From Intoshia linei (Eukaryota; Animalia; Orthonectida), in assembly GCA_001642005.1 (NCBI GenBank), contig LWCA01000029.1, forward strand, positions 9,914-73,913: a DNA stretch of 64,000 nt, given 5' to 3'. Of this stretch, positions 1 through 64,000 are shown piece after piece. Made by a program: the position numbers and the translations under genes. The stretch's first letter is position 1. The number at the start of each line of letters is the position of its first letter. The notes under the pieces were generated by a model. The model did no database searches. It was not told the origin of the DNA and was given only the letters and a program-made list of their open reading frames with translations.

Positions 1-1
1 T

Positions 2-3000
2 TATACGCGATTATTACGTCTATACCCACGGCCTGTTGTCGCATTTCAATATGAAGAATTTATTAAATCGAGAGCCTCACCATCAACTTTTATTAAGCAC
101 TTGGCAAAAACCCAGGCAAGTTTATAACTGTATTAATACAATAAATTATACAATACAGTCCAATATATTTGTTGTAATAAATTATTCTTAGGCTGCTGAA
201 TATTTATCAGAATGGTTAATCAATCCATCAAATTTAAGTTATTTTCGAGTTTGTAATGGCATATATGATCCAATTAGTATTGGTGATAAACCAAGATGGT
301 ATAATTCTACTCTACGTGGAGTTAAGTACAAACTTTTTGACAATTTAAATACACTCTCTAAATTAATGGATTACAATAATACAAATGGTCAAAATTATCA
401 GCATCCAGATATACGTAATACATATATTTAATTATTATTAATATTTCAATATATAAATCATAGTTTTAATTAATTATTTTAGATATTGGAGATATTACAT
501 GCCAAGTCTATCTGGAAGATAAATTTTTAAATATTCCAGCAAATTTTAATAATGATGATTCGTCCAAGTACAATGTTGATACAGTTCCATCTTCAGAAGA
601 CGAAAAAAGTGATAATAATGAACATGGAGAGGTAATGCAAGTCTGTTATTTATTCATTATTTTTATTAAGATTTCGAAAGATGAAAACAATACCGATGAC
701 GCTAATGTGACCAAAAAGTAATAACAATTTATATCAATTATCTAGCTGGTACACTGTATCAGTTACCGGTATGTTAAATATAAAAAATATGTAAGTATAT
801 TTAATATATTCTGCTTTAATAATTTTTAATATTATTAATAGGGAAGACATAACTAATCAAGAATTGATGGTAATATTTTTAGCAATCTGTGTATATCATT
901 TTAATAGAAACCAAAGAAATCCAAAGTTTACAACAATTTAATTAAAGATAGTATAATTTTGTTTAAAAATGCTTCAAATTCGTCAAGTAAATTGATATGC
1001 ACTTATTATAATAAATAATAATAATTAATTATGATTGTATTATTATTATTTACCTGTTAATAAGTAATTTTATTGGATTTTAAAATATTTTGATTATTAA
1101 AAAAATTTTTGTACCAGATAAAATTCAATAAGGACTATAGTTTGATTACACTACCCTGTATCATATAGTAAATATTGTATTTCTTCTACGTGTTCGGATA
1201 AGTTCTTGGTCCTGAAAAAACGATTATGTGTCGAGTATTGGTGGAAATTTTTTTTAATATTCACAGTTTTCACATACGAGTACGCCAGTAAGTACAATGT
1301 AACACAAACGTACGTCGTACATTTTACTTACTGAATTGTAAATGGAAAAATTGTCAATTTTTGAATGACCATTATTTACTTTCATTTTTGTAAATTAATA
1401 CGGTTTATAAAATCGAAAATGCAGATACATCTTACCATGCTCCAGCTAATTCCCCACAAAATCAAAAATGAGCCATTAAAAATTGATGTATTTTATCCGG
1501 TCATTTTAGGTAAATGCACTGTTCTAGGTTTCATTTATTTATACATTTCATTTAGAACGCAAATTTTCTCACTTTTTTGATTTAAAACTGGAGAAAACGT
1601 ATTTATTTTAATATTATTTAATTACAGTATATATGAGATCTTAATCTTTTTCCACTTACGCCAAAATCCCAAAATTTAATAAACTTAAATTATAATTAAA
1701 AACTATTTGCACTATGTTTACGAAAAATGACTTATTATTCTATAACTATTTTCATTTTAAAAAAAAGGTAATCGGGTTTGGATTGTGAAAACAGTTTTTT
1801 GATGTTGGAATTTATGATATATTTTTTGTGTGCTTATGATTTTAAAAAAAAAGTTTTACAATCTATGCATGATGTCATATAGCCTTTAATGACCTTTCTA
1901 AGGCACTTAACTTGACATTTTAAAAATACACAAAATAGTAATGAGATTCAAGAATATAATTTTATTAAATATAATTATTAACGTCTTTAATTTATTTTAT
2001 ATTATTATTTACGCCTTATTTTCATAAAATACACCATACTATCATGGAGCGTCTTAGATTCTAAGACCTATGTTATACCCTAATACACTTATTTTAGTAT
2101 TATTGTTTCTTATTTCATTTTATTAATTAAAATTATTATTAATTAAAACTGATAGTTTAATAATGGTTTGTGTAAACATTATTTTTATGCGGCCTGCGTA
2201 ATAATTTTTTTAAAATTTGGCCCTCTAAGCACATTGAGACACCCTAATTTAAACCAAAAATGCGATTATTATTGTTTATTATTATTATAACGATATTAAA
2301 TAATTATTTAATGTTGACTTTGTGGATAATAATTTGAAGGGATCGGTCAAAAAATATATTGTTAAAAGGGGTCGATAGACAAAATAAGTTTGTAATACCG
2401 CCTGTATATAAGTGACGTCGCATAGCTTGTTCCCGATAATTATGATATTATCGTAAACATGGTTTAAAATAATCCATTATTACACTAGAGATTCTCATAA
2501 CAGGATGGTGACTATAATTGATGATATTTTAATTGGAAAAAAGATTGGTTGGTTAACTAGTACCTATATTAAACGATTAATCGGCAATGAAAAAGTTTGC
2601 GGTGAATTTATATTTTTGCTTCACAATAAAATGATTTCTCACGCTTCACACCAATCCACCTTCAATGTGGTAATTTAATAAATTTTATACTTGTAATTGT
2701 ATATTGATACTGGCATATAATATGAGATGAAATAATATCATTAAAACTTTCAAATCTGATATATCCCTAAATGTGGTGTAAATGTTAGATTTCGTTATTC
2801 ATTAGCAATTTCTCCACGGTTCCGAATCACTATTTTAAATTTTACAAACATATCATTTGAGATTGAAAGGTTAAGATGGTCAAAAAAATAATTTTTAAAA
2901 GTTCAATTTGAAAAATGAAGCCTTAGCAAAATGAAGGGTCGGAGTGACAAATGCAATTACAAATAAAATGAAATTTAATTTAGGAAGTTTCATATGACAT

Positions 3001-4783
3001 TGCCGAGTCTTTATTATTGGTACTCAAAAACACTTTAAAAATATCTAATGAAAGATTTATGGAAAAGAATTTAAATAATTATTATACAGTATATTTGGTC
3101 CTAGAAATTTTAAGAATAGCATATGTAAATGAAAATTATAACCGAAAAAAATCCTCGGAGGTAAAATTTTTAATTGTCTAATTTTCAAATTGATTGTTAC
3201 AATTTCCAAATAACAGGTCATTTTTATAACTTTTATTTGTTCAGGGTATGTTTTTATCAAAAAATGTTGGTACCACCTTTGATACTATATTAGTAAAAAA
3301 CCCTAAATCTATTTGGTTGGGCCTTGGAAATGATCTAAATCAATTGATCTCTATTATAATAAATTTAATAAGTAGTATTGATTTGAAATGTTAATTAAAC
3401 GATTTAATCAATTTTAGAGTATAGACTTGCAAAAATTTAAAAATATTTACAATAAAAAAATAACAATGGTATACGGTAAATACTAGTCAAATTGTATACA
3501 TGTTAAATTAGATAAAATTGTTTGTTATGAAAGATCCAATTTAAGAAACACATTAGTCGGATCTAATGATAGTTCCATCATAAATCACGAAGAATTGGTC
3601 AGCAATGATGACGAAATTAATATATTGAAAAGTAAAAATAACTCTTTCAGTACAAACAATGATTATAATGAAAAGTTGATACCGTCAATTATAACAGATA
3701 GAAATTCAATCTATTCTACAAATACAGACGTAACAAATGTTGGTAGTATATCATCGAATGGACCGTTTCAAGATAAACCAATCTTTAATTCAATTAAAGG
3801 GATTTGTCTAAATGAACTCATTCATGGTTATTATTCGTTTAGTATTTTTATTATATTTATATATTTTGTAGATAAATATGTATTGTGGAATAATAGTGAC
3901 ATTTGGGAAAATATTCTTTTTGACGTAATTTCTTATGAACGAGATCATTACTATATGGAATATGATAATCCTTATCTTTTAAACTTGTAAATTATTTTAT
4001 TATTTTATTTACATGTTTATTTGTAGATATCGTAATTCTGATAGTACAACTAAAAAGAAAATGGAATGGTGTGAAGATTATCTACTTTCATCCGTTATTC
4101 ACAATATTTTTGTTTTTATGCTCATGGTGGATATTAAAAAAACGTTTATTATTAAAAGTAAATTTTTGGGGATATTTTTTACGTAGTACCTTTAATGTTG
4201 TCATGCAAATCAAGATAGTATATACTGTGTCCATACTAATTTCATAATTATGTTGTGGTTCTTACTACCACGTCTTTGACCTGGTGCTACGGACTTAGTA
4301 TACAGGTGGTGAAAGTCATCAGTAGGAAATTATATAAAAAATTTCGTTTATTAATACATTTTTATTGATTAACAATTATTATCTTCATTGAAAAAAATTA
4401 TAATCAAATATTAAATTCTAAATATCTAAGTATGACATGTAATTTTATGGGTTAATTAATACTGTTGGTGACTTTCTGGAATTTGAATATTTATTATTTT
4501 TTGACATGATTTTTGTTTTAAATATTTTTTTCATTCTTTGACATGAAAAAAATAATACCAAAAAATCATAAATATCGTTATTCCACTTTGTGCACAGGTT
4601 TGTAATATATCGACTAATTATATACTTTAATTTAGTGTACACAGTAAATTATAGATTTAATTATACGTAATGCTTAAATTGTTTGTAATGTATTTAGTTA
4701 TCCGAAGATTATTAGGAAAATGTCACGTTTGTTTATATTTTAGTCATTGCATTCATCAATTAATAGACAACATCAATCTATTG
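2..4783 (+). CDS. MADD: MAP kinase-activating death domain protein / Rab3 GEF (AEX-3), multi-exon, partial (5' end outside window, 3' end not found)
   Basis: Manually translated exons: YTRLLRLYPRPVVAFQ...LAKTQ (2-115), AAEYLSEWLINPSNL...YDPISIGDKPRWY (from 192), IDDILIGKKIGWL...KRLIGNE (~2504-2669), EVSYDIAESLL (2983-3160), LWNNSDIWENILFDVISYER (~3872-3985), EDYLLSSVIHNIFVFMLMV (~4027-4142), IRRLLGKCHV...LIDNINLL (~4698-4783). All resemble conserved MADD blocks, in order. Confidence 0.9.
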
Positions 4784-5132
4784 GTAGTTTTTATTAATAT
4801 AATTATTATATAATAATTATATCCACACTGTTATGTACTTCGTACAAACAGTACCTAGCTCTGCGTAGGGCGGAATTTTTTAATACTACGAAATAAATAA
4901 ATATATATGTGAATAATAAAATCATAGAAACATTTCACAATTACCAAACATTATACTCTTCACTATTAGCAATCCTTAAAATTAGTAGTCCCCAATAAAG
5001 TAAAAACGGTACAATTATAGTTACAATTTAAATTTATGTTACACTAATCTTACATTCATGGTGGTGGCATCGAGTTGGCAGGTTCTGCTCTGCAATTAAT
5101 AATTCAAAATTTCTTAAGTGTATAGTTAACAA

Positions 5133-5467
5133 CAGGGATTGGAAATAATTGATTGCAATCAATTAATTTGTATAAACCAATTAATTGTTTCCTAAATATT
5201 AATTTTTCAATTAATTGGTTTTTTTCATATAACTGAAAAAATATAAATTGAATCTTATTATTGACGAATCGTTGGATAAAAAATTAATTAATGAACAGAA
5301 AAATGACGTATTTAACCTACTAGCTTGACTTTTATGTACTTCGAACAAACAGCATCCTAGTATTCATTATAACCACATGACAGTTTTTTAAAAATGATTA
5401 TGATATTTGTATCAATCCTCAATTAATTGCAATTAAATTGGTTGCAATCAATTAATTCCAATCCCTG
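5133..5467. mobile_element. hAT-type MITE containing a Helitron 3'-end fragment
   Basis: TIRs CAGGGATTGGAAATAATTGATTGCAA / TTGCAATCAATTAATTCCAATCCCTG; perfect 8-bp TSD GTTAACAA (5125-5132, 5468-5475); Helitron terminal hairpin at ~5320-5360. Confidence 0.85.
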
Positions 5468-5648
5468 GTTAACAATATTGAACTATAAAAATATATATTC
5501 ATTATAGGTCTCAATAGGTGTAGTTATAATCTTTCTAAAAGGTGATGCTAAGAAATTTTTTTATGATGCGGCCTACCTAATAATTTTTAAAAATAATTCG
5601 ACCCGCTCCCTATTTGAGTTTTACATATCTGCTCTAATAATGACATAT

Positions 5649-6210
5649 ACAGTGCGCGACATAAGTCTTAAGCAGCCTACACATTAAAAATTATTCTCAA
5701 TAAAAACCACTATAAAGTTAATAAGGCGCATTTTGAACTTGAAATTAAATATCACACAAATTAAAGAATGACCCCACCAATATATAACCATACTGATGTC
5801 ATAAACTACATATTAAAAGATACATTTTAATACGGTTTATTTTGCGATATTAAAAATATTGACGACATAAGTCTTAGGCACCTTGATAATTTCAATTAAA
5901 CTTAATTAAATATCCATAAAAACGAAAAAGGTAATGAATTACTAATGATCTATAAATTAAAAATAACTATTTGTTTAGTAAATGACGCGAATAAGTGACA
6001 AAAAAGATATAATGCCGTGTCTTAATGCAAGGAAGAAAAAAGTCAAGGTTTTATAATTAAAACCTTTAGTATTTCTCGATGTGTGTTTCAAAATATTAAA
6101 AAATATAAAAAGGGTTTATGCATAGCTTACTTACCATTATCAGATTGAAAACGCATGCTGACAGCCAGAGAAGAGACTATTATAATAAGGGAATCAAAGA
6201 AAAACNTATT
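5649..6210 (+). mobile_element. Tc1-family element, 5' fragment with IR/DR-type end
   Basis: TA|CAGTGCGCGACATAAGTCTTAAGCA; inner direct repeat GACATAAGTCTTAGGCA at ~5864; decayed HTH-linker coding KRMLTAREE/RLIIRESKKN at ~6148-6205. Confidence 0.6.
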
Positions 6211-6643
6211 AATATTTAGACTCAATTAATTTTTAAAATAAAATTTCATCATTATTTAGTATAAAATAATCTATTAAAAATACTAATTCTTATTTCAACA
6301 GAATTATCTAAACTTAAAATGTAATGAAGTTTTGATTATCTATATGTACTAAAGTTAAATTTACCATTTTGCTGTATGTATAATCGACTGTATGTATAAT
6401 TGACTGTATGTATGCTCGAGATTCCACTGTATGTAAAATTGATCATCATCACTAAAAATACCTTTGATTTGCATTTTTACGTCTTCCAATTGTATATTGT
6501 GCTAATGGAATTTAAAAAAAATTAAATAAAATTTTAAGTATGGTGACACACAAAAATGTCACGACACACCGGTTGGAAAGCACTGGATTATAGGATGATA
6601 TTTTATGAGTCTATGGTTTTCTTGATTTAAAGATTTATTTTAA

Positions 6644-6860
6644 TTGATTCATCCTACTGTCTGGAAGCTCATTGTAAAACTCAAGGAAGAACATGAATTC
6701 CAACGTGGTATATACATTAATGCAATAGCTGGTGAATCGCCTAACAAAAGATTGCATTATGAAATTAAAAAATTTCATATAAAAAGAATAATGTTGTATC
6801 ACACAGAAATAATGAGTACCATAAATGCTTTATCTTTTATATTATTTATGTTAACTAATA
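6644..6860 (+). mobile_element. MULE/Mutator transposase C-terminal remnant
   Basis: ORF IHPTVWKLIVKLKEEH matches the HPxxWxxIxxLKxE motif typical of MULE transposase C-termini. Confidence 0.55.
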
Positions 6861-7039
6861 TACATATTTCATCTTTCAATTTCAATCACAAAATTATCCA
6901 TTTAACTTTGCTATTTCTATTAATTTTTAATTATATTTTAATTTCAGTTAAATTCAAATCGTGATAAAAACAAACGTGATTATAATCATAGTGATAAAAT
7001 TGATTGACATGCATCGGGGTATATATCATATAAAAAAAT

Positions 7040-7902
7040 TAAAAAAACCCTTATATCTATAAAGATGAAACAATCCAGGAGGGAATGGGCAAAAAAGTAT
7101 GAAAGTTGGACTGAACATGATTGAAGCAAGGTAATTCATTTATATTTACAAAAATATATAAATATTCACTAATTTTTAATTATATTTTAATTAATAAAAT
7201 TCAAGTTAATTTACGGATTTATAGGTCATATTTTCTGACGAATCTATAACTGTGATGGCTGACAGACCATTAAATGTACGGACAAGGTCAAATGAAGAAT
7301 TTAGACCAGACTATCAAATAAACTGTAACATTTCCATGTAAGGTTATGATTTGAGAGCTATATCTGTTATGGGTATTAGCAAAATACAGATTGTGGAAGG
7401 TAAAATGGACCAAAAAGTTTAAAATTATTTTTAAATGAAATAATTGAATGGAATACAAATGTAGTATGTGTATTATAGCAAGATTCAGCTTCTTAGCACA
7501 AAGCTAAATCCATCACTTGCTATTTTGAGGATAAGGGTATTTCTGTCCTGGAAATTGGCCAGACATGAATTCTATATAAATTTTGTGGTCGAAATTGAAA
7601 GATGAGGTCCACCAAATTGAAATTAGAACAAAATCTGAATTGATTAATCGCATTCGTTTTGTCTGGAGCAAATCATCTACAATTAAAGAACTATCTAAGT
7701 CTTATACATTCAATGCCTCGCAGCATTAAATCCCTAATCAACGCTAAAGAAGGAACCACAAAGTATTAAATGTATAAAAATAAAGATAAATATGTATTTA
7801 ACCCGTAATTAAAAATTTATTTTATTTGGTCTACTCATTAATATAATATTAACCAATCAATAAGTATACATAAATTATTATAATATTATGATAAACCCTG
7901 TA
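7040..7902 (+). mobile_element. Decayed Tc1 transposase with a spliceosomal intron
   Basis: REWAKKYESWTEHD*SK | intron 7131-7224 (GT-AG) | VIFSDES...QQDSAS*HKAK...PDMNSI*ILWSKLKDEV...MPRSIKSLINAKEGTTKY*; putative right end ...GATAAACCCTG|TA at ~7900. Confidence 0.85.
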
Positions 7903-7913
7903 TAATAAAAAAC

Positions 7914-10900
7914 CTGTAATTCAAATAAAACATCATTAAAAGATAATTCTGAACAAGCAGCCACATATGTATTCAATTCATCCTGACTTATTTTCTAAAA
8001 ATTCAATAAAATAAAACTAGTCAAAAAATACTCCTGCTATAGTATAAACATCATTGACTGTAATTTTCATATTTCCTTTACTTATAATGGATGAAATACA
8101 CTGCAAATACGAAATAGCGCGTCGCATATCTCCTTCCGATATTTTGACAACAGCTTCAATGATCTACATACAATTTAGATTCATATCATTTTAGAGATAT
8201 CATATCATCAGTCGGTTTTAAATCTTATTTTTAACAACAATAAAAATTTAAATTTTGGCTAAACAATCAGAGCAGATCTTAATATGTTCGAGGCCTGTAA
8301 ATAAAAAATGACCCTAAAAACATTGTTAAATTAGTTAAATCAGCTGTATAAAATTTCTAGGATCGTAATGTAAATAAATAAAAAATAAATTACATCCGAA
8401 TTAACATTCACATTTTCTAAGGTGCAAATATTAGAAAGGTGTTTAAAAATATATTCAATTGGTATTGAATCAAATCTACATTTTACACATCTCGATACAA
8501 TAGGATCGATTATTCTGCTGACATAATTACAAATTAAACAAAATCTAGTCGATTTTGAATTTATTTCCATTATTCTACGTAGTGATGACTAAATAAGTAG
8601 ATTAGTAATACATTTCTTCATCAGTTTCCTTTAAAATATGGGAAATTGGTTTCAAAGTATTTCGTAACTTATTGTAACATTTATTTTAACTTATTAGTCT
8701 TTAAAAAAAAAAGCCACATGGACGCCTAAAAATAATAATTTGTAAATACAGAAAATAACTGAAATATTACATTCCAAAGAATAAAATTCCTCAAACAATT
8801 ATGTGGTATCAATGATACCTTAATAATCTTAAAATATTTCAAAAACACCATGGATATATGGAACACTCTAATGACCATTCGCCCAAGTTCATTAATACTA
8901 GATATCTTTTTAAAGCTTAAATGCGTAAAAAAGTAGTTTAAATAATACCTGAGCATCTTTAGTCATACAATCCGCTTCATCCAATATAATAATTTTTATA
9001 GCTGGACAATATTTACCACTAAAAAATCAATAAATTCACTTTATAATTACATTCTTAGTCCTACAAAACATGACACACGTTTCAAATTTTGATAAAAATT
9101 TTGTCTAGCTTTTTAGTGCCATAAATATAAATTTTAGAAATGAGCATTGCGCACAATCCCATCAAAACGTATTCTATCTCACAATTAGTTAAAAATTTAA
9201 CTGGAATTGAAAACTAAATTAATAATCATTGATCAATAATTATATTAAGAAAGTTGTGCCAATATAAAAAAATATATAAAATGTTTTGTTTAGTACTCCT
9301 CTGTTTTGTTTCCCACCTGAAGTTTCGCAAAGGTTTTTACCTAAAATAAAAAATATTAATAAAATGCAACAAAGTTTGTCAACTTATACATTCAAAACTG
9401 TCATAAACGGAAAAAAACAATTCAAAATTCTATATACATATTATTATGACTTAACTTCATACAATTGTTCAAAGTATAATTGATTACTTTTTCTCTTACA
9501 ATTTTAATTCCTCTATCATCAGAAGCATTCAATTCCAAGACACGATCACTGTAACTAGTCCTAAATGTAAAATGTACAATCTATACAGATCCTTACTTAT
9601 TATAAAACGCTTTGTTTGTCTGTGTGTCACACATTTATTATGTGTTATTGTTTATTTCAATAACTACGAGTCTTATAATTTTCTAAGTCTAAAGTCCACA
9701 TTTTTATTACAGTTTTTTCCGCGTGAAAATAAGATAAATTTCAACCTCCGAAACTCATACCTTACGGATCAAAACCCCAATTATCCTTTTTTTGAAAATC
9801 AAACGAGTTTGAGTATTTAAAAAAATATACACTCTGATACAGATTTTAAAATCATAAACATTACCATAAATTTAAATTCAAAAATATTATATCTTCAGGG
9901 CCAAAACCCCAAATTACCCTTCCTTTTTTTTGAAAACAGGTTAGAATTTAAAAAAATTCCAATCCAAATAAGTGACGTCTTCACGGTCAAAAAAACACTT
10001 TAGTACTTATTTGTATTTTTTTTATTTCCAAACTATTTTATTAAAACAAAAAATGTGAAATAATTAACGGTCCGATAATTAAAAAAAAAGATTATTGTGA
10101 TACAGCTTATTCCAGTTGATATAAATACAAAATTTCAAACCCAGAAAACTACGCATTGCCGGTGAAAAATAATTTTTAATATGTTATCAACCAATATTTT
10201 TCAAATATTTCGATTAAAATATATATTAATGAAATTAAATTTAATGAGATTAAATGAAAATATATTGAAAATGTAAATATTGATCCTACAATTTAAAAAA
10301 GTGTTGAACTTCTACACATTTCCAATAAAGAAATATGGATGAAAATCTATATAATTCATTCCTTCGGGTTTTTTTTCATTGCTACGCAATTTTTCATTTT
10401 CAAAAAATTGAACGAAATTTATTTTAAAATTACAGCAACTAAAAATAAAACTTTGTTATTATCATTTTAGTATTTATTTTAATGCTTTGCAACATTGGTA
10501 AAATTCATCTCAAATATGTTTTTAAACTTCTGTTTCCGTTAATTATTGATACGTTATTAGTATTTTTAATTATTTATTAAATTAGTAATGAATTATGTGA
10601 GATTAATTTTAAATTTTTAATGTTAAAATAAGATAAGCCCACCTTCGGCAGAGCTAGGTGTGTTTGTACATAGTACAAAACAGTTATGCTAGTCCATTAT
10701 AAAAGACCAATGTTAAACTATAATAGGTTCTAATACATTTTTTAGCCAGAAAAATAAGTAAAAACATTTATTGTCTCCAGTTATATGAAACCCAATTTAG
10801 AATAAATAAATAAAAAAAAACCCAAATAAATCTCTACAAGTAGCTAAAATTGTTGATGTTTTTCCTGTACCAGGAGAACCATAAAAAAGAAAATTTGGTA

Positions 10901-11209
10901 TCTAAAGTTGATTAATAAAAAGTATATTCAATTAAAATACATCATTTCCAGCAACACATTTTTTTATGCTATTGGTAATGTCATCATGATATATAACTTT
11001 GCTTATATCTTTAGGACGACTAAAATAAATACATTTTATGATTTATTATAAACGATATTTAGGAATGAAATAACGTTTAAAAAAATAAAAAATATTTAAA
11101 AACAATGAAACATAAAAATAATGATAATACTACATAATGTGCTTTGTAAGTTAATTATAAAAGAAATATTATACTATTTTTCCGTCCAAGTTATGTCCAA
11201 TTTTTTCAT
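7914..11209 (-). CDS. RFC4: Replication factor C small subunit (RFC4 type), multi-exon; last exon(s) not located
   Basis: ATG at 11209: [12 protein letters not shown]|RPK..., [20 protein letters not shown] (Walker A), [35 protein letters not shown] (Walker B), [54 protein letters not shown]. These motifs resemble human RFC4 most closely. Confidence 0.9.
9590..10692 (+). mobile_element. Non-autonomous Helitron, full-length, in an RFC4 intron
   Basis: 5' A|TCCTTACTTATTATAAAACGCTTTGTTTGTCTGTGTG; 3' GCTAGGTGTGTTTGTACATAGTACAAAACAGTTATGCTAG|T, i.e. TC start, subterminal hairpin, CTAG end and AT target. Internal sequence is shared with other copies. Confidence 0.85.
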
Positions 11210-11306
11210 TTCAAAGTTCAAGCTAGTAATGTCATAGCAATTTAATTTCTATTGTATAATAAATCAAGATAAAAATTTAAATGATGAAATGTTAAAATGA
11301 AGGAAA

Positions 11307-14300
11307 ATGAGGTAAATATGTCAATTTTGAATTTAGTAATTCATAAAACACGCCAAGAAAAGACCATCGTTATACTGCATATATATATAAACTAGCTTGG
11401 ATGTTGTACTTCGTATAAACAGCACCTGGGTCTGCGGAGGGCTGATTTTTTGATTTTAGCAAAAAAATAAAATCTTAGATAAAAATGCTAAATTTCATTA
11501 TTACCAATTTGTTAAACGAATGATTCCAAACGTGTGAAGACAATTTTTTATTTTTAACCCTAGGATCATTAATTATATCAAATTTTTTGTTTTAATGAAA
11601 TAATTACTAAAAAAAGAGTAAACAGTAAATTGCTTTTGTTGAAAATGAAAGTTTAACTTAACACTATAAGTGTATATAATTCATAAAAGTAGTTGGAAAA
11701 TATAAAAATGCTAAAAAATTTCAAATTATAAAATTAGCTCACGCATAGTGTTAACATTGAAACTTTTTAGGTATGTTAATTCGATAAATCTGTATTATGT
11801 CATCTTTTTTTAAATTCTATGACTTGGTTTTTTTAATTATATAAAATAACTACAATACAGAGACAGACACGCAAAAAAATAGTTTTATAAAAGTTAACAT
11901 GGGTTATTTTGGGTTTTGACCATGAAAGTATAAATTTTTGAAATTGAAATTTATGATGTTGATGATTTTAAAAACTTTTGTATACATGTATTTGTAGTTC
12001 TCGTTGGATTTTCAAATTACGTCCTAAATTTAAATATACAGGCATTAGTCAAATAAGCATATAAATACAAGTTTAATCTGAAAAAATTTTTTAGATGAAG
12101 GATTCAAATTGTAATAAAATGAAAAAGTAAAATTTAATATTTTAATGTCATTTAATTAATTAGGAATGTTAGCAGATGTAATATAAATTATTCAAAAATC
12201 AAGTATATTCCAAGAATTGACACATGGAAAGATTTTGATGAAATTGTAATACAGTATACATAGTATTCTCTCTTTTATTGGGATTTACATAATTATAAAA
12301 AGTTTAGAATATAGTTCCACAATAACCATATATAAAACTATTTATTTTGATTCGATAATTTTCATGTCCCATTTCACATACTCCCTGTAATTAAAACTTT
12401 AATTAAAAAAATTATGAAAATTAGTGGATTTGCGAACTACTGAACTGACAAATAAAGTAGAGAGAATGCTTTATTTTGTACAAGTCGGTTGGTTACATTT
12501 AAATTACAGTGGAGAATGAAGGGATAACTTTGTATTAGTTTCAAATCTTATTACTTGGTATGTACTACATACTATGTAGATATATTGAAAAGTTTAATGT
12601 CAAGACTAAAAGGATGGAATTTTATCTTGGATAGTACAAATGTACTTATTATATATATATATATATATATAGATCCTTCCGAATCGTGCGATCGAGTCGG
12701 AAGTTTCCACCGTGTTGTAGAACTCTACTACATAGTTTTCCACTGCACATATTATTTTAAAAGTATTTATAATTTGGTAGATATCCGAAAGAAATTCCAA
12801 CTATTTTAATCAAAATATGTCACCAAAACGATCAAAATGTATGAGCCAAGTAATTTATTGTTTATAGGGGTGGTAGTTTTTACCTTTAATTCTTTTCACA
12901 TATCTTACAATATAAATACTATACATAATTAAGTCTTCCATTTATCAGATAAACCATTTTCTTATCATTAGGGCCGTAAACAGTCAATAAATCAGTTTTT
13001 GATATCAATAAGAATAAAATTATAGATACATGTTACTAATCTTATGTTATGTTATTATTCATACACTAATTAACATTTGTGAACTGTAAATAGACAATGT
13101 TTCTATTATTTTTATTTGATTTCATCATGGAATTGGTATAAATCATTCCTCGTTATTATGTGTAAAGGAGTGGTTACCGAATTATAATTTCTACCGTGTA
13201 ATTGTTATGTAATCGATTCATAAGGTTAGACATAAATTATTTTTATCGATCAAATGTTCTCATTTTAAATCACGTTCAATACCGATCAAGCTTTGAGATG
13301 CATTAATTTAATTTATGAAATGGGAAATTAAAAAAAATGGTTTGGAAAATGTCAAAAACTAAGAGTGTTTAATCAACAATAATGTAAATGTAAACAAAGA
13401 CAGCTTAAACCTACTATTTACATACTATTGATTTGTATTATAGAGACTACTCTAAAAGATTGTTTAAAAATTGACGACAAACTAAGTGACACCCAAAATA
13501 GTATTATTTTATTTGTAAGTGGTTATATAACGTTCAAAAAAAAATTGCTAGAAATGGATATTACTGAACATAACATTTCAAAAGAGATTGAATTTCTAGA
13601 TTTTGTTTCAAGGTGAAAATTGAAAATACCCAATTTTGAACTGTACCTTTTTTCCCAATCTTGCTATAAATTTTAATTACAAATGCAGTCTAAAAAATGC
13701 ATAAACTTTTTAATCAAAAGTTTTATTATAATCTATGATAACGGCTTTTTTTCTTTTGTTACGGATGACATGACAAAAACAAAATGTTTGCGTAGCTTAA
13801 GAAATTGTTTCATGAAGTGGTGGTAATTACGATGAAAAAAAATTTTCCAATATATATAATCAAGAAAAAAGAATGAAAATTTAACTATTTGATGTTATTT
13901 TATTATTATATTGTATTTTTCATTGTATTGTATATTTTATTTTGTGAAATGAAATCAAAATTTATAACTATTCATTTAAACTAAAAATATTAAGTTTTTT
14001 TATAATTTGATTGATTAATAACCAATCTAATATCCTAAAATTATTTTTTTTGTCAAGTCTTTCACTTGCCTAATAATCTTAGAGAAAAAAAAATTCCGCC
14101 TACAATCTTAATTACTAGAATGTATCGTATTCCGTCTTAGTTTAAGCTGAATTTGATGTAAATAATATAAAAATAAAAACACAATGAAGTTACGTTTAAA
14201 TTGAAAATGAAATTCCATGGTTACATTTTTAATAACAGTTTTATTTATTCATAAAATCATGCATTGCTTAGTTTCCATTACTACAATAATTTTCGAATTG

Positions 14301-15231
14301 TAATTTTAAGATTGATTTGTATCTTAACACATTTTATTGAAATTGTGGTGCAAATTGATTATTGAATAATTTACGATGCATAAACCACCATATGAATATA
14401 AATATTTTGTATTGTGATATTCGGAAATTCTTCAAATTTAGCCTTTTCAAAAATATAGTTAGTGAATATACTATAAAAATGTCAAAGACAGATTGAATGA
14501 GTCCAAGTTGACTATTAAATTTATATTATTGGTTAAACATTTTGTGTAATTCATTTACAAAAAATTTGTTAATGATTATTTTCTAGCTAATCAGTAATAA
14601 AAATAACATCAACTCGAATCAAATTGGTATAGTATTTAAAATAAACGACAATGTAAACCTTCCAACACCTACAGGTAAAAATTATAAAGATTTAATATTT
14701 CAGCTCGATAAAAATTATTGATGTATTTTTATTTAGTTTCATATGCAATTTTTCCCATCCATAGTAACATAAATGTTAGTCTCCAAAAGTTAGAATTTAA
14801 GTTTTTGGGGACTTAAAAAATAGACTTGTAAAAATGCACTAACATATAAAGAAATAATACAATTGTCAGACAGTAATGCAGACTATAATTAAGTCCAATA
14901 TTGTCATCGATTCTGCATATCGTATAATTTTTGTCTATAGAATTTAATCCTTTGTTTATATTTAATTTAAAAATTTTTTCACAGAGGTACAATGTACTTT
15001 GTGAAGAACAGATTAACTGATTTTATAAATATAAAAATAAAATGTTTAGCCGATAGTAATATTGTCCACCAATTTACCCCACCTACTAGAAAAAAACTTA
15101 GAAAATATGCCATGCTAAATTGCAGTAGTTTAAATTGTAATGCAAAAGGTATTCATTCGAATTATTGGACCGATGAAAAGCCATTTTGTAATGTGAAATG
15201 TTATCAAAAATATTTAGGGTATATTTTATAA
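11307..15231 (+). CDS. Unidentified multi-exon gene with C-terminal Cys cluster (zf-HIT/FCS-like); exon chain incomplete
   Basis: Putative ATG-AG|GT at 11307; splice-bounded open exons 12164-12245 (NVSRC...DTWKDFDEI), 14587-14674, 14941-14986 and 15049-15231 (...CSSLNC...KPFCNVKCYQKYLGYIL*). The middle exons could not be joined in frame. Confidence 0.4.
11392..11960 (-). mobile_element. Helitron family copy, degenerate
   Basis: A|CTAGCTTGGATGTTGTACTTCGTATAAACAGCACCTGGG terminal hairpin; microsatellite remnant AGACAGACACGC at ~11861. Confidence 0.65.
12649..12671. repeat. (TA)n microsatellite
   Basis: Run TATATATATATATATATATAT visible directly. Confidence 0.95.
13250..13880 (+). mobile_element. 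P-element/THAP9-like transposase C-terminal remnant
   Basis: IILFVSGYITFKK...EFLDFVSR*KLKIPNFELYLFSQSCYKF resembles the YIAGY...SRGKLxxP motifs of P-like transposases; contains stops. Confidence 0.5.
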
Positions 15232-15724
15232 ATTGTAGTTAATTATTTATTCATGCCTTGAAATTAAATTAGAATTTTTGGTTGATTTCCTAATGATTTA
15301 TTTTATTTTTGTATATATCAACCTGAATCTAATTAAAATTATTTAGATATTTGTATGAAATTAATATCACCGAAAATTGTTTCAATACATTTTAATTCAT
15401 TTTTAATTCATACATTTTGTTAGAAATTTTTATTATTAAACATCTATACTGTTCAAGAATTTGTAATATTTGTTCAATCTCTGGAAATTATTTTTCTGGA
15501 ATGGAAGAATGGACAGAATAGTAATTTATTTTTAATATTGTTGCTCGTGAAATTATCCGTGCTAGTATTTTATAGTGTGGCCCGATACTATACCATGACC
15601 CATAAAACCTGATTTGGCAATGCAACTTGGAACTTAAAACAGATTACATTACCGTCTTAAATGTAATGGAAATTAAAAAGTAATTGATTTGATTAAAAAT
15701 TTAATATTATTAATTCATTCCTAA

Positions 15725-18700
15725 CTACTGATAGTATTTAGAATCTTTATTTCTAAAATTTCTTTTATATTCATCTCTATTATACGTGTACTGATTAGGA
15801 AATTGAGATTCTTCATTAGGTGTAATTTGTTGATTTTTATCATACATATTTGAGGCTGGATTGTAATTATATTGGTTACGATGAGGATTCATTGCATTAA
15901 TTGAAGGATTAAATTCACGTTGTCCCATTAATCTTGAATTTGGTTGTCTATTTTCATATTCAATACGTTTACGTTCAAAATATTCAGTTTGAGAAGGAGT
16001 TTGCCGTATTGGATAATCATGGGTAATTTGATTTGGAATTTCGTTAAAGTGTTCAGGTGGCATTGCATATTCCTTCATAAATTGATGAGTTTTATCATGT
16101 GGATTAAATGGTTGTTTACTAAAACTGCGAGGTTTATAAGAATTTTCATGAGTATAAGGCAAAGTTTCGGGTTCTCTATGGAAGTCTCCAAACGTATCGG
16201 TTTTTGTTTGATATGCGTACTTTTGAAATTCTGTAGGTTTGTCGAAATTTGGATAAGCTTGTTTCTTATAATTATGATAAGGATTACTGTGATGGCTGGG
16301 ACGATTTGTATGATCTGAAAAATGGGAAGGTTTTCCGGCAAGTCGATTTTTATAATTTTTTACAAATTGAATCTGATCATATTGATTAAATTCCGATTTT
16401 TGATAAGGTGATCCATAAGTAATTTTTTCCAATTCATATTCAGGTTTAGCCTTTGCCATACTGGATGGATAGCCCTTCTGATATTCCACTTCAGAATTAT
16501 TAGTACGATTATACCAATTTTTAGAGTTTAATTTTTCATAATCTTGGCGATCAACATAATCGTTTTCCGTATTTTTATCCAATAAATATTGGATAGACGT
16601 TTCCTGGCGAACATTGGGAGTGACTGGTTCTTGAATTACACTTTTCTGGGTTTCCTGAACTTCAGATGTATCTATTGTACTCGAAACATTGACGACTTCA
16701 TTTTGATCTTCTGTAAATATTATTGGCGGCTTTAAACATTCCAATTGATTAATTTCGGTAGCATGCATATGGTTTTTTTGTTTACATCTCTGTAATTTAT
16801 ACATATCGGTTTTTTTATCTACTGCAGTATACAATAACCAACCCGGCTGAATCACTGCACTCATAAAACCTTCAATTAATTCCCATTCAGATATTTTAAC
16901 TTTATCTACATATTCTGCGCTAGTACAATAAGCAGGTTGATACAAATTATCATCCGAATTTAATTTATTCAAAACTTCGATATTTGAATTATCCGAAACA
17001 TATTTAGAGATTAAGAGTACATTTTGATGCTTAGGTATCGGCAGTAATTGGCTAAGTTCTTTAAATCTTTCTTTTGTATCACAAACCTCTTTTCGAATTT
17101 TTTTTACAATATTTAAAAATAATCTCTTATCATCTGGTCTTTCGGATACATCCGATGTCACAATAGCTCCGTTTATTAAACACATAGTCATATCTAATAC
17201 AGTATTGTATAATTGTCGATTTACATGCGGATTAACTATTTGATAGTAAATTAGTTGCGTCAAAAGTAAACACCATTCAGAACTTTGGGTTCTTTGAATG
17301 GTGTCAAACATTGAACCAACCAAACTTAATCGAAGGTGAAGAGCGTCTTGTAAATACAATTTCAATCTACCGTCGTCAGGTACGCCTCTTTCTTCCTTTT
17401 CTTTTATTGAAGCAATAAGTTTGGAAATTTGCATTCGAAGAGAATCCAATAGACCTTCGCGTTGATGATCTTGACCGTGAAGACACGTTAAAATTAAAGA
17501 AAGGAATGGTTTCATGTTATCGGCTGATACACTATCGAAATTTAATCTAGCATGGCATTTTGTTACTGTCGACCAAACATTGTGATCTGCCTCCAGCACC
17601 TAAGTTAATTATAATTATAAATAAATCAAATTTAAAATATAATATTAAACATAAAACTTGAAATGGAATACGTTATTAGATATGGCAGTATCATAATAAT
17701 ACACCTCTAAAGTCAAAGTTCGATATATTAGTTATAGGTTATTATTTAATGCTCAGACTAATTTAATATTTATAACGCATAATTTAATTAATTTAACATT
17801 ATTTAATAAATACTGTGGTCGTCTAATTTAATGTTTAAGCGTGTAATATAATTATTGTACCATCTAACTTAATATTCGAACCGTTTGAATCAATTTATAA
17901 ATTTCTGTGGATCACCACAAATCAACATTTCTCATAAGCCGTTTTTTATGTATTAGAATTTTTAAATAAATTTTATACATATAAGAAATTGTTTAAATTG
18001 TGTCCCTTTTGGGGTAAAAATGACATGTGTAAACATTCTATCGATATAGCAATACCATTAATAATTGATGGGCGTATTGTACCTCGATAGTCGAAAGCTC
18101 TCCTATTGAATGTTAAAAGAAAGAGAGGACGACCAGCTCAGGCTAATCCAGCTTTGCTTAGGCAGTGTTAAATTAACGGTTAATTCAATAAATTAAAAGT
18201 TATTTTTATAAAAAATAATGCTGTTTAATAAATTCTACTTCTATTAATTTAGACTTTAACATTATAATTATAACATTTAACATTATAACACATAATAACT
18301 GGTAAAATTAGACGCTGTAACTATTAAATTATATGTTGCAATAATAATAACTCTTAGTTATGTACTACGTATAAACTGAAACTCATTTGCAAAGGGCGAA
18401 TTATAGTTTAGGGGCGATTTTAATATTTTATTAAAATTCACTATTTAAAACCTGTGATATTAAACTCGTAAAAATATAAATACAATAAATTTTAAATTAA
18501 ATTGAATTTTAAAATCCATGGTTATAAAAAAAATGAATGGATGTTAATTATAAATCACAATAAAATTTTCAGTTATATTTTGTAACAGATACTCCACATA
18601 TAAACTTTAACTTAATTTTCAATTCAATAATAATAATTTGTGGTTATAAAAATGCAGAGACGAACCTACCATGCTCGAGACACCATATTTCGCCAACTTT

Positions 18701-21700
18701 AAACGCCAACCAAAACGCGTATATATCTAGTTACTATTTATATTTTCTTTCCTCTAGTATAATTTTCCTCTTAGTTTTAGCTAGTTACAATACTAACTAT
18801 CTAGTAGTTGTAAGTTACAACTACTTTCAGGCCTCTCAATACCGCCATTATATTTCAATTTTATAACAAACTTATAAGAAAATTTCTCACTACCGCCAGA
18901 TTCTCCAAAACTACAAACTGTTATTATAGAAATTATTAATCTAATTTTTTTTATCGCTTACAAAATGAGTTAAATCATGGATAAATCAAGTTCATTTTAT
19001 CATTATTTTAGTGTCTAAATGCTATATTAATACATACTAATCATATCCATGATCCATTCTCTACAACCATATACTCTCAATACTGCCATTTATATCGAAA
19101 TTCTAAAATGATGGTATTGAGAGGCCTGACTGTAGTTATATCAAAAAATATGATTTTTTACATGGTACATTTAGAAAAATGAGGCCTCATCATACAATAA
19201 TTTTGTCGAGACCCCGAGGAAGATCGCGGATACGGTATGTTCGGCTCTGCGCAGATGCACACATACATTTAAGCGTACACAATCGCAAATTAATAATCTA
19301 AAATTTTGATATTTCAGCTAATCGTACCAATTAATATAAATTTGATACCTGTCCACTAATTTTCAATATGACTGCTTGAACTTCACTAGGCAATCTATAA
19401 ATAAGAGAAGCGCAATACCAACAACCATACTCATAGCCTCTAAACATGTTTTTTGATTCAGAACAAGTAGTAGCGCTACTCATATTAACATTTTCATGAT
19501 TAAAAGAATCATCATAATTTTCGTCAGATTGTAAGTCCTTGGCAGATTTAAACAAATTCATTGTACAAGCCGCAATTTCTTGATAAACATCTTGAAGAAT
19601 AGATCTATCACACTGCTTAATAATTAACTCAACTTGTAAAATACGTTCTCGTATAGTCCAAACATCAATGTTTTCCAATAGATTTTGAATAATTTTTTTA
19701 TAACAATTCAAATTGAGAGAATCTTGGCTATCGAAATTAAAGTTGTTATTTTGTTTAAAAATTAGAGATGAATTTGTACAATCAACTCTAAAAGAGTCTG
19801 TGGTAATTGCTCCTAAAATTTTTAAAGATAAGGGTTTTTTGAGAGCATCATCTAAAAGAACATCGGGATGGAGTAATTTTTCAGAAGATTCCAATAAAAT
19901 ATTGACACACCAATGTATATTGTATATCCGTGCTAGAGACAAATGGCACAATTCATATATACAAATTTGTGCATCATTAGAATACAATAGATTGAAATGT
20001 GAAAATAAATTGTGCACTCCATTTACATTAACTTGGAAAGTCTTTTGACTCTTGGACGAAACAATTTTATATGACTTTATCAACGCCAAAACAGCGCACG
20101 CAGAAACTTTTTTACAGCCATTTGAAATTAGACGAAACTCATCCAAATAATATTTCAAACAATTGGAAATTAATCCAGTATTTTTGATTGAGAAGGATAA
20201 TTCAATAATGGGTGTATCGGAAATTGTCAAAAAAGTAGTAAAAACATGATAACACAATCGCATACATTTCAATACATTATTTTCTGGTTGGTTATCTGCT
20301 TGATTTATTTTGGAGTATACGATAGGTAAAAATACATGGAATATTAAATCTTGCATACTAAAAATATTATGGCCCAACAATATTCCCGTAAAAACAATGA
20401 TAATTTCTCCGGTAATTTTCCTACCTTGTTCAATATTTTCGATTGATTGTTTAAAATCAGACTTTACATCCAAACAAAAAATGGATTTGAAAGCATTGAG
20501 CCAATCCAATGCAAATTTTGGACACTTTACGCTAATGTCGGCGCAATAAACTGAAGCTTTAATAATTTCATGAAATGACAATTTTGGATTCATTATATAT
20601 TTCAATGCGACAAAAATGAATAGTTTACGATATAAATTATTTTTTAACTTTTTTGATAATCCAGAAATATTACCGTGGAATAAAATTTTTTTAAAAATTT
20701 CGATTGTATCTGCATTTCGTGAAACAAATTTTTCAAAATTATTATTATTATCACTGTTTTGGCTATCATAATCGATTATAGTTGTAGAAATTTTTGATAG
20801 TTTTGTATCAATTGAGTTTAAAGTGCTATTGCTTTTTACATCAAAATTTTCTTCAATTATATTACAAATATTACGAAATTCTATAGCAAATTTATAGCAT
20901 GTGAACAATTTTGAACTAAATCCAATATCTTTATACATGTTTAAGCAGATTTTTAAATAGTTTGCATAAAATGATATCAATTCCTTTTCCGGAAAAAGTA
21001 AAAAAGATTCGATGTGTTGGTTCAAAACAGATGTGCAACATATTAAGGTGTTCAAAATGTAGGGTTGAAATTTTTTCAGCTTTTCAAATAATTTTTCTAT
21101 TGCATCAATTACCTAAATTAAAAAAATATAGGTTGATAATAATTTAAGTTATTTTTTAATGGAAATGCGTAGATTTCTAAGATTGAAATTTTGTATTTAT
21201 ACCAACTGTAATAAGCTGTATCAGAATTTATTTTTTTTAAATTCAGGGACCATTAATATAAATTTTTTTTTAATAAAATAGTTACCAAATAAAAAAATAA
21301 ATACCAAAATGCTTTTTGACCGTGATAAAAAAAAATTTTTATATGGTAACTCGAAATTACTGTATGAACAATATTATTTTTTTTAAAATTCTAGGACTAT
21401 TTTAAATTTGATAAAAATTAGTTAAGGGTTATAATTGTGAAAATTCACTTTTTTGTCCATACGATTTATGATAATTAGCATTATCAAATGAAAAATTCTA
21501 GGAGTTTTATTATTTTTTTAAAAAAAGGGTAATTTGGGAAATTTACCATAAAGATTTATGAAGTTTCTAAAGTTGAAATTGACCACACTGTTAATGATTT
21601 TAAATCGTGTCCAAGAAAATATGTTTTTTTAAAATTTAGGGCTGATTTTATTTAAAAAAATAAAAGAGGCATTGGCTTTTGTCCATCTGAAGATTGCATT

Positions 21701-24700
21701 TAAAACTTGTTTTCTGAAATAAAAATGACTGGACAAATAATCAATATTCCGATCCGTAAATTTCCGTACTAAAATCTAACCAAAACCTACTCCCATATAT
21801 TTAACCCTACTCTTAAATATCTAAAATACTTTTATTGGCTTAGATCAGTAGTTCCCGATTCAAATAGTGTACGGACCCATTTCAAAATATTTATTTTTTC
21901 TGACCCAAAAGGTAACATGAAATATATAAAATTTATAAAAAAATTAAAGGCTTTATCATAAAATTTGGTAAAAACGTTATTTTCAAAAAAATACTGGAAA
22001 AGGGGATTTTTCCATTAAGGGTTGGTAAAACTGTATTTTTTATTTTGGGTTTTGGATTAGGAACTTGTTTCTCATAAGATTTTATAAAATCGTTTTTTTT
22101 TTCAAAAAAATACTGGAAAAAGAGGTTTTTCCGTTAAGGGTTTAAAATGTTATTTTTTAATATATTTTTTTAATGGTGGGATAAAATTGGGATTTTTAAA
22201 ATAATAATGAACCGGTCGCCTAGGCTTTGGGATAAATTTCCAACATGTGACATTCTAATAAATATTAAAAATTCTCCCATAAAAATAAAAAAAGTTGGTA
22301 TAAATTTTATTATATTTTATTTAAATCTCACGGACGAATCTCTCAACGGAAATTAACTATCAGACTAATATTTTATTAAAATTCTAGGCCTCTAAATTAA
22401 ATAAAAAAATGGGAGTAATTAGGGGGTTTGAGCTTGAAGATGCATATTTCAAATAATAAAATTAATCATATTGTATTAGAATTACAATAGCTATAAACAA
22501 ATGTAGATATGACCGTCAAGTGGCTAGGAGTCATATTGCCGGGGCCTAACATCATGAGGGGTCTAATATTTTAATTTATTAATATGTAATATTTTTTAAG
22601 AATGCCAAAATAATGATGACCGATGATGTTTAAAATGTTATTTTCAATTTTTAGACTATAATCGATCGATTAAACAATGTATAGACGTCCCAATATTAAA
22701 AAAAATTATAGGAGCCCTACAAACTTCCATCTGGCCTGGGGCTACTGCTGGCTCTCCACGGTCCTGTATGCATATAAACTGGTACAATAATATTAATTAT
22801 AATTATAGAAAAATTATCTTATATTGTGATAAATACAACTAATAAATAGAGATTCTTAATCAATAACATCATAATATAAAGTGCTTCACGTCAAATTACA
22901 AAAAAAATTAAAAATACACATGTCTAAATCAACACCACAATAAATTAAATTAAAAACCTTCAAACACAACTGCAAAACCTTAAAAATTTGATGACAAACA
23001 ATTCCAATTTCAAAAACAAAAGACATAGTAAAAACAAAAGGTAATTGATTCAATTGATTTTGATTAAATTCAAACATCTTCAAAATAATCCCCATCGCAA
23101 AATCAAAAAGTCGAGACTTATCAAATGGAGAAAAAAGTTTAACCTTATTCACAAACCCTCTTTTGACATTAATTTCAAACAAGAATAATTTTTCAAGAAA
23201 TTTATAAGAATCCAAATGCTCGACAGTATTTTCATTCAATTTGAAAGTTTGATTGATAAACACTTTAAAAACCATAAAACATTTTTGAACAGTATTCTTA
23301 TAATCATCAAAACAAATGGGATTGTCCGAACAAATTAGTTCAAACAAAACCCTCCTCTCGTGTAAAATTTTTTCATTTTCAACAGGAATATTGAGAACAT
23401 ATAAAGCATGCCTTGCAACAGAAAAAAAACTTTCATTTTCATGTTTACAATAAAAACAATCTGAACTTGAAACGTTGAGTAATGGTAAATGGTTTTTATT
23501 TCTATAACACGGTGTACCACGGAGTATTAAAGCTTGGATAAATTCTTGAAAATTAAACAAATCGTTTCGATAAAAAAATGAGTACAAATTACAAATATTA
23601 TTAAATTCTGGTGCGTCATGATTTATACAGTAAATACAACCAGACATGTGAAGTTCAGTTTCAAAAAAAAGTCTCAGTTGGATTTTGACAAATTTTCGTT
23701 TTTCAATTTCGATTGATTCGGCCTTTGATGACACAAACTGATTAATTAGTATCGCAACAAAATATTGACGATGCTCGCCATATCGTAAGGTACTTATGGC
23801 CCAATGACACAGAGTTTTAATTATTATTGCGTTTAAATGATTTTTATTTTCGGGGGTACATTTCTTATCGAAAATTAAATCACAAATTTTTTTGATGCTT
23901 GATTTGTTTGTGTAGCTTTTAAAATGATGGTTATCGAGAATTTCAATGGTTGACAGTAAACGTGAACACAAGAGACCCGTAATTGATTGACGGTATTGTT
24001 CTGAAGACCAGGCCATCTCTACCGCTTTACTGCGTTCCATAATTTCATCGAGGCTGTCTTTAATTTCAAAAAATGAATAATATCTGGCATGTTTATTATA
24101 ACTCCGTGAATAAGGAAGGTGTAATGGGGATAAAACCAAAAAATCTAACGGTGATCCAGCTAAATCAGATGCCTCGTGCCATCCACCAATGTTGCAATAT
24201 ATTAGGGCTAAAGGGCATTGTAAAATTGAAATTTGGATTTGGCTGGTGAGCATAGATATCAGGTTTCTCATTTCAAGTCCAATTTCAATGATTTTTGATA
24301 TCAATTTTTTGTTGGATGCGACGGAATTTTCGCTGTCTCGCAAGAATTCCATTTCTGAAGGGTTCAAGTTGTTTTTAGCTTCTTCCATGATTCTTTTCAT
24401 TAAATAACAACAAACACTAGTCTGACGTCTGCATAGCCACTCACAAAGTGTAAATTCCTGAGCATACCGACTTGACACAATAAAAATTAAATGAATTAAT
24501 GAATAATGTGCAAAAACATAGGTTTCTATAAAAACAACCAGCCAATTGAGTAGCTCGTATCGGTCTAATAGCTTGTCCGTGTACATGTGATGTAAAAATT
24601 GTGTCAAATACTCCCATCTGTTTAAATAAATGGCCAATTCTCGTTTTTGCTTATTATTAGAATTTTTCAACTCGTCTAAACTTTTAGTCAACAGTATGGC

Positions 24701-25366
24701 ATTATCGTGAGTGTGTTCGTCAATTCTACGAAGAGTTTCATTCAAATACTTCATTAAACTAACCGTCCAATCTAGAGATTTATCCGAAATTCCAGTTCTT
24801 TTTTTATTTTTCGTTTCCGCTAATAAACTATTGTAAGCTGCAACCATTTTAACGTACCAAGCAGCTTCTATTTTGGGGACATTATAATTGACTAAAATCC
24901 CAAAAACATCATCTTTTTTAGCAAAAATAGGGACTTTTTTGCTACATTTTTTAAATTTATCTATCGTAACTTTATCACACAACATTTTAAACCACGCATC
25001 CGTTTCATTCATATTTTTGTTATTGGCCAGCAAAAAATTGTCTTTAATACTCATACACTTTTTTAACCCATTTGTAATTTTATTTGAACCGGAATCTAAA
25101 ACTGGTTCCGGTTTACATCTCTTTTTAATTATAGTATTGAAAGAATTTACCAATTTTTTCAAATCAGCAAAATATAACATTGCATTGCCGCATTCATCTA
25201 ATATTGGAGGTAGATTTACAAATCCATATCTAATCAAATCTTTATCCAAGCTGTTTTCACTACACGTTTTTTCATTGGCATGCACATCAATCACAATGTT
25301 TTTTGATTTTTCTTTGCTTTTATTTTTGAATAATATTTCTCCATCTATAAATTTTGCATATTCCAT
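15725..25366 (-). CDS. MED12: Mediator complex subunit 12, 3 exons (25366-22958, 21112-19349, 17599-15725), ~2015 aa
   Basis: KKVPIFAKKDDVFGILVNYNVPKIEAAWYVKM, LAGSPLDFL...PLHLP, LCHWAIS...R.GEHR, PFLSLILTCLHGQDHQREGLLDSL and ALHLRLSLVGSMFDTIQR match MED12. Phase-0 GT-AG junctions join the three long ORFs. Confidence 0.95.
18828..19128. mobile_element. MITE in MED12 intron
   Basis: Perfect 16-bp inverted repeats CAGGCCTCTCAATACC / GGTATTGAGAGGCCTG; no clear TSD. Confidence 0.65.
22505..22766. mobile_element. GC-rich MITE family (related copies ~27060-27303 and ~45215-45340)
   Basis: Shared motifs ...ATCATGAGGG..., TTCCATCTGGCCTGGGGCTACTGCTGGCTCTCCACGGTCCTG; CAGGG..G-type ends. Confidence 0.6.
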
Positions 25367-25880
25367 TTTATGATTTTAGTTGAATAATTCAATTAAATGT
25401 AATTATTTTATTATTTCATCTAATTAAAATGCATCAAAAATTGTTAAATATACGATTTATAATCTTAATGTTCTATTGCGTTAATGAATAAATAAATAAA
25501 TGTGCAACGTAAATTTAAGCAACCAGGACATTACATTTATCACTTGTATTTGATACTTTTTAATTTTTAAGATAAATTCCAAGTTTTTGTTTTCAAATTT
25601 TTTTATGTTTTATCTTTTTATAAATTATTTACCATTAATATTTTTATATACACTTTTATACATTGTTTGAGATAAATTACAATAATTGCTATATTAAATG
25701 GATTCATAGATAAGGGTGTATATTTAAAAGCGATAATAAAGTATTTCTATTAGATAAACAATAAATGGAATTTTCAAATTAAATGTTGCTAAATATCTTT
25801 TGAATTGGTTCAATTCATCAATTGAGTAGAGAATATATAGAACCATTTTCATAATAATGATGTGGAATAATATTCAAGTC
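25367..25880. promoter_or_regulatory. Probable bidirectional promoter between MED12 and NDUFS2
   Basis: The divergent start codons are separated by only 514 bp. Confidence 0.55.
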
Positions 25881-33664
<7,784 letters not shown>

Positions 33665-34184
33665 TTTTAATATATTAAATGTTATGTTATTAAACATTTT
33701 AATTATCATAAATTGTTCTAAATTGGTAAATCTTGGAAATGTAGTGTTTGTGTTTTGATTTTTAAAAATAGTACAGATAGAACAATATAAATCGAGCCGT
33801 CTAGTTGATTTAAAAATTATTGATCATTTTTAAAATAATCGATATAAATTTGTGTATCATCGTTAAATTCACTAAAATTTCTGTGGATACTAGCTCTGAT
33901 ACACAGACTACTTTTAACGGATATTGATCCCAGACTCATTTAATATCGACTTGTTTTCCTGTTTTTATATTTCTATTAATTTTGTTTAAAACTCAGGTAC
34001 TAGAGTATATTATAAAATTATAGGGTAAAGCCCTAGAGTTAATAGACTGGTTCAGCCGTTTTGACATGCATGTACAACTGTATCGATTGTTATATCAATA
34101 CATGCTATTTTCCAAGTTACTGTAATAACAAAGTATTGCTTCAAAGTTTTAAATCAATTCAATTATTCCTTCTAATTGATTCTT

Positions 34185-37100
34185 ATGAACTTTGATATTC
34201 TGCCAACCATAGCTGAGGTTTCCACCAGCATGGAGCAATTGGCGATAGAGGAAGAAGGGATTGACATCAAGAATGACTTATTACAAAATGCCGGAAATTT
34301 AAAATCGACAAATGGTTCTGGGGAAATGGGTCATAACGATAGTTTTGATGAAATGGACCAACAAAATGTTGATTTTTATTCTGATGGTTCACCTAATTCT
34401 GAAAATATTTACAAAGATTTTATACCAATAAATTATAACAATGACCAACTCAATGGAAACGTTGAACAGTTGATGGTGAGTATTTTGGACGAACGAGATT
34501 CATTATATCAAGATAAACGAAACTTGCAAGAAAAAATTGAAAATTTACAAGAAAATTTAAAAATTGTTCAAAAAGATTGTGATTTTTATTATTCTCAGTT
34601 GGAAGAAAATGTCACAAAGGATTATGCATTAATGTTGAGTCAATTTAATAGAATGAGTCAAGATATAGTTGAACGTGACGATGAAATTTTGGACTTAAAA
34701 GCTGAAAGACAAAACGTCAAGCTTCTTTTAAACCATTTGGAAATTTTAATATCACGTCATGAACGTTCTTTGAGATCTACATTGATGAAACGTCAAAATG
34801 GTCAGAATTCGATGAACGGGTCTAGTGAGGTTGAAATATTAAAAGCAATGAAATCTTTATTTGAACATCACAAGGTTTTGGACGAGAAGGTGAGGGACAA
34901 GTTGAAAGTTTCTCGTGAACGTGTTGTCGAACTTGAAACGGAGCTTTATAAGGCGAATGAAGAGTTGCTCCAAAGTAAAGACGAAAACAATGATAAAGAG
35001 GACCATTTCAATGATGATGGGCGATTAGATTTACTGGAAAAGGAAAATAAAACTTTGAAATCAAAAATTGTCAATCTTGAGGCAAACTTTCAAACTAATA
35101 TTATTAAAATTGATGAATATGAAAAGGATTTTAGGAAACATAAAACGGACATGTTGCATAATCAAGAAAATTATGATAAATTGAAATTTGACAATGAAAA
35201 CTTGTTAAATGTCGAAAAAAAGTTAAAAACGAGTTTAACTTTAAAGGATCACACAATAGGTGAACTGAAAAGTAAAAATTCAGAGTTGTATGCAAGTTTA
35301 CGGCAAATTAATAAACAAAATGACGCTAATGTCAAGAATAACGAATTAGTAAAGTGTCTTAATGAACTCACTGAAGCGGAAAGTCGAAATGAAGCGTCAA
35401 GAGAGCAATATTATCAATTGGAGTTGCAGTTACAAGAAGCCGTTTCAGAGTTGAATCGAGCATGTAAACGTGAAAAACTCAACGAAGACCATAATATTAG
35501 ACTTTCCTATACAGTTGACAAGCTGCTTAATGAGTCTTGTGAACGATTACAAATTCACATGTCTGAAAAGATTGTGTCTATTGACAAGAACAATGAAATG
35601 AAACTTAAAATTGAGTCCATGCAACATAGTCTTACCAATCTAAATAATGAAAATGTAATTTTTTTAAATTATTGTCTTGTAAATTCAAGTTTCTGAGGGT
35701 ATATGATTTGTTCAATAAAAATTTGACCTTTTTAAATATAGGACTTGATTATACAAATTAACTTTTCAGACACGTTATATATTCATAATATAATGTACCT
35801 TACCATTAGGTTCAATTAAAATCAAAACTAAATGCCCTGAAGGAAAATTATGATAAATCTATACTTGAATTGGATTATTTAAGGTATTAATTTTTTATTT
35901 TGATATCAATTAAAACTTATTAGAAAAGAATATAAACATAGGAGTACATGTAACAATGATGGTGAAGTATTTTAGTTTAGATTTAGACACATTAAAATAA
36001 TTTAGCAATTTTACAACGAATATGGTACCAAATTGCCAATTAATCAATCCAACCTCTACAATTCCATTTGTTTAAATAGAATAGCTACTTTACCTAAACA
36101 CATGGATTGTAATAATTACTCAATTGAATCAGATATTGATCAAAGTAATGCCATGTGTAGTAAAGAACCTTTAACGTTAAATTCTAATGCTCAAAACGCT
36201 GCAGAAATTTTACAACAACAATTAAATGCCATAAACAATGAAATTAGGTAAATTTTAAATTTTGGGTTAAAAATACTTTTCATCCTAAATTTAGGTCGCA
36301 TGTTGTTTAATTTTCATTTAAATTGAGTAACTGGGACATTTTCACTTTTAAATTATGTTTTAAAGCGGGCAAAGAATTTTTAATATTAACATACAAATAG
36401 TGCAAATCTTTATATATCAAAATACATTAATTGTATTGTACTTTTTTGATTATGAAGGTATCAATTACTGAAATTTAAATTTTTTCTCTATATAACTTGA
36501 AAAAACAATAAAATGCTATGTTTAAAAAATTCTACGATTCAAAGTTTTCATTGTTTTTCAAAATAAGTGTAATTTGGTCTTTGTTGGTGGAGATGCAAAT
36601 GTATGAGAATAAAATTCATCCTACTTGATGTATTGGAATGAAAATAACTTAGAATTAGAGCTTTAGAATTTGAGTAATCACAAATTATAAGACAATTATT
36701 TTCAGTAAGTGTCTTATAAAAAACTAGATTTACTGGTATGTATTTGTACAAACAGCAGCTAGCTCTGCCGAGGGTCGCTTTTTAATTTTAAAATCTATTT
36801 TTTAAATGTTTATAGACATTGAGTGTATAATCTTAAAAACAATCCAATTATAGTTACAACTCTAAAAAATCGTCATAAATAATATTAATTCCATATAAAT
36901 AAAATTTTAAATATCTATATTACATACTTTTATCTGCTGTCATGCATTTCGGATAATCCTTATCAATGAAAACTTATCATAAGGCAATGTTACCAACATC
37001 CTAATTTATATAATATGCTACCCGATTTTTGTTTGTGTGTGTGTGTCTGTGTGTTACGCTTTATTGACATAACTACACGTCTTAGAATTTTATAAATACC

Positions 37101-40100
37101 ACATTTCAATTACAGTTTTTTCCGGGACGTATAATAAGATAAATTTCAACTCTCCAATTTCACATCTTACGAGTCAAAAACCCCAGTTGTCCCTCTTTTT
37201 GAAAATCAAACGAGTTGGAGAATTTAAAAAGATATATAAGCTGATGCGGATTTTAAAATAGTAAACATCATAAACTTAAATTTACAAAAATTGTGAAATA
37301 AATCAAATGAAATAAGCTGTATCAGTATAATCTATTATTTAAATTTTAGACTATTTTCATTTTTTAATAAATGAAAATCTGGGGTTTTGTGAAAATGTAC
37401 TTTGATGAAATTTTCATGTATGATACCGATTAAGTTTTTCAAAAATATCCTAGAATTTATGTTTTATCAAATTTTAGGGATGATTTTTTTTACCGAAAAG
37501 TGAGATTGGGTTTCTGACCCTGAAAGACTCAATTTCTGAAAATGAAAGCTGCATTAAAACATCACTCTTTCAAAACTATTAAAACGTTAGTTTTGTTAAA
37601 TTATAGGACTGTTAATGTTTTAAATAAACGGTAACACACTCGGGCATTCAATTTTATATAAGTAGGATTTAAATTGAAATTGACAATTAAAGTGAGAACT
37701 AATTATGGTGCACTATTGAATGTTATAAAATTAAAATTCGGGTGGTAGCCGAATCTACCCTACTGATATTTCTCTACTGTGTATTTCGAAACTTCGACGA
37801 AACTTTTATAAATACGGCATTTAAAAAATGTAGCTTGATCAATATAATTATTGATACTTAACAGTCTAAGTCATTATTAATGGAATTGTTAGCAGGAATT
37901 CCATTTTAGCGGAAAAATTCCATATTAACGGAATTTCAAATTATTTGTATTTTTTTTAACGAATTTTTACGAACCAAAAATTGTGTTAATAATAATTTTA
38001 TCTTTAAAGCTCTAGAATTACTTCGTCATGTATTATTCAAAAAACTCATAATAACAAAAAATGTGACTATTTAAAAAAATTAAATTCCGTTAACAAGGGT
38101 GTTACTATGGGAAAATTCCATATTAACGGAATTACGGAATTTTAATTTTGGTTGTCAAATTTAAACTGTCAAGTACAGATTGTGAAGAAGTGGTTAGTCA
38201 TTATATTGCATTCCCGCAGTGTTTGAAAATTTTTAAATCCTCTTTTTGATTGTTTAAGTTCAATTATTTTAGATTCTGCTGTTATTAGAAGAGGCCACCG
38301 AAAATAAAAAATGGGGGGTAAAATTTTTTTGCACACGATGTGAAACGAGGCCCTAGCCACCGATCCAGTGCTCTTGGTTTGACATTTTAATATGTGATAG
38401 TATATATGTCATAGTGATATATCATACAAATGAAGAAACTGAGTGTCAGCCTTTGTTTCTCATAATTGTTGACACCCTAGTATCCTTAAGGAAATTGACT
38501 GAAAAAATAGTCAATTTCATGTCTTTCCAAAAATATATTTCGCTATTACGAGGTCTGATTGTATGATGGAAAAGTGGGTGCTAATATAAATAAGATTAGG
38601 GATAAGGGAGTTCATTTATTCAGTGTATGCATTTTAATGAATTTATTATACCCAAATCTTACTGTTTATTTATTGTAATTTGGTTATTACAAATGCAACT
38701 CTGTGAAAGCTGATATAATGAATTAACATGGTTTATAGATTAATTCAAGAAGAGAAAAACATTAACGATTTCCGAGTAAAGAATTTGGTCAATTATGTTG
38801 AAAATTCAAAAAACCAATCAAGTCCTTATATTTGCTCGCCTTCTTCTACTTTATCATCAAATATTCACTTAGAAGCAAATAATCCATCATATCCAGCAGA
38901 CACGCTCAACAAAAGCTCACGAAAGGATTTGTACAAAAATGACCAAATTTATTTACCCTCCAATTGCATTCAAAATGAAGCATTTTATAACCCAGAAGAC
39001 GCATTTAATAAAAGGTAATAATCTGATACCACCATATCGTTAAAACACCTACTGTCATTTTGGTGTTAATCCGGTAATGTTGATTTTGTCTTTAAGATTT
39101 AGTATGATAATAATCTATTCCATTATTGTAATAGTTAAATCCAAATTGATAATATTGACTACTTGTTAATACTCCCAAAGGTGTTCACCGTTAAAATTAA
39201 TATATTATTTTAGGGATTAATTTAATATTATTAAGGATAAAAAATCACTTAATCTAATTTCAAAATAAAAAAACCGATTTTAACAATTATTAAGCTTTAA
39301 AGGGGAAAGTCTAGTTTTTCTAATATTTTTTTGAATAATATTAATTTACCAAAATTAGGGAGAAAAAACCACTTAATCCAACCACAAAAAAAAAATTCCA
39401 CTTTTTCTAATACACTCCGTCCAATAATTATAACAACACTATCATTTTGTTAATAAAAATTATATTTGTAAAGCAAAATTTATGAAAATTGGCATGTTGG
39501 ACATGCACAATGTAAGGTTGTCATATTAAAAAAAAATAATTGAAAAAAAACACAATTAACTAAAGTTTTTTAATAAAAACGTTAAAAATACAAAAAGAAG
39601 AGTGACCATAAATTATAACAACACAACTGTTTATTAATTATAATGTCTATATATGCTACATGAATATTTCTTTCAATAATTAATTGACTTTCCTCCAACC
39701 TTTAATACTTTGATTGCACGATTTTGTTTAGAATCTGATAGTTTCAAAAACGTTTCATGCAAAATGTCTTCCCATGAATCCATTACGGCTTTTGTTAGTT
39801 CATTAATATTGTTATATTGTTGATTTCCACCATAGAGACATCGAACCATTATACCCAAATATTTTCTATAGGATTGAGATTTGGAGACACAGCATGCCAT
39901 TCCATAATATTAAAAAAATGATCATTTAAAAATAATTTTGTCGACCTAGATTTGTGACAACTCGCATTATCTTGTTGATAGATCAAATTTTTTCTTAAAT
40001 TTTCGTTGTGAGGAAGGAGAGGTATGAGGTTATGCTCTATAACTGTTTGGTACTTGATAGAGTTTATATTACCATCTACTTTGACAACACATTTTATACC

Positions 40101-43045
40101 ACCACTTGAAAAAGCTCCCCATATCATAACACCACTTCCACCAAATCTTCTACTGACCCTTTCTGGCAATTCATGGCGTAAGTCATGCCAGTAATAATTG
40201 TAGTAATCGGGATCATCTATATTACTCTTCAGATAATTTTCCGCCTACTTTACTTTGGAGTCCTTGTGTCTTGCTAGTAATTTTGACTTTGGTTTAATTT
40301 TAACAAGGATGATAATTTAGTTTGACTTTATAACATTGTAAACGGAACATTATATATATTTATTCCCTTAGAGCACATAATCGCCGCAACACCTCTTACT
40401 CTTTTATTAGGATTCGAAGTTACCTCCCTTATAATGACTCTTTTTGTCATATCTGACATTTTAGTTTTAGCACCAGCTCTTTTTCTGCCTTCATCATAAC
40501 CTTGTGGGTCATCTAAAAATGATCGAACTACATCAAACGATCTTCTTAATGTAAAATGGCAATTTAAACAATCAGCAATATTCCTATACAATCTCCTGAT
40601 GTTATTGTCATCATATGCTGCTCCTAAAATGAATTTTTTTCATCATCACTTAATTTGCAACCTATACCCATGTTCTAAGTAAATTCTTATTAATTAGTAC
40701 AATTAAAAATTGGATTTTTGGAAAGTGTTGTTATAATTTATGGACACTCGTGTTTTTTTATTTTTAACGTTTTTATTAAAAAACTTTAGTTAATTTGGTT
40801 TTTTTTCAATTATTTTTTTTAATATGACAACTTTACATTGTGCATGTCCAACATGTTAATATTTTTCATAAATTTCATATTTTCATAAATTTTGATCTAC
40901 AAATATAATTGTTATTAACAAATTGATAGTGTTAATATAATTATTGGACGGATTGTACTATATTAAAAAATTGATTTTTACTAAACCAAATACAAATTTG
41001 AATATGAAGAGAAGAAATATTTTTAATAAATTAAGTGATTTGCGTAATTATTATTACTGCAACTTATTTTTGGAAATATCGACAATTTGTCTATATTTGT
41101 TCTCTCATCAATAAAAAGGTACCCATTGCCTTATAAAATATGGGCGAAGCACCTACTAAACCTTCAAAAATAAAATCTATTTGTATCAAATGCACTCTAA
41201 ACACACGGATCACATCCTTTTTAATTATTATAACAATCAAAATGAGATAGCATAGTGTCTTTTTCCAATGTAATATGTTTTGATTTTATGGAGTATTTGC
41301 GTGGTGATGTGACCGGTTTTGATTAATTTACACGTGAGTTAATGAATACATTGATAATTTGTATCATTTTTAGAATATCTCTTTATACTGAGAAAAAATT
41401 ATCAAATTCAAAGAATAATATTTCAGAAACTTCCTCCCTTTCTCAAACTAACGGAAATACCTCTCAAACTGAAATATTATATGATAAAAGAGAAAAACGT
41501 AGTTCAATTTTAAACATTTCAAAATATTTCCGCAAGAAAGATAAAAAAAAGAATAAAATTTATCATTCAAACTCAACTGGTATTATTACTTAGTTACTAA
41601 ATTTTAGTATTTATCAATTTTTAATGCCTAAAATATGTAGAATCAAATACTTCTTTTATCAAAAACGAATTTAAACAAATTAAAAACAAAAAGTATAGCA
41701 AAATTGATGAATACAGTCGCGTTAAACAAAGGTAAATAATATTTTACTTTATGATGACTCGTTATTTAAATGTAGACATCAACTCTTACTAGACACTATT
41801 AAAGCTGGAACACCATTTCATGTATGGAATGGACCGACGGTAGTGGCATGGATGGAGGTAAAACATTTTTTGAATATTAAAAAATAAAATATTTGTAGTT
41901 ATGGGTTGGCATGCCACTTTGGTACGTTGCAGCGTGTCGTGCAAACATAAATAATGGTTCCATAATGATGAAATTATCAGATTTTGAAATACAAAAACAA
42001 CTTGGAGTAGCCAATCCATTACATCGTGTAAAACTTCGTTTAGCAATATCTGAAATGATATCATGTTTACATTATATATCAAAAAACCCAAATATTGAAA
42101 ATTGTAAAAGAATAGAAAATGCAAACGTTTCACCTTACAGTATTTTTAATAATGAAAAAATGATTACTCCAGATTGTACTTATCCATGCATTTATAATTT
42201 CATTCACATGAACCACGAATGGGTGGGAAATGAATGGCTGTACGATTTAGGTTTATCTACATATCGATCCATTTTTATGGAAAACCTGGTAGACATTAGA
42301 ATGATGAAAAATTTAACCAGAGAAAATTACCAAAATTACTTTTCAATAACCAACCCGGTTCATTTGTATGGAATTTTATTTTTATTATTTTATTTATATT
42401 TTAGATCTAGTCTTAATTGTAGTATCATTTCTTTAGAAAAAATTAACTATGATCTCTTTAAGTTGAATGAATTGCGCTCTGAATGTGATAAGAATTGTAA
42501 AAGTATGTATATTAGCTATTTTATATTTTAACTGGGTTGACTGTAACATATTTCATACAAACAGCACCTAGCTTTGCCGATAGTGGCCTTATTTGATTAT
42601 ACCAAAAAATTAAGTGCAATAAAATCTTACTTAAAAATGCTACTATTCATTATTACCAATCCCGTAAATATATATAAAGGAGTGGTTTCGATAAGTAAAA
42701 AATAATTTGTATAAATAATTAACGGACTCGGCACTTTAAAAATCTATTTCGGGTAAATTTTACTAACATTGTAAATTTATTTTAATTTAAATTTTAGATG
42801 TTCATATTTGGACAAATCAACGAGTTATTAAATGGATTGAATCATTACCAGAAATTCGAGAATTTTCAAAAAATTTGTTGGATACTGGTGTAAATGGACC
42901 ATTATTAGTTTACGACACATCCTTTAAATGTACACAATTGAGTGATGTACTTAGGATACCTACTTCTTCCAAATGTAATGAAAGAAAAGTTTTAGAATCT
43001 TATTATAATCAACTTTTCATACTAAAACCCAACAATTTTTGTTAA
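34185..43045 (+). CDS. Liprin-alpha (SYD-2/PPFIA), multi-exon
   Basis: [11 protein letters not shown] start, [93 protein letters not shown]|LIQEEK; SAM1 [11 protein letters not shown]|[16 protein letters not shown]; SAM2 [11 protein letters not shown]; SAM3 [14 protein letters not shown]; stop 43043-43045. Confidence 0.95.
36999..37730 (+). mobile_element. Helitron family 5' portion (separate minus-strand 3' hairpin at 36724-36775)
   Basis: A|TCCTAATTTATATAATATGCTACCCG followed by (TG)n; internal sequence similar to the 9590 and 53607 copies. Confidence 0.75.
39413..40955 (-). mobile_element. Tc3-like (DD34E) Tc1/mariner element with long IR/DR TIRs, frameshifted transposase
   Basis: TA flanks at both ends; ~210-bp TIRs (CACTCCGTCCAATAATTATAAC...) with inner direct repeats; ATG 40671 [12 protein letters not shown]...[15 protein letters not shown]...[22 protein letters not shown]...SPNLNPIE with 34 aa between D and E. 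Confidence 0.92.
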
Positions 43046-43583
43046 TTTGTAAAAATATCCATGTAGCAACATTTGTATTTGTGTAGTTAAATTTTTTTCA
43101 ATTTGTTTTGTATGCGTTTATTTTTTTTCGGTGAAATTAAAATTGTCAAGTGTAAGAAATCGATTTCCGATTTTTTAAAAATAAAATAAGTCCAAAATTT
43201 AAAAAATGTATTATTAACGCATTTGAAAGTTATTAAGGTTTTAATAGTTCGTCAAATTCCGGACCTTTATATGAGAATATTTAGTCTCGATAAAGTTTAA
43301 AACGAAATTGTGCTTCACAAACGATAAATTAAACTCAGAAAAATATACAAAAATACTTACATAATATTGTACTATAATACTTATATATAATATTGATTAT
43401 AATCAATAATAATAATAATTATTAATTATTTTAGTTAGTTTTTTTTAAATTTTCCAATCGACCCCTGTAAACCAAAAATACCACAAAATTATTTCACTGT
43501 TATCGCCCCCTCTCCTAAGTATTCAAAACGCCCACAGGGTGCGATATTGCCCACGTTGGGAAACACTGCCTTAGACTCTAAGG

Positions 43584-45361
43584 CAGTGGTTCTTAACCCG
43601 GGTGCATAATTAATCAATTTTTGGGGTGCACAGAGCTATTTTCAATTTATTTTAATTACATTAATAAAATCATTAGTGAAAAATTAATTATTAATTAATT
43701 AATTAATTTTCTAAATGAGTGAAATTACATAATTGATATTTTTATTATAAACAAAAAGATTAGATATAAGACATAATTTCATCTTGTTAATACTTATTAA
43801 GTTAAGTTAATAATTAACGCTCATTGAATTTATTCACAATCATTTAATAATCAAATTAATTTTGTATTTTCAACGTTTTTAACGTATACAAATTATCATA
43901 TAGTTTCTAATCTTTTCTAAGGATGTCTAAAAGAAGACAATGAAATAAGAATTAGGTAGAATTTTGTTTTACCTGTCGTAGTAATGCAGATGAAATGGAA
44001 AAACCTTAGTGCATTTACTTTTCGGCGTTTTATGCAATAATTGCATAAAGCCAAACTTCCTACGTAATCATAAGAATATAAAACACTCAAACCTCATTGA
44101 CTGTGTGGAAGTTATCGTTCGAAAAAGAAGACGTTTCGATATAAGTGGAACAGTTGACAATTTATCATTTCTTCTCAAAATAACAAAATTGTAGAGGCAT
44201 AATATCATGTTGCTTACATGTTTTCTAAACAAAAAAAGCATCATACCATCGGAAGCGTTGATCAAACCATGTACTCTTAACATTGCAAAACTTTTACTTG
44301 GATAATAACAAAAAGAGGCACTTAAATCAATTTCAACTTTGTAAAATGATTAAAAATGTAACAGAAGTTATCGAACTTCAAGTTATGGATGAACTTCGAA
44401 AAAGCCTAGTAAAATTTAGTTTACAATTGGACGAATCTACTGATGTTTTTTGCAATATATGTTGTGAATGATATCAATAGAAGGAATATCTGTTTTGTGA
44501 GTCATTAAATAATACTACAAGAGAATTTATGTATTCGAAATAAATTATATATTAATATATTAAAATATATATAAAATTTTTTATGGGCGCTATAATTTAC
44601 GTTGGCCCCAAATAGAAACATTTTTACATAATCTTTTGATTTTTCTAGTAACCATTTTGGAAATATATTATATATGACTATGATAGCTTTAAATGTGATA
44701 TTTGGGGATTTTTGGTGTAGTATGTTTAATATCTATCCACTTGTGACTAAAATTGCCCTTGAAGTAATTATTACTTTCGTTACAATATAGTTTTGTCAGG
44801 CTGGATTTTGTATTTTAACAAATTAAAAAAAAGAAAAAGGAATAAATGAGATGTCCGTGCCGGTATGCGAGTGAGCCTATCAAAAACAACGCGAAGATTT
44901 AGCTTACTTCTCATTTAAAAGCAACAATAACGATCCCATCAAAATTTATGTAAATAAATTTGTTCATTGTTATATAAAAGTTTTCCGCTACTACTTAATT
45001 TGTCTATTTTCTGAGTCTTTAACATTATAATTGAATAGTCTATTTTTGATTAATGAATTTGGTTGTATGACCAGGGCTACTACATTTTCCGATATTTTTC
45101 AAAGGAAAATAAATAATATATCTACTGGATATTGCAGTAGTACTTAAAACATTTTTAGTGAATATGATAGTTGACACGTTTTCATATTTATAAAGGTTAT
45201 AAGTAAATACAGACAGGGTCGTTGAGAGGGTCATATGTCCCGTGTCTACAATCATGAAGGCCTACTTTTTTAATTTATTAATAGGTATTGATAAAAAATT
45301 TCTTAAGTGTATCATAATTTCGATAATCAATGCGATTTCAAATTCAAATTTAGGAACCACT
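43584..45361 (+). mobile_element. Decayed hAT (Buster/Charlie-type) element
   Basis: CAGTGGTTCTTAACC left end; remnants MSKRR..., LCNNCIKPNFLRNH, HTIGSVDQT, FSLQLDESTDV; degenerate right end GGAACCACTC at ~45355. Confidence 0.75.
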
Positions 45362-45923
45362 CATTTAAAGGGTTGATATTAGTGAGTGTAGCATTTTTAA
45401 TCCGTTCACTGTCTGTGTATTCTATAGTATAGAATAATTTTGAAAAACTTTTTTTATTTTCATACATTTTGACATAGGTAATTTATAAATTATACAAGTT
45501 TAAATTAAAACATAAATTCCAGACAGTGAAATGGTTAAGCAAGATTTTATTATTGAGTTTATTTTTTTGGTAGAATTAAAAAAGTTCGTTTTTGGCAGAG
45601 CTAGGATGCTGTTTGTGCGAAGTACATAACAGTCAATCTAGTTATAATATAAAATTATCAACAAATCTGATGGATAATTATTTCATGTAACCATAAAAAA
45701 ATTTCTATGTATTTGGTCACACTGATTTATTTCATACATTTTCCTAGAGTTTTTCTAAACGCTTTAAAAATGTAACAATTTTTGATTAAATTCAATATAC
45801 TTTGAATGAACATCAAATATTTGATTATTATTATTTTTTATTACCTTATACATTTACCAGTCCTATTAGTCCAATATATACAATTGTAGTGTAATAAATT
45901 TGGTTTTCATATTTAATATTTAG

Positions 45924-47993
45924 AAACGAACCAATTGTATGTTACATAAACGAAAAGTTTGATGAATATTTCAAAGGAGAAACTGGAATAAATCGACGAA
46001 ATTTGGTTGACGATAGAGTCCATGCATGTGTCTATTTTATCAATCCAATTTCTAACAAGTATTTTTTCTTCTTTTTACTCCTCTACCAAAAATTTCTTCG
46101 AGGCCTCCGACGAGGGTCTCGATACGGTAGGTTGGGCTGTGGTTCCTACTGCCAGAAATTGTTTATAATTGTATGCCGAAATTTTTTTCAAAACATATTA
46201 CCACCTGCTTGAAGCTTTGCAATATTCAAATTTGATGTTATGCTATTTTAAGTACCATTATTTAGCATGTGATTATCATATTATACTCACTGTGTGGAAA
46301 TTGTATCGTTTATTTTGAATCCACTCATTATGATTAATAATCATTGATTACTCATATCGTGTTTATAGATACATTTTGCAATATTTTGGTTTATTGGATG
46401 ATTCCTTCGTAGATTTCCTTATTTAATTTTGTAATATTTTTAGTTTAAGGTATCATTAATAAATTTTTTTTGGATAATTGACATATAGAATACTTATTTT
46501 TTTAAAAATGCATACGGCTATATTTCGACATGCTACTGTGTAGAATAACAAAATCTTGTGTTGTACAAGAACCATAATACTATGACATACTATTATTCTA
46601 TTGATTGCCAAAAATTGGAAGGTAAAAATTACTCAATTAAAAATATGATTAATATTTACATATAAATATTTTATTAGGTCCATGACAAATAATTTTTAAA
46701 TTTTGGTGTTCACGACGTTTATTACTTTCAGAAGCACTGATATAGATTGTCATTTTCGTTGAGCAGCTTATATTTCGTAAATTTTTATTGTTAACATACG
46801 ACAATAATTAATGAAAATAGTTGTTTAACTATATTGATGGTATGATTTTAACTTTAGTGTGATAAGTGATCACCTCCAATGGAGGTTATCCATAAAAGTG
46901 ATAACTTTATGATTTTTGAGTTTACTCTATATTTATTATTACATACATGTGTAAAGAACTGTGCAATTTCGATTTGTGCTGTTGAGAATATTTCTAGAAT
47001 GTTAAATCCAAAAAATATTTATATTCACAATTTTGATGATGATAAATCAAATATTACAAGGTTAAGAGGATAAAAGTTTATATTTGTCCAAATTAAATAG
47101 TTTATAAATTAAATAATTGGCAAATTAAATTATATATTTATCTACTGACTTGTTTGTCGTTGACTGTTAGTGGAATTAATGCTTTTATTACACTGAATCG
47201 TAGGGGTTGGAAAGCGTTTTAGTTTGGCATTCATTAAATCAACTGAGAAATAAACACTGCTTAGTTTTAAATTTAAACTTTAAACACGTAATATGATTTA
47301 AAAAGTAAAATAAAAAATATTAACTGTAAGTATTTTTATTTAATGTTTCTTTTGAGTGCTCTCATTATCGATATTTGATCTAATATGATTATAATTATAA
47401 TTAATATAGAATGAAATCATCTGATATAGTAACATTATTAAAATTACACAAAATTGTTAATGTTATTCCAGTTATTGCTCGTTCAGATTTATTGAACGTT
47501 CAGGAATTGGCGCAAATGAAATGGAATGTACTTTTAATTTAAACGTTAACGGTATACTTTATTTAGATATTGAAACAAATAAATGACAATAACATTGAAA
47601 TATACACACTCGGAGATGAAGGTGGTGAGGAAGACGAAAGTGGAGAATATCTAGAAGAATTGAACAAATTAAATAGATTGATTCCGTTTGCTGTAGTTGG
47701 CGCAACAGATTGTTCCGAGGGAAGTGGTTCTAAATTACGTGGTAGAAAATATCCATGGGGTTTTATTAACATTGAAGACAAGGACCATTGCAACTTTTCG
47801 GCATTAAGAGCAATTCTTACTACTTACATAGCAGATTTAAAAGAAGTTACCGAGAATTACTTGTATGAGGTTTACAGATGTAGTAAATTGAGACAAGCTA
47901 TCAATGTTTCAAAAAGACAAAGGTATTTATTGTAAAATTAACATAAACTTCATTAAAACTAGTCGATTCACTGTGGATAATAATTTGAAATAA
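45924..47993 (+). CDS. Septin, C-terminal part only (exons 45924-46059, 47410-47527, 47567-47922, 47963-47993)
   Basis: EPIVCYINEKFDEYFKGETGINRRNLVDDRVHACVYFINP, VNVIPVIARSD (G4), IPFAVVGA, LRGRKYPWGFINIEDKDHCNFSALR (septin unique element). G1/G3 exons were not found. Confidence 0.85.
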
Positions 47994-48025
47994 ACGACTT
48001 GTTACAATGTATATTTTCATTAAAA

Positions 48026-51000
48026 TTATGTAATGTGAGGAACCGACAAAAAACAACCCATTGTTGTGAAAATTGTTAGTGCAGCAAACAAAACTAGGCA
48101 AAATCTGTCAATTACCATTGCAGCAAATTTCCAATCGTGAACCTCTTCTTCAATTTGATCATTATCTTTGACTTTGTGTGTTATATAACGTAATTCATTT
48201 AAAATTGATAAAAGTTCGTTTTTTATGTTGTACATTGCGTTTTGATTTTGATTCCAAGGGCTACTCCTTGGAATTTCGTTTAAGGGAATGGCATTGTCGA
48301 TATCTTTTATGTTGCTAATTAAACTTAGAGAAAATTGGCTTCGTGATTCTAGATTTCGCATTTTTGATTTTCGTAGTAAAAATTGTCTTGATAAATCTTT
48401 ACCGGGTCTAGTTAATCCCAAAATACATGCCATCCAGTCACATATTAAAATGCGAACCTAAAATATTGTATTTATTTAATTTTTAAAAAATTTTATGGTA
48501 ATTTCGTTTTTTGTCGTGAAAATATCAATTTTTTAATTTGACATTTATTTACGATCTGGACGGTAAAGACTGACTTTTAATTTTGTTTTTGAAATTTCTA
48601 CTCAATTTTCTAAATAATCAGGCACTTATTTCGAGCAGCTTTTACTTTGTGTAAGGATATTTACTTTAAAAATGTAGGTTTTATATTGGATTAGTTCCCA
48701 TAATATAACACATAATGATTATCACAATTTATAATGGATTATAATTAGGGAAAACTTTTTATAACTAAAATAAGAAAAATGTAACCTATAATAAAAAAAT
48801 TGTAACTTTAAAAATAAATACATTTAACTTAAATTTTAAACCTATAAAAAAATTTTTTAAAAATACAAAATACATGCTTTTTTTCAGTTCATTTATGTTG
48901 GTTAATAATTAACGTAATGAGTAGACAAAAGGTATTAGACTCAAGAAAGTTATACCATATTAATGTTAAGATTTATTATGGTACAATATTAAGTATTTTT
49001 AAATGTTATCCGGTGAAAAATTTCTTTATTAGTCAACAGTTTATTTAACATACTAAAATTGCTCTCAATGCCATTAGAAGTCGATGGTCCATTTCTTAAT
49101 TGGCTATACAAGGTTGGAGGTTTAGATTCATCCAAAGCCAATATTATTGATTCAATGTCATTCGTATTTAGTCTTTTGTTAATGTATGGTTTTATATTAC
49201 AAAAGTCCGAAATAAATTCAATATTCTTTATTGAGTCATACGACTTATTAATACTAAATGACTTCTTTGGCATTTCAATAATATTTATTAGATAAACATA
49301 TCCAGATAATTCGATTAATTCATTATATAATACAGTTGCAGATACAGCTCCTCTAGCTCGTTCGACGATTACACCATTGCCTGCGATACCATTAATAATA
49401 TTTTTGATTAAATTTAATTTGTGGATGTAGTATACACTCGCTTCAACCCAACCACCGTTCATGTTAGTATTAATCTTTTTACAATCAAAGATTATCATTA
49501 CATTATGAGGACTTTTCAAGGTACCAACTATATTATTAATGTACTTCACACCATTTACGTCAGTTTCATTCAACATTAAAGAAATCAATTCATTGGAGCA
49601 CACACTGTAATTCTTTCAATTTTACTCAAATATAATTGATCGACTTTACCACGACAGTTATTTTCAGATGGCAAAGTTTTTCCCATACCAGCGAACAAAT
49701 TCTTCGATTGTTTGTTGTTTAATTTATATAAGGGTATGTCCGCAGATAGAAAAGCTTGTAGTACTACTTGTAAAATCATTTTTAATTTTGAAAAATGTTT
49801 TGATCCGAACAGTATTATTGAAAGCAACATGTTTAGCTGAACCTCTATGTACCTGTATATAGTATAACTTTTCAAATGAGACGTAACATTTACATTTTCT
49901 ACAATATAAATTGTTCTCTAACATTTGAAATTCCATTGGATATAGTTTTAAAATATTATTGATTTTTTCCTGTCGTAATTTTGGTATTTTTGGCATACCA
50001 TGATATAATCCTTTACTTATATAAAAGTTAAAGTCTATGTGTAACCATTTATTGAAAAAATTGACAGTGGCAGTTTTTCCCAGAGTGTGTTTTTATCTAT
50101 TTGTCAGTTTCAGAATTTGAGTCCTTCATGGTCAAAAACTCAATTTCCCCTTTAAATTCAAAAATTTAATAAAATATACATTCTGGGACGCGTTTTAAAA
50201 TTATTAAAATTGTCGTTAATCTCAGCCTCAGAAACTCATACCTTCATGGTAAAAACTCCAAATTACCCTTTGTTTTAAAAATGAAACATGTCCTAAAATT
50301 TTTTTAAACATAAATTTTGGGATAGTTTTTAAAATCATAAACATTATCATAAATGGAAACATCAAAAAAGATATTTTTCACTATCAAAACCAACATTACC
50401 ATTATTTTTTTAAATGAAAACAGCCCTAGAGTTTAAAAAAATACAAGTGGTACAGTTGTATCCTGTTAAGACACGCAAAAAATTTCAATCTGAATAATGA
50501 CGTCTTTAAGGTCAAAAAAGTACTTTCATAATTTGTAATTTTCGAAATGTAACTTTATTAACTTTAAAAATTTTTAATTAGCTAATTAATATTGATAATA
50601 TCCGTTCCATCTTTCATGAAATTTAAAACTATTTAACATATCAAAAATTGACTTTCATAACTTTTGCTTGCCCTAATTATAATTAATTTTTGTTGAATTA
50701 CCCATTTGGGCATTTTGCACATTGAGGGTGTTCTATGGTGTAAATTAAGTATAATAATGGTCATCACTACTGACACGGTACACATTAACATTACAGACTG
50801 AAAATAAATGCCTAAATGAATTTAAATTGTATTTATACATTCTAATCGTTTACCTAATATTGGAACTGACATTGAAGTTGACGGTACGGATTCTGCTACA
50901 ATTAAAGAAAAAACGCTCAAAGATAATAGTATCGTTACTCCTAAATTAATAAATATAGCAATAATATTTTAGACGTGCAGACAATTTAAATGATTCTTTT

Positions 51001-54000
51001 TAAATAAATTTAAATTGTGTTGTACGTGGTATATACAATGTATATTATATGGTATGATATAATTTAATGAATTAATCTGAATTGTTATTTTCATTTAGTC
51101 TAGAATCTAGATTCAAGTAAATATAGATGTAAAAAATTTTATTAGTATTTGTTATTTACCATTAAAATTAATATTGCAATAATTTTAATTTACAATTAAA
51201 GGTTAATATTGAAATATACCCAATGATACTTTTTCACCGGAATCGGGAGGTAATAGGAAAACCATCATGGTTAATGATGATATCAAAGCACATGGTATTA
51301 TTAAATTAAATCCATAATATAAAGCTCTACGTCGGATGTGAATTTTGAAGGTTATGTCAATATATCTACACAAGTTTTAAGGTGACAAGTATAAGTTGTG
51401 TATAATTACTGTTCAGGGCAACAATCGTATTTTTTCACATGTCGCATTGCTGGAACGTCTAAATAAAATTAAGTTATTAATCAGTGGCGGCTCGTAGACA
51501 AAATAATTTGTGGGGCTTCAAGAAATTTTTTTTATAACATGTAAGAACTTTAATATGTCTACTATTATAATAGTATATTATTATAATACTACTTTAGTAA
51601 TACATATACAATATGTATTATAACATTTTATAAAATTTTTCAGGGCTCATTGTACAATTGAAACTGTAAATATTTACATATAATAATATATTAGGCATGG
51701 GAAACTTATGACTAGCTTGAAAGATTTGATGCGTAATTTGATATATTTCGAATATACAAAAATTTAAGAAATACATTCATTTACAATGCTAATCAGGGCG
51801 GTGGAGGGCTATACGCGAGTCTAATATTTAAATTCATAGATAATTTTTTAGTTATGTCAAAATTATCCTGGAATTAAAATTTTATATTGAATAATGATGA
51901 TACCAAGCTGTGATGTGTAAATACCTCGACTGGACACACAGTAGCATACTAATTTAAAAATTTAATTTAAACCTATATGGGTTAGGGTAAAAATTTTTTG
52001 ATAATTTTAAGGGCGAGTAGTTCTTAATCGATTGATTTAAACAAATTTAGGAATAATTAGCGATAATAAATTTAAAATGCTGACGCAAATCCAATTGCCT
52101 TTTGTTGTTAAATTTGTTAAATACTTTGCGATTTATTTACTCCTCTGGGGTGATTTAATTATAAATATGTTAAGTACCTATTAATAGCCATTCTCCACTT
52201 TCTTGATAAGCACTAATGTCGACAGTATCGCTCTTTTTAATTAAGTTTATTTTACCTCCATCATATGACCATGAACCAAACTAAATATTTTTGTAACGTT
52301 TAAATATTCGTACCATTCTAATTAATCGTCAATTAATTTCTATAAGGCACATTTCCAAATGTTAGTACATTAGGAATAATGATTATTTTATATTAAAACC
52401 CATTAATTCTAGTTTTAGAAAAATGGCTAAATCTCATTAGTTTGTTTTTTCTTATTTAAAGTTTATAATTTTAATTTTTAATTAAAAAATATTTTAAAAA
52501 TCTACATAAGTAGATGTACATTGCATGTTTTAAAAATTTAAAAACTCTATTAATGTCATTTAATCACTAATTAAGACAAAATTTTGGTTTGGTAAAAACC
52601 AGTAGTTACATTTAGAAATATAGTGAAATCCGAAAAGTAATCGTGTTTTATATGTTAGATTTTTCGCTGATCCATCACTGTCGTGAACCAGTCACTAGTA
52701 GTCACTTACTACAATACATACTTCAAATCTTGCCATTACTGGATAATGCGCAAAAAAATTTCTTCCCACTGTGCCATATGAAAAAAGGATTTAAAAACCA
52801 CCGATCTACTATACATAATAAAAACCTTCATGTAGCAAATTTGATCATCGAAAGGAAACCAGGTAATATCTATTGAACATGAACTTATGTATAATCCAGG
52901 TGGAACCCAATTGCATCGACCATCCGAATAAACCACTATATTTGTTGGAAATTTGCTGTCAATATCTTCGTCAGCGCTAAATTTTATATTCTTATTTTTT
53001 CATATTGTTTGAAAAATTGTACAGTACATGTAGTGTATGCATGTCAATAATTTATTTTTAAAAAATATAATTTAGCCAAACCTTTAGGTACAATATCCAT
53101 TATATGGTTTTATAAATTGTCTACCCATCGATGGTAATGCTTGTTAATTTATAAACCATCTCAGAATTTCGGTTGTATACAATTTTAGTACTTTCTTAAT
53201 TTTTACAAAAAAGGTTAATTTGGATTTTGGCCGTAAATATATAAGACTTTGAAAATAAAAATTATCATAATATGGATGAATTTAAAAACAAAGTAAAATT
53301 GGGGTCTTTAACCTTAAAGGACTCAATTTCTGAAATTGAAACTTGTGCTATGACAAAAATCTCGAAAAACTAATAGAAATTTGTTATTTTTAAAAAAATA
53401 TTTTTCATGCCTTGGTCCCCCCCAAAGTAATAAATAAATATAGTTATTTTTTTCGCATTAATTATTTCAAAATCGCTGAATCTACAAGAAATTTATAATA
53501 TCATTTTGTATAATGTTTAAATTTTGACTAAAGTTCTCAATTCTCGTTTTTAAAGTCTCGTTCTTTATAATCGAAATTCGGATAATAATAATAATTAATA
53601 AATATATCTTAACTTATATAATATGCTACGCGATTTTTGTTTGTGTGTGTGTGTGGTCAATTTATTGAAATAACTACCAGTCTTAGTATTTGATAAAGTC
53701 TACATTTTAATTACAGTTTTTTCCGGAACGTATAATAAGATAAATATCAACCTCCCAAACTCACACCTTACGGGTCAAAAACCCAAATTGTCCCTCTTTT
53801 TGAAAATCAAACGAGTTGGAGAATTTAAAAAAATATATAAGCTGATGCGGACTTTAAAATCATGTACATTATCATACATATCATTATACATTATTTAAAT
53901 TTAAAAAAAAAGGATCTTCAGGGCCAAAACCACAAATTACCCTTCTTTTTTTAATGAAAACAGCCCTAGAATTTAAAAAAAATTACAGGTGTTACAGTTG

Positions 54001-57000
54001 TATCCTGTTAACACACACATGTCACGGTCAAAAAAGCATTTTAGTATTCATATTTTTTTTCGAAATATTTTATTAACAAAAAAATGTGAAATAATTAACT
54101 GTCCGAAAATTAAAAAAAAGATTAGTCTCATAGACCTTATTCCAGTTGATATAAATACAAAAGTTCAACCAGAGAAATCTACGCATTCCCTATGAATTTT
54201 AATTTTTAATATATTATTAACCAAATTTTTCAAATATTTCAATTAAAATAAAAATTGAAAATGCAAATATTGATCCTACAATTTCAAAAAAAATGTGCAT
54301 TAAACGTTTACACATTTCCAATAAAGAAATATGGGTGAAAATAGATATAATTCATTCCTTCGGAATTTTTTTCATTGCTACGCAATTTTTAAATTTCAAA
54401 TTTTAATTTTTAAAACATTTTGTATAAAATTTAAATTATAAAACTACAGTAACGAATTTATAAAAGTTCAATTTTGATACTAACTTATAAACGTGTTATT
54501 TTTTAAGTCAAAATTGTTTAAAATTTATTTTATACCTCAATGTTCCATTAATGGAACACTTATAACACGGTGCGCATTTTGAAAAACACCTAACATTGGT
54601 ATATCACATCAAATAAAACTCACCTTCACAATTAAAAAGAGCCATATATAACCGTCGGTTCTGGTCGCTAAGATATTAAAAACTAGGCTTGAACATTATT
54701 ACTTATTTGTAATTTATGGCGTTAACGTTCACATGATTTATTTTTTATATTACATTAACTTGTGTATTTATCAATATTGAATTAAGGCGAAAAAATATTT
54801 TTTTAATATATACATTTTTTTTCCGTCTATGGGGGTAAAACCACCGTTTTTAGAAAAAAAGAACACCTAACACGTGACGTATGATATACATACTCAACAT
54901 ATGCATGGTCATTAGTCCATCTTCTGCTTATAAAATTCAGGTCGTATTAAATAATTACGAGTAATTTAATAAATAAAAAAAAATATAATATACAACAATT
55001 AAATATTTACTTATGATATAATGATTTTACAGTCCATAGATAATCACATATCATACTTATATCATGTTTTTTTGTATCTGCTTTCAAATAATGACAATGT
55101 TTGGTGGAATTTTTCGCCGTGTTCGTCAGAAAATCTACCACAGTTTGCTGCGAACATGGAGATATGAGCTTGTAGAAAGTGCATCTTAATGGAATACAAA
55201 CAATTTATATTTTCATATGCGTCTATCAGTATACCTATATCATCTACATAAGATTCTGCTCGATAATTCCCCAAAAAATTATCTATTACTCCTAAAAGAT
55301 AAAATTAAAATATGTATTACATTAATATATTAATAGTATAACTAATTTACGTTGTAGAAAATTCCAAGCATGAAGTTGCACCGAGACCCAGTAACTATTC
55401 CAGCTATTATTTTGGCTTCTGAAAATGGCAAAATCTGTTTTAATATTGGATTTATTCCTTTTGATTTTTGTATACAATTCAAAAATTGCTTTGCCAGATC
55501 CAGTTTAATATGGAGTGGCCGCGGTATCAGAGTATCAGATGAAACTAGAGGGTCGTTTTCTATGCTAAATTCATGTTTTTGCATATTGATTCTATTAAGC
55601 CAACTGATCTTTTTATAGTGTTGTTTACGATCTCTCGTATCAAACAGACAATATGGACAACCATANTTCAAATAATGACAATGTTTGGTGGAATTTTTCG
55701 CCGTGTTCGTCAAAAAATCTACCACAGTTTGCTGTGAACATGGAGAGATGAGCTTGTAGAAAGTGCATCTTAATGGAATACAAACAATTTATATTTTCAT
55801 ATGCGTCTATCAGTACACCTATATCATCTATATAAGATTCTGCTCGATAATTTCCCAAAAAATTATCTATTACTCCTAAAAGAGAAAATTAAAATATGTA
55901 TTACATTAATATATTAATAGTGTAACTAATTTACGTTTTAGAGAATTCCAAGCATGAAGTCCATTTTTATTTAAAGATTTTTTGAAATTTTTACTCATGA
56001 ATATATGCTTCAATTGAGGCCCAGTAACTATTCCAGCTATTATTTTGGTGTCTGACAATGGCAAAATCTGTTTTAATATTAGATTTATTCCTTTTGATTT
56101 TTGTATACAATTCAAAAATTGCTTTGCCAGATCCAGTTTAATATGGAGTGGTGGCGGTATCAGAGTATCAGATGAAACTAGAGGGTCGTTTTTTATGCTA
56201 AATTCATTTTTTTGCATATTGATTCTATTAGGCCAATTGATCTTTTTATAGTGTTGTTTACGATCTCTCGTATCAAAAAGAAAATATGGACAACCATACT
56301 TGACATACCCTTTACCAATCCCATAAACAATGCTGATCATCTTAAAATCCATGCATAACTTCAAACTGTTTAATGATGTATTTAATAACTTTAATATTAT
56401 TTTGATAACATCATATGTTTCTTTCAATGAAGTACTGTATGCAACAGGGATAATAGGGTATATATGCTTATTGTGTATAAGTACAGCTTTGATATTGTAA
56501 TTACAAGAGTCAATGAAAATNAAACAATGCTGATCATCTTAAAATCCATGCATAACTTCCAACTGTTTAATGATGTATTTAATAACGTTAATATTATTTT
56601 GATAACATCATATGTTTCTTTCAATGAAGTACGGTATGCAACAGGGATAATAGGGTATATATGCTTATTGTGTATAAGTACAGCTTTGATACTGTAATTA
56701 CAAGAGTCAATGAACATAAACCAATCCTTAGAACAATATTTAAATCCCAATTTTTTCATTAGACGGTCGACATCTACACAATACGTCAAGTTCAGATCTT
56801 TATATTTTGCAAAGTAATCCATGTATTCTTTATTTCGAACTCTGTGCAGAGATGGAGAAACAAAATTTGATACATGCCATTTGTTCATAGTTTCAATTAA
56901 AATTATAGATTCCCTTTTGCTTAATTTGAGAATTGATATCAGATGATCGTATTTACTTTTATTGTCTTCTCCATTAAATATTTCAGGTGAAACATATAAA

Positions 57001-59053
57001 TCATCGTCAAATGAAGAATCTGATGTAGTTATAAATACATCATTTTGTCTTCTCTTGGGTATTGGAATCGGTTTTGAACATGATGCTACATTTGGCAAAT
57101 GTTTATTTTTCAATTTACTGTTAAATGAAATATCTCTGCATTTGCAAAAATAGCAATCATTTTTTGAACCAGGGCATGTCCATGATTAAGGTTTTTCGTA
57201 TACCCAGGAGTCCAGATATTTTTTATGTATTTAATATCATAGATACTTTCTAATGTATCCTTTAATTTTCCGTCAATTGGATATTTCTTTTGTTACTAAA
57301 TATTCTGTGACCGCACATGTAGCAATATTTATCAGCATCCAAATGATATTTGCAATCACGATACATGTGTAAAATAAAAATATAATTGAACTTTATACAA
57401 TAAACTAATTGATATTATTGTATGGAAAAATAACGAGTTACGTATACGACGGTTTTAAAATAATATTAATTTAAAACTATAATTACAAATAATTATGACC
57501 TCGTCACACCTTAATATTTATACATCAAATCAACATGAAAGTATCGATTTAATGATATAACACAAGTTTAAGGGTTTTTCAGAATGCGCACCGTGTAATT
57601 AGCGTTTATTAATTGACTTATAAAATTATTCGAATTGAATTATTGCCATTAAGCAAAATTTATCATGTATTAACATAAATTTTAAATATTAAAATTTAAA
57701 TATAATTCAAAATAGTAAGCTATCTGGGTGCGGACAGTAAACGGTTAATAAAATTTAATAAAAAATACGATTTTAAATATTCATGGTAAAATCGATTTTT
57801 ACCAATATTTTTTTGAAAAATCCACTTAATCCAACCCAAAAATAAAAAATTCGATTTTACCAAATCTTATAAGAAAAAACCTCTGATTTCAACCCTACAA
57901 TAAACATTCAATTTTATCCACCCTTTAGGGAAAAATACCCTTTTTGCAACATTTTTTTAAAAAACACTTATTTTAATATATAATAAAAAATCAAATTTTT
58001 ATATTAGCCAAAAAAGCAATGTTACCATTACTACCCTTCACAACATACTTATGTGAATTAGGCTTTTCACGCTGATGTATTTAAAAAACTATTATCGAAT
58101 TGGACTAAATATGTTACCGTATATGCGCATAGCTCTATAATCCTGCAAACCAAACTGGACAAAATTATTGAATAGTAAACAGTCACATATATCAGACTGA
58201 ACAAAAATAAATTTTGTTTTTTAAAAATATTTTCGACCGCCCAAAAAATTTGGTCCTTAAAATAGTTTGAAGACCACTTTTATAAATTTATATCAAGTTT
58301 AATATTGAATAAACTGAATAATTCTACCTGTTGTACATTAATATATCTGGTGTCCAAATGAGTTTGGCAGGAAGCCGAATGCTGGTAACATTTCCGTATT
58401 CAGTTTCATTCCAACTGAGTTTATAATCATGCCATTCCTATAAACTTTATAAAATATAAATTAGATTTATACATAATTGAGCCACAAGTTAGTGTGCAAC
58501 ATTTCGCTTTTTTCATCCTAAATATAATTTAACTCGAAAATAAATAAAAACAACAATAAAATGCATGCATCTACTGGTACGGAACAGACATGAACATCAA
58601 CTAACCAAAGCTATAATCTGCTGCAAAGTAATGCCAAATTTAACGACCAGAGCGTCTTCTTCTCTACTAACAGGTCTAGCCAAACTATTGTATTTACGTC
58701 GAATAATAACTTCGTCAATTAAATTTTCCTCGTGTTGTCCACTCAAGACACCTAAATGGCAGATGATGCATTTTATTTGAATTAAAATGTTAAATTTGGT
58801 ATTATTACCAAATCAACAATTTGTTGAAGAGTTACGCCAAATTTAACTATAACACTAGACGATTCATTCGCCACCGGTCTAGCATATTTGTTTAACTTTC
58901 GATTTAAAAAAAGTTCATTTATTAGTCTTTCTTCCTGATAACCACCTGAACCTATTAGTTTAGGTTAAGTCACAGGTTATTTGGGATATGTAATTCTATA
59001 AACTTACATTTCCAATTTAGTCCGAGTAAAAGAGAAAAAATTAAAATTTTCAT
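48026..59053 (-). CDS. Nicotinic acetylcholine receptor alpha subunit, alpha7-like (gene A), complete, 473/474 aa, alternative exon 2a/2b
   Basis: Exons 59053-59008, [58951-58809 or 58751-58606], 58517-58473, 58437-58328, 52976-52826, 52280-52178, 51458-51410, 51365-51220, 50940-50854, 50811-50702, 48457-48026 join in frame. Signal peptide, WTPDILMYN, Cys-loop [23 protein letters not shown], loop [24 protein letters not shown]. Exon sizes 45/110/(49+146=195)/87/110 match CHRNA7 as recalled. Confidence 0.96.
48989..49996 (-). mobile_element. CGGBP1-like hAT transposase pseudogene in an nAChR intron
   Basis: Frameshifted ORFs: BED-like LYCRKC...H....KH; [14 protein letters not shown]...LPSENNCR; C-terminal [12 protein letters not shown] dimerisation-like motif; apparently internally deleted. 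Confidence 0.75.
53607..54400 (+). mobile_element. Helitron family copy, 3' end not seen
   Basis: A|TCTTAACTTATATAATATGCTACGCG followed by (TG)n; long similarity to the 9590-10692 and 28553-29362 copies. Confidence 0.8.
54566..57595 (-). mobile_element. Chapaev3 (CMC-Chapaev) DNA transposon with TIRs and TSD; disrupted and duplicated transposase
   Basis: TIR CACGGTGCGCATT(T/C)TGAAAAAC at both ends; 3-bp TSD TAA; transposase motifs [67 protein letters not shown]. Confidence 0.9.
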
Positions 59054-59683
59054 AATTGTACAATGTACAATTATTTAATCCGATTCGATGCAAACATTTT
59101 AAGTAGACAATAATGTTCTTTGTAGCGTAAATTGTGCACGAGATTAACACTATTAGATTTAGAGATTAGACAAGAATTTTTATCGTTTTTTAGGAATGTA
59201 TTTGGAATAAATTGTATACTTTAATTAAATCACTTGTCCTTAAATGGACAGATATTGAATAAATATATTAAGACTCATCTTTACAATGATTCATTGACTT
59301 GTGGTAATCCATTAAATCGTAAGACAGTTTTAATTTAACATGTCAACTACCTGGAGGAGTAATCTATGTGAATATATAAAAAGGTTAATGGCATCGTTTG
59401 ATTTTTGTTACAGGTTTTTATCATTGAAATTCAATCAATGTGTATATAATTATTTTGTCACAAAATTCAATTCACAAACACAATAAAGTCAAATCTGGGA
59501 TTCCTGTTATTTATGACTATTTTTTAAGGTAATAAGTTATTATTAATAGCTACCTTTTTAATTTCAAAATGATAACTATAAACTTCAAACTGAGAATAAC
59601 AAAATTCATAAAAGAATAACAAAAATTTAATTTTATAAATAAATATTTAAATTTAAAATCTTTTAATAAATACACAAATAAGA

Positions 59684-62326
59684 TTAAGAAAAATGAGGAA
59701 CGGACATAAAACACCCGAGAGTTGTAAATATTGTCATAAGAGTAAAAGTAATTAAGCAAAATCTATCAATGACCATAGCTGCAAATTTCCAGTCGTTAAT
59801 TTCTTCATCAGATTGATCGCCATCCTTAATTTTATGAGTAATAAATCTAATTTCATTGAGTATTTCCAATAATTCTTTTTTAATGATTGATTCAGTAGTA
59901 CTATGAAATTTAAATGCTTGATTGGCTTGTGTATCATAAAGCAAATAATCATTTTGTGGAATTGCGTTATCCATATTTGTAATGTTGCTAATTAAACTCA
60001 CTGAAAAGGGTTTTTGTGATGCTAATTTTCGTATTTTAGATTTTCGCAACAAAAATTCTCTTGATAAATCTTTACCAGGTCGATGCATGTGAAGAATCCA
60101 GGCTAACCATTCGCATACAACAATTCGTATCTAAACTTGTTTAATTGGCACTGTGTGTTTGTAATGTTATAAAAGTCTACTCTATGGATAGACGGTCTTA
60201 ACCTTATTTCTTTATACAATTTTAAATCTTAAAATTAACGTCACTTATAAATAAAATATTGCTTAGTGGTAGACCACCACTGGTGGTCTATATTTAAAGA
60301 ATAAAGGTTTAATTACCCAATTTGGCATTATGTACATTGTTGGTTTACGATGATGCAAGTTTAATATAAATATGGCCATAACCACTGATACTGTGCACAT
60401 TAACATGACAGTTTGAAAGTATACTCCTTTTTTAATATAAATAATATAATACATGATATAATGTATGATGTAAATTAAAATGTAATATTATTACATATAA
60501 TAATTACCTACTATTGGAACCGACATGGAAGTAGTTGGCACAGAATCCGCTACAATTAATGAAAAAACGCTTAAGGATAGCAATATTGTTACACCTATTA
60601 TTTAATTATTGGTAAATAGTCATTAAATTAAGCATGACAAGTTTGCAAATTTTTTGATGTAAATCGCCCATAATAAAATTTTTTAAAGTTGAACAAAAAA
60701 TTTCATTTTTTTACGTACCCAAAATATCACTTTAAAATATTTAATTTTTTTTTGGAATCTTTGAAACTCTTCATATTCTTCAAATACCTAATGAAACTTT
60801 TTCGCCGGAATCTTGAGGTAATAGAAACATTATCATTGTTAATGACGAAATAAGTGCACATGGAACAATAATATTAAATCCGTAGTATAGAGCTCGTCGC
60901 CTTATGTGTATTATAAATGTAATGTCAATGTATCTAAATTGGAAATTTATGGTTATATTAAAATTAAAAGCAAAACTCTTCTGGACAACATTCATATTTG
61001 ATTACGTTTCGTGTGACAGGAGTTTCTATAAAATTAATAATACAATTGAATCTACATTCTAGAATATTGTTAAGATGATTAATTTAATCATAATTATCTA
61101 TAAATTATTATTATAATACTATAATAATAATAATAATAACACGGATACCACACTGTGTTCACGTTTATTAGAACATAATGATAAATTGTTTTTAAAAATT
61201 AAAAATTAGTAAAATATTGAACAACTTTGGAAATGTAAGAAAAGCTCTTAGAAGACCTCATATAAAAAAATTAATATAGAAAAACGTTTAAAGTGGGCTC
61301 GGTCATATATTAAAACTGATTTCTTGACTGTAATATTCACTGATGAAATGAGAACTACGCTAGACGGACCAGATGGTTGGTCTCGAGGTTGGGTATGTGA
61401 CTCAATGCAAACGCCTGAGCAGATGAGAGACAAATGGGTGGTGGTGGGTTATGATCTGGGCAGCTATCTGTAATGGTTCATTAATTGGCCCTATAAGAAT
61501 CAAAGATGGTATAAAGATTAATTCCTACAATATAAACTATTATTGGAAGAAGGGCTATTTAAATGGATAGGAAACGAAGAAGAATTTAAGCGTCAAAATT
61601 TTATAGTTCAACAAGATAATGCCCGTCTCACTCATCTGCATTGACGAAAGAATTTTGGAAAAATAAAGGAATTCATGGTGATAAATTGATGATTGACCAT
61701 ATTTATGCTGCCTTATTCCCCTGATTTCAATTGTATCGAGAATTTCTGGTCAATTATCAAACGGTAATATTTATTTTAGACGTATATATTCTGGTGGTCA
61801 TCAATTTCAATGTAAAAATGATTGATGACGCAAAATTAAAATTGTCGCTAGTGAAGTCACAGAAGCTGAAATATAGAAACTTACAAGTTCAATGGATAGC
61901 AGATTAATCAAATTGTTAGAGAAACAAGGTGGTCAAATATCTATATAGTAATTAAAATTATTTTTTATCAATTAAAATCAAAAAAAAATCACTTTTAACA
62001 AATATTCTAATAACTGTGGACAGTACTGCATAATTCGATTTTTATTAATTGAAAAATGTAAGTGATGATTTCAGTTTCAAAAAATCAAAGTAAAATATAA
62101 TTTACTAAGATGCTCTTCTCATTTCACTCAATTGTAAGTACTTAAATCATTGGTGAAATATATTAATGACATAAGTTAGTTATGTTTTAATAAACGTGAA
62201 CGCTGTGTAAAAGTAAAGTAAACCAACTATAAGCCATTCACCACTTTCTTGGTATGTACTTCTATCTATTACGTCGGCTTTTTTTGTTAAATTAATCTTA
62301 CTTCCATCATATGTCCAAGATCCAAA
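59684..62326 (-). CDS. Second alpha7-like nAChR alpha subunit (gene B), 3' part; 5' exons presumably beyond the window
   Basis: Exons 62326-62224 (FGSWTYDG), 61025-60977 (YECC), 60933-60788, 60594-60508, 60426-60317, 60130-59684; internal exon sizes identical to gene A (103/49/146/87/110). Confidence 0.93.
61151..62207 (+). mobile_element. TRT (DD37E)-like Tc1 element, decayed
   Basis: ~28-bp imperfect TIRs CAC(T/A)G(T/C)GTTCACGTTTATTA.AACATAA; [59 protein letters not shown] spacing cannot be counted because of indels. Confidence 0.8.
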
Positions 62327-63156
62327 CTAAAAAGTTTTTAATGTTGTAGAAAAGTGGTATGCAATCTATCTAGTTCTAAGTGCACACCCTGCGGTCGTGA
62401 GATACACTGTACAATGTACACCCTGATCTAGTTGAAAGGATCGTTGTTTTGAAATGTAATATAATTCAAGTCAAAATAAAACATGAGATGGATACGGTTG
62501 GTGCGTAAATTCTTGTAACAAATCGGTTATTATGTTTGACCGTATCAGTACATTTACACGGGATATACAAACAAAATATAATTAAAAAATCAATTTTTAA
62601 TGATAGTTCATTATAATGAATAAATCGAATTAACTTAATTATACATAAACCAAATTTAAGACAAATGGCCCTGCCTAAATCTCAAAATTTCATCATGAAT
62701 CTGGTAAATAATTCTTTACAAAAATAAGAAGACAATTACAAATAATTGAAAAGATATCTGCGAAAAAATATAATATGGAAATTTTAAAGCTTTAATGTAG
62801 TACAGTGGTTAAGTTCCAGATTGGAGTCCAAAACTATAACCTGGCGAACCGTGAGATTCAAATAAAATAGTAATTTTCGGAGATAATATTTATTAAGATT
62901 ACAATCTATATCTGATTTAATTTAATATTATTAGTTTTACTTGAAGTCTTGTTTATATCCTAGAATGTAATAATAAAGTTATAGTTTAGTGTAGTCAGTG
63001 CTACTCCTCCCTCTTAAGATTTTTAAAAGTCATCACATAATCTTTTAAAAAGGATGGTTTAGTAATTTTACGATAGGGACGTTGAGTTTTTAATTTGATA
63101 GGATTTTTTTTGTATAATATTTTGTGTTATGTGAAGTTAAATTGGGTACAGATTTA

Positions 63157-63950
63157 TCATAATTTTTTTATTTTGTTTTTTATATAATTGAAATTTAAAA
63201 TGTTAAGGCTTTTTAATGGTACCTTCATAGTTTTTCTATATAACATTTCATATGGAAATTTTCCTGTTTTTATGTTAGGAGTTTTCTTCAAAGTGAATAA
63301 AATCATTTCGATTTGATCGTTCCAATTTTCATTAGAGTCGATATCTATTATTCTCAATTTATCTCTTAATGTTCTATTGAGCCTTTCTACTAATCTGATA
63401 CTTTGGTGATTATAAGTTTTGCACGACGTTTTTTTTATATTACATTGTCGACATATTTCTTTCACTAGTTCTGATTCGAACTGGGTTCCATTTTCAGTGT
63501 GCAACTGATTGGGTACTCCATGCCTGGCTATAATATTATTTACTATAGCCATTTATATAGTCTCTTTGGTAATATCAGTTATTGGGATTGCTTCATGCCA
63601 TGAAGTGAAATGATCAACCATGGTTAATATATGGCCGTTACCACTTATAGGTAAAAGTCCTAATATATCACATTCCCATAATTCATTGAATTCAGTTGTG
63701 TTTATTTGATTCAGTGGATATTTATGATGTTTTCTCCCAGTTTTTGCAATATTGCATGTATCACATTCTGTAACATATTTAACTACATGATCATATATTA
63801 GGCCAATATAAATACTGTGCAATACTACTTGTAGTCCCGCATATTCCGAAATAAATGGCTAATTTTGAGTTATGAAAAAATTTTAGTACATCTTTTATTT
63901 TAGATTTCGGTACTAATGTTTTTTTATTTCCGTTATTTATAAAAATTATT
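63157..63950 (-). mobile_element. Gypsy-type integrase remnant (LTR retrotransposon or Gin/Ginger)
   Basis: VVKYVTECDTC (zinc finger), WECDILG, LTMVDHFT, RHGVPNQLHTENGTQF, VERLNRTLR; in-frame stop at 63553-63555; lies in an intron of nAChR gene B. Confidence 0.85.
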
Positions 63951-64000
63951 ATATCATTTTGGATTAAGCATTTTTTTGATATTTTAACATATATATTGTT

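Follow-up and report, generated by a model that had tools for sequence, protein, structure and literature searches.

Tandem copies of exon 2, putatively mutually exclusive, in an alpha7-like nicotinic acetylcholine receptor gene of the orthonectid Intoshia linei

Insect nicotinic acetylcholine receptor (nAChR) alpha6 genes contain mutually exclusive exons 3a/3b and 8a/8b/8c in Drosophila, Tribolium, Apis and Bombyx (PMC1919356); a preliminary description of the DNA treated here had pointed to exons 3 and 8 of Drosophila alpha6. Exon 3 of these genes is 45 nt long, and cDNA that includes both copies has been reported (PMC1919356). According to work cited in that paper, tandem exon duplicates almost always undergo mutually exclusive splicing, and the exon 6 cluster of Dscam has docking and selector sites (Graveley 2005, cited in PMC1919356). 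Block swaps also occur among spiralian alpha7-like RefSeq isoforms, which were compared for Lineus longissimus (X1-X6), Tubulanus polymorphus (X1/X2), Aplysia californica (X1/X2) and Biomphalaria glabrata (X1/X2). The isoforms of a gene are equal in length and differ by exchange of the residues of one exon, a kind of exchange also predicted for the Intoshia pair described below. The exchanged segments correspond to the DEK exon, exon 4 and the loop C-TM1 exon and in no case to exon 2, unlike the Intoshia pair; the genes concerned are of an “ERPV” type and belong to another orthogroup than the “ARPV / DEKNEML” genes of Intoshia. The described cases of mutually exclusive exons in alpha7-like/alpha6 nAChR genes affect the DEK exon, exon 4 or the loop C/TM regions; a swap at exon 2 would change another part of the subunit. 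A limited literature search found no description of an exon-2 pair in nAChR genes, and papers on the expansion of lophotrochozoan nAChRs do not mention alternative splicing.

The Intoshia locus resembles insect alpha6 in having tandem homologous exons in an alpha7-like alpha gene that would swap a segment of the ligand-binding domain. It differs in the exon concerned, which is exon 2 (helix, loop and beta1) rather than the 45-nt DEK exon 3 or the TM2 exon, and in exon lengths that are not multiples of three, so that double inclusion breaks the reading frame.

Gene A and its two copies of exon 2

The window is the whole 64,000-nucleotide stretch of Intoshia linei DNA that was analysed; its end coincides with the end of contig C3002. 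The genome searched was the I. linei assembly (41.6 Mb in 3520 contigs, 27% GC). The gene under study, gene A, is the last of three tandem minus-strand paralogues, A, B and C. A local splice model with 11 exons and AG/GT at every junction was used for translation; database searches were made with single exons. The exons downstream of exon 4 were traced by open frames, tblastn and junction reading. The features of gene A are as follows (window coordinates).

59008-59053, minus strand: exon 1, 46 nt, with the ATG at 59053 and a signal peptide; it ends in phase 1 and its donor is GTAAGT
58952-59007, minus strand: intron 1, 56 nt
58809-58951, minus strand: exon 2a, 143 nt, phase 1 to 0; N-terminal helix, following loop and strand beta1, with an N-E-S sequon
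58752-58808, minus strand: intron between 2a and 2b, 57 nt
58606-58751, minus strand: exon 2b, 146 nt, phase 1 to 0; homologous, putative alternative to 2a
58518-58605, minus strand: intron between 2b and exon 3, 88 nt
58473-58517, minus strand: exon 3, the 45-nt DEK exon
58328-58437, minus strand: exon 4, 110 nt, WxPD region; the intron between exons 3 and 4 is 35 nt long
48026-52976, minus strand: remaining exons of gene A, listed next
52976-52826, minus strand: Cys-loop exon
52280-52178, minus strand: FGSW exon, next after the Cys-loop exon
51458-51410, minus strand: small loop C exon with the vicinal CC, encoding KKYDCCPEQ
51365-51220, minus strand: TM1 exon
50940-50854, minus strand: TM2 exon
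50811-50702, minus strand: TM3 exon
48457-48026, minus strand: last exon, with intracellular loop, TM4 and stop

The receptor identity proposed in the preliminary description is borne out by the domain content of the gene. Exon by exon, gene A matches PF02931 (Neur_chan_LBD) at positions 1-183 and PF02932 (Neur_chan_memb) at positions 1-30 and 101-233. It has a Cys-loop of the form C-x13-C, the coding start of which lies at window position 52879, the vicinal Cys-Cys of loop C that defines an alpha subunit, and segments TM1-TM4. The closest named relatives of a paralogue protein (P0042) are annelid nAChRs with 49-54% identity, followed by alpha7-like, acr-16-like and alpha6 proteins, and the named members of the “ARPV / DEKNEML” group are annelid proteins of Ridgeia, Lamellibrachia, Dimorphilus and Hirudo. 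The assignment of gene A as an alpha7-like nAChR alpha subunit gene is supported by these matches.

Re-reading of the minus strand reproduced exactly the coordinates, AG/GT ends, phases and peptides first given for 2a and 2b. The two exons code for the same protein segment, have equal splice phases and each carry canonical splice sites. They share 59% nucleotide identity and ~52-53% amino acid identity (24/45 over 45 aligned codons), and a tblastn search within the window relates them with E = 2e-13. Both match Neur_chan_LBD at positions 1-40 in Pfam, with scores of 23.2 bits for 2a and 22.6 bits for 2b, and 2b aligns with the first ~45 residues of mature nAChR subunits in solved structures. 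We take the segment encoded by exon 2, from established structural knowledge, to be the N-terminal helix, the following loop and strand beta1. In the loop after the ARPV motif, 2a has the N-E-S sequon and 2b has an acidic run, SREEDA, without a sequon. These properties leave almost no place for an assembly artefact or for chance open frames, which we consider a negligible explanation: copies with 59% nucleotide identity are not collapsed or duplicated reads, and the tblastn similarity between 2a and 2b stands against chance.

The other two paralogues were examined for the same arrangement.

59687-62335 of the window, minus strand: 3' part of gene B, exon 6 to TM4 (exons 6-10), from tblastn and junction reading
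208-560 of contig C1436: exons 1-3 of gene B, with a single exon 2
contig C1436: complete gene C, with a single exon 2

A predicted protein of contig C1436 is OAF65243.1 (Intoshia linei). Genes B and C each have one 146-nt exon 2 (B2 and C2), followed after 35-36 nt by the DEK exon. No trace of a second exon 2 copy was found in either gene, and there is no room for one before the DEK exon. Across the genome, none of the exon-2-like matches is doubled besides that of gene A. The check on gene B proposed in the preliminary description thus gave a negative result. Exon length was rejected as a marker of exon type: 146 nt is the length not only of 2b but also of B2, of C2 and of the third copy in each array described below.

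Selection on the two copies and their predicted use

The frame arithmetic of the preliminary description holds in the local 11-exon model. With 2a alone the open frame is 473 aa long and with 2b alone 474 aa. Inclusion of both leads to a stop at codon 66, where the joint of 2a and 2b reads GTG TCT TGA and the TGA is the third codon of 2b; inclusion of neither leads to a stop at codon 16, where exon 1 joined to exon 3 gives a T+GA stop. Because of these two stops, only a strict one-of-two choice gives an open frame.

Both copies had been thought to be under selection, and codon-position counts and neutral simulation agree in this respect. Differences between 2a and 2b at codon positions 1/2/3 number 16/11/28 (p = 9e-4), and pN is 0.32 and pS 0.71. 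When the same number of changes was placed randomly, 13.4±2.2 identical residues were expected compared to the 24/45 observed, a value reached in 0 of 20,000 trials (P < 5e-5), and 5.5% of trials were stop-free. As judged from these substitution patterns, 2a and 2b are shown to be both held by purifying selection on the encoded protein. Differences of 2b from the paralogue exon B2 are distributed 10/10/28 over codon positions 1/2/3 and those of 2a from B2 14/9/24, so that the skew of the 2b-B2 comparison is at least equal. Synonymous sites are saturated in every comparison, including that of genes A and C over exons 3-9. Repeat detection traced the similarity of 2a and 2b no further than 2 bases past the exon ends, and detected none between the flanking introns. 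Given the third-position excess, pN below pS and the saturation of synonymous sites, the duplications are old, and 2b has not been evolving neutrally since.

A profile of the four Intoshia exon-2 peptides was searched against 1.84 billion proteins, and its matches are mostly short open frames, each a single exon from another animal. One of these foreign exons, P0005, is the overall best match of 2b, with 70% identity, compared to 63% with B2, 57% with C2 and ~52-53% with 2a. Since its best match is a foreign exon at this level of identity, 2b is, as judged from its encoded peptide, not a degenerate copy.

These observations bear on an alternative in which one exon is used today and the other, functional for most of its past, was silenced too recently for stops or splice-site loss to have accumulated. 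Such a history would fit the single exon 2 that suffices in genes B and C, and also the pN of 0.28 for 2b against C2, which exceeds the pN of 0.10 for genes A and C over exons 3-9. However, the third-position excess of 2b equals that of 2a when each is compared with B2, 2b is open and bounded by AG/GT in a genome of 27% GC where random sequence soon hits stops, and 2b matches foreign exons better than 2a. We regard recent silencing as unlikely. Much less probable still is that 2b starts a separate transcript, or that both exons are included in frame via other splice sites. Use of 2b as a separate first exon had been named at the outset as an outcome that would refute exclusive use, and it is weakened by the frame around 2b, which has no in-frame ATG upstream and no signal peptide; joint inclusion meets the TGA at the 2a-2b joint.

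We consider it probable that 2a and 2b are used as mutually exclusive alternatives of exon 2 of gene A. Each mature mRNA would then contain one exon 2, which would give two subunits, of 473 and 474 aa, identical except for the N-terminal helix, the loop after it and strand beta1. Exclusivity would be enforced at least by the reading frame, with transcripts that contain both exons or neither being discarded or yielding no receptor. Such transcripts would presumably be cleared by nonsense-mediated decay. A steric block by the short intron between 2a and 2b was considered and rejected. At 57 nt, this intron equals the median intron length of 57 bp reported for I. linei (PMC6543705), and should be spliceable for that reason; the intron after exon 3 is 35 nt long.

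Protein collections were searched for Intoshia fragments that contain 2a or 2b, or that span the exon 2 junctions, and none was found; nor did an annotated gene A protein appear among the matches. Among the fetched proteins, the transcript pairs that differ solely in exon 2 were all cross-species insect pairs.

Exon-2 arrays in other animals and the origin of the pair

A scan of metagenome contigs returned 80 loci, three of which have a triple tandem exon 2 on one strand.

JAAUXT010095583.1 (L016): triple exon-2 array, GC 50%
JAAUYG010295079.1 (L042): triple exon-2 array, GC 43%
JAAUXW010014065.1 (L048): triple exon-2 array, GC 37%

The three differ in GC content, and so come from three genomes. 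All nine array copies (9/9) have a pyrimidine tract, AG and GT, and lengths of 140, 152 or 146 nt, each of which leaves a remainder of two on division by three. The arrays are like the Intoshia pair in consisting of tandem copies of the same exon, in the closest gene family, with lengths ≡2 mod 3 and AG/GT at the ends. In each of the three loci the last copy is 146 nt long and of the “NRLARP..KE.DALEVKFG” type, like 2b. They differ from it in having three copies separated by introns of 0.3-1.5 kb, compared to two copies and a 57-nt intron in Intoshia. In L016 a single DEK exon comes after the three exon-2 copies, and exon 4 and the Cys-loop/FGSW exon then occur three times and twice, respectively; the repeats are thus arrays of exons within one gene and not tandem genes. 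Where loci of this sequence class include 2 kb or more of upstream sequence, an array is present in 3/3. Oligochaete-type contigs (L033, L065 and L067) contain three paralogous classes with a single exon 2 each and no array.

Exon-2 arrays in a related gene of three other animals lend independent support to the mutually exclusive reading of 2a and 2b. Of the case first made for exclusive use, the frame logic and selection on both copies stand, and the arrays of the three other animals speak for it in addition; the absence of a duplication in gene B speaks against it. The single exon 2 of paralogues B and C was counted on the same side.

The origin of the pair is a separate question from its use. 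A tree of 41 exon-2 peptides, based on 44 usable columns (about 44-45), places 2b beside P0005 (89/96) and beside the third copy of each of L016, L042 and L048 (87/78). It groups 2a with B2 and C2 of Intoshia (93/95), with 2b outside, and 2a, B2 and C2 share derived residues that are absent from 2b. Because 2b groups with the third array copies and 2a with B2 and C2, the exon duplication probably predates the triplication that produced genes A, B and C. The pair would then descend from an older exon-2 array that is also present in other animals, with 2b as the last member of that array, and the 2b type would have been lost in paralogues B and C, where the 2a type alone was kept.

It is also possible, if distinctly less probable, that the pair arose by a lineage-specific duplication in gene A after the A/B/C split and that 2b then diverged fast. 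Two copies occur in gene A alone, the alignment is short (44-45 columns), and an AU test on the 44-column alignment did not reject 2a and 2b as sisters (p = 0.22). A late duplication must nevertheless be set against the derived residues that 2a, B2 and C2 share and their grouping (93/95) without 2b, the grouping of 2b with P0005 (89/96) and the third copies (87/78), and the arrays of the same exon in three other genomes. The likeness of 2b to the third array copies might also reflect family-consensus residues that were kept or regained; this explanation concerns the origin of 2b and not its use. An exon duplication older than the A/B/C triplication remains the preferred account of the origin.

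Possible pre-mRNA pairing and biological meaning

Complementary segments within the pre-mRNA could influence which of the two exons is spliced.

58760-58777, minus strand: upstream arm of a stem, immediately ahead of the 2b acceptor and covering its likely polypyrimidine/branch region
58555-58576, minus strand: downstream arm of the stem, 30 nt past the 2b donor
58789-58804, minus strand: intronic element, +5 to +20 relative to the 2a donor, complementary to VKFG-coding stretches

The two arms of the stem would form ~19 bp with one bulge, and their pairing would loop out 2b. The duplex has an energy of -25.3 kcal/mol, which was matched by 0/300 shuffles, and it is present in the MFE and centroid folds of a 291-nt segment. 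Among 1500 samples of the same geometry from the window, 1.9% equal or beat it, and the fold of the whole 291-nt segment has a z-score of -0.56; the stem around 2b is only moderately unusual. The intronic element is complementary to the VKFG stretch of 2a (58837-58847) at 11/11 positions and to that of 2b (58629-58644) at 15/16 positions, with pairing energies matched by 18/300 and 27/300 shuffles. Paired with 2a, it would enclose the 2a donor; paired with 2b, it would loop out most of 2b. Between intron 1 and other introns, including the one between 2b and exon 3, pairing did not exceed that of shuffles. Around the array exons of other species, flank pairing likewise did not exceed shuffles and nothing like the stem was found, and those arrays gave no conservation or covariation support for the stem.

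Pairing in the pre-mRNA, through the stem and the element, may bias exon choice. The likeness to Dscam exon 6 is that the intronic complementary segments of Intoshia are placed to decide, if paired, which exon the spliceosome reaches. In contrast to Dscam exon 6, no docking site common to selectors ahead of each exon was found in Intoshia, and its stem lies only in the top 2% of native controls. A docking site that pairs alternatively with a selector beside each variable exon was sought around 2a and 2b and was not found; the one bracketing stem found lies around 2b. A wider reading would join these elements, namely that exon 2 of the “ARPV / DEKNEML” alpha7-like nAChR orthogroup is an old, conserved mutually exclusive cluster of lophotrochozoan-type animals, that Intoshia has kept a two-member version of it, and that a two-way RNA switch operates there, in which the element at the 2a donor pairs with the VKFG stretch of either exon, helped by the stem that loops out 2b. 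As a whole, this combination is doubtful.

An exon 2 swap would alter the N-terminal helix, the loop that carries a sequon in 2a and none in 2b, and strand beta1, which are segments that bear on assembly, surface expression and the subunit interface. Intoshia has very few neurons and its nervous system is among the most reduced known. Retention of a second exon copy in a few-neuron animal with a 42-Mb genome argues for a real function, and the Intoshia pair could serve as a simple system in which to probe the role of the N-terminal segment. The occurrence of the same exon in arrays in three other animal genomes suggests that duplication of exon 2 in this receptor group has been overlooked and is possibly old.

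Intron 4 and the annotation of the tandem paralogues

The fourth intron of gene A, the alpha7-like nAChR gene in which exon 2 is present in two copies, is long:

Window 52977-58327, minus strand, 5.3 kb: intron 4 of gene A

A repeat occurs in it twice, each time incomplete and with long open frames, and single N's stand close to window positions 56521 and 55665. The region looks like a transposon, perhaps with assembly joins. The GenBank protein for the tandem paralogues, OAF65243.1 (P0042; contig C1436, locus L015, 327-8431), is a chimera in which exons 3-10 of gene C are joined to exon 2 of the adjacent gene B, and several ligand-binding-domain exons are left out.

Exon 2 in metagenome contigs and molluscs

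A related nAChR gene on the metagenome-assembly contig L016 (JAAUXT010095583.1) carries repeated exons:

L016, 7232-20134: exon 2, three copies; DEK exon (exon 3), one; exon 4, three; Cys-loop/FGSW exon, two

The multiplied exons thus form several arrays within a single gene. Three paralogous exon-2 classes (motifs IKYARPVL, QKLARPVR and NYTALARPVAEE), each with only one exon 2, occur on the contigs of L033, L060, L065 and L067 and of roughly 70 further Ga... loci; these contigs probably derive from host DNA within worm-symbiont metagenomes. In a different nAChR subfamily, five open frames (P0021, P0029, P0038, P0101 and P0112; P0038 is Biomphalaria glabrata KAI8777133.1) each contain two consecutive exon-2-like segments. 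A signal peptide is fused to the first of them, and a conserved RPVPDEQ precedes the second. This doubling may represent a further tandem copy of the exon-2 segment in molluscs.

Block-swapped isoforms in nemerteans and gastropods

RefSeq isoforms of Lineus longissimus (P0282, P0173, P0283, P0280 and P0281) have the same length and differ by block swaps, as do those of Tubulanus, Aplysia and Biomphalaria. Swaps occur at the DEK exon, exon 4 and the loop C-TM1 exon; alternative versions of exon 3, as in insects, are thus part of the annotation of nemerteans and gastropods too.
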